Below, in pieces: positions 1 to 59,037 of a stretch of 59,037 nt of DNA; the stretch's first letter is position 1, and the number at the start of each line of letters is the position of its first letter. The DNA is from a bacterium (GTDB lineage Bacteria > JADJOY01): positions 1 through 59,037 of the forward strand of contig JAXLQJ010000046.1 in the NCBI GenBank assembly GCA_046331705.1, written 5' to 3'. Below the pieces are notes generated by a model, which saw nothing but the letters and a program-made list of their open reading frames with translations, was not told the DNA's origin and searched no databases. Both the position numbers and the translations under genes were made by a program.

Positions 1-14
1 CCAGTCCCGCGCCC

Positions 15-1175
15 GTGCCCGCGGCCACGGCGGCGCCGGCCAAACGCACCCGAGCCAAGACGCCGCGCACGCGCAAGACCAGCGAAGCCCCGGCTCCCGT
101 CACGCCTGTCGTGGTGGAGCCGCGCGCCCCGCGGCGCATGGTGTTCATCGACGTCGAGAACACGAGCAGCGAGGCGGATCTGTTACGCGTCCTCGACGAG
201 CTCGACATCCGTAATCTGGGCGCCACCACCGAGCTGGTGGCGATCGGCAACTGGCGCGTCGTCGGCCAGGGGCTCGCGCGCTCGCTGGCCCAGCGCGGCG
301 CCCACCTCGTGCACAGCGCGCCAGCGGCACGGGTCTCCGATTGGAGCGATCTGTGGATCGCGGTGCACGCAGGCATCTGGCTGGGCCGTGCCGCGCCCGG
401 CGATTCGATCGAGATCGTCTCCCACGATCGCGCGTTCGACGCCGTGGGCGACGCCGCCACGCGTCTCGGCGTCGCGTTTCGTCGGGTCACGTACCGAGCG
501 CAGCACGTCGCCTCCGAGGCGCACGAACCGGCGGCTGGAGCTGCCGGCACGGCGGCGGATCGGCGGCGGCGGCGCGGCGGCCGCAATCGCCGTCCCGGTA
601 GCGCAGCTCCAGCGGCCGCGCGCTCGAGCGCAGTCGTTTCCAGCCCGGCTCCGGCTCGGGCGCTTCCATCTCCCGCACCCACCCGAGCGCTGGCGGCGCC
701 CGCTCCCGAGGTCGCCGTCGAAGCCCCCGAGAACGGCGAGCCCCACTCGGCGACCCAGGAGCAGATTCGCGCGCTGATCGCGAAGCTCACGACCGACCCG
801 ATGGCCGGCGTGAGCCTCGATCGATTGACGATGGCGCTCAAGGCCGCGGGGTTCCAGCGCCCCCCGGGCTCGCCGCGCCTCGTCACGCGGCTGCGGCGGA
901 TGAGCGAGCTCGAGGTGCTGCCGATCGGCCGGGTGCGCCTCGCGCGTGCGCCCGTCGGCGCCTCGGAACCCCCAGCGGAAGCGAGCATCACGACCAGCGC
1001 GACGCCACCGAGCGACGGCGTGATCGACGTGACCGACGCCCCCGCCACCGAAGCGTCTGCGACCGATGCGAGCGCCGCCGATGCCGCTGCCCGCCGCCGC
1101 CCGCGGCGCCGGGGCGGCCGCCGGCGTCGCGGCCGAGCGACGCCGGCTTCGTCGGACACGCCGTCTCCGGAGTGA
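15..1175 (+). CDS. NYN/PIN-like domain protein with probable C-terminal OST-HTH/LOTUS-like domain; may extend 5' of the window
   Basis: NYN-type acidic motifs VFIDVENT, DWSDLWIA, IVSHDRAF. Helical domain SLDRLTMALKAAGF..RLVTRLRRMSELEV. Arg-rich low-complexity linkers. Confidence 0.6.
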   Translation: MPAATAAPAKRTRAKTPRTRKTSEAPAPVTPVVVEPRAPRRMVFIDVENTSSEADLLRVLDELDIRNLGATTELVAIGNWRVVGQGLARSLAQRGAHLVHSAPAARVSDWSDLWIAVHAGIWLGRAAPGDSIEIVSHDRAFDAVGDAATRLGVAFRRVTYRAQHVASEAHEPAAGAAGTAADRRRRRGGRNRRPGSAAPAAARSSAVVSSPAPARALPSPAPTRALAAPAPEVAVEAPENGEPHSATQEQIRALIAKLTTDPMAGVSLDRLTMALKAAGFQRPPGSPRLVTRLRRMSELEVLPIGRVRLARAPVGASEPPAEASITTSATPPSDGVIDVTDAPATEASATDASAADAAARRRPRRRGGRRRRGRATPASSDTPSPE

Positions 1176-1235
1176 GCTCGCCGCGGCGGCGCGGAGCGGT
1201 CCTGGCCGAGTGCGCGCCGCGCCTCGCGCCGCGCG

Positions 1236-2210
1236 TCAGCGGTCGATCGTGGCCATGTCGGAGTAACGATTGCCCGCCGCCGCGCCCGCGGCGTCGAGAC
1301 GGGCGAGCTCCCCGGGCGTGAGCTCGAGCGCGGCTGCCGCCGCGTTTTGCTCGAGGTAGCGGCGGCGCTTGGTGCCGGGGATCGGCACGACGTCGCCGCC
1401 GCGAGCGAGCACCCACGCCAGCGCGAGCTGCGCCGGGGTCGCACGCTTGGCCGAAGCCACGGCCTTGACCACGTCGACGATGGCGAGATTGTGCGCGAGG
1501 TTCGCGCCCTCGAAGCGTGGGAATCGCACGCGGCGCGAGTCGGATTCCGCGAGCTGGTTCGCGTCGGTGATGGTTCCCGTGAGCAGCCCGCGCCCGAGCG
1601 GCGAGTAGGCGACGAAGCCGATGCCCAGCTCGCGGCAGGTCGGCAGGATCTCGGCCTCCACGTGCCGCTCGAAGAGCGAGTACTCGGTCTGGAGGGCGCT
1701 GATCGGATGGACCGCGTGGGCGCGACGGATCGTGGCCGGCGACGCCTCGGAGAGCCCGAGGAAGCGCACCTTGCCCGCCTTCACCAGCTCGGCCATCGCG
1801 CCGACCGTCTCCTCGATGGGCACACGCTGGTCCACGCGGTGCTGGTAGTAGAGATCGATGTGATTCACGCCAAGCCGTGCCAGCGAGGCGTCGCACGCCG
1901 CACGCACGTACTCGGGGCGACCGTTGATGCCGATCCAGCTCCCGTCGGCGCGCCGCTCGTTGCCGAACTTGGTGGCGAGGACCACCCGCTCTCGTCGGTC
2001 CGCGATCGCGCGCCCCACCAGCTCCTCGTTGAGGAACGGGCCGTACATGTCGGCGGTGTCGAGGAAGTCGACACCCAGCTCGATCGCACGGTGGATGGTG
2101 GCGATCGACTCCGCATCGTCGCGCGAGCCGTAGAACTCGCTCATGCCCATGCAGCCGAGCCCGATCGCCGAGACCGCGAGACCCTGCGTGCCGAGCTTCC
2201 GTCGTTCCAT
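1236..2210 (-). CDS. aldo/keto reductase
   Basis: [53 protein letters not shown] motifs. Confidence 0.95.
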
Positions 2211-2265
2211 GGCGCGTCCTCTCCTCGAGACCGACCGCGCCGCGCGCGGCCCCCCATTCGCGAAG

Positions 2266-2562
2266 CTAACGGTTCCGCGCCGCGCGTGCGAAGCGTCCGA
2301 TCAGCTCCGCCGACACCAGCAGCGCAACACCCACCACGGCGCCGCTCGTGCCCAGGATCAGTCCCGCCCGGCGCTCGCGTGCCTTGGCCGCCACCACCGC
2401 CTCGCTCGGCGCAGCGCTGCGCGTGAGCACCTGCACGCGCGCCGGATTGCCCGCTCCCCACTCGTAGTGGGCGATCATCCACAGGCTCGATGCGAGCGTG
2501 AGCACGCCGAAGATCCTCAGGCCCGTCTTGTAGAGCGTTTCCACTCGGTCGAGGTTCGTCAT
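2266..2562 (-). CDS. small hypothetical membrane protein (two hydrophobic segments)
   Basis: ATG at 2562 ([12 protein letters not shown]...), two TM-like stretches, co-directional with the AKR gene. Confidence 0.5.
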
Positions 2563-2782
2563 CGTCGTTCGGTGCGTGAGATCGAGGAGGGCGCGCGTGC
2601 GCAGCGGCGACAACGTCGCGCCGTGGGAGCCTAGCAGCGCGGCTGCACGCCGTCCCGCGGTCGATCGCCGTGACCGGAGACGATGACGCGCGCTCGTGAA
2701 GCGGGACGAACGCTGGAAGTCCGCGATCGCATGCGAGCCCGCTCGCCGAGGCGTCCACGCGACCCACCCACACCCCTTTCGC

Positions 2783-3110
2783 GATCCGACCCCCGTGCCC
2801 GCGGGTGCGGTGGTCCAGCTGGAAGTCGATCGAGTCGAGTGGATCGTGGGCGAGAACGTGCTCGTGTACTTGGTCGTCGAGAACCAGGGCGCCTCGTCGT
2901 TCGGCATCGATGCAGGCGGTGACGATCGTGGCCTGCGCGAGTCGCGGTATCGCGCTCGATGCCGCAAGTCACGAGGTCCCCGATCCAGATCCGAGCTGGG
3001 ACTCCAACTTCGGCGGGCTCGGAGCCGGTGGATCCGTCGCGCCCGGCGGACCTTGGGAGCACTCGCTCCAAGTCCTGCGCCATCGCGCGCTTCGCCAGGA
3101 CGGGATCCCG
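2783..3110 (+). pseudogene. frameshifted gene fragment of an uncharacterised protein
   Basis: Protein-like text runs across frames: DPTPVPAGAVVQLEVDRVEWIVGENVLVYLVVENQG..GGDDRG / (shift near 2948) ALDAASHEVPDPDPSWDSNFGGLG..PGGPWEHSLQVLRH / (shift) ARFARTG. No clear start or continuation. Confidence 0.4.
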
Positions 3111-3209
3111 TGCACTGGCCATTCCGGAAGCGCGCGGTCGGTTCTCGAGCATGTTCGGCGAGTGTTGCGCGAATGTCTTGTTACCACTTAGGAGCGTGGA
3201 ATGAAAAAG

Positions 3210-3238
3210 TTGCGCCGTTTGCTGCCGTGCGCTAGAAG
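3210..3238 (+). promoter_or_regulatory. putative sigma70-type promoter for the DUF2278 gene
   Basis: TTGCGC-N17-TAGAAG with an A-rich tract upstream. Confidence 0.35.
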
Positions 3239-3294
3239 CACCTCCGTCGACGCCTGCCCAGAGGGACAGGCGAAAGCCGGTTGACGGAGGTCAC

Positions 3295-4353
3295 ATGGCG
3301 CTTCACTACGGTGTCCTGCGAGGTCGTGTGGATCGCTTCAAGCGAGAGGACGACCTGAGCTCCCCGCACCTTCAGATCCGAGTGGTGGACGATCAGGGGT
3401 CGGCGTGGCGCATCGCGTTCAACGTGCTATCCGGCGACCAATCCCAGCTCATCCTTCACCGCGGCGATCCCTTGCAGGGTCATCCGATCCTGGGCGGATT
3501 GGGTGGCGTTGCGTCGGGCTTCACGGCGTTGCCGCCAAGCGCTCGCTCGGAAGCGACGGCGCTCGACTTTCTGCGCGCGCCGCTCTTCGATTGGCCGACC
3601 GGCGTCTCGATTCCGTCGACGGGACCGGGTGCTGACGACGATCTGCAGGACGCGCTGGTGGCTGCACTGACGGCGCTTCGCACCCAGAATGGGGAGATCT
3701 TCGTATTTGGAGCTCGTTTCCCCGAGCCCGGCCAGCCGTCGAATCCGCGCCCGATCGATCATGAGTTTGGGACGAGCCAAGGAATTCACGATGTCCACAT
3801 GAATCAAGGAAGCCCGAGTCCTGGGCCGTTCGCGAAGGACAACGGCGTGTTTCAAGACGGCGGGCTGATCCTGCAGTACCCCAATCGGGCGCTGGGGCTA
3901 TTCGTGCGGTTTCAGACCCAATGGCTTCCGACCGACAACACGACCGGACACCGACTCCCGACGGCGCAGCCGATCCCCGCCGGTGGAGCGGTGACGCCGC
4001 CCGGGCCACTGCCGCTGGTCGCGGACCCCCTGGTCTACATCGAGCGCGCTCTGGTGAACCCCGTTGGTGCGGACCCGGGCCTCGAAGTGGTCGTTCTCGG
4101 GAACACGACGACGAAGCCCATCGACGTGTCGGGGTGGAGCCTCGTCGATCGCAACGGCAACGCGGAACGGCTGGGCACGCTCGTCCTCGCGGGCGGTGAG
4201 TCGCGTGCGATCGTTCTCTCTGGAAAGGCCGCGCAGCTCTCGAACAAGGGCGGAACGATCGGGCTGCGAAACACCGCTGGCGAGCAGGTTCACGCGGTGA
4301 GCTACTCCGAGACCGATGCGCGCGAGGATCGATTCATCCGGTTCATCACCTGA
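3295..4353 (+). CDS. DUF2278 (YukJ-like) protein with C-terminal lamin-tail (LTD) domain
   Basis: YGVLRG..SPHLQI, LDFLR, GIHDVHMNQG, DNGVFQDGGL, FQTQ motifs. LTD-like IERALVNPVGADPGLEVVVLGN..IDVSGWSLVD..LSNKGGTI. GGAGG RBS. Confidence 0.8.
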   Translation: MALHYGVLRGRVDRFKREDDLSSPHLQIRVVDDQGSAWRIAFNVLSGDQSQLILHRGDPLQGHPILGGLGGVASGFTALPPSARSEATALDFLRAPLFDWPTGVSIPSTGPGADDDLQDALVAALTALRTQNGEIFVFGARFPEPGQPSNPRPIDHEFGTSQGIHDVHMNQGSPSPGPFAKDNGVFQDGGLILQYPNRALGLFVRFQTQWLPTDNTTGHRLPTAQPIPAGGAVTPPGPLPLVADPLVYIERALVNPVGADPGLEVVVLGNTTTKPIDVSGWSLVDRNGNAERLGTLVLAGGESRAIVLSGKAAQLSNKGGTIGLRNTAGEQVHAVSYSETDAREDRFIRFIT

Positions 4354-4591
4354 CGGATTCGCGCCGTGTTTCTCGCGAGTGGTGCTGAGCGGGTTGTTGC
4401 TTCGACCTGGCTCTCGAGCTCACGGGTGCGCCGGCGCCGCGCGACTACCTGCGCACGCATTCGCCGGCGCTCTGCAAGAGGTCGCCAAGCTCGAGATCCG
4501 TCTTGCCCCTCCGTCGGGACCTCCCGGCGAGGGCGCCTTCCTACCAAGATCCTACCGAGCTGGACATATCCCCTGAAACAATGGAGGAATC

Positions 4592-4678
4592 TGGTGCCGG
4601 AGGAGGGAGTCGAACCCTCACAAGGACGAGCCTCGGGGGATTTTGAGTCCCCTGCGTCTGCCATTCCGCCACTCCGGC
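4592..4678 (-). tRNA. tRNA-Leu(CAA)
   Basis: Reverse complement GCCGGAG TG GCGGAATGGCAGACGC A GGGGA-CTCAAAA-TCCCC, long variable arm, GAGGG-TTCGACT-CCCTC, CTCCGGC-A-CCA. Confidence 0.97.
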
Positions 4679-4709
4679 GTGGTGCGGCGAGCTGCGGGCG
4701 GATCTTCTA

Positions 4710-5849
4710 TCACATCGACGGCGTGGACTGGACACCCTCGGGCGCGGTCTCGGCGAAGGGGCCGAGCTTGCGCATCTGGAGGTGGCGCGTCATCAGCTCC
4801 TGATAGTGCTTGGGCCGGAACACGGCGAGCACGACCATGCCGAAGTAGCCGGAGGGCAGCTTGGGGCTCTCCGAGAAGTAGCGAAGCTGCTGGTAGGGGC
4901 GGGTCGAGTTCGCGTGGTGATCGGCGTGTCGCGAGAGGCCGACGAGGGTGTAGAGCGTGAACCAGGAGCTGGTATCCCACGAGTCCATGGGTTGCACGCG
5001 CCGCCCGTCGCGGGTGAGGCCCCAATGCTCGAAGAAGTTGACGCATTCGAGCAGCGTGATGGCGATCCACGCTTGTCCCACGTAGGCGACGAAGGCGCCG
5101 GGTCCCCAGGCGGCGAGGACGAGCGCCGCCACCGCCCACTCGGCGACCAGTCCGTGCAGCACGCGGTTGCCGAGCTGGCGGCGATCGAGGAGCGGCAGCG
5201 TGGCGTCGCCGAGGCGCGTGCATTCGAGCTTCCACGCGCTCTTGAGCTGCTCGGGGAGGTTGCGGCGCAGGTGCTGCACGCGGGTCTCGCCGAAGCGCGC
5301 GGTGGCGGGATCGGCCGGCGTGCCCACGCGGACGTGGTGGCCGCGGATGTGCTCGGTGAAGAAGTGCTCGTAGAGGACCGCGCCGAGCAGGAACCGCCCC
5401 ATCGTCTGCAGGTGCTTCTCCTTGCGATGGATCAGCTCGTGGGCGACGACGATGCCCGAGTAGCCCGAGGTGATGCCTTGCAGCAGGAGCCCGATGAGCG
5501 TGTCCATGCGCCAGAAGCCGTGGAGCGACACCATGCGTACGTAGAGCGCCACGTTCACGAGCTGTAGCCCGGTGAGCGCGAAGAGCACGCCCGTGAACGG
5601 CCAGTCGGGCATCAGCTCGGCCGGCTGACGGCGCTCCTTGTTCGAGCGCACGTCGGCGATCACCGACGCCACCACCACGCCGAACCAAGGGATCGACGCC
5701 CACCAGGCGTGCGGCGCCGTCTGCGTGAACGCGAGGCAGGCGAGCGGCAGCACGAAGCAGAGCAGGTGAAGCGCCCACACGCGCGCGGTCTCGAGACCGA
5801 GTGGCAGCGGATTCGAGAGCGAAGCGGGGTCGGCCGTGGTGCTCGTCAT
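4710..5849 (-). CDS. alkane 1-monooxygenase (AlkB)-like membrane di-iron hydroxylase/desaturase
   Basis: His boxes AHELIH, EHIRGHH, NFFEHWG, LSRHADHH; SPKLPSGY; multiple TM helices. Confidence 0.85.
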   Translation of the reverse strand: MTSTTADPASLSNPLPLGLETARVWALHLLCFVLPLACLAFTQTAPHAWWASIPWFGVVVASVIADVRSNKERRQPAELMPDWPFTGVLFALTGLQLVNVALYVRMVSLHGFWRMDTLIGLLLQGITSGYSGIVVAHELIHRKEKHLQTMGRFLLGAVLYEHFFTEHIRGHHVRVGTPADPATARFGETRVQHLRRNLPEQLKSAWKLECTRLGDATLPLLDRRQLGNRVLHGLVAEWAVAALVLAAWGPGAFVAYVGQAWIAITLLECVNFFEHWGLTRDGRRVQPMDSWDTSSWFTLYTLVGLSRHADHHANSTRPYQQLRYFSESPKLPSGYFGMVVLAVFRPKHYQELMTRHLQMRKLGPFAETAPEGVQSTPSM

Positions 5850-5892
5850 GGTCGGATGTCCGTGCGGGCTCGGCGCCGGGTGCCGTGCCGAG

Positions 5893-6798
5893 TCAAGAGA
5901 CTGGATCGAGGTGCTTCACGCCATCCTGAAACGATAACAGGGGACGGCCGAGCAGCGCAGCAAGCCGCGTCGTGTCCATGGAGACGTCCGCAGGGCGTGG
6001 CGCCGGGAGGGTCGAGTCCGCGAGCCGCGCGGTCCTGAGGCAGCCGGCGGAGCGGGAGAGGCTGCGCGCGAGGGTCTCGCCCATCGCGAGCCGGCTGAGC
6101 CGCTCGCTTCCGCCGAGATTCACGAGCAGCCGCGCATCCGGCGCGACGTCGCGCGTCACGAGCTCCTCGAGGGTGGCGATCACGTCGAGGACGTGTACCG
6201 GCGTGCGGTACTCGTCGGCGAAGAGCGTCAGCGGCTCGCCACGCTCGATGCTCGCGCGCATCCAGCCGGTGGCGCCGCTCTTGTGCGGGCTGGGTGGCCC
6301 GTAGAGTAGCGCGCAGCGCAGGATCGCCGACGGTCCGCGCCGGGCCGCCACGATTCGCTCGCCGGCGAGCTTGGTGCGGCCGTAGTGCATGAGGGGGCCG
6401 GTGGGATCGGTCTCGGCGGAGAATGCGCGGGTGCCGGGGTAGACGAGGTCGGTCGAGAAGTAGATGAACCGAGCGTCGGGGGCGTGGGAGTCGACGCTCT
6501 CGACGAGGTGTCGCGTGGCGATCTCGTTGGCGAGCGTCGCCGCCGCGGTGTCGCGCTCGCAGGCGTTCGCGTCCGTGAGCGCCGCGGCGTGAATCACCGT
6601 GCTCGGGCGCACTTCCGCGATGAGCTTGGTCGCGGCGCCGATCTCGCGCAGGTCGCAGGCGACCATGCGCACTCCCGCGATCTCGATGGGCTGCGTGTGG
6701 AACGTGCCGAGCACCGGGTGGCGAGCTCCGAGCGCGCGGGCGAGATGCCAGCCGGCGAACCCGGAGACACCGGTGACGAGGATCGGACGCGCTGTCAC
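5893..6798 (-). CDS. RmlD-like extended SDR (dTDP-4-dehydrorhamnose reductase family)
   Basis: ILVTGVSGFAG, IHAAALT, FSTDLVY, YGRTKLAGE, DEYRTP, PRPADVSMD. GTG start inferred at 6798. Confidence 0.85.
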   Translation of the reverse strand: MTARPILVTGVSGFAGWHLARALGARHPVLGTFHTQPIEIAGVRMVACDLREIGAATKLIAEVRPSTVIHAAALTDANACERDTAAATLANEIATRHLVESVDSHAPDARFIYFSTDLVYPGTRAFSAETDPTGPLMHYGRTKLAGERIVAARRGPSAILRCALLYGPPSPHKSGATGWMRASIERGEPLTLFADEYRTPVHVLDVIATLEELVTRDVAPDARLLVNLGGSERLSRLAMGETLARSLSRSAGCLRTARLADSTLPAPRPADVSMDTTRLAALLGRPLLSFQDGVKHLDPVS

Positions 6799-6839
6799 GG
6801 CACTTCGCGATGCGACGATGCGACGGTGCGGCGGTGAGC

Positions 6840-7646
6840 TCAGCCGCCCATGCGGCGCCGGAACGCGCGCGCCCGGCGGGTCGAGCCGCGCAACGCGGCA
6901 AACAGGTGTCCACGAAAGACCAGCATCGCGAACGTCGTCACCGAGGTGATGACGATCGCCAGCACCAGCTGGAGGCTGGGGTCGTCGATGCCGGCGGCCC
7001 GCGTGAGCGCCGACGAGACCAACAGCGGCAGCGCGAGCAGGCTCGAGAATCCGATTCCGACCCCGGCGGCACCCGCGCTCACCGCCCGGCCGAACGCGGC
7101 GAGGATCGGCGCCACCACCACCGCCACCGGCAGGAACCATTCGATCCAGTGTTGATGGACGAACCGCACCGACTCGGTCAGGTGCTCGACGGAGTTGGCG
7201 CCCTTCACCTGGTACACGATCTCCGGCAGCGGGTTCAGGAACACCGCGGCCAGCACGTAGAACGTGACGAGCACGAACGGCCCCATCGCCGTCGCCGAGC
7301 CGAGCTGCTCGAGAACGAGGCTCGGCAGCCAGAGCACGAACCCGACCCCGATCACTTCCCACAGGTAGTGGCCGAGGGCGTCGCGGATGTCGGCGAGCGC
7401 GACCCGGCGCTGGAACACACATTGCTCGACCAGCGCCAAGAGCGCGCCGGCAGCGGCCGCGTTGGCGAACCCGAGGATGAAGCCGCCAACGATGCCCAGG
7501 GGAGCGACGAGCGGCGTCATCAGCATCAGCAGGATCCCGTACGCGGGAACCGCCACGAAGCCGGCCCAGCCGCGCTTGAGCGATCGCGCGGTGTCGCGCA
7601 GCGCCTGGGCGTAGAGATGACGCAGATCGTTCAGGATCTCGAGCAT
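6840..7646 (-). CDS. hypothetical polytopic membrane protein
   Basis: 268 aa with about 6 hydrophobic segments and gene-like codon usage. Confidence 0.7.
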   Translation of the reverse strand: MLEILNDLRHLYAQALRDTARSLKRGWAGFVAVPAYGILLMLMTPLVAPLGIVGGFILGFANAAAAGALLALVEQCVFQRRVALADIRDALGHYLWEVIGVGFVLWLPSLVLEQLGSATAMGPFVLVTFYVLAAVFLNPLPEIVYQVKGANSVEHLTESVRFVHQHWIEWFLPVAVVVAPILAAFGRAVSAGAAGVGIGFSSLLALPLLVSSALTRAAGIDDPSLQLVLAIVITSVTTFAMLVFRGHLFAALRGSTRRARAFRRRMGG

Positions 7647-7834
7647 GGGCGCGTTTCGCGGTGCGGGTCGGAAGCGAGGGGGTAGCTGGCCAGGCGCGTC
7701 GAATCAAGCGGGATTCACGCGGTGGTCTCGAGGTTGGGCGTGGTTGCGCCCGATTCGGGTGGCAAGTACGTTCGCGCGATCGACGCCGCGAGCAGCGTCG
7801 TCGAAGGATCGCTCGCATCCAACCCGCGCGGCTC

Positions 7835-8683
7835 GTGTCCGGCACCGGCACCGATCGACCCAGCCTCTGTCCCGCTTGCCGCGAGCTCGTGGGCGTGGGG
7901 GCGACTCGTTGCCCGCGTTGCGGCACGAGCCTGCGCTTTTCGCCCGTGGCCGCCGCAGATTCGCTGCGCCGCCGGCTGCCGAGCGACTGCCCGGTCACGG
8001 CGGTGATCCTGGGGATCAACGTCGCGATCTTCGCCCTCTCCCTCGTGCTGGATGGCGCGAGCGCCACGAGGATCGGGACGGCCTTCATGGTGGGCGCGCG
8101 GGACGTGTGGGTGGCGACCGGAGCGTTCGCGCCTGCGGTGCTCGCGGGCGAGTGGTGGCGTCTCGTGGTCCCGATGTTCGTTCACGGCGGGATCATGCAC
8201 ATCGCGTTCAACTCGATGGCGCTGGCGGACCTCGGGCCGGCGGTCGAGCGCACCTACGGTTCGGCGCGCTACTTGTTCCTGTACGTGATCACCGGTGTGG
8301 TGGGCTTCTGCGCGACGGTGGGCTGGAGCATCGTTTCCGGCGTGCCGCACCTCTCGGTGGGGGCCTCGGGTGCGGTGTTGGGGATCGTCGGTGTGCTGCT
8401 GGCGATCACCGTGAAGCGAGGCGGCGCCTACATGCAGATGGTCCGGTCGCAGCTGCTGCGTTCGATCGGCTACACGTTTCTGCTGGGCGCGGTGGTGAAC
8501 GTCGACAATGCAGCGCACCTTGGCGGGCTGGCGTCCGGATTCGCGCTCGGGATGCTACTCGCGGATCACCCGCCGGCGAGCGCCGGTCAGCGCAACTTGG
8601 CCGTCGCTCTCGCGGCCGTGAGCGCGCTGGTGGTGGTGCTCGCCTTCGCCGCGCTCGTCTTTCACGTGCTCGTCCATCGCTGA
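7835..8683 (+). CDS. rhomboid family intramembrane serine protease with N-terminal zinc ribbon
   Basis: EWWRL, HGGIMHIAFN, catalytic GASG, AHLGG. N-terminal CPAC..CPRC. Start uncertain (7661-7835). Confidence 0.9.
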   Translation: MSGTGTDRPSLCPACRELVGVGATRCPRCGTSLRFSPVAAADSLRRRLPSDCPVTAVILGINVAIFALSLVLDGASATRIGTAFMVGARDVWVATGAFAPAVLAGEWWRLVVPMFVHGGIMHIAFNSMALADLGPAVERTYGSARYLFLYVITGVVGFCATVGWSIVSGVPHLSVGASGAVLGIVGVLLAITVKRGGAYMQMVRSQLLRSIGYTFLLGAVVNVDNAAHLGGLASGFALGMLLADHPPASAGQRNLAVALAAVSALVVVLAFAALVFHVLVHR

Positions 8684-8685
8684 CC

Positions 8686-9315
8686 GGGGGGCTGGAACGG
8701 CCCAGACGGCGCGTCCCGTCGACCGCTCGGTCAACTGGTCTCCCCGCTCTCCGTCGATCCCTCCGCGAGCCAGCGGCGAGCCGACGCGCGTAGCGAGTCG
8801 CCTTGGGGTGGGCCCCGTCGCGGCTCTGCCGCGCCGGGCGGGGGCTGGAACAGCCCTGAGGGAGCGTCCCGTCGACCGCTCGGTCAACTGGTCTCCCGCT
8901 CGCCGTCGATCGCTCCGCGAGCCAGCGGCGAGCCGACGCGCGTAGCGAGTCGCCTTGGGGGTGGGCCCCGTCGCGGCTTTGCCGCGGCGGGCGGGGGCTG
9001 GAACAGCCCTGAGGAGCGTCCCGTCGACCGCTCGGTCAACTGGTCTCCCCGCTCGCCGTCGATCGCTCCGCGAGCCAGCGGCGAGCCGACGCGCGTAGCG
9101 AGTCGCCTTGGGGGTGGGCCCCGTCGCGGCTTTGCCGCGGCGGGCGGGGGCTGGAACAGCCCTGAGGAGCGTCCCGTCGACCGCTCGGTCAACTGGTCTC
9201 CCCGCTCGCCGTCGATCCCTCCGCGAGCCAGCGGCGAGCCGACGCGCGTAGCGAGTCGTCTTGGGGTGGGCCCCGTCGCGGCTTTGCCGCGCGGGCGGGG
9301 GCTGGAACAGCCCCG
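8686..9315. repeat. tandem array of about four 153-bp structured REP-like units plus a terminal hairpin
   Basis: GCTGGAAC recurs at 8691, 8844, 8997, 9150 and 9301 (periods 153, 153, 153, 151). Units are near-identical and contain several hairpins. Confidence 0.95.
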
Positions 9316-9321
9316 CAGAAA

Positions 9322-9966
9322 CTACAGCATCCCCAGCTCGAGCTTCGCCGCCTCGGTCATCATGTCGGGCGTCCAGGGCGGCTCCCACACCACGTCCACC
9401 TTCGCCGACTTCACGCCTTCCACCGACGCGACCTTGCCTTCGACCTCGGGTGGCAGTGAGCCGGCAACCGGGCACATGGGCGAGGTGAGGGTCATGACCA
9501 CCCACGCGTTTTGTTCCGAGTCGACCTCGATCGAGTAGATCAGCCCGAGCTCGTAGATGTTGACGGGGATCTCGGGGTCGTAGCAGGTGCGCAACACGTT
9601 CAGGATGCTTTCGCCGATCGCGCCCTCGGGAACGGGCGTGGCCTGGCGCATGTCCGCGGTCCATTTGCGTGCCGGCGCAGCGGCGTTCGCGACCTCGGCC
9701 GCAGTCTCCGCCGCACCCTCCACCGATGGCGGCACTGGCGGCGTCGGCACCGGTACGGGCGCCGAGGAATCGCCGTTCACCGGCTTCGGCAGCGCTGGAT
9801 CCGGCACCGGCTGCGGTCCGCTCGCGGGCCGCGTGCTCGCGTGTGGATCCTCGTGGTGGGCGTAGTGCTTGGGTGCGTCGAACGGATGATCTTTCGCCGT
9901 TCGCGCCGATCGCATCAGCCAGCGACCAGCCAAGTCCTTCAGAGTGTCGACGATCGGGCCTACCAT
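9322..9966 (-). CDS. sufT: SUF-associated DUF59 Fe-S assembly protein (SufT-like) with long N-terminal extension
   Basis: YDPEIPVNIYELGLIY, MTLTSPMCPVAGSLP, VWEPPWTPDMMTEAAKLELG; last gene of the suf operon. Confidence 0.9.
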   Translation of the reverse strand: MVGPIVDTLKDLAGRWLMRSARTAKDHPFDAPKHYAHHEDPHASTRPASGPQPVPDPALPKPVNGDSSAPVPVPTPPVPPSVEGAAETAAEVANAAAPARKWTADMRQATPVPEGAIGESILNVLRTCYDPEIPVNIYELGLIYSIEVDSEQNAWVVMTLTSPMCPVAGSLPPEVEGKVASVEGVKSAKVDVVWEPPWTPDMMTEAAKLELGML

Positions 9967-9999
9967 CGAAGTCCTCGCATCTCAGCTTCTACGTGAGCT

Positions 10000-10458
10000 T
10001 CATTCGGTCGAGATGGTCTCGCCGGTGTTCGCGATGGCGGAGTGGAGCGTGTGCCACGCGAGGGTCGCGCACTTGACCCGGGTGGGGTACTCGGTCACTC
10101 CGGCGAACACGGCCAGCTTGCCCAGCTCGACTTTCGGTTGGTCGGTCGGGACGGCGGCGGATGGCGCCACCATCGCGTGGAAGGTGTGGAAGAGCGCTTC
10201 CGCCTCGGCCTCGGTTCGGCCCTTCACGATCTCGGTCATCAGCGAGGCCGATGCTGTCGAGATGGCGCAGCCCGCTCCCTGGAAGGTCGCGTTCTTGACG
10301 ATGCCGTTCTCGACCTCGAGAAAGACCGTGAAGCGGTCGCCGCAGAGCGGGTTGTAGCCGTCGGCCTTGCGGTTGGCGGTGGCGAGCACCGCGAAGTTCC
10401 GCGGCCGTCGACCGTGGTCGAGGATGACTTCCTGATAGAGATCGCGTAGCTCGGACAT
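10000..10458 (-). CDS. sufU: SufU/NifU-family Fe-S assembly protein
   Basis: [46 protein letters not shown] overlap with sufS. Confidence 0.95.
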   Translation of the reverse strand: MSELRDLYQEVILDHGRRPRNFAVLATANRKADGYNPLCGDRFTVFLEVENGIVKNATFQGAGCAISTASASLMTEIVKGRTEAEAEALFHTFHAMVAPSAAVPTDQPKVELGKLAVFAGVTEYPTRVKCATLAWHTLHSAIANTGETISTE

Positions 10459-11753
10459 CAGCCGAAGAGCTCCCTCACCTTGGCGAGACCGTGGATCAGC
10501 ACGTCGATCTCGGCGGGCGTGTTGTAGAAGGCGAGCGAGGCGCGCGCGGTCGCGGGGATGCCGAAGCGCTCCATGACCGGCTGGGCGCAGTGGTGACCCG
10601 TGCGGATCGCGATGCCTTCGCTGTCGAGGATCGTGCCGATGTCGTGCGGGTGGATGTTGTCGAGCAGGAACGACACGACGCTCGCCTTGTGCGCGGCGGT
10701 GCCGATCAGCTTCACGCCCGGCACCGCGCCGATCCGCTCCGTGGCGTACGCGAGCAAGTCCGCTTCCCACGCCGCCGCCGCATCGAAGTCGATGGATTCG
10801 AGGTAGTCGATCGCGGCGCCGAGGCCGATGCCGCAGCCGATGTCCGGCGTTCCGGCCTCGAACTTGGCGGGCAGATCGGCGTAGGTGGACTTCTCGAACG
10901 TGACCGAGCGGATCATGTCGCCGCCGCCCTGGTAGGGCGGCATCGCGTCGAGCAGCTCGGCCTTGCCGTAGAGGATGCCGGACCCGGTGGGGCCGAAGAG
11001 CTTGTGGCCGGAAAGCGCGTAGAAATCGCAATCGAGCGCGCGCACGTCGACGCGCAGGTGGGGTGCCGCCTGCGCGCCGTCCACCAGCACCTTGGCGCCC
11101 GCCTGGTGCGCGAGCCGGACGATCTCGGTCACGGGATTGATGGTGCCGAGCGCGTTCGAGACGTGGTTCACCGCCACCAGCTTCACGCGTGGGCTCAGGA
11201 GCTTCTCGTACTCGTCGAGACGTAGCTCGCCTGCGTCGTTGATGGGGATCACGCGGAGCCGCGCGCCGCTGCGCTCGCACAGCATCTGCCACGGCACGAT
11301 GTTCGAGTGGTGCTCGAGGCCGCTCACGATGATCTCGTCGCCGGCGCCCACGAAGCGGCTGCCGAACGACCAGGCCACCAGGTTGATGGCCTCCGTGGTG
11401 CCGCGCACGAAGATGGTCTCGCGCGTCGAGCCGGCGTTGATCCAGCGCCGAATCTTGTCGCGCGCCCCTTCGTACGCCGCGGTCGCCTTCTCGCTCAGCA
11501 GGTGGACGCCGCGGTGGATGTTGGCGTTTTCCTCGGTGTAGTAGCGAGTGATGGCGTCGATCACCACCTGGGGCTTCTGCGAGGTGGCGGCGTTGTCGAG
11601 GTAGACGAGCGGCTTGCCGCGCACGCTACGCGACAGGATCGGGAAGTCGCGCCGCACGCGCTCGACGTCGAAGCCGCTGCGCGGCGGCGAGGTGCGCGCG
11701 GCGTGCTCGCGTGGCGCTGCCGAGCTCTCGATGGGTGTTGCCGACGGGATCAT
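10458..11753 (-). CDS. sufS: cysteine desulfurase SufS
   Basis: [37 protein letters not shown] overlap with sufD. Confidence 0.97.
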
Positions 11754-13078
11754 GCCTTCTCCTGAATCGCGACCGGCGACCAGGCGCTCAACCACTCCTC
11801 GAGCTCGGCGCGGACCGATGCGGCGCGCACGCGCGCCACCACCTCGCCGGCGAAGGCCTGCGTGAGCACCGAGCGCGCCTCGCTTTCGCCGAGCCCGCGC
11901 GAGCGCAGGTAGAAGATCGCCGCGGGGTCGAGCTTGCCGATGGTCGCGCCGTGCGAGCACTTCACGTCGTCCGCGTAGATCTCGAGCTGCGGCTTGGTGT
12001 CGGCGCGCGCGTCCTTCGAGATGAGCAGGTTCCGATTCACCTGCTGCGCGTTGGTCTTCTGGGCGTGCGGCGCCACCAGGACGCGCCCGTTGAAGACGCT
12101 TCGGGCCGCGCCGTCGAGAACGGACTTGTAGAGCTGGCGGCTCTCGCAATGCGGCTGCGCGTGCTCGATCGAGGTCTGGCTGTCGACGTGTTGGTTGTCC
12201 GCGCCGACGGTCAGGCCGTCGAGGGTGGCCGTGGCGCCTTCGCCGTCGAGGATCGTGCGGATCTCGTTGCGCACCAGACCGCCGCCCAACGCGATCCAGC
12301 GCGAGGCGAGCTGGCTCGCGCGCGCCTGGCGCACGTGCAGCGAGCCGACGTGGAATGCGTGGGTGCCCTCGCGTTCGAGCTTCACGTGCTCGATCACCGC
12401 CGCGGGTCCGAGCACGATCTCGGTCACCGCGTTGGTGAAGTGGGTGCCCGCGCCGAGGGTCACGAAGCGCTCGACGACGGTGATCTCACTCGCCTCCTGC
12501 GCGACGATCAGCACCCGCGGGTGGCTCACGATCGGCTCGCTCGCGCCACTCGCGATGAACACCAGGTGGATCGGCTTCTCGATCGCCACGCCGCGCGCCA
12601 CCTGGATGAGCGCGCCGTCCTGGACGAACGCCGAGTTGAGCGCCGTGAACGGCTCGGCCTGCGAAACGTTCACGCGCCCGAGGTGAGGCTCCACCTCGGC
12701 TGGGCGCTCGCGCAGCGCCGCCGCCAGCGAGTCCACGCGCAGCCCGCCGCGCGCGGCGGCGGCGTTCGAGAGGTGCGGGGCGTAGTGTCCATCCACGAAC
12801 ACCAGCTCCGCGACCGCCGCACCGCCCAGGCTGTGCGGCGCGATCGCCTCGGGCCGAATGGCGGACGCGCTCGCCGCCTCGGCGAGCCGGAAGGCCGTGC
12901 GCGCGATCGGCTCGATGTTGGTGTAGCGCCACGCTTCGTGGCGCGTGCTCGGCAGACCGAGCTCGCCGAAACGCGACATCGCCGCGTCGCGCAGCGAGCC
13001 GAGCCACGGCGCGTCGGCGGAGGCCGCGGGCCTCACGAACGTCGCGAGGCTGGAGAGAAACGGAGTCGGCTGGGGCAT
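11750..13078 (-). CDS. sufD: Fe-S assembly protein SufD
   Basis: [44 protein letters not shown]. Confidence 0.97.
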
Positions 13079-13089
13079 GGGGCGATTCC

Positions 13090-13881
<792 letters not shown>

Positions 13882-13963
13882 GGTCGACTCTTCCTCTCGA
13901 TCCCTTCGTTCTCGATGTTCGATCGGTCGCTCACGCCTCGAGCCGCGAGCCCCGAGTCCAAGC

Positions 13964-15412
13964 TCATCCCACGCTGCCTTCGAGGCTCACGCTCAAGAGC
14001 TTCTGCGCCTCGACCGCGAATTCCATCGGCAGCTCCTTGAAGACCTGCTTGCAGAAGCCGTTCACGATCATGTTCACGGCGTCCTCGGCGGAAAGCCCGC
14101 GGCTCTGGCAATAGAAGACCTGGTCCTCGCCGATCTTGGACGTGGACGCCTCGTGCTCCATCACCGAGGACGTGTTCTCGACCTCGATGTACGGGAACGT
14201 GTGGGCGCCGCACTGATCGCCCATGAGCAACGAATCGCACTGGGAGTAATTCCGCGCGTTCGTCGCGCTGGGCTTGATGTGCACCAGCCCGCGGTAGGTG
14301 TTCTGGCCGTGACCGGCGGAGATTCCCTTCGACACGATGGTGCTCTTCGTGTTCTTGCCGATGTGGATCATCTTCGTGCCGGTGTCGGCCTGCTGGTAAT
14401 TGTTGGCGACCGCCACCGAATAGAACTCGCCCACCGAGTCCTCGCCGATCAGCAAGCAGCTCGGGTACTTCCAGGTGATGGCGGACCCGGTTTCCACCTG
14501 GGTCCAGGAGATCTTCGATCTCTTGCCGCGGCACGCGCCGCGCTTGGTCACGAAGTTGTAGATCCCGCCTTTTCCGTTCTTGTCGCCTGGATACCAGTTC
14601 TGCACGGTCGAGTACTTGATGGTGGCGTTGTCGAGCGCCACCAGCTCGACCACGGCCGCGTGCAGCTGGTTCTCGTCGCGCATCGGCGCCGTGCAGCCCT
14701 CGAGGTAGCTCACGTACGCGCCCTCGTCGGCGATCAGCAGCGTGCGCTCGAACTGTCCGGTGTTCTTGGCGTTGATGCGGAAGTAGGTCGAGAGCTCCAT
14801 CGGGCAGCGCACGCCCTTGGGGATGTAAGCGAACGATCCGTCGCTGAAGACCGCCGAGTTGAGCGCGGCGAAGAAGTTGTCGCCGGTCGGCACGACCGAG
14901 CCCAGGTATTTGCGGACCAGCTCGGGATGCTCGTGGACCGCCTCGGAGAACGAGCAGAAGACGATGCCCAGCTCGGCGAGCTTGGATTTGAACGTGGTGG
15001 CGACGGAAACGCTGTCGAACACGGCGTCGACGGCGACGCCAGCGAGCATCTCCTGCTCCTTCAACGGGATGCCGAGCTTCTCGTAGGTCTTGAGCAGCTC
15101 CGGATCGACCTCGTCGAGGCTCTTGGGGCCCTCCTTCGGTGCCTTGGGGGCCGAGTAGTAGATGATGTCCTGGTAGTCGATCGCCGGGTAATGGACCTTG
15201 GGCCACGCCGGCTCCGTCATCTTCGTCCAGTGACGGTACGCCTTGAGCCGCCAATCCAAGAGCCATTGCGGCTCGTTCTTCTTCTGCGAGATGAGCCGAA
15301 CGACCTCCTCGCTGAGGCCCGGCGGGACCGATTCCGCCTCGATGTCGGTGACGAAGCCGTACTTGTATTCCTGCGTCGTCAGGTTCGAGAGGGTCGTCTC
15401 GGAGCTGGACAT
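13964..15412 (-). CDS. sufB: Fe-S assembly protein SufB
   Basis: [58 protein letters not shown] at 15412. Confidence 0.98.
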
Positions 15413-15480
15413 GGCTGAAACTCCTGGGCTCGTTTTCGTTTGGTGTGGGGCCGGGCAGCGCTGCGCGTGGTCGACGTCGC

Positions 15481-16038
15481 TCACGCCCCGCTGGGCGGCG
15501 GCAACGGGGCCGTCAGCACGCTGGGCGCGAGCGGCGCCAGCGGCGTCGAGAGAGCGGCGTGGTTGCGAGGCCCGCTCGGTTCCGTGATCTGCACGGTCTC
15601 GAGATTCACACGGGTGCTGCGCTGCGCCGGTAGCGGCTGCGTCATCTCCGCCAGCGTCAGTCCCGCGAGCGCGTCGCGAATGACTTGGTTGATGCGTTGC
15701 CAGTTGGTACGCACCGGGCAGAGCGTCTCCTGCGTGCACGCTCCCGGGCGCTCGAGGCTGCATTCGGTGATCGCCACCGGCCCTTCCAGGGCGGCGACGA
15801 TGTCGATCATCGAGATCCGGTCCGGGTGACGGGCCAGGCTGTAGCCGCCCTTCACGCCGCGGTGCGACACCAGCAGCCCGTAGCGTCCGAGCACCTTGAG
15901 GATCTTGCTGACCATCGGCAGCGGCAGCGCGGTCTCTTCGGCCAGGTCGCGCGCCGTGTGGACCTCGCCGGTGGGGGAGGCGGCGAACCGGGTCAACAGC
16001 ACGATCCCGTAGTCCGTTTGCTTCGTCATCCGAAACAT
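15481..16038 (-). CDS. Rrf2-family SUF system transcriptional regulator
   Basis: [22 protein letters not shown]-x6-C-x5-C ([16 protein letters not shown]); heads the suf operon. Confidence 0.93.
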
Positions 16039-16055
16039 GTTTGGGCGCTCCGACC

Positions 16056-16123
16056 GCGATACAGAACTCGTACGGTACGAATTTACCGGGTGTTCAAGCG
16101 ATAGGCAACTCGATTGGTCCTAT
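16056..16123. promoter_or_regulatory. putative paired Rrf2 operator sites upstream of the suf operon
   Basis: GCGATAcagAACTCGtacGGTaC (16056) and GCGATAggcAACTCGattGGTcC (16098), 42 bp apart. The second contains the inverted repeat ATAGG-N13-CCTAT. Confidence 0.5.
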
Positions 16124-16256
16124 TTTCGCCGTCCCGCACAGATGGCGCCGTAATGCGCGGTAATTGTTTGCTATTCAGTAATCGCTGGGGGGTGTGGACA
16201 GCGCTTCTCGTGCCAACCGAGGCGGCAGGCGTGCCGAGAAGGCCTCCGGGCAGGCG

Positions 16257-17270
16257 TCAGGGACGGATGCCGAGCCGGCTCAAGGGGGAGAGCGACCGCA
16301 GCACCAGCCCGGGATCGCCCAGCGCGCTTCCGACTCCCGCTACTGCCCGAGAAACATTGAGGTTCTTCCGGTTGCAGTCCTTGCAGAGCGGAATCTCGTC
16401 GTAGCGACCCTGTGCCTGCTTGAGCCGCAGGCTGCGCATGGACCCGCCTCGCCAGACGAGGTCTAGCGAGTCCACGTTGAGGTCGCCGACGGTCTCGCAA
16501 CCGTCGAAGTCGTAGCAGCACGGCACCACCCGTCCGTCCCAGTAGACGGCGAGCCCTCGCCAGGTTCGGATGCACGGGCTGGCCGAGCTCGACGGGGGTG
16601 GGCCGACGACGCGGTCGCCGATCTTGCGCACGTGCTCGCGGTTCACGCCGAGCGGCTTCAAGCGCACCGCATCGACGCCAGACTTGCGCCAATGCTCACG
16701 GAATGACTCGGTTTCCTCGGCGTTCTCCCGCTGCACGATCATCTGCACCACGGTGAACGGGCCACGCCCGGCGCGGCGCCTGAGCTCGAGGAACGCCTCC
16801 AGATTCGCCACCGTGCGCGCGAAGTCTCCGCCGCGGCGGATGGCGGCGTAGGTATCGGCGCGAAAACCGTCGATGGAGAACGACACGAAGTCGAGGCCGG
16901 ATTCGACCAGGCGCGCGGCGCGCTCGGCGTCCACGTGGAGGCCGCTGGTCTGGAGATACGAGCGGATGCCGTTCGCCCGCAGATGGGCGATGGCATCGAA
17001 GATTCCGGGATGGAGCAATGACTCGCCCGCGAGGCAGAGGTCCACCATGCCCACGCGGCCAGCCGCCTGGTCGACGATGCGGCGGAACAGGCCGAGATCC
17101 ATGTCGCCCACGCGCCGGCCGCTCCAGTTGCGCGGGCACATGATGCAACCCAGGTCGCAGCGGTTGGTGAGCTCGACCGTGAGCTCCATCGGCCAACCGC
17201 CGGGGTCGGGGTCGCCTCGCAGGTAAGCCCAGCTCAGCGCGAGGCGGTTGCGCGTCTGCGACCAGCTCAT
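16257..17270 (-). CDS. radical SAM protein with SPASM/twitch domain
   Basis: ELTNRCDLGCIMC, GESLLHP; C-terminal CIRTW..DGRVVPCCYD..VGDL..PLCKDC. Confidence 0.92.
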   Translation of the reverse strand: MSWSQTRNRLALSWAYLRGDPDPGGWPMELTVELTNRCDLGCIMCPRNWSGRRVGDMDLGLFRRIVDQAAGRVGMVDLCLAGESLLHPGIFDAIAHLRANGIRSYLQTSGLHVDAERAARLVESGLDFVSFSIDGFRADTYAAIRRGGDFARTVANLEAFLELRRRAGRGPFTVVQMIVQRENAEETESFREHWRKSGVDAVRLKPLGVNREHVRKIGDRVVGPPPSSSASPCIRTWRGLAVYWDGRVVPCCYDFDGCETVGDLNVDSLDLVWRGGSMRSLRLKQAQGRYDEIPLCKDCNRKNLNVSRAVAGVGSALGDPGLVLRSLSPLSRLGIRP

Positions 17271-17301
17271 GGCGGGGGGAGCGCGCCGGTGCGCGCTCGA
17301 C

Positions 17302-18867
17302 TCAACAGGATGCGGCGGTCACGCGGTCCGCGAGCCATTTCTCGGGGAGGAAGCGGAACCAGCGGCGCGCCAAGCGCAGCTTGGCGATCGGCCGATAGAG
17401 AGCCGCGAGCACGCGCAGCGGCCAGGTGCCGTACTCGCGCACCTTGCCGTCCACGAAGATCGACAGGAAATACGCGGCTTCCTGTGCCTTGCGCTGCGAT
17501 TCGGTCATCCACGGGTTGTTGGAGCGATCGAGCGCAAAGCGCGCCCAATCCTCGGTGCGCGGCGGGAACTGGAACCCCGCGCGCGCGGCGATGTGGTAGG
17601 CGTCGGTGCCGGGGTAGGGCGCCAGGCAGTAGACGGGCGAGACCAACGCCTGCGGGTTCTCGCGTACCACCTCGAGAAGCAGGTCCAGGGTCGCCGCGAA
17701 CTCGGAGGCGCTCTCCTCGGGAAAGCCCGACATGAAGTTGTACCAAGGCACGATGTCGTGCTTGGCGAGCCGGCGGTTGATCTCGCGCACGTCGGCGATC
17801 TTCAGGCCCTTGCCGATCTCGCGCTGGATCCGCTCGGAGCCCGACTCCACCCCCATGTCCACGCGCACCATGCCGCTGCGCCTGAGCAGCGCGAGCTCGT
17901 CGTCGGAGAGCTTCTTGAGGATCGGAATGACCGTCCCTTGGACCTGGTAGGTGATGTCCCAGCCTTCGCGGAGAATGCCCTCGGCGATCTCGAGCGCCCG
18001 CTCCGTGCGCGTGAAGTACGAGTCGTCGGTGATGGAGACGTGGCTCACGCCCGGCAGGCTCGCCCGCAGGTGACGCAGATGCTCGAGCACCGTCGCGGCG
18101 CTCTGGCCACGCCAGCTCACGCCGAAGAGCGAGTTCGTGTAGCAGTAGCCGCACGGATAGGGGCAGCCGCGCGAGGTCTCGAAGTACGCGGTCTGGCGTC
18201 CGCCACGCAAGAACAGGTACCCGGGTCCGGCGAGGTGGTACGGGATGGGGTCGAGCCGGTCGAGATCGAGCTTGCCGCGCGGCGGGCCGAGCCGCACGGC
18301 GCCCTCGTCGTCGAGGCTCGCGGTGCCCGGGACCTCCCACGCCGGCCGGCCGGCGGCGAACGCCTCCACCAGCTCGGCGAAGGTGGTCTCGCCCTCGCCG
18401 ATCACGACCACGTCGACGAGCCCGCCGGCGAGGGTTTGCTCGGGGAGCAGCGTGCCGTGGATGCCGCCCCACACCACGGGCGTCGTCGGCGAGATCTCCC
18501 GCACCGCGCGTGCGATCGCGAGGGCGTGGAGGAGCTGGCGACCGGTGACGGACGTGATCGCGACGCAGATCGGCCGGCGCGCGAGGAGCTGGGCGAGCGT
18601 CGCACGCCACTCGCGATCGACGCGCTCGTCGACCAGCACCACGTTGCGTTCCCGCGCCACCTTGCGGGCCGCGCTGAGCAGCGACAGCGGAAGCGTGGGG
18701 TGGCTCTTCCACGCGTCGAGGATCTCGGTCTTGGCCTGGACCAGCACCACCTCGGGGTCGTGACTGGCCCGCGACCCGACGCCCGCGGCTCGCGATCTCG
18801 CGACCGAGACCGACGGGGGAGCGGGCGCCGGGGGCGCCTCCGCGCGAATCGGAGCGACGGATGGCAT
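17302..18867 (-). CDS. cobalamin (B12)-binding radical SAM protein
   Basis: VVWGGIHGT, VVIGEGE, ETSRGCPYPCGYC, DDSYF, MGVESGS, FMSGFPEE, PYPGT. ATG at 18867 overlaps the upstream stop (TGATG). Confidence 0.93.
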   Translation of the reverse strand: MPSVAPIRAEAPPAPAPPSVSVARSRAAGVGSRASHDPEVVLVQAKTEILDAWKSHPTLPLSLLSAARKVARERNVVLVDERVDREWRATLAQLLARRPICVAITSVTGRQLLHALAIARAVREISPTTPVVWGGIHGTLLPEQTLAGGLVDVVVIGEGETTFAELVEAFAAGRPAWEVPGTASLDDEGAVRLGPPRGKLDLDRLDPIPYHLAGPGYLFLRGGRQTAYFETSRGCPYPCGYCYTNSLFGVSWRGQSAATVLEHLRHLRASLPGVSHVSITDDSYFTRTERALEIAEGILREGWDITYQVQGTVIPILKKLSDDELALLRRSGMVRVDMGVESGSERIQREIGKGLKIADVREINRRLAKHDIVPWYNFMSGFPEESASEFAATLDLLLEVVRENPQALVSPVYCLAPYPGTDAYHIAARAGFQFPPRTEDWARFALDRSNNPWMTESQRKAQEAAYFLSIFVDGKVREYGTWPLRVLAALYRPIAKLRLARRWFRFLPEKWLADRVTAASC

Positions 18868-19958
18868 CAAGCGCCCATCGGCGCCACCGGCAGCGAGACG
18901 CGGTTGGACTTGAGCGCGTTGCGCCGGTGGATTTCCTCGACGGGCAGGAAGGACTGGCCGCTTTCGCGGATCGGCTCGAGGTAGGTCTGGATGAACTCCT
19001 TGTCGTCGCCCGCCGGGCAGCCAGGCTGCACGTGCCCGAACGCTTCCTCGCCGAGCATCCGCTTCCAGATCGCCGCCATCGGCTCGCTCCGCACGTTTCC
19101 GAACGAGACGTGGGCCCGCGGGCAGGGCGCGACCTCGCCGGTCGCCGTCACGTAGATCTTCTCGATGCCCGCCGGGCAGCCTTCCTTCACGTAGTTCGAG
19201 CCGCCCTCCCAGCGCACGTGCGGCACCTCGAGCATCCGCTCGTAGGCGCGGATCTCGTGCTGGCGAAGGAGCTGGTCCTCGTCGTCCTTCCAGGCACCCA
19301 CCGAGCACGCGATGTTGACGGTGAGCAGGCAGCCCAGGTTGCGCGCCAGCTCCACCATCTCCCAGGCGTCGCCGTTGGCGAGGTTCTCGCGGGTGATGAC
19401 CGTGCACAGGTAGACCTCGAGATCGAGCGCCACCGCGCGGCGCACGCCGGCGACGAGCTTCTCGAAGGCGCCCACCCGCGCCTTCCGCGCGTCGTGGATC
19501 TCGGGGCGGGCGCTGTCGAGCCCCACCGAGAGGATCCGGACGCCGGAATCCTTGAGGCGTCGCACGGTCTCGTCGCTCAGCATCATCCCGTTGGTCGCGA
19601 GCGACACGACGGCGCGTTCGGGCTGGGCGGCGGCCAGCAGATCGTAGATCTCGCGCCGCATCAGTGCTTCACCGCCGGTGAAGTTGATGTTGAGCGCGCC
19701 GAGCTCGATGCACTCGGCGAGCACCCGTCGCGCGGTGGGGACGTCGATCACGTCACCCTTCGCCTCCATCAAGTCCCATGCGGAGCAATGTCCGCAGGCC
19801 GCGTTGCAGTCGTTCGATACCGAGAACTCGACGCCGCGCAGCACCGGCTGCTTGAGCACCAGCAGCTTGAAGTAGTTCGCGGCGATGCGCGGCAGGATGT
19901 ACGGATAGCGGGTCATGAGCCCGCGGTGCTTGCCGACCAGTCGCGTAAAGGTGTTCAT
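18867..19958 (-). CDS. radical SAM protein with SPASM/twitch domain
   Basis: CNAACGHC, FTGGEALMR, TNG, GLDS; GCPAG..GEVAPCP..FGNVRSEPMAAIW. GAGGTG RBS before ATG at 19958. Confidence 0.92.
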   Translation of the reverse strand: MNTFTRLVGKHRGLMTRYPYILPRIAANYFKLLVLKQPVLRGVEFSVSNDCNAACGHCSAWDLMEAKGDVIDVPTARRVLAECIELGALNINFTGGEALMRREIYDLLAAAQPERAVVSLATNGMMLSDETVRRLKDSGVRILSVGLDSARPEIHDARKARVGAFEKLVAGVRRAVALDLEVYLCTVITRENLANGDAWEMVELARNLGCLLTVNIACSVGAWKDDEDQLLRQHEIRAYERMLEVPHVRWEGGSNYVKEGCPAGIEKIYVTATGEVAPCPRAHVSFGNVRSEPMAAIWKRMLGEEAFGHVQPGCPAGDDKEFIQTYLEPIRESGQSFLPVEEIHRRNALKSNRVSLPVAPMGA

Positions 19959-19991
19959 GCGGCTTCTCACCTCGTTGAAGTCGTCGAACCG

Positions 19992-21164
19992 TCAGGGCGC
20001 GGCGGCGCTCACGGGCGGCACGGCCCAAGTCGCCTCGGCGCGGCTGGCGGTGGCGGCGCGCGGCGCCGGGCCAGGCTCGAGGAAACAACATCCCACGCAC
20101 GACGGGAACGGTCCCCGGCTGCGGAGATGGCTGCGGAACTCGCGGAACTCGGGACCATTCCAGATCTCGCGGATCGAGTGTTGGCGCACCGAGCGGGTCG
20201 AGAAGAGCTTACAGGCGTAGACCTCGCCGCGCGGCAGCACGCCGACCCGCGACCACGGATGCCGGCAGCTCGAGGTGCCGAGGTCCACCGCCTTGCGGAT
20301 GTGGTGCTCGAGGTGGTCGGGAGTGACGTCGAGCGGGATCAGGAACGCCTCCGTGGGGCCGCCCGTGAAGCTCGCCAGGATGGCGCGCAGACGAGCGGCG
20401 AGCCCGTCGAGCGACGCCGTGTGCGGGGCCTTGGTGCCCTCGCCTCGGGCCAGCACGCCGTCGGCGCCAGGTCGAAGCGTGACCTTGCCCGGGTCTTCCT
20501 CCTTCAGCACGAAGTAGTCGACCGCTTCGGCGCGGGCGAGCTGGGCGAGCGCTTCGAGCGCGCCCAGGTTCTCCTTCAACACCGCGCTCTTGAGCGTCAG
20601 CTTGGGAAAGCGGCGTCCGAGCCGGTTGCGCTCGTCGCGAAGCGTGCGGAGCGCGGCGAGCGCGCGATCGAACGAGCCCGCCCGCCGCGTGATCGCGTCG
20701 TGGACGTCGCGCGGCCCGAGGATCGAGAAATCCACGGCGGCGAGCCCGGGGCGAGGCAGTCCGCGGCTGCCGAGCGCGGCCAGCGCGCGCGCGCCTGCGG
20801 CATCGAGCAAGGTGCCGTTGGTCTCGACCGTCACCAGCCGGAGCGCCGCGAGACGCGTGAGGATCGCCACCAGGTCCGCGCGGGCGAAGGGCTCGCCGCC
20901 GCTGATCGACACCAGCCGCGCCGTGGGCAGATCGCGCACCACGCGCTCGATCTCCTCCGCGGTCAGGTGGTCGGCGTCGGGCTGCATCGGCGTGGACGCT
21001 TCGCCGAGCGTGCCGCGATAGAAGCACATGCGGCAGTCGAGATTGCAGCGATCGGTGACCTCGAGGAAGAGCTGCGCTGGCGGCAGCGCCCAGCCGCCGA
21101 GTCGCCGGCCGAGGAAGCCGTGCGCCGACATGCCGAGCGCGTAGACGTCCTTCAGCCCAGGCAT
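19992..21164 (-). CDS. radical SAM protein with SPASM/twitch domain
   Basis: EVTDRCNLDCRMC, SGGEPF, ETNGT, HDAI; CRHPW..GEVYAC..IREIWNG..PSCVGCC. Confidence 0.92.
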   Translation of the reverse strand: MPGLKDVYALGMSAHGFLGRRLGGWALPPAQLFLEVTDRCNLDCRMCFYRGTLGEASTPMQPDADHLTAEEIERVVRDLPTARLVSISGGEPFARADLVAILTRLAALRLVTVETNGTLLDAAGARALAALGSRGLPRPGLAAVDFSILGPRDVHDAITRRAGSFDRALAALRTLRDERNRLGRRFPKLTLKSAVLKENLGALEALAQLARAEAVDYFVLKEEDPGKVTLRPGADGVLARGEGTKAPHTASLDGLAARLRAILASFTGGPTEAFLIPLDVTPDHLEHHIRKAVDLGTSSCRHPWSRVGVLPRGEVYACKLFSTRSVRQHSIREIWNGPEFREFRSHLRSRGPFPSCVGCCFLEPGPAPRAATASRAEATWAVPPVSAAAP

Positions 21165-21198
21165 CTCGAGCCCATCGGCGCGCCGGCGGTCGAGCGAA

Positions 21199-22581
21199 TC
21201 ACCAGTCGCCCTGCTCGCGATGCAAGGCGTTGTAGATGTCGAAGGCCACGGTGCCGTTCTTGGTCACGTAGCACATGTGGCAGCTCGAGGCTTCGCGCAG
21301 GTCGAGGGTGTCGACGTTGTGGAACTTCTCGACCGTGAGGAAGAGCAGGCCGCGCGGCGGCTGGCGCGTGGCGTAGCGCAGGATGTCGCCCACGGCGGGC
21401 GCGAAGCGCGCCAGCTTGAGACCGCGGCCCAGCACGGCAGCGGGAGAGTCGAGGCGGGTGATGGGCGCGTAGTCGTGCGCGTCGCCCACCACCACCATCG
21501 GCAGGGTCGAGAGCTTCTGGCGCAGCTCCTCGCGCCCGGTGACCCGGTAGAGGCGCGACAACCACGTCACCGAGTCGACGAAGTCGCTCGGTCGGATGCG
21601 TCCGCCGGTCTCCGACTCGATCGCCGCCAGCGCATCCGCCACGTGGGTGGAGTCCGGCACGCCGGCGATGGACTCGTTCCGCACCACCCGCGAGTGCGGG
21701 TAGAAGCTCACCCAGAAGATGCCGTTCTCGAGCGCGAATCGGATGATCGGACCGATCTGGTCGGTGTTGAGGTCTTGGACGAGCATCACCGCGAACTGGA
21801 CCTTGATGTTCGCGGCCCGCAGCTTCTCGATCACCTCGAGCTTGTTGTCGATGAGCCCCTGACCCCGGGTCTTCTCGTAGATCGCGTCGTCGAAGCCGTC
21901 GAATTGCAGGATCACCCATTCGAGACCGGCAGCCTTGAGCTCCTCGATCTTCCCGGGGCGCGTCAGCAACGAGCCGTTGGTGTTGAGCCGCGGCACGTAG
22001 CCACGCGCCTTCACCGCCCGGATGAGCTCCGGCAGGTCCTTGCGCACCGTCGGCTCGCCGCCGATCAGGCAGACGTTGGGGCGGAAGCCGCGCGCGGGGG
22101 GCTCGGGCAGCACGTGCTCGATCATCGCCGGGGTCAGCAGCCCGGTTTCGATCTCGTTGGCTCCCGCCAGGCACACCGGGCAATGGAAATTGCAGCGCCC
22201 GGTGACGTTCAGCATGATCGTGTACGTCCACTCGAAGTGCCGGTCGCAGCGGATGCCGCGCGCGCACTCAGGCACCTCGCAACCCTTGTCCTTGGGCAGC
22301 ACCGCGTCGATCGCGCGGTAGAGTGCCGCGTCCTTCCAGTAGAGATCGGTGCGGCGCCCGTGGCTGGGGCAGTCGCGCCACATGTGGAGGTCGCCGTCGC
22401 GCTCGAAGAGCAGCGCCGGGACGACCACACGGCAATCCGGACAGAGCGAGACCGTCTCCGCCAGTGCGGTCGCCGGGCGCGGCGCGCCGGCGAGCAGCGC
22501 TTCGGGAGCGATCCGCAGCGGCCGGGGCGTCGCCGCCGGCAGGGCTTCCGGCGCGGTGAACGGGAGGATCTGCGCGCTCAA
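21199..22581 (-). CDS. radical SAM protein of the tetraether lipid synthase (Tes/GDGT-MAS, MJ0619)-like family, divergent
   Basis: N-terminal TVSLCPDC..CPSHG..DLYW metal site; Cys cluster CEVPECARGIRCDRH; NVTGRCNFHCPVC; GGEPTVR; LNTNG; LQFDG; GGRIRPSDF; C-terminal CHMCYVTKNGTVAFDIYN. TTG start uncertain. Confidence 0.75.
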   Translation of the reverse strand: MSAQILPFTAPEALPAATPRPLRIAPEALLAGAPRPATALAETVSLCPDCRVVVPALLFERDGDLHMWRDCPSHGRRTDLYWKDAALYRAIDAVLPKDKGCEVPECARGIRCDRHFEWTYTIMLNVTGRCNFHCPVCLAGANEIETGLLTPAMIEHVLPEPPARGFRPNVCLIGGEPTVRKDLPELIRAVKARGYVPRLNTNGSLLTRPGKIEELKAAGLEWVILQFDGFDDAIYEKTRGQGLIDNKLEVIEKLRAANIKVQFAVMLVQDLNTDQIGPIIRFALENGIFWVSFYPHSRVVRNESIAGVPDSTHVADALAAIESETGGRIRPSDFVDSVTWLSRLYRVTGREELRQKLSTLPMVVVGDAHDYAPITRLDSPAAVLGRGLKLARFAPAVGDILRYATRQPPRGLLFLTVEKFHNVDTLDLREASSCHMCYVTKNGTVAFDIYNALHREQGDW

Positions 22582-22801
22582 GGAACGGAGGTGGGAACGC
22601 TCGATGGTGCGTTCGCGAACGAGTGGCGCGCGAGGGGGACGCCGCGCGGATGCTAGCTCAGATCCACGACCCGTTGCCAGTTGAGGGGAGCTTGGAGCGC
22701 CGTCGCGGTCCCGGGTTCCGAGGGGAGGATGCCGGCGCGGCCCGCACCGTCCGTGCGCGAGGCGAGGCGCGGTGACGATGACGGTCGCGGGGGTGCCGGC
22801 G

Positions 22802-23632
22802 TCAGTTGGCGGCAGGGCAGTTCGGATGGCGCTTGATCAGGGCGCGCAGCTCGGGGCTCTGGCGCACGAGGGTCTGCTTCAAGAGGTGCGCCAAGAGTGA
22901 CGGCGGTGTCGGCCCCCACTGGGCGATGTTTCGGATCAGCAGCGACGACTGGTAGGTCTGGCGGCAGAGCAGCGCCGTGGCCTTGCCGTCGAGTGGTAGC
23001 CCGGCCAGCGCGCTCAGCGCGCGGCCCTCGCTGCGCAGCACCAGGTCGACTTTCTCCTCGGGGCTGCACTGCGCGAAACGCGAGCGCAGGCACTCGCGCG
23101 CGGTGCCCTTGTTTCGATCCGTGACCTCGTGGCTCTGGCAGACGTTCCAGATGTCGAGGCACCGACGGTGCGAGAGAATGCGGCGCAGCAGGTGGATTGG
23201 AGTCTGCGGGTTGCGCAGCAGCAGGCGTTGCACCTCGCCATCGCCCACGATCACGCCCCGCGCTCCCAGCGCATCGAGCCCCGCAGCGTTGCCGTGGTGC
23301 GCCGCCACCAGTCGCGCGTGGACGAGGCCGAAACGCGGGTTGTCGAGCAGCCGCCGGACGACCCGCGAGACGGGGTCGTAGCAGAGCGCGGAGAGCTCGG
23401 GGTCCGCGACCTGCGTCGCCATGCTCTCGCGGATGTCGGCGCCGAGCTGATGCAGCGCGGACTCGAAGAGCGCGCGATGCACGTCGCCGCCGGCGGCGTG
23501 GGGCGCGCGCAGCGGCGCGCGGTGCTCGATCAGCGCCACCTGATCGGTCAGGTCCGGGATCTCGTCGGTTCGCGCCTCTCCCGCGCCCGAGCGACCTCCG
23601 GTTTTCGTGCCGCCGTGGGAGCGTGTGGCCAT
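22802..23632 (-). CDS. hypothetical helical-repeat (LRV/HEAT-like) protein
   Basis: Repeated LLxNPxTP/HPNCP-type motifs (LLDNPRFG, LLRNPQTP, IKRHPNCP). Confidence 0.65.
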   Translation of the reverse strand: MATRSHGGTKTGGRSGAGEARTDEIPDLTDQVALIEHRAPLRAPHAAGGDVHRALFESALHQLGADIRESMATQVADPELSALCYDPVSRVVRRLLDNPRFGLVHARLVAAHHGNAAGLDALGARGVIVGDGEVQRLLLRNPQTPIHLLRRILSHRRCLDIWNVCQSHEVTDRNKGTARECLRSRFAQCSPEEKVDLVLRSEGRALSALAGLPLDGKATALLCRQTYQSSLLIRNIAQWGPTPPSLLAHLLKQTLVRQSPELRALIKRHPNCPAAN

Positions 23633-24148
23633 GGCGAGCGTTCCCCGCGCCGCATTGCACGGCCCGACGCGGAGGCGGGGGCGCGGGCCGAGGCGCGACC
23701 TCGGTACTTCACGACTCGAGCCTAGCAGCTGGGGCGACGCGTCGTGACGGGGCCCTCGCGGTGCCGGCGACCGAGCTCGCAGGCTGGCTCGGTGCGCGCT
23801 TCCGGTAGCGGATCGGTGACGGGGCAGGGCGAGAGATGGTGATGCACGTTACGGTCCTGTCGGCGTACCGATCCGCCACGTTTCCTCGGGGGGACGTTCG
23901 CCCGCCACCGCGCTGCCCCGCTTGCTGCCGCCCGCCGCAGCCGAACCGGTGGCTCCGGAGAACGCCCGAGAAGTCACGCGTTTTGGCGGTGGGAGCGCGA
24001 GCCGCTCGGGCGCGCTCGCGCGCGGACCGTTCGCGTCGACGTCGAGCTTGCGCCGATATTTCGTCGAAGGCACCACGGTTGCAGCGGCCTGACGCCGTGC
24101 CCAGGCGGGTGGTGCGGCTCGGGTGGCATCCAGAAAGGTGGCGACTGC

Positions 24149-25417
24149 ATGAGCCTCAAACGCCGATTCGACGTCTTGGTGTGCGGCGCGGGGCCCGTCG
24201 GCCTCACGGCGGCGTTGGCGCTGGTGCGCCGCGGCGGTCTCGAGGTGGAGATCGTGGACGAGGCGGATGTGCGCGCGGGGCTGAGTTACGCGCTCGCGCT
24301 GCACCCGTCGACGCTGGCCGAGCTCGCGAAGCTCGGCGTCGCCGACGAGCTGGTGGCGCAGGGGCGCGCGGTCGATCGCATCGCCTTCTACGACGGGGCC
24401 GAGCGCCGTCTCGAGCTCTCCGTCGCCACGCTGGGCGGGCCGTACCCGTTCGTGCTGGTGCTGCCGCAAAATGCCCTCGAGGACGTGCTGCTGAGGGCGC
24501 TCGAGCACGCCGACGTGCAGGTGCGTTATCGCCACCGGCTCGCGCAGATCGATCCAGGCGCGGCAAACGGGGTGTCGTGCAGCATCGACCGCATGGAGCT
24601 CGCTTCCGCGGGCTACGGCGTCTCGCGTTCGGAGTGGACGATCGGCAAACGCCACGAGGTCGCGGTGCCGTTCGTGATCGGCGCCGACGGCCACAACTCG
24701 CTGGTGCGCCGCCAGCTCGGCATCGAGCGGCGTAGCGTGGGCGCGCCGGGGGTCTTCGCCACCTTCGAGCTCGTGACCCCGACGAGCGCTCCCGACGAGA
24801 TGTGCATCACGCTCGCCAACGGCACCCGCAACGTGTGGTGGCCGCTGCCGGGCGAGCGCGTGCGCATGAGCTTCGAGATCGACGACGAGGACGCGCCGAC
24901 CTCGGCGCGGCGCAAGAGCCGGCTGCCGTCCTTCGTACCGTGGCTCACTCGCTCGCTCGACGACGAGCGTCTGCACCAGCTGGTCGCCGAGCGCATGCCG
25001 TGGCTCCGCTGTCCGGAGGGCTCGCTCATGTGGTCGGTGGCGGTGCGCTTCGAGCGCGCGCTCGTCGATACCTTCGGGCGCGGGCGCGTGTGGCTCGCTG
25101 GAGATGCGGCGCACCTGGCGTTCCCCTTCGGGGTCCACAGCATGAACGCGGGCATGTGCGAGGCCGTGGATCTGGCGGATCGCATCGGCCTGGTCGCGCG
25201 CGGGATCGAGAACGTCGCCGCGCTCGACGCATACGGCCGCGTGCAGCGGGCCGAGTGGGAGGCGCGGCTCGGGCTGGGCGGTGGCGGACACGCGCTCGCG
25301 TCCGGAACCGACTGGGACATGGCCCACGCCGACGCGATCCTCGAGTCGTTGCCGGTGTCCCGCGCGGACGCGGGTCCGCTCTTGGCGCAGGCCGGCATCC
25401 GGTTGCCAACCCGCTGA
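24149..25417 (+). CDS. FAD-dependent monooxygenase (class A aromatic hydroxylase family)
   Basis: DVLVCGAGPVGL, IGADGHNSLVR, WLAGDAAH; AGAAAGGTGG RBS. Confidence 0.9.
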   Translation: MSLKRRFDVLVCGAGPVGLTAALALVRRGGLEVEIVDEADVRAGLSYALALHPSTLAELAKLGVADELVAQGRAVDRIAFYDGAERRLELSVATLGGPYPFVLVLPQNALEDVLLRALEHADVQVRYRHRLAQIDPGAANGVSCSIDRMELASAGYGVSRSEWTIGKRHEVAVPFVIGADGHNSLVRRQLGIERRSVGAPGVFATFELVTPTSAPDEMCITLANGTRNVWWPLPGERVRMSFEIDDEDAPTSARRKSRLPSFVPWLTRSLDDERLHQLVAERMPWLRCPEGSLMWSVAVRFERALVDTFGRGRVWLAGDAAHLAFPFGVHSMNAGMCEAVDLADRIGLVARGIENVAALDAYGRVQRAEWEARLGLGGGGHALASGTDWDMAHADAILESLPVSRADAGPLLAQAGIRLPTR

Positions 25418-25496
25418 GGCTCGCCCACGCGCGGCCTCCCGCGACGATCGGACGTGGGCGGTCGAGGCGCGGCGGCGCCGGGCCCGAGAGCCCCGC

Positions 25497-26423
25497 TCAG
25501 CAGCCGCCGGACGCCAGGATGTCGTTGAGGTCGTGCAAGTCGGTGTCGAGCCCGTAGGCGGTCTCGACCTGAAGCGCGCCGGCGAGCAGGCTCGGTACGT
25601 CCACGAAACTCGTGGACGGATCGAGGTTCATCCCCGCGCGCACCTCGTGCGCGAGATGCGTCGCTTCGTAGCTCGTGGCGTTCCACACGTCGCTTGCGGT
25701 CACGTGGTCGTACGCCATCACGGTGATGCCCTCGGCGTACGCGTCGAGGCTCACGAACCAATCGTCGCGTGAGGCGTCGGACGTGGGATCGGCGGGCCAC
25801 GCGATGCGCCCCCCCGAGGTGACGTCGATCCACTCGTGGATGTCCACGTGCAGCGCCACCGGCGGCTCGGCGCTCGACAGCAGATCGCGCACCGGGCCGA
25901 TCACGAGCAACCATTCGGCCACCAGCTCGTAACACGCCACCGGATCGAGCGTCGCGATCTTGCACGCCGGAAAGCTCACCGGCTCGATGTCGAGGTGCAC
26001 CGCGTCGAACTGCTCGGCCACGTCCGCGCGCGCGGCGTTGAAGTCGAGCACGCGCTCGGTCACGTGCTGGTAGAGCGCGCTCGGGTTGGTGAGATAGCTC
26101 GAATCCGAGAGCAGGTACTCGGACGTCATGCCGCGGTCGTGCAGATCCACGTTGAAGGTCGCGACCTGGCTCGCCGAGGGCACGTTGCTCCCCGTCATCG
26201 GCCCGTACGAGCCGTACATGCGGCGAATGCCGCAGGCGAACGCGGCGTCGGCGACGTCCGTGGGCGAGAGCGCGCCGGTGCCGGCGAAGACTTCTTCGAT
26301 GCCGTGGGGATCACCGGCCCCGGGATGGCGATACCACCACGAGCCGCGATCCGGGGCGCTGCAGCCCAGCGTTGCAGCGACGAGGGCGAGGAGCGCGGCT
26401 CGGATCGGTCGGCGGTTCCACAT
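25497..26423 (-). CDS. hypothetical lipoprotein, possible TIM-barrel glycoside-hydrolase-like fold
   Basis: Lipobox signal MWNRRPIRAALLALVAATLGC; FDAVHLDIEP, GITVMAYD; CAGGAG RBS. Confidence 0.65.
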   Translation of the reverse strand: MWNRRPIRAALLALVAATLGCSAPDRGSWWYRHPGAGDPHGIEEVFAGTGALSPTDVADAAFACGIRRMYGSYGPMTGSNVPSASQVATFNVDLHDRGMTSEYLLSDSSYLTNPSALYQHVTERVLDFNAARADVAEQFDAVHLDIEPVSFPACKIATLDPVACYELVAEWLLVIGPVRDLLSSAEPPVALHVDIHEWIDVTSGGRIAWPADPTSDASRDDWFVSLDAYAEGITVMAYDHVTASDVWNATSYEATHLAHEVRAGMNLDPSTSFVDVPSLLAGALQVETAYGLDTDLHDLNDILASGGC

Positions 26424-26482
26424 GAGCTTCTCCTGCGTCGGCGGGCTCGCGCGATCATACGCCCGCGCGCGGCGGTTGCGCC

Positions 26483-27355
26483 TCAGCGCGACGGATCGTG
26501 AGCTGTCACGGCGAGCGAGCGAGCGGGGTGGAGCCCGGCGACGTGTCCCATGAACGGCGGATGAATGCTGTAGCCGAGCAGCGACTGCAAGCGCGGCGAC
26601 ATGCGCGCCGCGCGGGCGGGCGCGATCGACAGGAAGAAGTTCTCCTGCTGTCGCGCCCACGGGGCGCAATATTGATTCGAGAACGCGAGCCGCGGTGCCG
26701 AGCTCACGTTGGCGCCGCCGCGGTGCAGCAACGTGCCGTGGAAGACGACGACGGAGCCCGCGTCCATGACCACCGTCTCGACGCAGCCGGCGATCGCCTC
26801 GGGCAGCGCGGCCGCGGGCTTGGGCGCGCGCGGCAGGCGTGGGTCGGGGGCGAACTCGGCGGGAAGCTCGCGCAGGAACTGGTCCACCTGGGCATCGTCC
26901 CAACGATGGCTGCCGGGCACGACCTGTGTCGCGCCGTTCGTCTCGGTGAAGGGGTCGACGGCGAAGATCGTGCTCACGCTGACGGGTGGACGCGGCCGTG
27001 GGATCCGGTAGAACGAATCGTCCGTGTGGAAGGGCTGTTCGGTCTCTCCTGGAAAGATCTGGATCGCCTGCGAGGCGGTGAGCAGGTAGTTGGGCTCGAG
27101 AACGCGATCGCAGATGGCGAGGATGCGGGGATCTTCGGTGATGCGCTCGAAGATCGGCGCCAGCGCGACCAGTGAATAGACGCGTTGCGTGGCGTAGCCT
27201 TCGAAGTTGTTGCGGCCGAGCTTCGGTTGCTCGATCCACGGGGCGAGCCCCGCGCGGATCTCCACTCGGTCGGCGGACGAGAGGATGTCGCTGAGCACCA
27301 CGAACCCCCGTCGATCGAGCTCGTCGAGCGCCGCGTCGCTGGCGAACGTGTCCAC
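26483..27355 (-). CDS. phytanoyl-CoA dioxygenase (PhyH) family Fe(II)/2OG dioxygenase
   Basis: QPFHTDD (HxD), FTETNGATQVVPGSH, GTLLHRGGAN, RQQEN; GTG start inferred. Confidence 0.9.
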   Translation of the reverse strand: MDTFASDAALDELDRRGFVVLSDILSSADRVEIRAGLAPWIEQPKLGRNNFEGYATQRVYSLVALAPIFERITEDPRILAICDRVLEPNYLLTASQAIQIFPGETEQPFHTDDSFYRIPRPRPPVSVSTIFAVDPFTETNGATQVVPGSHRWDDAQVDQFLRELPAEFAPDPRLPRAPKPAAALPEAIAGCVETVVMDAGSVVVFHGTLLHRGGANVSSAPRLAFSNQYCAPWARQQENFFLSIAPARAARMSPRLQSLLGYSIHPPFMGHVAGLHPARSLAVTAHDPSR

Positions 27356-27365
27356 GGGCGTCAGG

Positions 27366-29003
27366 TTGCCGCTCCGATGCGCGCCCGACAACCACACCGG
27401 AGCGCCCCGGAGCGCGGTCGGCGGGCGTCTCGGTCGGCGGCGCGCTGGCTGGCTCTGCGCCGCCGTTCTCGGTCTGGCGGCGTGCGCGAGCGACCCGGCC
27501 GGCAGCGCGGTGCTGCGCTTCCCGGCGGCGTTTCGTTTCGGCGCCGCAACGTCCGCGCACCAGGTCGAGGGGAACCAGCACAACACCTGGAGCGAGTGGG
27601 AGACGCTGCCCCAATTCGCAGCACAGGTGGTCGAGCCGTCGGGGATCGCCGATGACGAGTACCGCCGCTTCGAGGAGGACCTCGATTGGGTGGCGTCGAT
27701 GGGCCTCGACACCTACCGCTTCTCGGTGGAGTGGTCGCGCATCGAGCCGGTTCGGGGCCAGATCGACGAAGCGGCGCTGGCGCACTACCGCGCCGAGCTG
27801 GACGCGCTCCACGCACGCGGTCTGCGCGCCTCCGTGACCTTGCACCACTTCACCGAGCCCACGTGGTTCGTGAATCTCGCCGGCATCCGTCCCGGAGACC
27901 CGTCCAGCTATTGCCCCGAGGGACCGACGCCGAACGATTTCTGCTCGTGGAGCAATCCCGAGTCGCCAAGCGCCTTCGGGACTTTCTGCGGCGTGGTCGC
28001 CGCTGCGCTGGGCAACCGGGTCGACGAGTGGATGACGATCAACGAGCTCACCGGCTACTGGCTGAACAGCAGCGTGAGCGGGACCTTCCCGCCGGGGCTC
28101 GTGGCCGCCTCGGAGCCCTTGCGCAGCGAGATCGCCATGCCGCGGCTCAGGAACCTGATCACCGCCCACGTCGCCTGCTACCACGCGATCCACGCGCGCG
28201 ATCGGGTGGACGCGGACGGGGATGGCGCACCGGCGAGGGTGGGGCTCACGATCGGTACGGGCGCGGTGCGCCCCGCGCGACCGGACTCCTCGGGCGATGT
28301 GCGCGCGGCCCGCACCGCCGAGGCGCTCGCGTCGTTCCAGGTCTTCGACGCGCTCACGGGCGCGGGTCTCGACACGGATCTGGACGGAGTTCCCGACGAG
28401 CCGCATCCGGAATGGGCGGGAACGCTCGACCTTCTCGGGCTCCAGTACTACGCGTCGACCGTGGTCGTCGGGCTGCCGTTCGCGCCGCCCTTCTCCGCGT
28501 TGCCGTGCTCGAACGTGGAGCCGGCTTTCCTGGTCGATCTCGAGCTGGCCCTCGGCTGCCCGCCGCCGCCCACCCCGGATTTCCCGCTGGGGCCGGAACC
28601 ACCGCAGCGGACGTTCGGCTTGCAACACGATCCGGAGGGGCTCGGCGAAGTGCTCGACCACCTCGTCGCACGCTATCCAGCGCTGCCGATCGTGATCACG
28701 GAGAACGGCTTCGCCGATGACGCCGACAAGCGCGCATCGTCGATCGTGCGCCACCTGCGCGTGGCGCACGAGGCGATCGCCCGTGGCGTCCCGCTCGAGG
28801 GCTACTACCACTGGTCGCTGCTCGACAACTTCGAATGGGGGCGCGGTTTCGGCGTGCGCTTCGGCCTGATCGCCGTCGCACGCGACCGCGATCTCGCGCG
28901 CTCGCCGACGGTCGCGGCGGAGGTCTATGGCGAGATCGCGCGTGCGCACGGCCTCTCGGCGCGACTGCTTGGCGAGCGCGACGGCGCCGGTGCGCTGCCG
29001 TGA
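27366..29003 (+). CDS. glycoside hydrolase family 1 with probable lipoprotein signal
   Basis: FRFGAATSAHQVEG, YRFSVEWSRIEP, TLHHF, TINE (acid/base), ITENG (nucleophile), WSLLDNFEW; LGLAAC lipobox. Start uncertain. Confidence 0.9.
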   Translation: MPLRCAPDNHTGAPRSAVGGRLGRRRAGWLCAAVLGLAACASDPAGSAVLRFPAAFRFGAATSAHQVEGNQHNTWSEWETLPQFAAQVVEPSGIADDEYRRFEEDLDWVASMGLDTYRFSVEWSRIEPVRGQIDEAALAHYRAELDALHARGLRASVTLHHFTEPTWFVNLAGIRPGDPSSYCPEGPTPNDFCSWSNPESPSAFGTFCGVVAAALGNRVDEWMTINELTGYWLNSSVSGTFPPGLVAASEPLRSEIAMPRLRNLITAHVACYHAIHARDRVDADGDGAPARVGLTIGTGAVRPARPDSSGDVRAARTAEALASFQVFDALTGAGLDTDLDGVPDEPHPEWAGTLDLLGLQYYASTVVVGLPFAPPFSALPCSNVEPAFLVDLELALGCPPPPTPDFPLGPEPPQRTFGLQHDPEGLGEVLDHLVARYPALPIVITENGFADDADKRASSIVRHLRVAHEAIARGVPLEGYYHWSLLDNFEWGRGFGVRFGLIAVARDRDLARSPTVAAEVYGEIARAHGLSARLLGERDGAGALP

Positions 29004-29032
29004 GCGCCGGATGGCTCCCGGTTCGCCGCCGC

Positions 29033-30430
29033 TCAGCGATCGAAGCGCACGTAGATGGCGCGCGCGCCGAGCTCGAGCGAGACCGAGGACGCCGTGCCGG
29101 GCTCGCAGGCGGCGTCTCCCAGGTCCGACGTGCAGCGGTAGGCGTGGCGGCGCGGTGGGCTCGCGAGCACGAGCGGGGTCGTGCGCTCGGGCACCGAATC
29201 CCAGCCGACGAAGGTCACGTGCCCGTCCTCGTCGTCCACGAACGCGAGGCCGACCGCGCCCTCTGGTAGCGCGAGCGGCGCGCTCAGGTCGGCGGCGAAG
29301 CGCGAGGTGGCGAGGACGTTGCCGAGGGTGGAGGCGGCGCGGTACGCGGGCTTCGCGTGTGGTCCGTCGCTGGCACCCGACCACGTGAAGAGCCCGAAGT
29401 AATCCTCGGTGGGCGGGAAGCTGCCTCCCTCGCGATCCCAGAACGTGTACCAGTCGAGAGCCTCGACGCCCGCCGCGATCGCCAGCAAGGCCCCGCGGGT
29501 GAAGAAGGCCGCCTGACCGGCTTTGCCGATGATCAGCGACGGCCAGCCCCATTCGGTGAGCCAGATGGGCTTGCCTGCCGCACCGATCCGCTCCAGACGC
29601 TGGCGAGCGAGCGCCACTTGCCCGGGAAGATCGGGCCAGAGCTCGCGGTCATCGCCCTGCCACGACCATTCGGGGGAGGTGGTCTGCAGGAACGTGTAGG
29701 GATGGATCGCGAGCGCGTCGAAGTACTGGCCGATGTCGGGATGGGCCGCGTGCATCGCCTCGAGGAAGTAGTAGAGCCCAGGGTCGAACGTGTACTGGTC
29801 GAAGCCGGAGAGCCCGCCGATGAGCACCTGCGCGCCGGGGCAGGCCTGGTGGACTGCGGTGAACGTGGCCTTCAGGATGGCGCCGTAGCGGTCGGGGTCG
29901 GGGACCGGCTTCCAGAAGATCTTGAGGTTCTCTTCGTTCCACAGCTCGTACGACTCGATGACGCCGCAGAAGTGCTCGGCGACGTGCGCGGCATAGTCGG
30001 CGAAGTCCTCGGGGAGGATCGCCGAGTCGTTGCCGTCGGGGCGCGCCCAGTCGACCCCGTAGGAGAGCCGTCCGTCCACCTGCAATCCCGCGCTCGTGAG
30101 CAGCGCGATGAACGAGTCGGTGTTAGTCCACTCGAACTGATCCTGAGCGGGCTCCACCCGCGGCCAATCGATGGAGATGCGGATCCGGCGCAGCCCGGAT
30201 TCGAGCAGGTGGGCGATCTCGAAGTCCCGCTCCCAGCTCGGGTTCGGACCTTCGTACATCTGGGTCGCCATCCCGAGGACTCGCCCCACGGGAAGCCCGC
30301 GCGGCGCGAGCTGCGACCACGGGTCGTGGCGGCCATCGCCGACGGCGCCGCCGCAGCTCGCGAGCGCCAGCGTCGCGGCCAGCGCGAGCCGTGGCCGCGC
30401 TCGCCGCATCGCGCCGGCAGCAGGCGTCAT
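29033..30430 (-). CDS. clan GH-A glycoside hydrolase (GH5/GH39-like) lipoprotein
   Basis: LALASC lipobox, WPRVEP, YELWNEEN, DALAIHPY, PIWLTEWGW, YFGL. Confidence 0.8.
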   Translation of the reverse strand: MTPAAGAMRRARPRLALAATLALASCGGAVGDGRHDPWSQLAPRGLPVGRVLGMATQMYEGPNPSWERDFEIAHLLESGLRRIRISIDWPRVEPAQDQFEWTNTDSFIALLTSAGLQVDGRLSYGVDWARPDGNDSAILPEDFADYAAHVAEHFCGVIESYELWNEENLKIFWKPVPDPDRYGAILKATFTAVHQACPGAQVLIGGLSGFDQYTFDPGLYYFLEAMHAAHPDIGQYFDALAIHPYTFLQTTSPEWSWQGDDRELWPDLPGQVALARQRLERIGAAGKPIWLTEWGWPSLIIGKAGQAAFFTRGALLAIAAGVEALDWYTFWDREGGSFPPTEDYFGLFTWSGASDGPHAKPAYRAASTLGNVLATSRFAADLSAPLALPEGAVGLAFVDDEDGHVTFVGWDSVPERTTPLVLASPPRRHAYRCTSDLGDAACEPGTASSVSLELGARAIYVRFDR

Positions 30431-31167
30431 CGGACGGCGACCGACGACAGCACGCGCGCGAGCGCTTCCGGCGCCGTGACGGCGGGGATGTGACCCGTGG
30501 GCAGGCGCACCACCGTGGGGGCGCGCGGCAGCCGGCGGATCATCTCCTCTTGCATGGCCGGTGAGACCGGTCGATCGCGCTCGGTGAGCACGTAGGTCAC
30601 CGGGACGTGGGCGATCGTCGACCAGCGTACCGGCTGGAAGTAGTGGTGCACCGTGTCTTGGACGCAGCGCGCGGGATCGACGACGAACGCGAGCGTTTCG
30701 TCGTCGAGCGGATCGCCACCGTACGCCGAGCGGAATGCCTCGGGGTCCTCGGGTGGTCCGGGCAGCGTGATGACGATCCCGGCTGCGCGCGCCTGCTCCA
30801 CGGCCATCACCAAACCCTCGCGGTGGTGCGGCTTCATGCAGTCGATCCCGGCGCCGCCCTCCGGTGGAACCAGCGCCGCGTTGAGCACCACGTGCGCGAC
30901 GCGCGCGCCGAGCCGTGCCACCACGCCCGGCACCACCAGCCCGCCCGACGAGTGCGCGACGACGACGACGGGGTCCGCGAGCGCCGCGGCCTCGACGTCC
31001 GCGATCACGGACTCGACCTCGTCCTCGATCGAGAGCGTCGCGAGATCCGCGGCCCGTCCGCTGCGGCCAGGGAAGTCCACGGCCAGCGCGGGCCGATCCA
31101 GCTGCGGCAGCAGGCGATCCCAGAAGCGTGCCGTGGACCCGCCGCCGTGGATCAACAGGTAGGTCAT
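30427..31167 (-). CDS. alpha/beta hydrolase
   Basis: LIHGGG, VDFPGR, VAHSSGG nucleophile elbow, TERDR, TGHIP; ATGA overlap with the next gene. Confidence 0.9.
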   Translation of the reverse strand: MTYLLIHGGGSTARFWDRLLPQLDRPALAVDFPGRSGRAADLATLSIEDEVESVIADVEAAALADPVVVVAHSSGGLVVPGVVARLGARVAHVVLNAALVPPEGGAGIDCMKPHHREGLVMAVEQARAAGIVITLPGPPEDPEAFRSAYGGDPLDDETLAFVVDPARCVQDTVHHYFQPVRWSTIAHVPVTYVLTERDRPVSPAMQEEMIRRLPRAPTVVRLPTGHIPAVTAPEALARVLSSVAVR

Positions 31168-31325
31168 GAGACGATCACTGCGCGGTCGTCGATGTCGCTC
31201 GGCTCGACTCCGTCAGCGTCACGCCGAGCGGGCCGCGCCACCGGATGGGCGGGGCACCACGAGCCGCGCACGCGATGTACCGAGCGCGGCGACGCGGTCC
31301 GCCACTTCAGCCGAGCTCCGCCGAA

Positions 31326-31802
31326 TCAGGGCGCGGCGTGGGGCGCTTCCGGCGCGGCGGGCGCCGGTGCCGCTTCCGGCGCGGGAGCGGTGGGTGCCGT
31401 CGCCGTGCTCGGGCTCGGTTGCCCCGCGGGCGCGGCAGCCGCGCTCGGCGCGGGCTCGGTGGGCACCGCGGGGATCTCGGTGCTCGGCGCGGGAGCCTTG
31501 TCCGCCGCCGCGGGAGTCGCCGCGCCAGCGGGCTGCTCCTCGATCGGGATCAAGCTGTCGCTACCGGTCGTGCCACTCGCACCCATGCGCGCGAGCGCCA
31601 GCGCGATCGCGAAGAACGCGGCGGCGAATCCCGCGGTGAGCTTCCCCAAGAAGCCGCCGGCGCCGGCGGCGCCGAACACCGTCTGGCTTGCGCCACCGAA
31701 CGCAGCACCCATGTCGGCGCCGCGGCCCTGCTGGATCAACACCAGCAGGATCAACAGGATCGAGATGACGACCTGAACGACGACCAGAATCGTGTACCAC
31801 AT
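31326..31802 (-). CDS. secG: preprotein translocase subunit SecG
   Basis: LVLIQQGRGADMGAAFGGASQTVFG; follows tpiA. Confidence 0.95.
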   Translation of the reverse strand: MWYTILVVVQVVISILLILLVLIQQGRGADMGAAFGGASQTVFGAAGAGGFLGKLTAGFAAAFFAIALALARMGASGTTGSDSLIPIEEQPAGAATPAAADKAPAPSTEIPAVPTEPAPSAAAAPAGQPSPSTATAPTAPAPEAAPAPAAPEAPHAAP

Positions 31803-31850
31803 GGTGACTGGTTCTCCGGGATGGGTGAGGCGACGCCGGGCTTGGGCTAC

Positions 31851-32609
31851 TCAGCGAGCCGCGCGGACGATGGCCTCGAAGGATGCGGCGTCCAGGCTGG
31901 CGCCGCCGACGAGAGCACCGTCGATGTTGGGTTGAGAGAGTAGCGCCTTGGCGTTGTCCGCCTTCACGCTCCCGCCGTACTGGATGCGAGTCTGAGCGGC
32001 GCGCGAGGCGCCGAGGAGCTGGCCGAGCCAACCGCGGATCTTGGCGTGGACTTCCTCGGCTTGCTCGGGAGACGCCGTGCGTCCGGTGCCGATCGCCCAG
32101 ACCGGCTCGTACGCGATCACGAGGCCGGGGGCCTCGCTCTCGCCGAGGCCGGTCAGCGCACCCCGGATCTGGCCTTCGATCACGGCCTCGGTCCGGCCGC
32201 TCTCGCGCTCGGCGAGGGTCTCGCCGACGCAGACGATCGGCACCAGACCTGCCGCCGCCGCGGCACGGAGCTTCTTGGCGACGCCCGCGTCGGTCTCGCC
32301 GAAGTACTGGCGACGCTCGGAGTGGCCGATGATGACGAACCCGCAGCCGGCGTCCACGAGCATCCCCGCGGCGATCTCGCCGGTGAACGCTCCCTTCGGC
32401 TCCTCGTGCAGGTTCTGGCCGCCGAGCAGGATCCTGCTGCCGGCGATCTCGGCGCGCACCAGCTCGAGCGCGGTGAACGGCGGGGCCACGCCCACGTCCA
32501 CGCCGTCGATGGAGCCGATCTTGGCCTTGAGGGCTTGCGCCAATGCCCGCGCCTCGGCGGCGCGGCCGTGCATCTTCCAGTTTCCGGCGATGAAGGGCGT
32601 TCGCGCCAT
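31851..32609 (-). CDS. tpiA: triose-phosphate isomerase
   Basis: AGNWKM, IGHSERR, AYEPVWAIGTG, YGGSV, LVGGASL. Confidence 0.99.
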   Translation of the reverse strand: MARTPFIAGNWKMHGRAAEARALAQALKAKIGSIDGVDVGVAPPFTALELVRAEIAGSRILLGGQNLHEEPKGAFTGEIAAGMLVDAGCGFVIIGHSERRQYFGETDAGVAKKLRAAAAAGLVPIVCVGETLAERESGRTEAVIEGQIRGALTGLGESEAPGLVIAYEPVWAIGTGRTASPEQAEEVHAKIRGWLGQLLGASRAAQTRIQYGGSVKADNAKALLSQPNIDGALVGGASLDAASFEAIVRAAR

Positions 32610-32616
32610 GGTTCGT

Positions 32617-33819
32617 TCACCCGTTTCCCGCGGCCCGTGCTTCGAGCGCCGCGATGCCGGGCAGCTTGATGCCCGAGAGGAACTCGAGCGACGCGCCGCC
32701 GCCCGTGGATACGTGGCTCAGACGCGAGGTGTAGCCGCCGCGCTCGAGCGCCGCCACCGAGTCGCCACCACCCGCCACGGTGAACGCCTGGGCGGTCGCG
32801 ACCGCTTCCGCCACGGAATAGGTCCCCTTGGCGAACGCGGCGGTTTCGAAGACGCCCATCGGGCCGTTCCAGAAGACGCTCTTGGCGCCCGAGATCACGC
32901 GTGCGTACTCGGCGGCGGTGGCCGGCCCGATGTCGACGCCCAGCTTGTCGACGGGAATGCCGTCGCGCGCCACCACCACGGCGCTGGCCGCGTCCTCGAT
33001 GCCCGCCGCTGCGACGTGATCGGAGGGCAGGTGGATCGTGATGCTCTTCTGGCGGGCGTGGTCGAGAACTCCGCGGGCGAAGTCGAGCTTGTCCTCCTCG
33101 ACCAGCGACTTGCCCACCGGCACACCCTGCGCCTTGAGGAACGTGTACGCCATGGCGCCGCCGACCAGCAGCGCGTTCACGCGCTCGAGCAGCTTCTCGA
33201 TGACTTGGACCTTGTCCGAGACCTTGGCGCCGCCCAGGATCGTGACGAACGGCCGATCGATCTCGCCGCTCAGCAGTCGACCCAGCGACTCGATCTCCTT
33301 CTGTACCAAGAACCCCGCCGCGGCGCTCTTCACCAGCGGCACCATCCCCGCCGTGGAGGCGTGGGCGCGGTGCATGGTGCCGAAGGCGTCGTTCACGTAG
33401 GCATCGGCGAGCTTCGCCAAGGCGGCGACGAAACCCGCCTCGTTCTTCTCCTCGCCGGCGTGGAAGCGCAGGTTCTCGAGCAGCAGGCACTTGCCGGGCG
33501 CGAGCGCGGCCACCTGCGCTTCCACCTCGGGGCCGATGCAGTCGGCCGCGAGGGGGATCGGGGTTCCGAGGATCTCGCTCAGGCGGGCGGCCACCGGAGC
33601 GAGGGAATACTTGGGTTCGGGCTTGCCCTTCGGGCGACCGAGGTGACTCGCCAGCACCACCCGCGCACCGCCGTCCAAGAGCCACCTGAGCGTGGGCAGG
33701 GTGGCGGTGAGACGGGTGTCGTCGGTGACCTTCCCGTCCTTGATCGGCGCATTGAGGTCGGCGCGCAGGAACACGCGCTGACCCCGAACGTCGAGACCGC
33801 GAAGCGTGGGCAGTGCCAT
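32617..33819 (-). CDS. pgk: phosphoglycerate kinase
   Basis: SHLGRP, LLENLRF, NDAFGT.HRAHAS, GGAKVSDK, WNGPMGVFE, STGGGASLE. Confidence 0.99.
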   Translation of the reverse strand: MALPTLRGLDVRGQRVFLRADLNAPIKDGKVTDDTRLTATLPTLRWLLDGGARVVLASHLGRPKGKPEPKYSLAPVAARLSEILGTPIPLAADCIGPEVEAQVAALAPGKCLLLENLRFHAGEEKNEAGFVAALAKLADAYVNDAFGTMHRAHASTAGMVPLVKSAAAGFLVQKEIESLGRLLSGEIDRPFVTILGGAKVSDKVQVIEKLLERVNALLVGGAMAYTFLKAQGVPVGKSLVEEDKLDFARGVLDHARQKSITIHLPSDHVAAAGIEDAASAVVVARDGIPVDKLGVDIGPATAAEYARVISGAKSVFWNGPMGVFETAAFAKGTYSVAEAVATAQAFTVAGGGDSVAALERGGYTSRLSHVSTGGGASLEFLSGIKLPGIAALEARAAGNG

Positions 33820-33862
33820 CGTGTCCTCCTCGGTCGGTCGATCGCCGCGAGCCGCGTGGGTC

Positions 33863-34867
33863 TCAGAGGCTCTTCGCGATGTAACGGATGACGTCGATCA
33901 TGCGGTTCGAGAACCCCATCTCGTTGTCGTACCAGCTCAGGATCTTGGCGAGCTTGCCGTCGATCACGCTGGTGGTGAGCGCGTCGAAGCACGAGGAGTG
34001 AGCGTCGCCGTTGAAGTCGATCGAGACCAGCGGCTCGTCCACGTAGCGAAGCACCCCCTTGAGCGGCCCCTCGGCTGCGGCCTTCACCGCGGCGTTGATC
34101 GCGTCCTTGGTCGCGTCCTTCTCGAGCTCGCAGGTGAGATCGACCACCGAGACGTTCGGCGTGGGGACGCGGATCGCGAATCCGTCGAGCTTGCCCTTGA
34201 GCGCGGGCAGCACCAGCGCCACCGCCTTCGCCGCACCGGTGGTGGTCGGGATCATGGACAGCGCCGCCGCGCGGGCGCGCCGCAGATCCTTGTGCGGGAA
34301 GTCGAGCGTGACCTGGTCGTTGGTGTACGAGTGCACCGTCGTCATCAAGCCACGACGGATGCCGAAGGATTCGTGCAGCACCTTCGCCACCGGCGCCAAG
34401 CAGTTGGTGGTGCACGAGGCGTTCGAGATGATGTGGTGCTTCGCCGGATCGTAGGTCGTGTGATTGACGCCGTAGCAGAGCGTCACGTCCTCGTTCTTCG
34501 CCGGAGCGGAGATCAGCACCTTCTTGGCGCCCGCCGCGATGTGCTTCGCCGCGCCCTCGCGGTCGGTGAACTTGCCGGTCGATTCGATGACGATGTCGAC
34601 CTTCAGGTCCTTCCAGGGGAGCTGCGCCGGGTCCTTCTGGGCCGTGACCTTGATCTCGCGGCCATCGATCACCAGGCTCTCGTTGCCGGCCTTCACCTCA
34701 CCTGGGTAGGTGCGGTGGATCGAGTCGTACTTGAAGAGGTGAGCCAGAGTCTTGGGGTCGGTGAGGTCGTTCACCGCCACGAACTCGATGTCCTTCGAGC
34801 CGAGCCCGGCGCGCATCACCAGACGTCCGATCCGTCCGAAGCCATTCACCGCGACGCGAACGCTCAT
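33863..34867 (-). CDS. gap: type I glyceraldehyde-3-phosphate dehydrogenase
   Basis: [33 protein letters not shown]. Confidence 0.99.
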
Positions 34868-35003
34868 CCTCAAACCTCCATCCCGAGCTGGGTCCGAGAG
34901 CTTCGATTCGACTTCGGCCTGAGCCGTTCCCGGCTCGACCGAGCGTCGATCGTGTCCTTCGGTGCCGGCCCGCTCCGGCGCCGAATCCCACGGAAAGCCT
35001 CGA

Positions 35004-35033
35004 AAAGTAGTCGTCCCTCAAATGACGCGTCAA
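35004..35033 (-). promoter_or_regulatory. putative sigma70 promoter of gap-pgk-tpiA-secG
   Basis: Minus strand TTGACG-N18-TACTTT; palindrome TGACGCGTCA (35023-35032) overlaps the -35. Confidence 0.45.
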
Positions 35034-35351
35034 ACGCAGGCGTCACCCCGACCCGGAACCGTGAGCGCTGCCCGCGGCGCCGGGGGAGCGGTGACTGGAG
35101 CGAAGAACGTGCCGTTCGCGCCCGCCGAGGCCAGCGCGCACCGTCCGGCTCTGCCGTGGCGCGATTTTCGCGCGTGAGCGTGAGGCACCCGCGCCGGCGG
35201 GTTTCCGCCCTGGCGCAGCTTCGTCGCGAGGACACGCGTAACGCGTTTCCCGACGGTGACGCATCTGCCGCCGCCGGCGCGGTCGCCGTCGCCAGTCGGT
35301 GCGCGGGCCGGCGCGCTCGCGGGTGACGCGCCTGCTACGATCCGCGCCGCC

Positions 35352-37595
35352 ATGTCCGATCGCGAGCTGGATTTCGTCGGCGGGTCGAACGCTTCCGCGA
35401 GCGCCGGCGACGAACGCGTCGAGGGCGAGGTCGAGCGGGTCGTCTTCGAGAGCGGCACCGGCGATTTCCGCGTGTTGCGTGTGAGCACGTCCGGCCGCGA
35501 GGGCGTGGTCACCGTGCTCGGACGGGTGCCGTCGCTGCTGCCTGGCCAGGCGATTCGCGCCGAGGGGAAGTGGGAGATGGACCGTCGCTTCGGCCGGCAG
35601 TTCCGGGCGAACGCCGTCGAGGTGGTGGCACCCACCACCGCGGCGGGAGTCGAGCGCTACCTCTCGTCCGGGCTGGTGAAGGGGATCGGCGCCGCGACCG
35701 CCAAGCGCATCGTCGACGCCCTGGGGACGGGCGCGCTCAAGACCATCGTCGACGAGCCCGCGCGGCTCACCGAGATCCGCGGCCTCTCCCGTGCCAAGGC
35801 CGCGGCGTTGGTGGAGGCCGTCGAGGCCCAGTTCGGCGCCGGCAACGTCGTCGCGTTCCTGCACTCGGTTGGTCTCGGCGCCGGGCTCGCGCGCCGCGTG
35901 TTTCAGGCGTGGGGTCGCGATACCGCACGGCGCATCCAGGCCAATCCCTACGACCTCGCCACCGAGGTGCGCGGCATCGGCTTCCAGACCGCGGATCAGA
36001 TCGCGCGCACGCTCGGGTTGCCCGCGGACTCGCCGCTGCGAATGCGTGCGGGCGTCCTGCACCAGCTCGACGAGCTGGCGAGCCGTGGTCACGTATGCGT
36101 TCCCGAGCGACGGCTGATCGATGCAGCGGCGCAGGCGCTGCAGGCCGACCCCGGTCTGGTGGCGCAGGCGATTCGCGATCTGGCCGGCTTGGAGCGCGTG
36201 ATGCTCGACGGCCGCTGGGCCGCCGACGATCCGAGCGTCTATCTGCCCGCGCTGGCGGCGGCGGAGCGGGAGGCCGCCGAGCGGCTGGCCGTGCTCGCCA
36301 CCACCCCGGCGCAGACCACCCGCGACGACGGCGACGTGGACGCGACGATCGCCGCCGTGGAGCGCGAGCTACGGGTCGAGCTGGCGCCGCTGCAGCGCGA
36401 GGCGGTGCGGGCGGCGATCGAACGGAAGGTGGTCGTGATCACCGGCGGCCCCGGCACCGGCAAGACCACGATCATCCGCGCGATCGTGCGGGTGCTCGAG
36501 CGTCGACGCATGCGTCTCGCGCTCGCGGCGCCCACCGGCCGCGCGGCGCGACGCATGTCGGAGGCGACGGGCGCCACCGCCCTGACGCTGCACCGGCTGC
36601 TCGAGTTCCAGCCGCAGACCAGCACGTTCCTGCGCGACGCCGACGCGCCGCTCGACGCGGACTGGCTGGTCGTGGACGAAGCGTCGATGGTGGATCTGCC
36701 GCTGGCGCGGGCCATGCTCGACGCGTTGCAGCCCGCGACGCATCTGGTGTGGGTCGGCGACGCGGATCAGCTCCCCAGCGTGGGGCCGGGGTCGGTCCTC
36801 GCAGACGTGATCGCGTCGCGTGCGGTGACGGTGGTGCGGCTCACGGAGATCTTCCGGCAGGCGGCCGAGAGCGGGATCGTCGTCAACGCCCACAAGGTGA
36901 ATCGCGGCGAGGTGCCGCGCGGCGAGCGTGACGAGTGGCCGGATTTCTTCACGGTGGATCGCGAGGACGCCGAGGACGCGCAGCGGCTGGTGGTCGAGCT
37001 GGTCGCCGAGCGCATTCCCGCCAAGTTCGGGCTCGATCCGATGTCGCAGATCCAGGTGCTGGCACCCATGCGCCGAGGCGTGCTCGGCACCGTGGCGCTC
37101 AACGACGCGTTGCGGGCGCGGCTCAACCCCCAAGGGCCGCCGATCGGCGCGGGCGCGCACGGGTTGCGGCTCGGCGATCGCGTCATGCAAGTCGCCAACA
37201 ACTACCGCCTCGACGTGATGAACGGCGAGGTCGGCCGCATCGAGGAGCTCGCCGCGAGCGGCCAGGAAGTACGCGTACGCTTCGACGACCGAGCGGTCAG
37301 CTTCCCGCGCGCCGAGCTCGAGTCCTTGGACCTTGCGTACGCGTGCTCGATCCACAAATCGCAAGGCAGCGAGTACCCGGCGGTGGTGATCCCGCTCCAC
37401 ACGCAGCATTTCGTGATGCTGCGTCGCAATCTCCTCTACACCGCCATCACCCGCGGCAAGAAGGTGGTGGTGCTGGTCGGGAACGCCAAGGCGCGGCGAA
37501 TCGCCGTGCAGGAAGCGCGTCTCGAGCCGCGCTTCACCCACCTGGCCGAGCGGCTGCGCGCGGCGGCGCACGGTGCGCCGCTACCCGGCGCCTGA
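35352..37595 (+). CDS. recD2: ATP-dependent RecD-like helicase RecD2
   Basis: YLSSGLVKGIG (HhH), NPYDL..RGIGF, GGPGTGKT, VVDEASM, GDADQLPSVG, LAYACSIHKSQGSEY, LYTAITRG. Confidence 0.96.
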   Translation: MSDRELDFVGGSNASASAGDERVEGEVERVVFESGTGDFRVLRVSTSGREGVVTVLGRVPSLLPGQAIRAEGKWEMDRRFGRQFRANAVEVVAPTTAAGVERYLSSGLVKGIGAATAKRIVDALGTGALKTIVDEPARLTEIRGLSRAKAAALVEAVEAQFGAGNVVAFLHSVGLGAGLARRVFQAWGRDTARRIQANPYDLATEVRGIGFQTADQIARTLGLPADSPLRMRAGVLHQLDELASRGHVCVPERRLIDAAAQALQADPGLVAQAIRDLAGLERVMLDGRWAADDPSVYLPALAAAEREAAERLAVLATTPAQTTRDDGDVDATIAAVERELRVELAPLQREAVRAAIERKVVVITGGPGTGKTTIIRAIVRVLERRRMRLALAAPTGRAARRMSEATGATALTLHRLLEFQPQTSTFLRDADAPLDADWLVVDEASMVDLPLARAMLDALQPATHLVWVGDADQLPSVGPGSVLADVIASRAVTVVRLTEIFRQAAESGIVVNAHKVNRGEVPRGERDEWPDFFTVDREDAEDAQRLVVELVAERIPAKFGLDPMSQIQVLAPMRRGVLGTVALNDALRARLNPQGPPIGAGAHGLRLGDRVMQVANNYRLDVMNGEVGRIEELAASGQEVRVRFDDRAVSFPRAELESLDLAYACSIHKSQGSEYPAVVIPLHTQHFVMLRRNLLYTAITRGKKVVVLVGNAKARRIAVQEARLEPRFTHLAERLRAAAHGAPLPGA

Positions 37596-37628
37596 CGCGG
37601 GCGCGAGGCGTGACCGCGCGCCTCGCGA

Positions 37629-38900
37629 TCACGCGCCGCGACGCGCTCGTCGGAGCAATCCGGCGAAGAAGGGCACGAACGGGATCGCCAGGCCGAGGAG
37701 ATCGACCGAAAGCGCGCCGCCGGTCTCGCGGCTGATGACGGCGACGCAGCCGGGGCGCCGCTCGACGGCGCCGATGTCGCAGGCGCCGCTTTGGGGCCGC
37801 GCCACGCCGCGCTCGTCCGTCGCTTGGCAGCTCGCGGGGTCGGCAGCGTTGAGCGCCGGGCTCGACGCCGCCGGCATGTGGGTCTCCACCAACGCCGAGT
37901 TGCTGGCGAGGGGACCGATCCCTGGACTGGCGACCGCGAGCTGATCGTATGGCTGGGTGAACGGGCAGGTGCTGCCGGGGCTCTCGAGATTGCCGCCGAG
38001 CGAGGTGATGGTGCCGGTGCCGAACACCGCGCAGCTCCCGTCGACCAGCGAGTTCGCGAGGGTGGCCGTGCCGCCCTGCGAGACCACGACGTCGTTGTCG
38101 TATCCCCACTGCGCGAAGTTGTTGCTGAACGTGGTGTGGACGATCGACAGGTGGCCGGTGTTGTAGGGCACGCTGACCGCCGCGAACGCTCCGTAGCCCG
38201 GTGAGATCGATACCGCGGTGTTGCCGCTCACGGTCGAGTTCACGAGCAGTGCGTTGCCGTAGAACGACGCCGCCGGCGAGTACGACGCGGTGTTGTCTCG
38301 GATCGTGGTGTCGCGGATCTCGAGGAAGCCCGCCTGGTACTGGTAGACACCGCCGGCTTCACCGAAGAGCCCAGGCACGTTGTTGCGGATGACGTCCCGG
38401 AGCAGCGCGGTCTTGCCGTTCGACTCGACGTAGATCCCGCCGCCATGGGCGGTGAGCGGGTTTCCGCCGCGGATGGTCATGTCAGAGATCACCGTGGTGC
38501 CGTTCCAGCGGATGTGGAAGACGCGATCCACGGCGTGGGCGTCCACGGTGGTGATGGACGCTCCCGAGCCCTTGAGCTGAAGGTCGTCGGTGATGTCCAG
38601 GTCGCCGGTCAGTCCCGCGTCCTCGTAGAGGCCGGCGATCGAGAGATCGTACGTGCCGGGCGGAAGCGAGATGAGATCGACGGTCGGGCTCGGCTGCCCC
38701 GCGGGGCACGCGTCCACGGCGGCGTTGGTGTTCGCGGCGACGATCGCCTCGCGCAGCGTGCAGTTGCCGTTGGGGCCGAGGTTCAGGTCGTCGGTGGTGG
38801 CCGTGACCGTGATGGTGGTGGCGGCGGCGAGCGAGGCGAGCGAGAGCGCCGCGCTCAGGGCCGTCGCCAACGTGAGGTGTCGTCGGAGGTTGGTTTTCAT
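37629..38900 (-). CDS. secreted CSLREA / choice-of-anchor Q beta-helix protein with C-terminal membrane anchor
   Basis: Signal peptide, GNCTLREAI, GDLDITD, DRVFHI, SPALNAA..DERGVARP..CDIGAVE, terminal TM plus RRARR. Confidence 0.85.
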   Translation of the reverse strand: MKTNLRRHLTLATALSAALSLASLAAATTITVTATTDDLNLGPNGNCTLREAIVAANTNAAVDACPAGQPSPTVDLISLPPGTYDLSIAGLYEDAGLTGDLDITDDLQLKGSGASITTVDAHAVDRVFHIRWNGTTVISDMTIRGGNPLTAHGGGIYVESNGKTALLRDVIRNNVPGLFGEAGGVYQYQAGFLEIRDTTIRDNTASYSPAASFYGNALLVNSTVSGNTAVSISPGYGAFAAVSVPYNTGHLSIVHTTFSNNFAQWGYDNDVVVSQGGTATLANSLVDGSCAVFGTGTITSLGGNLESPGSTCPFTQPYDQLAVASPGIGPLASNSALVETHMPAASSPALNAADPASCQATDERGVARPQSGACDIGAVERRPGCVAVISRETGGALSVDLLGLAIPFVPFFAGLLRRARRGA

Positions 38901-38950
38901 CCCGCGATTCTCCCACGGATATGGCCCGCGGCGCGAGCGACCGCGAGCGC

Positions 38951-40819
38951 TCAGCCCGCGAGTCGCTGCCGATCGGGATCGAGGAGGAAGTGCCGCGCCT
39001 CGCCCGTGGCACCGTGAAACACCAGCTCGCGAGCGAGCCCGTCGCCGCGCCCCGCGTCCGGGACCGTGACGCGGCCCGGGCCGAGGGCGAGCAGGCGTTG
39101 CACGGCGCCGAGGTCCGGGCGGCTGTTCGCGAAATCGTGGCCGAGCGAGATCAGATGAGCGCCCAGCGTGTTCACCGTCGCGACCAGCTCGGCGAGCTCG
39201 GCTGGGATGCCCTCGAACACGATCGCGTCGGGATCGCCGCCGAAGAGCCGCCCGCCCAGGAAAGCGCGAGCGAGGTTGGTCGCCAGGTTGTTGCGGATGC
39301 CGGGAGACGAACGATCGTTGAGCCAACGCTGCGCCGGCGAGAGCCAGCGGTTTCGCCCATAGGCCGTGTCCGGTGCCAGGCGCTGGCAATCGACCCAGCC
39401 GACGTTGGCGAGCAGCGGCGCGATGGCCGCCACCATCCACGCCTCCCCCGCGCCGCGGCGTAGCGCCTCCATGCCGCGCGCGTACGCCATCGCGCGGGTC
39501 GCGGCGCGATCGAAGCGCGCTCCGGGTGCGGCGCCGGCGGTCAGGAAGTCGACCTTCAGGATCTCGAAACCGTGGTCGACGAGGGCGCGAGCGGTGGCTT
39601 CCAGGTGCGCGGCGACCTCGGGGTGCGTGGTGTCGAGCGAGTACGTGGGGGTCGGTCTGCCGAAGCTCAGGATCATCGCCGTCTTGAGCGGGCGGCCGCG
39701 TGGATCGCGCACCAGCCAATCGGGGTGCGCGCGCGCCACGCGCGACTCGGCGGCCACCGCGAAGGGCGCGATCCACAGGCCCGGCGCGAAGCCCGCGTCG
39801 CGGATGTGGCGCGCCAGCGCCGCCAGACCGCTCGGGAGGCGGGGGCTCGAAGCGAGCCAGTCGCCGTGAGCGATCTGATAGCCGTCGTCCACGATGACGC
39901 TGTCCACGGGCGCGCGGCACGCGCGCAAGGCAGCGACGCGCTCGTGAATCCACCGCTCGTCGAGGCCGGTGTAGGCGCCCGCGTACCAGGTGGCCCACGC
40001 GACTCGTCGCTGGGCTGGCACGCGCGCGTCGTTGGCTTCGCCGACGCCATCGGCCCAGCGTTCGAGCAACGTCTCGGCGCGCTCGCCGGCACGGATCTCC
40101 ACGTCCTCGAGCACGAGCCGCTCGCCGGGCCCGAGCTCGGCGTCGTCGCCCCACTGGGTCACGGAGAGCGAGTCGTCGCCGGTGTCGAGAGTGAGCGTGG
40201 TGAAGAAGCGACGGAAGCCGAGGGCACCGACGAGCAACGCGGCACCACCGCGCGCGGCGGCGATGGCCAGCACGCCCTCGCTGGTGGTGCGGCCGCGCTG
40301 GGTGGGCGAGCGCGGGTGAGGATCGTGGGTCATCCACTCGAGCCAGCGCGGCAAGACGCGCCGCGGCACCCGCAGCTCGAGGGCGCGATCTCCGGTCTCG
40401 GCATCGATCCATCCGGCGGGCGCCGCGACCGACCAGCCGTTCGCCAGCACCCGTGCGCGACGCCAGCCGGTTGCGAGCCGCAGCCCGCCGCCCGAGGTCG
40501 GTACGGCTTCGATCGGCGTGATCCGCTCGAGCCGCAGCGATTCCGCCCCCCGGTTCTCGATCGAGCCGCACACGCGCACGGCATCGTCGGTTCGCGTGAG
40601 CTCGAGGGCGAGGGTCGCGCCGCTCAACGGCTCGGTGGCGCTCGCTCGCCAGCGCTGCTCGTCGACCCGTTCGATCCGCGCCGAGCGATGCCCGAGATCG
40701 AGCTGCATGCGCGACCCACCCAGCGTGAAGCCGAGGCGGCTGGTGAAACGGCACGAGCCGAGGTCGCCGGGGAAGCGAATCTCGAAGCGCCCCCCGCCCG
40801 AGTGCGCGAGCGCGATCAT
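38951..40819 (-). CDS. glycoside hydrolase family 36 (alpha-galactosidase-like)
   Basis: AWATWY, VIVDDGYQ, PGLWIAPF, LDTTHP, LKVDFL, DPD; ATGA overlap with pdxA. Confidence 0.85.
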   Translation of the reverse strand: MIALAHSGGGRFEIRFPGDLGSCRFTSRLGFTLGGSRMQLDLGHRSARIERVDEQRWRASATEPLSGATLALELTRTDDAVRVCGSIENRGAESLRLERITPIEAVPTSGGGLRLATGWRRARVLANGWSVAAPAGWIDAETGDRALELRVPRRVLPRWLEWMTHDPHPRSPTQRGRTTSEGVLAIAAARGGAALLVGALGFRRFFTTLTLDTGDDSLSVTQWGDDAELGPGERLVLEDVEIRAGERAETLLERWADGVGEANDARVPAQRRVAWATWYAGAYTGLDERWIHERVAALRACRAPVDSVIVDDGYQIAHGDWLASSPRLPSGLAALARHIRDAGFAPGLWIAPFAVAAESRVARAHPDWLVRDPRGRPLKTAMILSFGRPTPTYSLDTTHPEVAAHLEATARALVDHGFEILKVDFLTAGAAPGARFDRAATRAMAYARGMEALRRGAGEAWMVAAIAPLLANVGWVDCQRLAPDTAYGRNRWLSPAQRWLNDRSSPGIRNNLATNLARAFLGGRLFGGDPDAIVFEGIPAELAELVATVNTLGAHLISLGHDFANSRPDLGAVQRLLALGPGRVTVPDAGRGDGLARELVFHGATGEARHFLLDPDRQRLAG

Positions 40820-41856
40820 GCGCCGCGCGCTCGCCGCGCCAGCCGGGCGGCCATCGCGAGGGCCCGCTCCATGCTCTCCGCCGTCGCGATCGGCTTGCCG
40901 CGGCGCCGCTGTCCCGCCAGCTCGAACGCCGTGCCGTGATCGGGCGAGGTGCGGATCACCTCGACGCCCAGCGTGACGTTCACGCCCGTCTCGAATCCCG
41001 AGAGCTTGAGCGGAATCAGGCCTTGGTCGTGATAGAGCGCCACGACCGCGTCGAAGTCGCCGCGCACGGCGCGCACGAAGAGCGTGTCCGCTGCGAGCGG
41101 CCCTTCGATGCGCAGGCCCGCGCCCACGAGCTTCTCCACCACGGGCAGCAGCAGCTCCCGCTCCTCGTGCCCGATCGCGCCGCCGTCGCCGGCGTGGGGA
41201 TTGAGCGCCGCCAGCGCGAGCCGCGGCGCCGCGATGCCGAAGCGCGTGCGCAGCTCGCGTTCGGTGATCGTGAGCGTGCGCTCGACTCGCTCGGCCGTGA
41301 GCGCCGCCGGCACCTCCTTGAGCGCCAGATGGGTCGTGACCAGCGCCACGCGCAGGTGCTCGTTGGCGAGCATCATCACCGGTTCCGGCGCGCCGATTCG
41401 CTCGGCCAGCCATTCGGTGTGGCCGATGAAGCCGGCGATTCCGGCGGCCTGCACCTCGCCCTTGCTGAGGGGCGCGGTGACGATGGCGTCGACCTCGCCG
41501 GCGTGCGCGAGATCCACGGCACGCTCGAACCAGGCGAGCGCCGCGCGCGCACCCGCGGCGGTGGGCTTGCCGGGTGCGGGCAGCGCGCCCCGATCCGTCT
41601 CGAGCTCCAGGACCGCGAGCGAATCCGCCGCGAGCGTTCGCTGTCCGCGATAGCGCGTCACGCGCAGATCGGGCGCGATCTCACGCGCCAGGCGACGCAC
41701 GAGCGCGAGGTCGCCGACCACGATCGGCGTGATGGCGCCGTAGCGGCGGCGACGTTTCGGCGCTAGCGCGAGCACCGTCACTTCGGGACCGATCCCCGCC
41801 GGATCGCCGAGCGAGATCGCCAAACGGACCGGTTGCGGCGCGCGCGGCTTCGTCAT
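40816..41856 (-). CDS. pdxA: 4-hydroxythreonine-4-phosphate dehydrogenase
   Basis: GDPAGIGPEV, TAPLSK, GHTE, LNPHAG, YHDQGLIPLK, RTSPDHGTAF. Confidence 0.96.
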   Translation of the reverse strand: MTKPRAPQPVRLAISLGDPAGIGPEVTVLALAPKRRRRYGAITPIVVGDLALVRRLAREIAPDLRVTRYRGQRTLAADSLAVLELETDRGALPAPGKPTAAGARAALAWFERAVDLAHAGEVDAIVTAPLSKGEVQAAGIAGFIGHTEWLAERIGAPEPVMMLANEHLRVALVTTHLALKEVPAALTAERVERTLTITERELRTRFGIAAPRLALAALNPHAGDGGAIGHEERELLLPVVEKLVGAGLRIEGPLAADTLFVRAVRGDFDAVVALYHDQGLIPLKLSGFETGVNVTLGVEVIRTSPDHGTAFELAGQRRRGKPIATAESMERALAMAARLARRARGA

Positions 41857-41918
41857 GGCGCCCGGAGGCTACCGACCGCGACGCCGACGGACAACGCGAT
41901 CGTGTCCGCCTTCGATGT

Positions 41919-42115
41919 GAGTCGCCTTGGGGGGCGTGGGGCTGGAACCGCCCGACCTGATCGATGCGGGCTGGATCTCAGCGCGCCGTGGTCTCGACGC
42001 TCGTCGTCGCTCTCTGCGCGAGCCAGCGGCGAGCCGACGCGCGCAGCGCGTCGCCTTGGGAGTGGGCCCCACCGCGGCTTTGCCGCGGTGGGCGGGGGGC
42101 GGGAAAAGCCCCCCG
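41919..42115. repeat. diverged copy (about 1.3 units) of the 8686-9315 repeat family
   Basis: Shares GCGAGCCAGCGGCGAGCCGACGCGCG.AGCG.GTCGCCTTGGG.GTGGGCCCC..CGCGGCTTTGCCGCGG.GGGCGGGGG with the array; same orientation. Confidence 0.9.
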
Positions 42116-42121
42116 AGCAAC

Positions 42122-42583
42122 TCAGAACGGCACGTCGTCGTCCCCGCCGCCGGCGTCGCCGCCACCGCCCGGACCGAAATCGTCGTAACCGGCGGGACCC
42201 GAATCGAACCCACCGCCGCCACCACCACCTCCACCGCCCCGCGGTCCGCCCTCGCCGCCGCGATCGAGGAACTTGATGTTCAGCGCGACGATCTCGGTCG
42301 TGTAGCGCTTGGCCCCCGTCTTGTCTTGCCACTCCTGCGTTTGCAGGCGGCCTTCGACGAAGACCTGGCTTCCCTTCTTGAGGTAACGCTCGCAGTTGTC
42401 GGCGGTCTTGCCGAAGACCACGATGCGATGCCACTCGGTGCGCTTCTGGCGCTCGCCGCGCTGATCCGACCAAACCTCGTCGGTGGCGACGTTGAGCCGC
42501 ACCACCTTGCTGCCGCCGGCAGTCGCGCGTCCTTCCGGGTCGCGGCCGAGGCGCCCGATCAAGATCACTTTGTTGACCGTCAC
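42122..42583 (-). CDS. ssb: single-stranded DNA-binding protein
   Basis: [29 protein letters not shown], Gly-rich tail ending DDDVPF. Confidence 0.98.
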
Positions 42584-42655
42584 GTCATGCCCCCTTCGTG
42601 GAAGCGGCTGGTTTAGCAGGCTGCCGAGCAACTCACCAGGCGATCCGCGATCGGG

Positions 42656-43414
42656 CTACGGCCAGCCCAGCTCGGCGAGGCTCGCGTAGCCCTCCTCGCC
42701 GATCACCACGTGGTCGACCACGCGGATGCCGACCAGGTCGCCCACCTTGCGCAACCGCCGCGTGATCTCCAGATCCTCGGCGCTGGGCGTCGGGTCGCCG
42801 CTCGGATGATTGTGCACGAGCAAGACCGCCGCGGCGGACTCGCGAATCAGCGGCTCGAACACCTCCCGCGGATGGACCAGCGATGCAGTGAGCGAGCCCT
42901 GGCTCACGGTCCATTCGCGAAACGGCCGACCCTTGCCGTCCAACATCAGGCCGACGAAGACCTCGCGCTTCTCGAACATGAGCCGCTCGCGGTACGCCAG
43001 GTACACCTCGTGACCGGAGCGGAACCGAGCGCCCGGCACGCGCGTCTGACGCCCGACGCGGCGTGCCAGCTCGAGCGCGGCGAGGATTCGTGCCGCGCGC
43101 GCGGGGCCGAGTCCCGCCACGCGCGAGACCTCCCCCGCGCTCGAGCGCGCCAGCGCGCGCAGGTCGCCGAAGCGCACGAGTAGGGCGCGTGCCAGGTCCA
43201 CCGCGGAGCCGAGCCCGGCACCGCCGGTGCCGATCAGCACGGCGAGCAGCTCCGAGTCGGTGAGCGTCGTGGCGCCCCGATCGAGCAGCCGTTCGCGCGG
43301 CCGGTCCTCGCGCGGCCATTCGCCGATGGGCAGGGGGGGCGTCGGTCGTGACGACCGAGCGGTTGCCGGGACGCGAGCGCGTGCGGCCTGGGGGGCGGGC
43401 GCGGGATCGAGCAT
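42656..43414 (-). CDS. radC: RadC family JAB-domain protein
   Basis: DRPRERL, ELLAVLIGTG, VHPREVF, HNHPSGDPTPSAED, DHVVIG; start uncertain. Confidence 0.95.
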   Translation of the reverse strand: MLDPAPAPQAARARVPATARSSRPTPPLPIGEWPREDRPRERLLDRGATTLTDSELLAVLIGTGGAGLGSAVDLARALLVRFGDLRALARSSAGEVSRVAGLGPARAARILAALELARRVGRQTRVPGARFRSGHEVYLAYRERLMFEKREVFVGLMLDGKGRPFREWTVSQGSLTASLVHPREVFEPLIRESAAAVLLVHNHPSGDPTPSAEDLEITRRLRKVGDLVGIRVVDHVVIGEEGYASLAELGWP

Positions 43415-43621
43415 GGTTTTCACCTCCGTGCCCGACCATCGCAACGGCCATGCCGCGCGCCGGCGCGGGGACCGCCCTGCGATCCCTCGCGATTTCGTCG
43501 CGGGCACCGGTGGGCCGCGGCTGGTCCGCGTCCCGCGAGCCGCGCCGCCGCGCCCCGGCGGGCGCAGGCAAGCCGCCGCGGTGAAGTCGGCATCGCCGGC
43601 GGGGCGGGTGCCCGGGACACC

Positions 43622-43630
43622 TGGTATAAC
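43622..43630 (+). promoter_or_regulatory. putative extended -10 promoter for PBP1A
   Basis: TGGTATAAC about 90 bp upstream of ATG 43718, in otherwise GC-rich DNA. Confidence 0.35.
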
Positions 43631-43717
43631 CAGGCGCTCGGGAGCGGCCCGGGTGAAGTCGTCGCCAGCCGCTCACGCAGGCGCGCCGCCGAGCCAGCCC
43701 CGCACCGCGATCCCGCC

Positions 43718-46060
43718 ATGCGATTCTTCCGCAAGCTCCTGGTCGTGCTCGGGGTGTTCCTGTTCCTGACCACGCTGCTGAGCGCCATCGGGCTCTTCGC
43801 GCTCTACGGCTACGTGACCCGCGACCTGCCGAAGCTCATCAAGTTCGCCGACTATCGTCCGCCCGTGACCACCCGCGTGTACGCCGCGGACGGGTCGCTG
43901 CTCGGAGAGTTCTCGAAGGAGCACCGGCATTTCGTCACCCTCGACCAGATGCCGAAGGAGGTCGTGCAGGCATTCCTGGCAGCGGAAGACGCGGACTTCT
44001 ACAAGCACAAGGGCGTCGACCTGATGAGCATCGCGCGCGCGATGCTCGCGAACTTGAAGGCCGGCGAGGTGAAGCAGGGCGGTAGCACCATCACCCAGCA
44101 GGTGGTGAAGAGCTTGCTCTTGAGCCCCGAGCGCACCGTCGAGCGCAAGCTCAAGGAGTTCTGGCTCTCGTACCAGATCGAGAAGCGCCTCACCAAAGAC
44201 GAGATTCTCACGCTCTACCTGAATCAGATCTTCCTCGGGCACGGGGCCTACGGCGTGGGCGCCGCCTGGGAGTCCTACTTCGGCAAGCCGATCCAGGAGG
44301 CGACGTTGCTCGAGGCGAGCGTCATCGCCGGCTTGCCCAAGGCGCCCAGCCACTACAACCCGTTCCAGGATTTCGGCGCCGCCAAGCTCCGGCAGCGTTA
44401 CGTGCTCGATCAGATGGTCCGCAATGGCATGATCGCCGCGGACGAAGCCGAGAGCATCTACAAGCAGCCGGTGCCGCTCGCCCCCGCGAACGGACCGCCG
44501 ACCGCTTCTCCCGAGTTCCTCGAGCACGTGCGGCGCGCGCTCGTGGATCATTACGGCAACGACACGGTCCTCGAGCAGGGCCTGAGCGTCTACACGACGC
44601 TCGATCCCGCGTTCGAGTCGGCCGCGCGCGCGGCGGTACGCGAGGGGCTCGAATCCCTCGACAAGCACATGGGCTACCGCGGCGCGATCGAGCGGCTCAG
44701 CTGGGAGCGCGTCCCGGCGATGCTCGACAAGCTCAAGAGCCAGCCGGTCGAGATCGGCACGCGCATCAAGGGCATCGTCAAGAAGGTCGACGACGCCGCG
44801 GGCAAGGTGTGGGTGGATCTCGGGCCGACCGAGGGCGTGATCACGACCGAGCGCATGTCGTGGGCGCGGCCGCCCGACCCGGAGGTGGATTATCGGAATC
44901 GATCGCTTCGCCGCCCGTCGCAGGCGCTCGGCGTGGGCGACCTGATCTGGGTGCGGCCGACCGGTGAGATCGTCGAGGGCAAGCCCGTGGACCTCGATCT
45001 CGAACAGGTCCCGGAGGTCCAGGGCGCCCTGCTCGCGATCGATCCCGAGACCCGCGAGGTCAAGGCGATGGTGGCGGGCTACGACCCCGCCACCAGCCAG
45101 TTCAACCGGGCGATCCAGGCGCGTCGCCAGCCAGGCAGCGCGTTCAAGCCGGTGATCTACGCCACCGCGCTCGAGAACGGATTCACCCCCGCGACCATCG
45201 TGGTCGATGCACCGCTCGACGAGAGCGGCGAGTTCCGCTCGTTCGCCCAGGGCCCGTGGCGACCGCAGAACTACGATGGCGAGTTCAAGGGTCCCATGAC
45301 CGTGCGCGCCGCGCTCAAGGACTCGCGCAACATCCCCGCCATCAAGGTGCTCCGGCAGGTGGGACTCAAGAAGATGCACGCGATGGCCGCGCGGCTCGGC
45401 TTCGAGAGCCCCATGGTGGACAACCTGACGGCGGCGCTCGGCTCGGCCGACGTGACGCTCATCGAGGTGGTGAACGCCTACACCACGTTCGTGGCGGGCG
45501 GGGTGTACGCGAAGCCGCTCTTCATCAAGAAGGTCGAGGATCGCGACGGCAAGACGCTCGAGTACAACCAGGCGGAGGCGCGGCAGGCGATGAGCCCGTC
45601 GGTCGCGTACCTGATGACGTACCTGCTCACGCAGGTCATCCAGGACGGCACCGGCAAAGCGGCGCTCAGGCTGGGCCGCCCCGCGGCCGGCAAGACCGGC
45701 ACCACCAACGACTACACCGACGCTTGGTTCGTGGGCTACACACCGGACGTGGTGTGTGGCGTGTGGACTGGTCTCGACGACCACCACACCCTCGGCAGAG
45801 GCGAGACCGGCGGCAATGCGGCGCTGCCGATCTGGCTGCCCTTCATGCAAACCGTGCACGAGGGCAAGCCGGTGCGGCCGTTCAAGGTCCCCGGTGGTGT
45901 CACGCTGGCGCGCGTGGACGACTCGACGGGCATGCTCGCCGGGCCCGAATCGGAGGGGCGCGTCCTCGACATGCCGTTCGTCGCGGGCACCGAGCCCGCC
46001 GAGCGCCCGCCACTCGACAGCATCGGCGCCGAGACGCCCGACTTCTTCCGCCTCGACTGA
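43718..46060 (+). CDS. mrcA: class A penicillin-binding protein (PBP1A family)
   Basis: N-terminal TM, AEDADFYKHKGVD, GGSTITQQ, RKLKE, QPGSAFK (SxxK), SRN, GKTGTTN. Confidence 0.95.
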   Translation: MRFFRKLLVVLGVFLFLTTLLSAIGLFALYGYVTRDLPKLIKFADYRPPVTTRVYAADGSLLGEFSKEHRHFVTLDQMPKEVVQAFLAAEDADFYKHKGVDLMSIARAMLANLKAGEVKQGGSTITQQVVKSLLLSPERTVERKLKEFWLSYQIEKRLTKDEILTLYLNQIFLGHGAYGVGAAWESYFGKPIQEATLLEASVIAGLPKAPSHYNPFQDFGAAKLRQRYVLDQMVRNGMIAADEAESIYKQPVPLAPANGPPTASPEFLEHVRRALVDHYGNDTVLEQGLSVYTTLDPAFESAARAAVREGLESLDKHMGYRGAIERLSWERVPAMLDKLKSQPVEIGTRIKGIVKKVDDAAGKVWVDLGPTEGVITTERMSWARPPDPEVDYRNRSLRRPSQALGVGDLIWVRPTGEIVEGKPVDLDLEQVPEVQGALLAIDPETREVKAMVAGYDPATSQFNRAIQARRQPGSAFKPVIYATALENGFTPATIVVDAPLDESGEFRSFAQGPWRPQNYDGEFKGPMTVRAALKDSRNIPAIKVLRQVGLKKMHAMAARLGFESPMVDNLTAALGSADVTLIEVVNAYTTFVAGGVYAKPLFIKKVEDRDGKTLEYNQAEARQAMSPSVAYLMTYLLTQVIQDGTGKAALRLGRPAAGKTGTTNDYTDAWFVGYTPDVVCGVWTGLDDHHTLGRGETGGNAALPIWLPFMQTVHEGKPVRPFKVPGGVTLARVDDSTGMLAGPESEGRVLDMPFVAGTEPAERPPLDSIGAETPDFFRLD

Positions 46061-46258
46061 TCGACTGCCCGTTCGTGTGTCGAACGCGCGCTGCGCGCGC
46101 GGAGCGCGGTCCCTCGCCACGACGCCGGCGCCGGAGTCGTGAACCGTCGAACCGCCGCCGGTGCCAAGCGATTCGGGCCGCGTGGGCAGCGCGGCTGCCG
46201 AAAACGCGGCGCGCGCTCGCTACACTGCGCGCGTCGCGCATCGCAGCGGGAGGTGGGC

Positions 46259-47299
<1,041 letters not shown>

Positions 47300-47366
47300 G
47301 CAGTCTCGGTGCGGCGCGGTAATCTCGATCGCGAGTCGCGACGCAACGTTTCGCAATCGAGGTCCG

Positions 47367-47735
47367 ATGTTCGGTATTGGTACACCCGAGCTGCTCTTGA
47401 TCCTGGTCGTGGCCCTGATCTTCCTGGGGCCGCGCCGTCTGCCCGAGGTGGGCAAGGCGCTCGGCAAGGCGCTCGGCGAGCTCCGGCGCGCCAGCAACGA
47501 CCTGCGCGACTCGATCGAGCTCGAGACGCGGCGCTCGGAGCAGGCGGAGCGCGCCAACGCCGCGCGCGCGGCCATGCGCGAAGCACCGGTCGATCCAGCT
47601 CGCGCCGCGGCGGCTCCCGGCCCGGTCGTCTCCGACCCCGCTCCTCCCATCCAGACGATAACCCCTCAGGAGTCGAGGCCCCGTGGCGAGCCCGATCGCG
47701 AAGCTCCGGGAGATCCGAACGCCGCGGGATCCTAA
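47367..47735 (+). CDS. tatB: twin-arginine translocase TatA/TatB subunit
   Basis: MFGIGTPELLLILVVALIFLGPRRLPE; precedes tatC. Confidence 0.85.
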   Translation: MFGIGTPELLLILVVALIFLGPRRLPEVGKALGKALGELRRASNDLRDSIELETRRSEQAERANAARAAMREAPVDPARAAAAPGPVVSDPAPPIQTITPQESRPRGEPDREAPGDPNAAGS

Positions 47736-48494
47736 TCCCGAGCGGCTGATGCCGTTCACGGATCACCTCGAGGAGCTCAGGACTCGGCTGATTCGCGCGC
47801 TCCTCGGCTTGGCCGTGGGCTTCGCGATCTGTCTGCCGTTCCAGCGGCAGATCTTCCATCTGCTGATGCGGCCGCTGCTCGTCGCGCTCGGCAACGAGCC
47901 GATGATCGCGCTGGGCGTCGCCGATCTCTTCTGGACGTACCTGAAGGTGGCGCTGCTCGGTGGCCTGTTCCTCGCCTCGCCGTGGGTCTTCTACCAGCTC
48001 TGGGCCTTCCTCGCGCCCGGCCTGCACTCCCACGAGAAGAAGCTGGCGGTGCCGTTCATCGTCTCGACCACGTTCTTCTTCGTGGCTGGCGCCGCCTTCG
48101 GCTACTTCATGCTGATGCCCGTGGCGTTCGCCTATCTGCTGAGCTTCAGCGACGAGTACGTGCGTGCGACGCTCGACGTGCAGCGCAATTTCGGGTTTGC
48201 GTTGCAGCTTCTGATCGTGTTCGGATTGGTGTTCGAGCTGCCCGTCATCCTCACGCTGCTCGCGAAGCTGGGGATCGTGGACGCGGCGAAGCTGAGGCGG
48301 TTCCGCCGCTACTGGGTGGTGGTGGCGTTCGTCATCGGCGCGATCGCGACCCCCACGCCCGACGCCGTGACCCAGACGTTCGCGTCGCTGCCGCTGATCG
48401 TGCTCTACGAGGTGGGCATCTGGTCGGCGGGAGTGTTCGGGCGTAAGCCGTTGGACCTCGCGGTGGATGCCGCGCCGAACGAGACTCCGGGCGC

Positions 48495-48498
<4 letters not shown>
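47683..48498 (+). CDS. tatC: twin-arginine translocase TatC
   Basis: HLEELRTRL, YQLWAFLAPGL..EKK, FELPV, TPTPD, LYEVGI; alternative start at 47749. Confidence 0.96.
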
Positions 48499-51038
<2,540 letters not shown>

Positions 51039-51102
51039 GCGTGTTCGGGCCGAGGGAGCGCGTCGCTGCGCGCGCTCGCCGGTCGGCCGAGCGTGACGGA
51101 CG

Positions 51103-52023
51103 TCAGCGCGCCTTGGCGGCGCGCGCGGACCACGGGCCGGGGAAGCGCCAGCGCTCGGGGTCGCTGCCTTGGCGGCGTCGCAGGTCGCGGATGCCGCGCT
51201 CGACCGAGGCCCGCACCCGATCGCGCAGCGCGCTGCACGCGTCGTCGTCCTGCCAGGCACCGCGGTAACGCGTCGTCGCAATCGGACGCTGGAACTGGAA
51301 ATAGAGACGCTCGGGGCGCGGGATCGGTGTTGGTCCGATGCCGCGCACCAGCGGGAAGAGCATCTCTTCGATCGGCAACCTCGTCCGCGCCAGCAGCTTG
51401 CCGAGCGGCGAGCGCAGCACCAGGTTGGCGTCGGCGACGATGTCCCACGCGTCCTCGGCGCCGACTGCGGCGAACGGGATGATCGGCACCCGGTGACGGA
51501 TCGCCATGCGCGCGAAGCCGAGGCGGTTCTTCCACAACAGCTGGTAGCGTTCACCGCGGCGCTTGGCGACCTCGCGCCCTCCGCCCGGGAAGACCAGCAC
51601 GAACTCGCCAGCGTCGAAGAGCCGTGCGCAGTTCTCGCGGGTGCCTTCGACGGCGCCGAAGCGGCTCAGGAAGTCGCGCCACACCGGGATGCGGAAATGC
51701 GCGTGATGGCCGAGCGAGCGCGGCAGGATGCGGCGCGACTCCCAGAGTCCGAGGAAGAGCAGCGGCAGGTCGTAGACGCCCAGGATCGTATGGTTGCCGA
51801 CCAGCAGCGCCGGACCGCTCGTGGGCACGTGCTCGACGCCCAGCAGCAGCGGATGGGTGTACCAGGCGAGTGGTCGAAAGAGCTTGGCGAGGCGGCCGAT
51901 CTCGCGCGCCGAGGGCGCCGACCAGGCGGCTGGCGCGAGCGGCGGGCTCGCGGCGGGATGCGCGTTCGCGGCGGCGACGCGGGAGCCCGAGCGAGCGCGA
52001 TCGCGAGAGCGGAGAATCGGCAT
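51103..52023 (-). CDS. lysophospholipid/diacylglycerol acyltransferase family protein
   Basis: GPALLVGNHT (Hx5D), LVFPGGGREV, GFARMA..PIIPFAAVG. Confidence 0.88.
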   Translation of the reverse strand: MPILRSRDRARSGSRVAAANAHPAASPPLAPAAWSAPSAREIGRLAKLFRPLAWYTHPLLLGVEHVPTSGPALLVGNHTILGVYDLPLLFLGLWESRRILPRSLGHHAHFRIPVWRDFLSRFGAVEGTRENCARLFDAGEFVLVFPGGGREVAKRRGERYQLLWKNRLGFARMAIRHRVPIIPFAAVGAEDAWDIVADANLVLRSPLGKLLARTRLPIEEMLFPLVRGIGPTPIPRPERLYFQFQRPIATTRYRGAWQDDDACSALRDRVRASVERGIRDLRRRQGSDPERWRFPGPWSARAAKAR

Positions 52024-52046
52024 GGCGGGTCGGCGCGCCGGCGTGC

Positions 52047-54269
52047 TCAGCGCGATCCCAAGTAGACGTCGCGGTAGTTGAGCCAGTCGCGCACCACGTT
52101 GCGCACGTAGGCGCGGGTTTCCGAGTACGGGATGGTCTCGGCGAACGCGGAGCCCGCGAGCGTCGGATCGCGCGCGGTCCACCGGTCCACGGCTTCCTCG
52201 CCGGCGTTGTAACTCGCCACCGCGCGCTCGAGGTCGCCCTGGTAGCGCGCCAGCAGCGACGCGAGGTAGTGGCAGCCGAGGGTGAGGTTCACTCGCGGCT
52301 GGAAGAGATCGCCGACGTCGAAATCGTCGAGGCCGAGCTCGCGCGCCAGGCGGCGGGCGGTGGGCGGAATGATCTGCATGAGCCCACGCGCGTCCGCGGG
52401 AGAGTGAGCGCGCGGGTCGAACAGGCTCTCGTTCCGGATCAGCGCCGCCACCAGCAGTGGGTCGAGGCGATTCGCCGCCGACAGGCGCCGCAGGTGGTAC
52501 GGATAAGGCAGCGGGAAGAGGAAGCGATCGATCGGGCTTCCTGCCAACGCGTCCAGCGCCGGGCCATCGAGGCCGCCGCTGCGCGCCTTCTGCACTGCCC
52601 GGAGCGCTCGATTCGTGGCGCCCATCGAGGCATAGAATCGCGCCATCCAGATGCGCGTGGCGTCGTCGAGGTCGTCGCTCGCCTCGGCGGCGCGAAGCTC
52701 GGCGAAGGCGAGGTCGTCGAGCATGGCGTCGCTGAGCAAGCGTGCCCGTTCCAGGTGCTCGGCGACGGCGCCCGCGGACGGCGGCGGCGAGCCGAGCGCG
52801 AGAGCGTCCACGGCCGCGACCGGCGAGAGCGACGCCCAGAGCGGCTGGTCGCTTCCCGTGAGCGGTGTCGGATCGGGCCGCGTGCCCGTGATTCCCAGGC
52901 TCGCGAGCCGGCCGTAATAGCCGGTGCGGTCCTCGCGCTCGATGAGGTCGAGCAGCTGCCGTGCGCGCTCGCGCTGACCGTTGGCGGCGAGCGCCCGCGC
53001 GTGCCAGTAGCGGATGCGGCGCGCCACGTCGGGCGCGCGCGCCAGCGCCTGGGTCTGCTCGAAGGTCGCCAGCTGCTTGGCCGGCGGGTCGTGGCGATAG
53101 GCGAGCCAGGTCCAGCGCCACAGCGCGTCGGGCGCGCGGTCGCTGCCGGGATATTGCTTCACCAACCGCTGATAGAGCGTGGACGCGGCGGGCCAGGCGC
53201 GTGCTTCCTCCTGGATGCGGGCGCGCATGTAGAGGATCTCGTCCCGCATCGCCACGGGCGGCTCGCGCCGCTCGAGCTCGTCGAGCACCGCGACGGTCTC
53301 GCGATTCTGGCCGCGGTTCCAGAGGTGCTGGGCGAGGGTCATCGCCGCGACCAGGCCGGTGCGAGTGCGTGGGCTGGCGGCGATGATCGAGCGCAGCAGC
53401 TTCTCGCGTTCCTCGGCGCGCCCCGCACGCTTGAGCAACCCGGCGAGCTCGAGCTCGAGATCGAGCGCGTTCGGCGACCCCTCGTTGCCGCGCAGCACGT
53501 CGCGGACCAGTCCGATCGCCGCGGTGACCTCGCCCTCTTTCGCGAGTCGCTTTGCCTCGGTGCTCGCGGACTCGAGCGAGGGCCGCGGCACCAGCTCGGG
53601 ATGGGACGCGTCGAGGGTGGCGAGGGTCGCGCGGGCCTCGCGATCGGCGGGATCGAGTGGCCAGGTCTCGCGCAGCTCGATCAGGTAACGCCGCGCGTCG
53701 CCCGCGCGCTCGAGCTCGATCAGGCATTGGGCCAGCTCGAGTGTGGCGGGGGCGTCGACGGCGGCGGACGTGGAGCGTTCGCGGGCCAGCGCGAAGAGTG
53801 CCGTGGCCTGACCGCAATCGCCGGCCTGGCGCCGGATCCGGCCGAGCTCGAGGGCGGCGTCCCCGGCGATCAGGCTCGTGGGGTAGAGGCGCAGCAGCGT
53901 CTCGTAGCTCGTGGTGGCGTCGCGGTCGGCGCCCGTCTCGCGCTGCGCCCGCGCGAGGAAGAGCAGCGCGTAATCCCCGATCGTGCCGCGCTGTTGGGCG
54001 GCGGGTGCGAGCAGCTCGACGGCGCGGGCCGGGTCGCCGCTTCGCGCAGCGCGCACTCCGGCGGCGAAGCGGGCGAGGGCCTCGGGCGCGGGTTGGCCGG
54101 CGGGTGCCTGCGCCCAGCCCGGGATGGCGACCGCGAGCACGGCGCTCGCGGCGAGAGCGACGAGCGCGCAACGCCACCGCGCCGACACCGTCGCGTGTCC
54201 CGCGACGGCGCGTGAAGCGCTTCCGGCCGCCGCGTGCGAGCGACTCTCCGTCGTGGACGCGATAGCCAT
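52047..54269 (-). CDS. soluble lytic transglycosylase (Slt-like) with TPR repeats
   Basis: ALIRNESLF, ARGLMQI, ASYNAG, ETIPYSETRAYV; N-terminal signal/TPR; start uncertain. Confidence 0.92.
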   Translation of the reverse strand: MAIASTTESRSHAAAGSASRAVAGHATVSARWRCALVALAASAVLAVAIPGWAQAPAGQPAPEALARFAAGVRAARSGDPARAVELLAPAAQQRGTIGDYALLFLARAQRETGADRDATTSYETLLRLYPTSLIAGDAALELGRIRRQAGDCGQATALFALARERSTSAAVDAPATLELAQCLIELERAGDARRYLIELRETWPLDPADREARATLATLDASHPELVPRPSLESASTEAKRLAKEGEVTAAIGLVRDVLRGNEGSPNALDLELELAGLLKRAGRAEEREKLLRSIIAASPRTRTGLVAAMTLAQHLWNRGQNRETVAVLDELERREPPVAMRDEILYMRARIQEEARAWPAASTLYQRLVKQYPGSDRAPDALWRWTWLAYRHDPPAKQLATFEQTQALARAPDVARRIRYWHARALAANGQRERARQLLDLIEREDRTGYYGRLASLGITGTRPDPTPLTGSDQPLWASLSPVAAVDALALGSPPPSAGAVAEHLERARLLSDAMLDDLAFAELRAAEASDDLDDATRIWMARFYASMGATNRALRAVQKARSGGLDGPALDALAGSPIDRFLFPLPYPYHLRRLSAANRLDPLLVAALIRNESLFDPRAHSPADARGLMQIIPPTARRLARELGLDDFDVGDLFQPRVNLTLGCHYLASLLARYQGDLERAVASYNAGEEAVDRWTARDPTLAGSAFAETIPYSETRAYVRNVVRDWLNYRDVYLGSR

Positions 54270-54363
54270 CGCGGGAGAATGCATGCGCGCGAAGTTGGCG
54301 TTCGCTCGGAGCGATGACAAGGGCCCTTCCTCGAGACGGCGCACGCGCGCGACGGTGCGCGCC

Positions 54364-55140
54364 TCAGAAGTGCAGCGTGAGCGCCAGGCCCGTCGCCGCT
54401 TCGGGTGTACCCGGTCCAGTGCGGGGGGCGTCGAATGCGAGCGGGGCGAGCCCGGGGCTGGGCGGCGCGACCGCGCGATGGAACGCTTCGATGCCGTCGG
54501 CGAGGACGATGCCCACGTCGCGCCAGGTCGAGCGTGGCTGCGTCAGCAGGTACTCGCGAACCTGGTAGCGCACCTCGCCGAGCACGGCACCGGCCGTCGA
54601 CGTGAGCGCCAGATCGATGCCCGACGGCTGCTCCACCCAACCCTCGAACAGGAACTCCCACGCGAACGAGCCGACGGTGCTGAACGCGAACGCCGCCCAT
54701 GCCGGATAGTCGCGGTTTCGCGCCAGCAAGTACATCTCGGCGCCCATCTCGGGATGCAGCACCCAGTTGATGAGGTGACCGTCGCCGTCGGACCAGTCGG
54801 GAGCCAGGGTGAAGGCGTTCACGAAGTTGCGCATCGAGGGCGGCTCGGTGTTCGAGAACTCGGGGTCGACCATCGTCCCGCCCAGGATCACCGTGAACGA
54901 GGCGAGGGTCTCCAGGATCGGCACGCGCAGGCTGTTGCGCTCCGCTGGATAGGGAGCCGTGAGCCAGTAGGTGTCGAGATCCGTGCCCGCGGAATCGCTC
55001 GCCGGTTGCGTCGCGGTGGGGAGGAGGTCGATCGTCGTCTGGCGCTCGCCCGCCATGGCATTCCCCCGCCAGGCGAGCATCACCCATGCGAGCAACCAGG
55101 CGCGAACGGGTTGCAGGCGTGGTGCGAGCGGACGGGGCAT
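54364..55140 (-). CDS. DUF3943-like membrane/exported protein
   Basis: WSDGD..INWVLHP..GA..YLLARN, WEFLFEGWVEQPSGIDL, G.VLGE. Confidence 0.7.
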   Translation of the reverse strand: MPRPLAPRLQPVRAWLLAWVMLAWRGNAMAGERQTTIDLLPTATQPASDSAGTDLDTYWLTAPYPAERNSLRVPILETLASFTVILGGTMVDPEFSNTEPPSMRNFVNAFTLAPDWSDGDGHLINWVLHPEMGAEMYLLARNRDYPAWAAFAFSTVGSFAWEFLFEGWVEQPSGIDLALTSTAGAVLGEVRYQVREYLLTQPRSTWRDVGIVLADGIEAFHRAVAPPSPGLAPLAFDAPRTGPGTPEAATGLALTLHF

Positions 55141-55299
55141 GCGGTCGGGAAGCGGGCGAGGGGAGAGCGGGCGCTCGAGCGGGTCGGCGAATCCATTTCA
55201 AATAGCGCGTCGCTCGCCACGTGCTCAACCGGAGCAGCGCGAGCCGCGCTCGCGTCGGGTAGGATCGCGCCCCGAGCACGGGGAACGACGGAGGCGGGA

Positions 55300-57786
55300 A
55301 TGACCGAGGGGGTTGGCGCGGCGCGAGCCGGAATGCTCGCGCTGGCGTGGTTTGGCGCGACGTGGCTCGCGGGGTGCGGCGGCGACACGCAGCGAGCGTC
55401 CTATCGATACGAGGTGCCGACCGCGGCGACCTCGCCTTGGCCGATGATGCGGCGTACCGCCGCCAACGACGGGCGCAGCTCGATTCATCCGCCGCGCGTC
55501 GCCAAAGCCGGCGCGGCGCCGTGGCGCTACGCCACCGCCAAGGGGATCTTCAGCGTGCCGGTGGTCGGCGCGGACGGGCGGGTGCTGGTGGGATCGGCCG
55601 ATCGGACCTTCTACGCGATCGACCCCGACGGCTCGCTCGGGTGGAGCTACGAGACCGGCGAGATCATCGACTCCGCTGCGAGCGTCGCCGCGGACGGCAC
55701 CATCTATTTCGGCTCCGGCGACGGGCATCTCTACGCCCTCGATGCCGACGGCCACGAGCGCTGGCGATTCGCGGCCCATCACCAGGCCGGCTCACCCGAC
55801 GAAACGCAGGGCAATCGCTGCAGCGATCTCCCGCCCGCGGGCGGGCCGAGCACCTGGTTCGAAGGAAACGTGGTGATCGGCCGCGACGGACGGCTCTGGG
55901 CCGGCAACGACGACTACCGCATGTACTCGCTCGAGCCCGACGGCAGCGAGCGGTTCAGCTTTTTCGTCGGGCCGATCCCGTTCGGTGCGGTGTGGTCCGC
56001 CGCCACCACGCGCGCCGACGGCTCGGCGGTGTTCGGCGGCATGGACTTCTTCGTGTACGCGGTCTCCGCCGACGGCAACTGCCTGTGGCGGCGGTTCCTG
56101 AACGGGCCCGTGAGCTCGAGCCCGGCGCGGGCACCCGACGGCACGCTCTACGTGGGTGGCTGGGACAACCGGCTTTACGCCCTCGATGGCGCGAGCGGGG
56201 AAGTCCGCTGGTTCCTGCCCACCACGTCGCACGTCTACGGCTCGCCGGCGCTGGCCGAGGACGGGACGATCTACGTCGGCTCCACCGACGGCAGTCTCTA
56301 CGCGGTGAATCCCGACGGCACGCTGCGCTGGACCTTCGACACCATCGATCCCATCCGCTCGTCTCCGGCGATCGACGGCGACGGCCGCATCTACTTCGGC
56401 GCGGGCGACGGGTCGATCTATGCCCTCGAGCCCGACGGCACGCGCGCGTGGTCGTACGACGCGACCACCCAAGACCGCAACGACCTCAACTCGTCGCCGG
56501 TTCTGGGCGAGGACCGCGTCTACCTGGGCTCCGAGGACGGCAGCATCCACGGGATTCCCTACGGCTATTGCGCCACGAGCGCGGACCCGCGCTGCAACGC
56601 CTCGCCGCTCTCCGACCTCGGCGACGATGGCGCAACGCTCTACTACGTCACGCCGGGCGGCCGAAGCTTCGCCGAAGTGCCGGAAGCCGTGCAGCGCGGC
56701 GCGGCGTTCGCTGTTCGCCTGGTGGTGCGGGAAGGCGGCGACACCGTGCTGGCGCGCTTCGACGTGCCCAGCGTCTCGGTTCGTTCCGAGCCGGCGGTCG
56801 ATTGGGAGGTCGTGGAGCAGGGCGGGGGACAGTGGATCAACCTCGTGCCGCGCACGCTCCTCGCCGCCGGCACGACGTACCGGCTCGAGGTGACCGCGCG
56901 CTACCGCGCCGGCGGCGGTCGCGCGGGAACGGCGAGCCATCGCTTCACCTTCGACACCGTCGCCGAGAGCACGCCGCCGCCGTCCTTCGCCATCGGCGCC
57001 GAGCGTGCACCCGCGTTCGAGATCCGCAACCTGGCCCCCTACCAGCCGCCGATCATCGTGAGCCTGAACCAGATCGGTTTCGACAGCCTCGACTTCCTGG
57101 CCAGCGTCGTCGAGAGCCGTCCCGGCCAGTTCGTGCTGTGGATGATGACGGGCAAGGCGGGCGCCGAGGGCACCGTGATCGATCCCGCCACGCCGTCTCT
57201 GGTTGCCCTCGATGGCACCCTCGACGGTGCCTCGTTCGCGATGAACGGCACCGGGCTGACACTGGTCACCGGCGGACCGCCGATTCCCATCGACGACTTC
57301 CGGCTCGCGTCGCAGTTCGACGCCGCGGGCCGCTTCGACGCGGGGACGTCGATGGTGGCGCGCGCCGGCTGCTCGGACCTCGGGCTGATCGGAACCTTTC
57401 TCACGCTCTTCCAGCTCTGCAACGGAGCTGGCGAGTTCGTGTCGGTCGGAACGATTCGCGGTGAGGTCTACGACGGCGGCGCCAACCAGCGCCCCGCAGG
57501 CGTCGAGGTGACGGCCCTCGAACGCGCGGATCGCGACGTCACGGCGCGCTTCGCCGCGCCCGGTTACAAGCTCGCCGAGCACCTGCCGGCGATCGTGCTC
57601 ATCGACGACGCGACCGGCCGCGCGGTGCAGCTCGACTACCGCAAGGCGCTGGTGGCTGCCGCCGATGGGGCGGGCGATCTCGCGAGCGTGACGCTCCGGG
57701 TTCCCGCGAACGTCGCGCTGCCGGCGAGCTTGCGCGCCACCGTCGTGACCGATCTCTTCCCGCTCGCGTCGCGGGTGCTCGAATGA
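55300..57786 (+). CDS. lipoprotein with PQQ-like beta-propeller repeats and uncharacterised C-terminal domains
   Basis: LAGC lipobox; repeated SSPA..DGT.YVGS.DG.LYA..PDG...W. Confidence 0.88.
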   Translation: MTEGVGAARAGMLALAWFGATWLAGCGGDTQRASYRYEVPTAATSPWPMMRRTAANDGRSSIHPPRVAKAGAAPWRYATAKGIFSVPVVGADGRVLVGSADRTFYAIDPDGSLGWSYETGEIIDSAASVAADGTIYFGSGDGHLYALDADGHERWRFAAHHQAGSPDETQGNRCSDLPPAGGPSTWFEGNVVIGRDGRLWAGNDDYRMYSLEPDGSERFSFFVGPIPFGAVWSAATTRADGSAVFGGMDFFVYAVSADGNCLWRRFLNGPVSSSPARAPDGTLYVGGWDNRLYALDGASGEVRWFLPTTSHVYGSPALAEDGTIYVGSTDGSLYAVNPDGTLRWTFDTIDPIRSSPAIDGDGRIYFGAGDGSIYALEPDGTRAWSYDATTQDRNDLNSSPVLGEDRVYLGSEDGSIHGIPYGYCATSADPRCNASPLSDLGDDGATLYYVTPGGRSFAEVPEAVQRGAAFAVRLVVREGGDTVLARFDVPSVSVRSEPAVDWEVVEQGGGQWINLVPRTLLAAGTTYRLEVTARYRAGGGRAGTASHRFTFDTVAESTPPPSFAIGAERAPAFEIRNLAPYQPPIIVSLNQIGFDSLDFLASVVESRPGQFVLWMMTGKAGAEGTVIDPATPSLVALDGTLDGASFAMNGTGLTLVTGGPPIPIDDFRLASQFDAAGRFDAGTSMVARAGCSDLGLIGTFLTLFQLCNGAGEFVSVGTIRGEVYDGGANQRPAGVEVTALERADRDVTARFAAPGYKLAEHLPAIVLIDDATGRAVQLDYRKALVAAADGAGDLASVTLRVPANVALPASLRATVVTDLFPLASRVLE

Positions 57787-58820
57787 CGCTGCACGCGGGA
57801 CGCATCGCGGGCGTGATCCGGCTCGCGTTCGGCGGTGGCGCCGACGCCGCACGGGTGGAGACCCTCGCCGGCGATGCGAGCGTGCGTTCCTTCCACCGGG
57901 TGTGGCTGAGCGGTACGGCGGGCGTGCCCGCGAGCGCGATGCTCATGCGCGATCCGCGACCCGCAGGCGACGATGGCTGCGGCGACGATTTCGTGGCTCT
58001 CGCGCGCCATCTGCGTCACCACGGTGTGGGCGTCCCGGAGATCTACGCCCGCGATCGCGACGCCGGCCTCTATTTGCTCGAGGATCTGGGCGATCGCGTG
58101 CTGCAAGACGAGGTGAGGGGCGCGTCGCACGAGCGGCGACTCGCGCTCTATCGCGCGGCGCTCGAGGTGCTCGTGCGCCTGTGCCGCGACGCCACCGCCG
58201 CCGAGCCCGTGCCCACACCGGCCCACGGTCGGTTCTTCGACGAAGCCAAGCTCGGCTGGGAGCTGGATTTCTTTCTCACCCACACCGTCGAAGGCTTGTG
58301 GCGCCGATCCCTCGGCGAATCGGATCGTGCGGCGTTGCGGGCGGGCTTCGCTGCGCTGGTCGCCACGCTCGCGCGCCTGCCGCGGATCTTCGCTCATCGC
58401 GACTACCACAGCCGCAACCTGCTCGTTCAGGCCGCGAGCGACATCCGCGTCGTCGACTTCCAGGATGCGCGCATGGGACCGGTGGTCTACGACCTCGCGT
58501 CGTTGTTGCGCGATTCGTATCTCGACCTCGACGAAGGCGACGTCGCGATGCTCGTGGAGGAGCAGCGGTTGAGGCTGGCGGACGCGGGCGTGCCGGTCCC
58601 GGGTCGCGACGAGTTCGTGGTCGATTTCGATCGCATGAGCATCCAGCGCGGCCTCAAGGCCCTCGGCACCTTCGGCTTCCAGGCGACCCAGCGCGGCAAG
58701 ACCGGCTACCTCGAAGCCGTCCCCCGCACCGTTGCCCGCGTCCGCGCCTGTCTCGCCCGCACACCCGAGCTCGCCGCGCTCACCGCGCACCTCGACCCGA
58801 TTCTCTCCGATCACGCCTGA
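57783..58820 (+). CDS. aminoglycoside phosphotransferase-family kinase, AmgK-like
   Basis: LAGDASVRSFHR, LLEDLGD, HRDYHSRNL, DFQDARMGP..YDLASLLRD, QRGLKALGTF; ATGA overlap with the upstream gene. Confidence 0.88.
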   Translation: MTLHAGRIAGVIRLAFGGGADAARVETLAGDASVRSFHRVWLSGTAGVPASAMLMRDPRPAGDDGCGDDFVALARHLRHHGVGVPEIYARDRDAGLYLLEDLGDRVLQDEVRGASHERRLALYRAALEVLVRLCRDATAAEPVPTPAHGRFFDEAKLGWELDFFLTHTVEGLWRRSLGESDRAALRAGFAALVATLARLPRIFAHRDYHSRNLLVQAASDIRVVDFQDARMGPVVYDLASLLRDSYLDLDEGDVAMLVEEQRLRLADAGVPVPGRDEFVVDFDRMSIQRGLKALGTFGFQATQRGKTGYLEAVPRTVARVRACLARTPELAALTAHLDPILSDHA

Positions 58821-59037
58821 TCGCTCGCGCGACAGCGCGTCGGTACCGCCGGCGACAACCCGCTCGCGTGCGCGGATCGGCGAGAGGCTGCGCTTCGTCG
58901 CGGCCGCTCGTCGCGGGCGAGCCTGGTCCAGCGGGAGTCGAGCGCCGGCTCGACGAGACGGACCGGCGACGTTTCCAGCGCGCGCCCTCGTCGCAAGCCG
59001 TGCCTGAGTAGCAGCCAGGCGACGGCGATCGACCTCG

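Follow-up and report, generated by a model that had tools for sequence, protein, structure and literature searches.

A five-gene radical SAM cassette headed by a Tes/GDGT-MAS-superfamily enzyme, and its possible role in stepwise radical tailoring

The window, a stretch of 59,037 nucleotides, carries a real cassette of five radical SAM (rSAM) genes, R1 to R5. The lead enzyme truly belongs to the Tes/GDGT-MAS superfamily, as a diverged bacterial relative of the archaeal enzyme that joins membrane-lipid tails. The five genes are best explained as a single transcription-sized rSAM cassette for tailoring an endogenous substrate that it does not itself encode. In the bacterial "type A" clade to which R1 belongs, the SAM and N-terminal clusters are retained along with the rubredoxin site, whereas two of the three C-terminal cluster cysteines have been lost. 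We tentatively favor a model where the cassette modifies an endogenous substrate, lipid-like or a glycolipid, in successive radical steps, rather than making tetraethers. The features are as follows.

22582..22801, minus strand: upstream non-coding stretch of 220 bp, the presumed cassette promoter region
22581-21199, minus strand: R1, 460 aa, rSAM enzyme from the Tes/GDGT-MAS superfamily, bacterial "type A" clade
21164-19992, minus strand: R2, 390 aa, rSAM enzyme, C-terminal domain partial SPASM/twitch-like, SAM cluster C40/44/47
19970-18867, minus strand: R3, 367 aa, rSAM enzyme resembling AhbD/NirJ, partial SPASM domain, SAM cluster C55/59/62
18867-17302, minus strand: R4, 521 aa as called, B12-binding-domain radical SAM enzyme, SAM cluster C235/239/242
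17270-16257, minus strand: R5, 337 aa, last cassette gene, partial SPASM/twitch-like domain, SAM cluster C38/42/45
16039..16256, minus strand: downstream non-coding stretch of 218 bp, the probable 3' boundary of the cassette

In the ORF map of the window, R1 to R5 are co-directional on the minus strand (22581-16257), each with one CX3CX2C motif, as the initial annotation described. The spacing it gave, 31-34 bp or overlapping, holds for R1/R2 (34 bp), R4/R5 (31 bp) and the one-base overlap of R3/R4, whereas R2/R3 are separated by 21 bp, or by 33 bp if the internal ATG at 19958 is taken as the R3 start. The TGATG reported at the R3/R4 junction is present (18869-18865), and its ATG is retained in two same-genus loci. 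Pfam Radical_SAM is matched in all five proteins at 69-84 bits (cut-off 29.5 bits), and Pfam bears out the annotated domain order of Zn_ribbon_HMPTM with rSAM, rSAM with SPASM, rSAM with SPASM, B12-binding with rSAM, and rSAM with SPASM. Inside the cassette, the ORF map and Pfam agree with the annotation in placing no glycosyltransferase, transporter or peptidase, and no small ORF was seen there. Non-coding DNA of about 220 bp lies on either flank; by the ORF map and the Pfam matches of the flanks, the downstream stretch separates R5 from the Rrf2 regulator gene of a suf operon. A search of 22582..22801 found no sigma-70-like site and no ORF with a start codon, and one of 16039..16256 found no minus-strand terminator-like site. 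Four RNA-library runs from three studies contain short contigs that match each of the five genes in part (≥95% identity), a weak hint of transcription because DNA carry-over is possible.

The genome is rich in such enzymes, with 142 matches to PF04055, and the cassette is its longest rSAM run. Counted with a purpose-built HMM (126 matches), adjacent rSAM genes form a run of five once (the cassette only), of four twice, of three once and of two fourteen times, with 82 singles. By rough arithmetic, with rSAM genes at ~2% of all genes, about 2e-5 runs of five are expected from random placement.

Both genera of the bacterial family keep the order R1-R2-R3-R4 as far as their contigs permit, and in L009 and L010, the two loci with contigs long enough to include R5, it comes directly after R4 (R5 83-84% identical). 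R2 is 82-86% identical in four genomes (G001, G003, G004, G005), and no orthologue of it was seen outside the family among the loci compared. R3 is the most conserved cassette gene, with an orthologue in all six genomes of the phylum examined. As a five-gene neighborhood the set is confined to one bacterial family; elsewhere only R1 and R4 occur together, with or without R3. R3 copies of 36-40% identity adjoin R1 relatives in L029, L030, L031 and L044, and full-length R4 copies of 34-45% identity do so in L028, L029, L030, L033, L035, L042, L043 and L048. At five type-A loci outside the genus, four of them independent, an R4-type gene (≥150 bits, within 2.5 kb) is found at four, an R3-type gene at three, and one or the other at every locus; R4-type genes also occur beside 4 of 28 type-B genes. 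In the representative P0085, a B12-binding rSAM protein is fused to an R1-family protein. Both R1+R4 and R1+R3 adjacency recur in unrelated metagenome contigs of 56-74% GC. The all-rSAM makeup noted at the outset and the cassette's core link with a B12-domain rSAM stand. R1 and R4, often with an AhbD-like R3, form the conserved core, and R2 and R5 are best explained as lineage-specific additions.

R1 matches Pfam Zn_ribbon_HMPTM (52.1 bits) and Radical_SAM (82.4 bits), and aligns with PDB entry 7TOL at E 6.9e-46 by sequence and 1.4e-88 by profile. Its AF2 model (pLDDT 86.2) retrieves 7TOL/7TOM in Foldseek at TM 0.72-0.75 over 483-486 columns (E 1.8e-31), with MoaA the runner-up at 1e-11. Sequence and predicted structure thus mark R1 as a genuine superfamily member over the whole fold, C-terminal domain included. 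NCBIfam scores are 190.3 bits for TrsS (cut-off 490) and 177.2 bits for Tes (cut-off 450), and a tree separates the R1 clade from the other Tes-superfamily sequences sampled with 100% support. Tes orthology was rejected on this score and on the separate bacterial clade.

R2, R3 and R5 score 75.3, 83.5 and 69.2 bits for Radical_SAM and 43.5, 30.0 and 47.5 bits for SPASM (cut-off 21.5 bits). The seven-cysteine SPASM motif includes CX2CX5CX3C. Annotated as SPASM genes, the three pass Pfam at 30-47.5 bits, but none has this element in full, and by their motifs the SPASM regions are partial, twitch-like domains. R2 finds W_rSAM_matur as its best NCBIfam match (85.7 bits, cut-off 380) and MoaA as its nearest PDB entry (E 1e-7). 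R3 matches AhbD (129.3 bits, cut-off 500) and NirJ2 (97 bits), with BlsE (E 5.9e-11), SkfB and MoaA as PDB neighbors; its 46 database relatives with E≤1e-20 are all unnamed or generic. R5 matches W_rSAM_matur (107 bits, cut-off 380) and, in the PDB, PqqE and, with its C-terminus, the twitch region of BtrN.

R4 combines B12-binding (57.0 bits) and Radical_SAM (71.4 bits) domains. ApyD is its best NCBIfam match (126.6 bits, cut-off 750), beside BchE (113.9 bits, cut-off 481), and PDB profile matches are AprD4 (102 bits), OxsB (85) and TokK (80). From domain homology alone R4 would be expected to bind cobalamin; AprD4 presumably works without it. An alternative gene call starts R4 at residue 40, and residues 1-33 are unaligned in three other genomes; the start may lie ~117 nt downstream of the one called. 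Alignment A2 contains a conserved C-terminal YRPIA..R segment.

The gene families common to the loci are rSAM only, bar lineage-restricted cases such as a PMT_2-like protein and a methyltransferase whose gene sits between type-B copies in tandem. Comparison of 229 small reading frames across loci gave one marginal pair and no conserved ORF, and the neighborhoods have in common no gene for a precursor peptide, a transporter or lipid metabolism and no recognition domain; domain search and small-ORF comparison uphold the initial view that RiPP machinery is absent. At this locus and four independent type-A loci, no linked lipid-biosynthesis, acyl-carrier, ether-lipid or isoprenoid gene was found, the flanks being unrelated (suf, glycolysis, Rieske oxygenase, ferritin, MFS, peptidase M16), and the genome has no match to PcrB/GGGPS or hopene cyclase. 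In the wider R1 family there are GT2 fusions (P0100, P0109), a PMT_2 GT-C protein adjoining the C21 paralogue (44 bits, cut-off 26), and PMT_2-like and DUF2079 proteins in L043. L029 has a DegT aminotransferase and L046 has GalK, and the C26 paralogue lies next to an NAD epimerase/dehydratase. The glycosyltransferase links belong to type-B relatives 30-37% identical, none from R1's own clade. Consistent residence of homologues in glycan or RiPP clusters was to count against the original proposal; some distant relatives are indeed GT2-fused or beside GT-C or sugar-nucleotide enzymes, but inconsistently, and not at this locus. The amphipathic segments once singled out are present but are not the strongest amphipathic windows of the proteins, and no transmembrane helix is predicted in any of the five, all of which are predicted to be soluble.

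Domain composition, fold, the pattern of cluster ligands, clade, and gene order with its conservation are documented here; which class of substrate is used, and what each enzyme does to it, we infer. As R1 retains the whole GDGT-MAS fold, the substrate is most likely a long hydrophobic or amphiphilic molecule; candidates are glycolipids, membrane lipids and intermediates linked to polyprenyl. R1 would take up the chain, followed by hydrogen abstraction by the 5'-deoxyadenosyl radical, with electrons possibly arriving via the surface rubredoxin site and the N-terminal [4Fe-4S] cluster. The C-terminal cluster in Tes stores the first substrate radical; R1 lacks it, and joining of two saturated tails is therefore unlikely. 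R1 more likely performs single-radical chemistry, for instance a desaturation, a cyclization, a rearrangement or an addition to a double bond. R4 might then methylate or rearrange an unactivated carbon, and R2, R3 and R5, each with one auxiliary cluster, could carry out further oxidation, for example dehydrogenation, decarboxylation or cross-linking. The GT2 fusions, GT-C neighbors and DegT of the wider family speak for a lipid or glycolipid; the lack of a linked lipid gene, the predicted solubility of all five proteins, the weak matches of R3, R4 and R5 to solved enzymes acting on soluble sugars, nucleosides and aminocyclitols, and the tetrapyrrole enzymes (AhbD, NirJ2, BchE) among the best NCBIfam matches of R3 and R4 speak against it.

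The cassette could instead tailor a soluble small molecule (sugar, aminocyclitol or nucleoside) or a tetrapyrrole or other cofactor, the Tes-like fold of R1 being re-used for a non-lipid. This is a rather unlikely reading but one with some weight, given sugar-acting solved relatives such as AprD4 (102 bits), BlsE (5.9e-11) and BtrN (R5 C-terminus), the AhbD, NirJ2 and BchE matches (129, 97 and 114 bits), the sugar-nucleotide enzymes near some relatives (DegT, epimerase, GalK) and five of five proteins predicted soluble. However, these scores fall far under family cut-offs, in the range typical of general similarity across the rSAM core. Neither this locus nor L028, L031 and L033 has a linked gene from a sugar, aminoglycoside or tetrapyrrole pathway, and R1 matches nothing else as it matches the complete lipid-binding GDGT-MAS. 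RiPP maturases are commonly SPASM/twitch rSAMs and B12-rSAMs, and a peptide or metalloenzyme maturase set with its target encoded elsewhere would suit the ApyD match of R4, the tungsten-enzyme maturase matches of R2 and R5 and the rSAM-rich genome. It is nonetheless improbable, since all of these NCBIfam scores are again far under cut-off, PqqD/RRE domains are lacking (R2, R3 and R5 have just 37-54 residues ahead of the SAM cluster), precursor-like ORFs are absent from cassette and flanks, type-A loci share no such ORF, there is no protease or exporter, and the lead enzyme has a lipid-enzyme fold. That the genes are mere neighbors sharing no pathway is scarcely credible: the genome has many small rSAM clusters, and R2 and R5 lack orthologues beside R1 relatives outside the family, but nowhere else in it do five stand in a row, here spaced by ≤34 bp and overlapping once, two genera keep the order, core adjacency recurs in unrelated contigs, and a B12-rSAM fusion to the R1 family exists.

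The initial annotation had proposed tail-to-tail coupling by R1, as in Tes or Mss, yielding a membrane-spanning, branched or brGDGT-like lipid. Its likening of R1 to Tes was right as to fold and superfamily, but R1 is no Tes orthologue, its C-terminal cluster is incomplete and no lipid gene is linked. Bacterial Tes homologues have been proposed as brGDGT enzymes, in the accounts cited without experimental proof (PMC8941075, PMC11868695), homology to Tes spans the whole fold, and methyl branches could come from B12-rSAMs. Against this stand the Tes score, the separate clade and the lack of linked ether-lipid or fatty-acid genes. In GDGT-MAS, the C-terminal [4Fe-4S] cluster and a labile methionine are described as carrying the C-C coupling chemistry (PMC9433317, PMC13459092), the cluster bearing the C-S intermediate (PMC13459092). 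Without two of the cluster cysteines and the methionine, R1 gives such coupling no specific support, and we consider it very doubtful. The same genome encodes four type-B paralogues that retain the cluster and are therefore better candidates for tail-coupling chemistry.

Measured against GDGT-MAS itself, R1 is reduced to C434 among the C-terminal cluster ligands, with Ser358 and Asp448 in place of the other two cysteines of [4Fe-4S]C and Glu418 in place of the labile Met439; at most one of the three cysteines is present in 18 of 18 type-A sequences. Tyr438 nevertheless aligns with the conserved Tyr459, a point in favor of coupling. The SAM cluster motif is C130X3C134X2C137. A rubredoxin site and an N-terminal cluster are among the features described for GDGT-MAS (PMC9433317), and R1 has motifs for both: a 3Cys+His N-terminal cluster motif, C101X4C106X5C112X2H115, and a rubredoxin-like site, C47X2C50X20C71X2H74, whose CX2CX20CX2H spacing is identical to that of GDGT-MAS.

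Five consecutive radical SAM (rSAM) genes, R1 to R5 in order of transcription, form a minus-strand cassette with ~220 bp of non-coding DNA on either side, set in a long stretch of minus-strand coding sequence (window GC ~70%). The Pfam Radical_SAM domain is present in all five proteins (69-84 bits), each with one CX3CX2C motif, and no NCBIfam model reached its cut-off for any of R1-R5. R1 and R2 are spaced 34 bp apart, R2 and R3 21 bp (33 bp from an internal ATG of R3), and R4 and R5 31 bp, while R3 and R4 share a one-base TGATG overlap. Two loci of the same genus retain the overlapping R4 ATG; the R4 start is nonetheless uncertain, as an alternative gene call begins at residue 40 and residues 1-33 are unaligned in three other genomes.

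Features of the cassette and its flanks
22802-23632, minus strand: 276-aa helical-repeat protein; no Pfam or NCBIfam family, its sole match a sub-threshold LRV_2
22581-21199, minus strand: R1, 460 aa; Pfam Radical_SAM and Zn_ribbon_HMPTM
21164-19992, minus strand: R2, 390 aa; Pfam Radical_SAM and SPASM
19970-18867, minus strand: R3, 367 aa; Pfam Radical_SAM and SPASM
18867-17302, minus strand: R4, 521 aa; Pfam B12-binding and Radical_SAM
17270-16257, minus strand: R5, 337 aa; Pfam Radical_SAM and SPASM
16038-15481, minus strand: Rrf2-family regulator, directly downstream of the cassette
9322-16038, minus strand: suf-type Fe-S assembly operon with the Rrf2 regulator (two SufB/D-like proteins, SufC, SufS, NifU-like, FeS_assembly_P)

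A complete suf operon thus lies directly 3' of five Fe-S-rich enzymes, and L009 and L010, two loci of the same genus, share this neighbourhood. A functional tie between cassette and operon is unproven, as the pairing was seen only within this genus and not at other loci of type A, the bacterial Tes-relative clade that includes R1. Beyond the suf operon are gap-pgk-tpi, a GH1 glycosidase and RecD2. The helical-repeat protein is conserved 5' of the cassette in same-genus loci, and next upstream of it is a divergent UbiH-like FAD monooxygenase. This FAD protein, 1.5 kb upstream of the cassette, was considered as a geranylgeranyl reductase and rejected; it scores 49.7 bits against GG-red-SF (cut-off 158.8) and is a generic UbiH-like monooxygenase. 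Scans of 15400-23900 gave 0 promoter-like sites and four terminator-like sites (2.4 expected), none of the latter at the minus-strand cassette ends. RNA-library contigs of 150-320 nt (four runs, three studies) match all five genes at ≥95% identity, and one crosses the R1/R2 junction; since DNA can occur in RNA libraries, this hints weakly at transcription. Near-identical DNA (at least half of sampled words) is found in 15 runs labelled as activated sludge, wastewater or anaerobic digester metagenomes.

R1 is an enzyme of the Tes superfamily and not Tes itself. By sequence, its residues 34-345 align with GDGT-MAS (7TOL) at E 6.9e-46, and the profile of the R1 family (alignment A1) matches GDGT-MAS at 1.4e-88. 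An AlphaFold2 model of R1 (19-sequence alignment, pLDDT 86.2, pTM 0.86) retrieved 7TOL and 7TOM in Foldseek at E 1.8e-31 and 3.9e-31 (TM by query 0.72 and 0.75), with structural alignments that span 483-486 columns at 26% identity and take in the four-domain fold; the next-best entry was MoaA, at E 1e-11. The Tes model NF045702 scored 177.2 bits over residues 43-346, below its equivalog cut-off of 450, and none of its 29 matches across the host genome (G000; 8.17 Mb, 118 contigs, 95.7% complete, the window being contig C46) was above cut-off. The best NCBIfam score for R1 came from the TrsS model NF045646 (190.3 bits, residues 42-336), likewise below its cut-off of 490. TrsS was reportedly described by Haft and Tolstoy in 2025.

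The R1-family search of 1.84 billion representative proteins returned 13,022 matches at E ≤1e-3, of which 157 reach E ≤1e-30, and only ~45-60 of those representatives match R1 along its full length. In a FastTree of 85 sequences, a quick midpoint-rooted tree in which several rows have skewed composition, the full-length R1 family (57 rows) was separated with 100% local support from 28 other superfamily members, among them proteins labelled tetraether lipid synthase or HMPTM by their sources. ESM Atlas look-ups of R4 and R1 gave just generic B12-rSAM and Zn-ribbon rSAM clusters together with archaeal Tes-like structural neighbours, and so added no information to that from Pfam and Foldseek. Four distant superfamily members (P0122, P0124, P0126 and P0154) match R1 at residues 40-336 only and carry, as a fused domain, an N-terminal methyltransferase or a MobA-like nucleotidyltransferase, with an HD domain as well in P0126; these fusions hint that other branches of the superfamily act on substrates of a very different kind.

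The metal-site ligands set R1 apart from Tes. GDGT-MAS, in the accessible text of PMC9433317 and PMC13459092, has four metal sites: a rubredoxin-like site, C9X2C12X20C33X2H36 (PMC9433317); [4Fe-4S]N, held by three Cys and one His; the SAM cluster; and [4Fe-4S]C, held by three Cys and a labile Met439. During C-C coupling, the first substrate radical is stored on the last of these in the form of a C-S adduct (PMC13459092, in the part available). R1 has the rubredoxin-like motif with identical spacing (C47X2C50X20C71X2H74) and the SAM-cluster motif C130X3C134X2C137. Its C101X4C106X5C112X2H115 aligns with [4Fe-4S]N, the sequence motif being spaced CX4CX5C and not CX3CX2C as in GDGT-MAS. The three [4Fe-4S]C cysteine positions are occupied by Ser358, Cys434 and Asp448, so that one Cys is kept, with Glu418 at the position of Met439 and Tyr438 at that of GDGT-MAS Tyr459. 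From these residues we infer that R1 would carry two [4Fe-4S] clusters and one Fe, and that it could not proceed by the coupling mechanism described for Tes.

This pattern is shared across a clade. Ligand typing of 60 R1-family members gave two near-complementary types.

Cluster ligands in the R1 family
Type A (including R1): three N-cluster Cys, at most one C-cluster Cys; n = 18
Type B: at most one N-cluster Cys, three C-cluster Cys; n = 40
Other: two N-cluster Cys, three C-cluster Cys; n = 2

All three C-cluster cysteines are retained in the 42 non-type-A members. The FastTree places the type-A sequences in a single clade (98% support) that lies within type B, and the four other R1 paralogues of G000 are all type B. 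By the evidence available, the cassette is not a tetraether or brGDGT synthase. The initial annotation had proposed that it might build or modify a membrane-spanning or branched, brGDGT-like lipid or another hydrophobic product; against a lipid-coupling role of this kind stand the loss of two of the three C-cluster cysteines, the replacement of Met439 by Glu418, a Tes score of 177 against a required 450 bits, and the separate clade.

The cassette is conserved. The searched collection has six species genomes from this phylum, all with an R1-family match; R1 orthologues (86-92% identity) occur in four of the five other genomes and R3 orthologues in all five. The order R1-R2-R3-R4 is kept wherever contigs permit, a second genus included. 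At one same-genus locus (L063, G002:C40:18-1108), where the contig begins inside the cassette, the R3 orthologue is split over three frames (residues 3-71, 72-189 and 188-366), and the two frameshifts could be assembly errors or gene decay.

When metagenome contigs were scanned with A1, 28 loci were found; a locus identical to the window (L027) and two with partial genes (L051 and L054) were left out of the typing. Five type-A loci lie outside the genus, or four independent ones, as L029 and L030 are near-duplicates. A full-length R4-type gene (34-45% identity) is found within 2.5 kb at four of the five and an R3-type gene (36-37%) at three, and each of the five has one or the other; the locus without an R4-type gene (L031) has a flank of just 405 bp on one side. 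For the 28 type-B genes, at 23 loci, an R4-type neighbour was seen in four cases and an R3-type in one, with other B12-rSAM genes near many. Neither R2 nor R5 had a clear counterpart outside the bacterial family among the type-A and type-B loci compared. All-versus-all ORF clustering of the loci yielded only rSAM families as widely common ones, and the type-A flanks are unrelated (Rieske oxygenase, ferritin, FG-GAP, GDSL, MFS, peptidase M16 and molybdopterin oxidoreductase, with DegT in L029). We conclude that the cassette is a real, conserved and uncharacterised rSAM unit, a variant within the Tes superfamily.

The host genome is unusually crowded with rSAM genes. It has 142 PF04055 matches, the majority of B12-domain types, and dozens of B12-rSAM matches by tblastn. 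When adjacency was counted with an HMM built from the five cassette rSAM cores (126 matches in G000), the cassette was the only run of five; of the rest, two runs had four genes and one had three, and there were fourteen pairs and 82 single genes. Four co-directional rSAM genes at C7:102528-107300 begin with a paralogue of R4 (40% identical), and a further run of four is at C6:239574-244331.

Type-B genes of G000 lie at C21:34522-39593 (L056), C26:81048-85893 (L057) and C28:85890-95591 (L055), with B12-rSAM genes near each. The C21 copy comes after a PMT_2 (GT-C) glycosyltransferase, the C26 copy adjoins an NAD-dependent sugar epimerase/dehydratase, and C28 has two tandem copies near a multihaem cytochrome-like ORF. 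A larger all-radical cassette occurs in L043 (3647-20419) and L042, where ~nine rSAM genes are interleaved with two GT-C-like membrane proteins (weak PMT_2-like and DUF2079 matches). Of these rSAM genes, six encode B12-domain enzymes, including an R4-type one, two encode SPASM enzymes and one a type-B relative of Tes. Type-B domains are also found fused to GT2 (P0100 and P0109) and, in P0085, to a B12-binding and rSAM protein whose B12 part is 28% identical to R4. Tandem type-B pairs flank a gene for a ~240-aa class-I SAM methyltransferase (Methyltransf_11/25) in L034, L037, L038, L039 and L041, which makes another module that recurs in the superfamily.

R4, the partner most often found with type A, has a B12-binding domain (PF02310, 57.0 bits, cut-off 32.1, residues 60-167), an rSAM core (PF04055, 71.4 bits, residues 230-397, C235/239/242) and a conserved C-terminal segment of its own in the R4 alignment (A2). 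Domain homology predicts that R4 would bind and may use cobalamin; its best PDB match, AprD4, is not known to use cobalamin. The Grs model was absent among the 23 NCBIfam matches of R4. A complex prediction for R1 and R4 from A1 and A2 scored 0.00, which counts neither for nor against their association. SPASM (PF13186) exceeds its 21.5-bit gathering score in R2 (43.5), R3 (30.0) and R5 (47.5), the R3 match spanning only profile positions 1-45 of 67. The full seven-Cys SPASM motif, which binds two auxiliary clusters, includes CX2CX5CX3C. Inspection of the C-terminal cysteines found this spacing in none of R2 (Cys 300, 318, 356, 359 and 360), R3 (265, 283 and 318) and R5 (233, 251, 252, 258, 296 and 299).

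What, then, might the cassette act upon? Nothing points to a peptide: R1-R5 gave no PqqD match at E ≤0.01, the N-termini before the SAM cluster are short, and no small ORF was found in the cassette or its flanks, nor one conserved across type-A loci. An archaeal-type or hopanoid substrate was rejected, as G000 gave no PcrB/GGGPS or hopene cyclase match; one geranylgeranyl-reductase-family match above cut-off lies elsewhere in the genome (C19). At the locus, no fatty-acid, ether-lipid, isoprenoid or tetrapyrrole genes are linked to the cassette. All five proteins are predicted to be soluble, with no transmembrane helix. The suggestion that amphipathic segments bind these enzymes to the membrane was not borne out, since other windows of the proteins exceed these segments in hydrophobic moment; the R4 segment is conserved in A2. 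Just two positive pointers to the substrate exist, the complete lipid-enzyme fold of R1 and the glycosyltransferase links of type B, and an opposite pointer is the weak similarity of R3, R4 and R5 to the sugar-acting rSAMs BlsE, AprD4 and BtrN. Because of the first two, and despite the sugar-rSAM similarities, we favor, with no more than moderate confidence, an endogenous substrate that is hydrophobic or amphiphilic.

It is tempting to speculate, as a tentative proposal that we consider less probable than otherwise, that type A represents a new reaction class in the tetraether-synthase superfamily: lipid-chain-binding radical enzymes that lack the radical-storing C-terminal cluster and are paired with a dedicated B12-domain rSAM. 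The cassette might then be a self-contained, five-step, all-radical pathway. Its starting material would be a common membrane lipid of bacteria or a glycolipid linked to polyprenyl, and its product an envelope lipid not yet described, with methylation, cyclisation or cross-links; the hosts would be wastewater bacteria from a phylum with very little sampling.

Beyond this one locus, the ligand split offers a rule for sorting homologues. Bacterial Tes/GDGT-MAS homologues are widely tallied in metagenomes as possible brGDGT makers, none with proven function in the accessible text of PMC9433317, PMC8941075 and PMC11868695, and a role in brGDGT synthesis has been proposed by Zeng et al. 2022 (PMC8941075) and in a 2025 survey of Black Sea MAGs (PMC11868695). 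The clades of the superfamily differ in their metal-cluster sets, a rule resting on three Cys positions. As R1's clade lacks the cluster needed for tail coupling, the presence of a "Tes homologue" should not be taken as a capacity for membrane-spanning lipids, a point of consequence for palaeoclimate proxies based on lipids. The cassette, and its core of two or three genes, provide a compact experimental entry point to what these enzymes make. Our literature searches turned up neither a comparable rSAM-only cassette nor the type A/B split, on which supplementary SSN figures and homologue tables may bear.

Among known systems, R4 shares its layout of N-terminal B12-binding and rSAM domains with HpnJ, HpnR, the ladderane-type TIGR04072, BchE and ApyD (54-127 bits, NCBIfam), and its profile matches AprD4 (6FD2), OxsB (5UL2), TokK (7KDX), TsrM (6WTE) and CysS (9N1B) at 56-102 bits. 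It is roughly equidistant from methylases, cyclases and a diol dehydratase, reaching no family cut-off. R3 finds its best match in AhbD (129 bits), and R5 matches BtrN through its C-terminus, at the BtrN twitch region; unlike AhbD/NirJ- and BtrN-type enzymes, R2, R3 and R5 have incomplete auxiliary Cys sets, scores at most a quarter of the cut-offs, and no tetrapyrrole or aminoglycoside genes near the cassette. TrsS, a radical SAM (seleno)protein which has an entry in a table of PMC13188914 (in the part available), belongs with R1 to the same Zn-ribbon and rSAM superfamily, its model leaving the C-terminal third of R1 unmatched. The membrane-spanning lipids of Thermotoga and Clostridia are made by a different enzyme, Mss, according to the available text of PMC13159169. 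R1 would count as a loose homologue in the brGDGT surveys, which defined homologues by similarity thresholds to MA_1486 and, in their accessible text, describe neither a clade split by cluster ligands nor an rSAM-only gene context (PMC8941075, PMC11868695). With M. jannaschii Tes/GDGT-MAS itself (MJ0619; 7TOL, 7TOM; NF045702; PF23545 and PF04055), R1 shares the whole four-domain fold, yet it is ~66 residues shorter, bacterial, in a separate clade and from a genome lacking a PcrB/GGGPS match. It is encoded with four other rSAM enzymes, whereas the Tes gene of M. acetivorans adjoins genes for ferredoxin and geranylgeranyl reductase (PMC8941075, in the part available).
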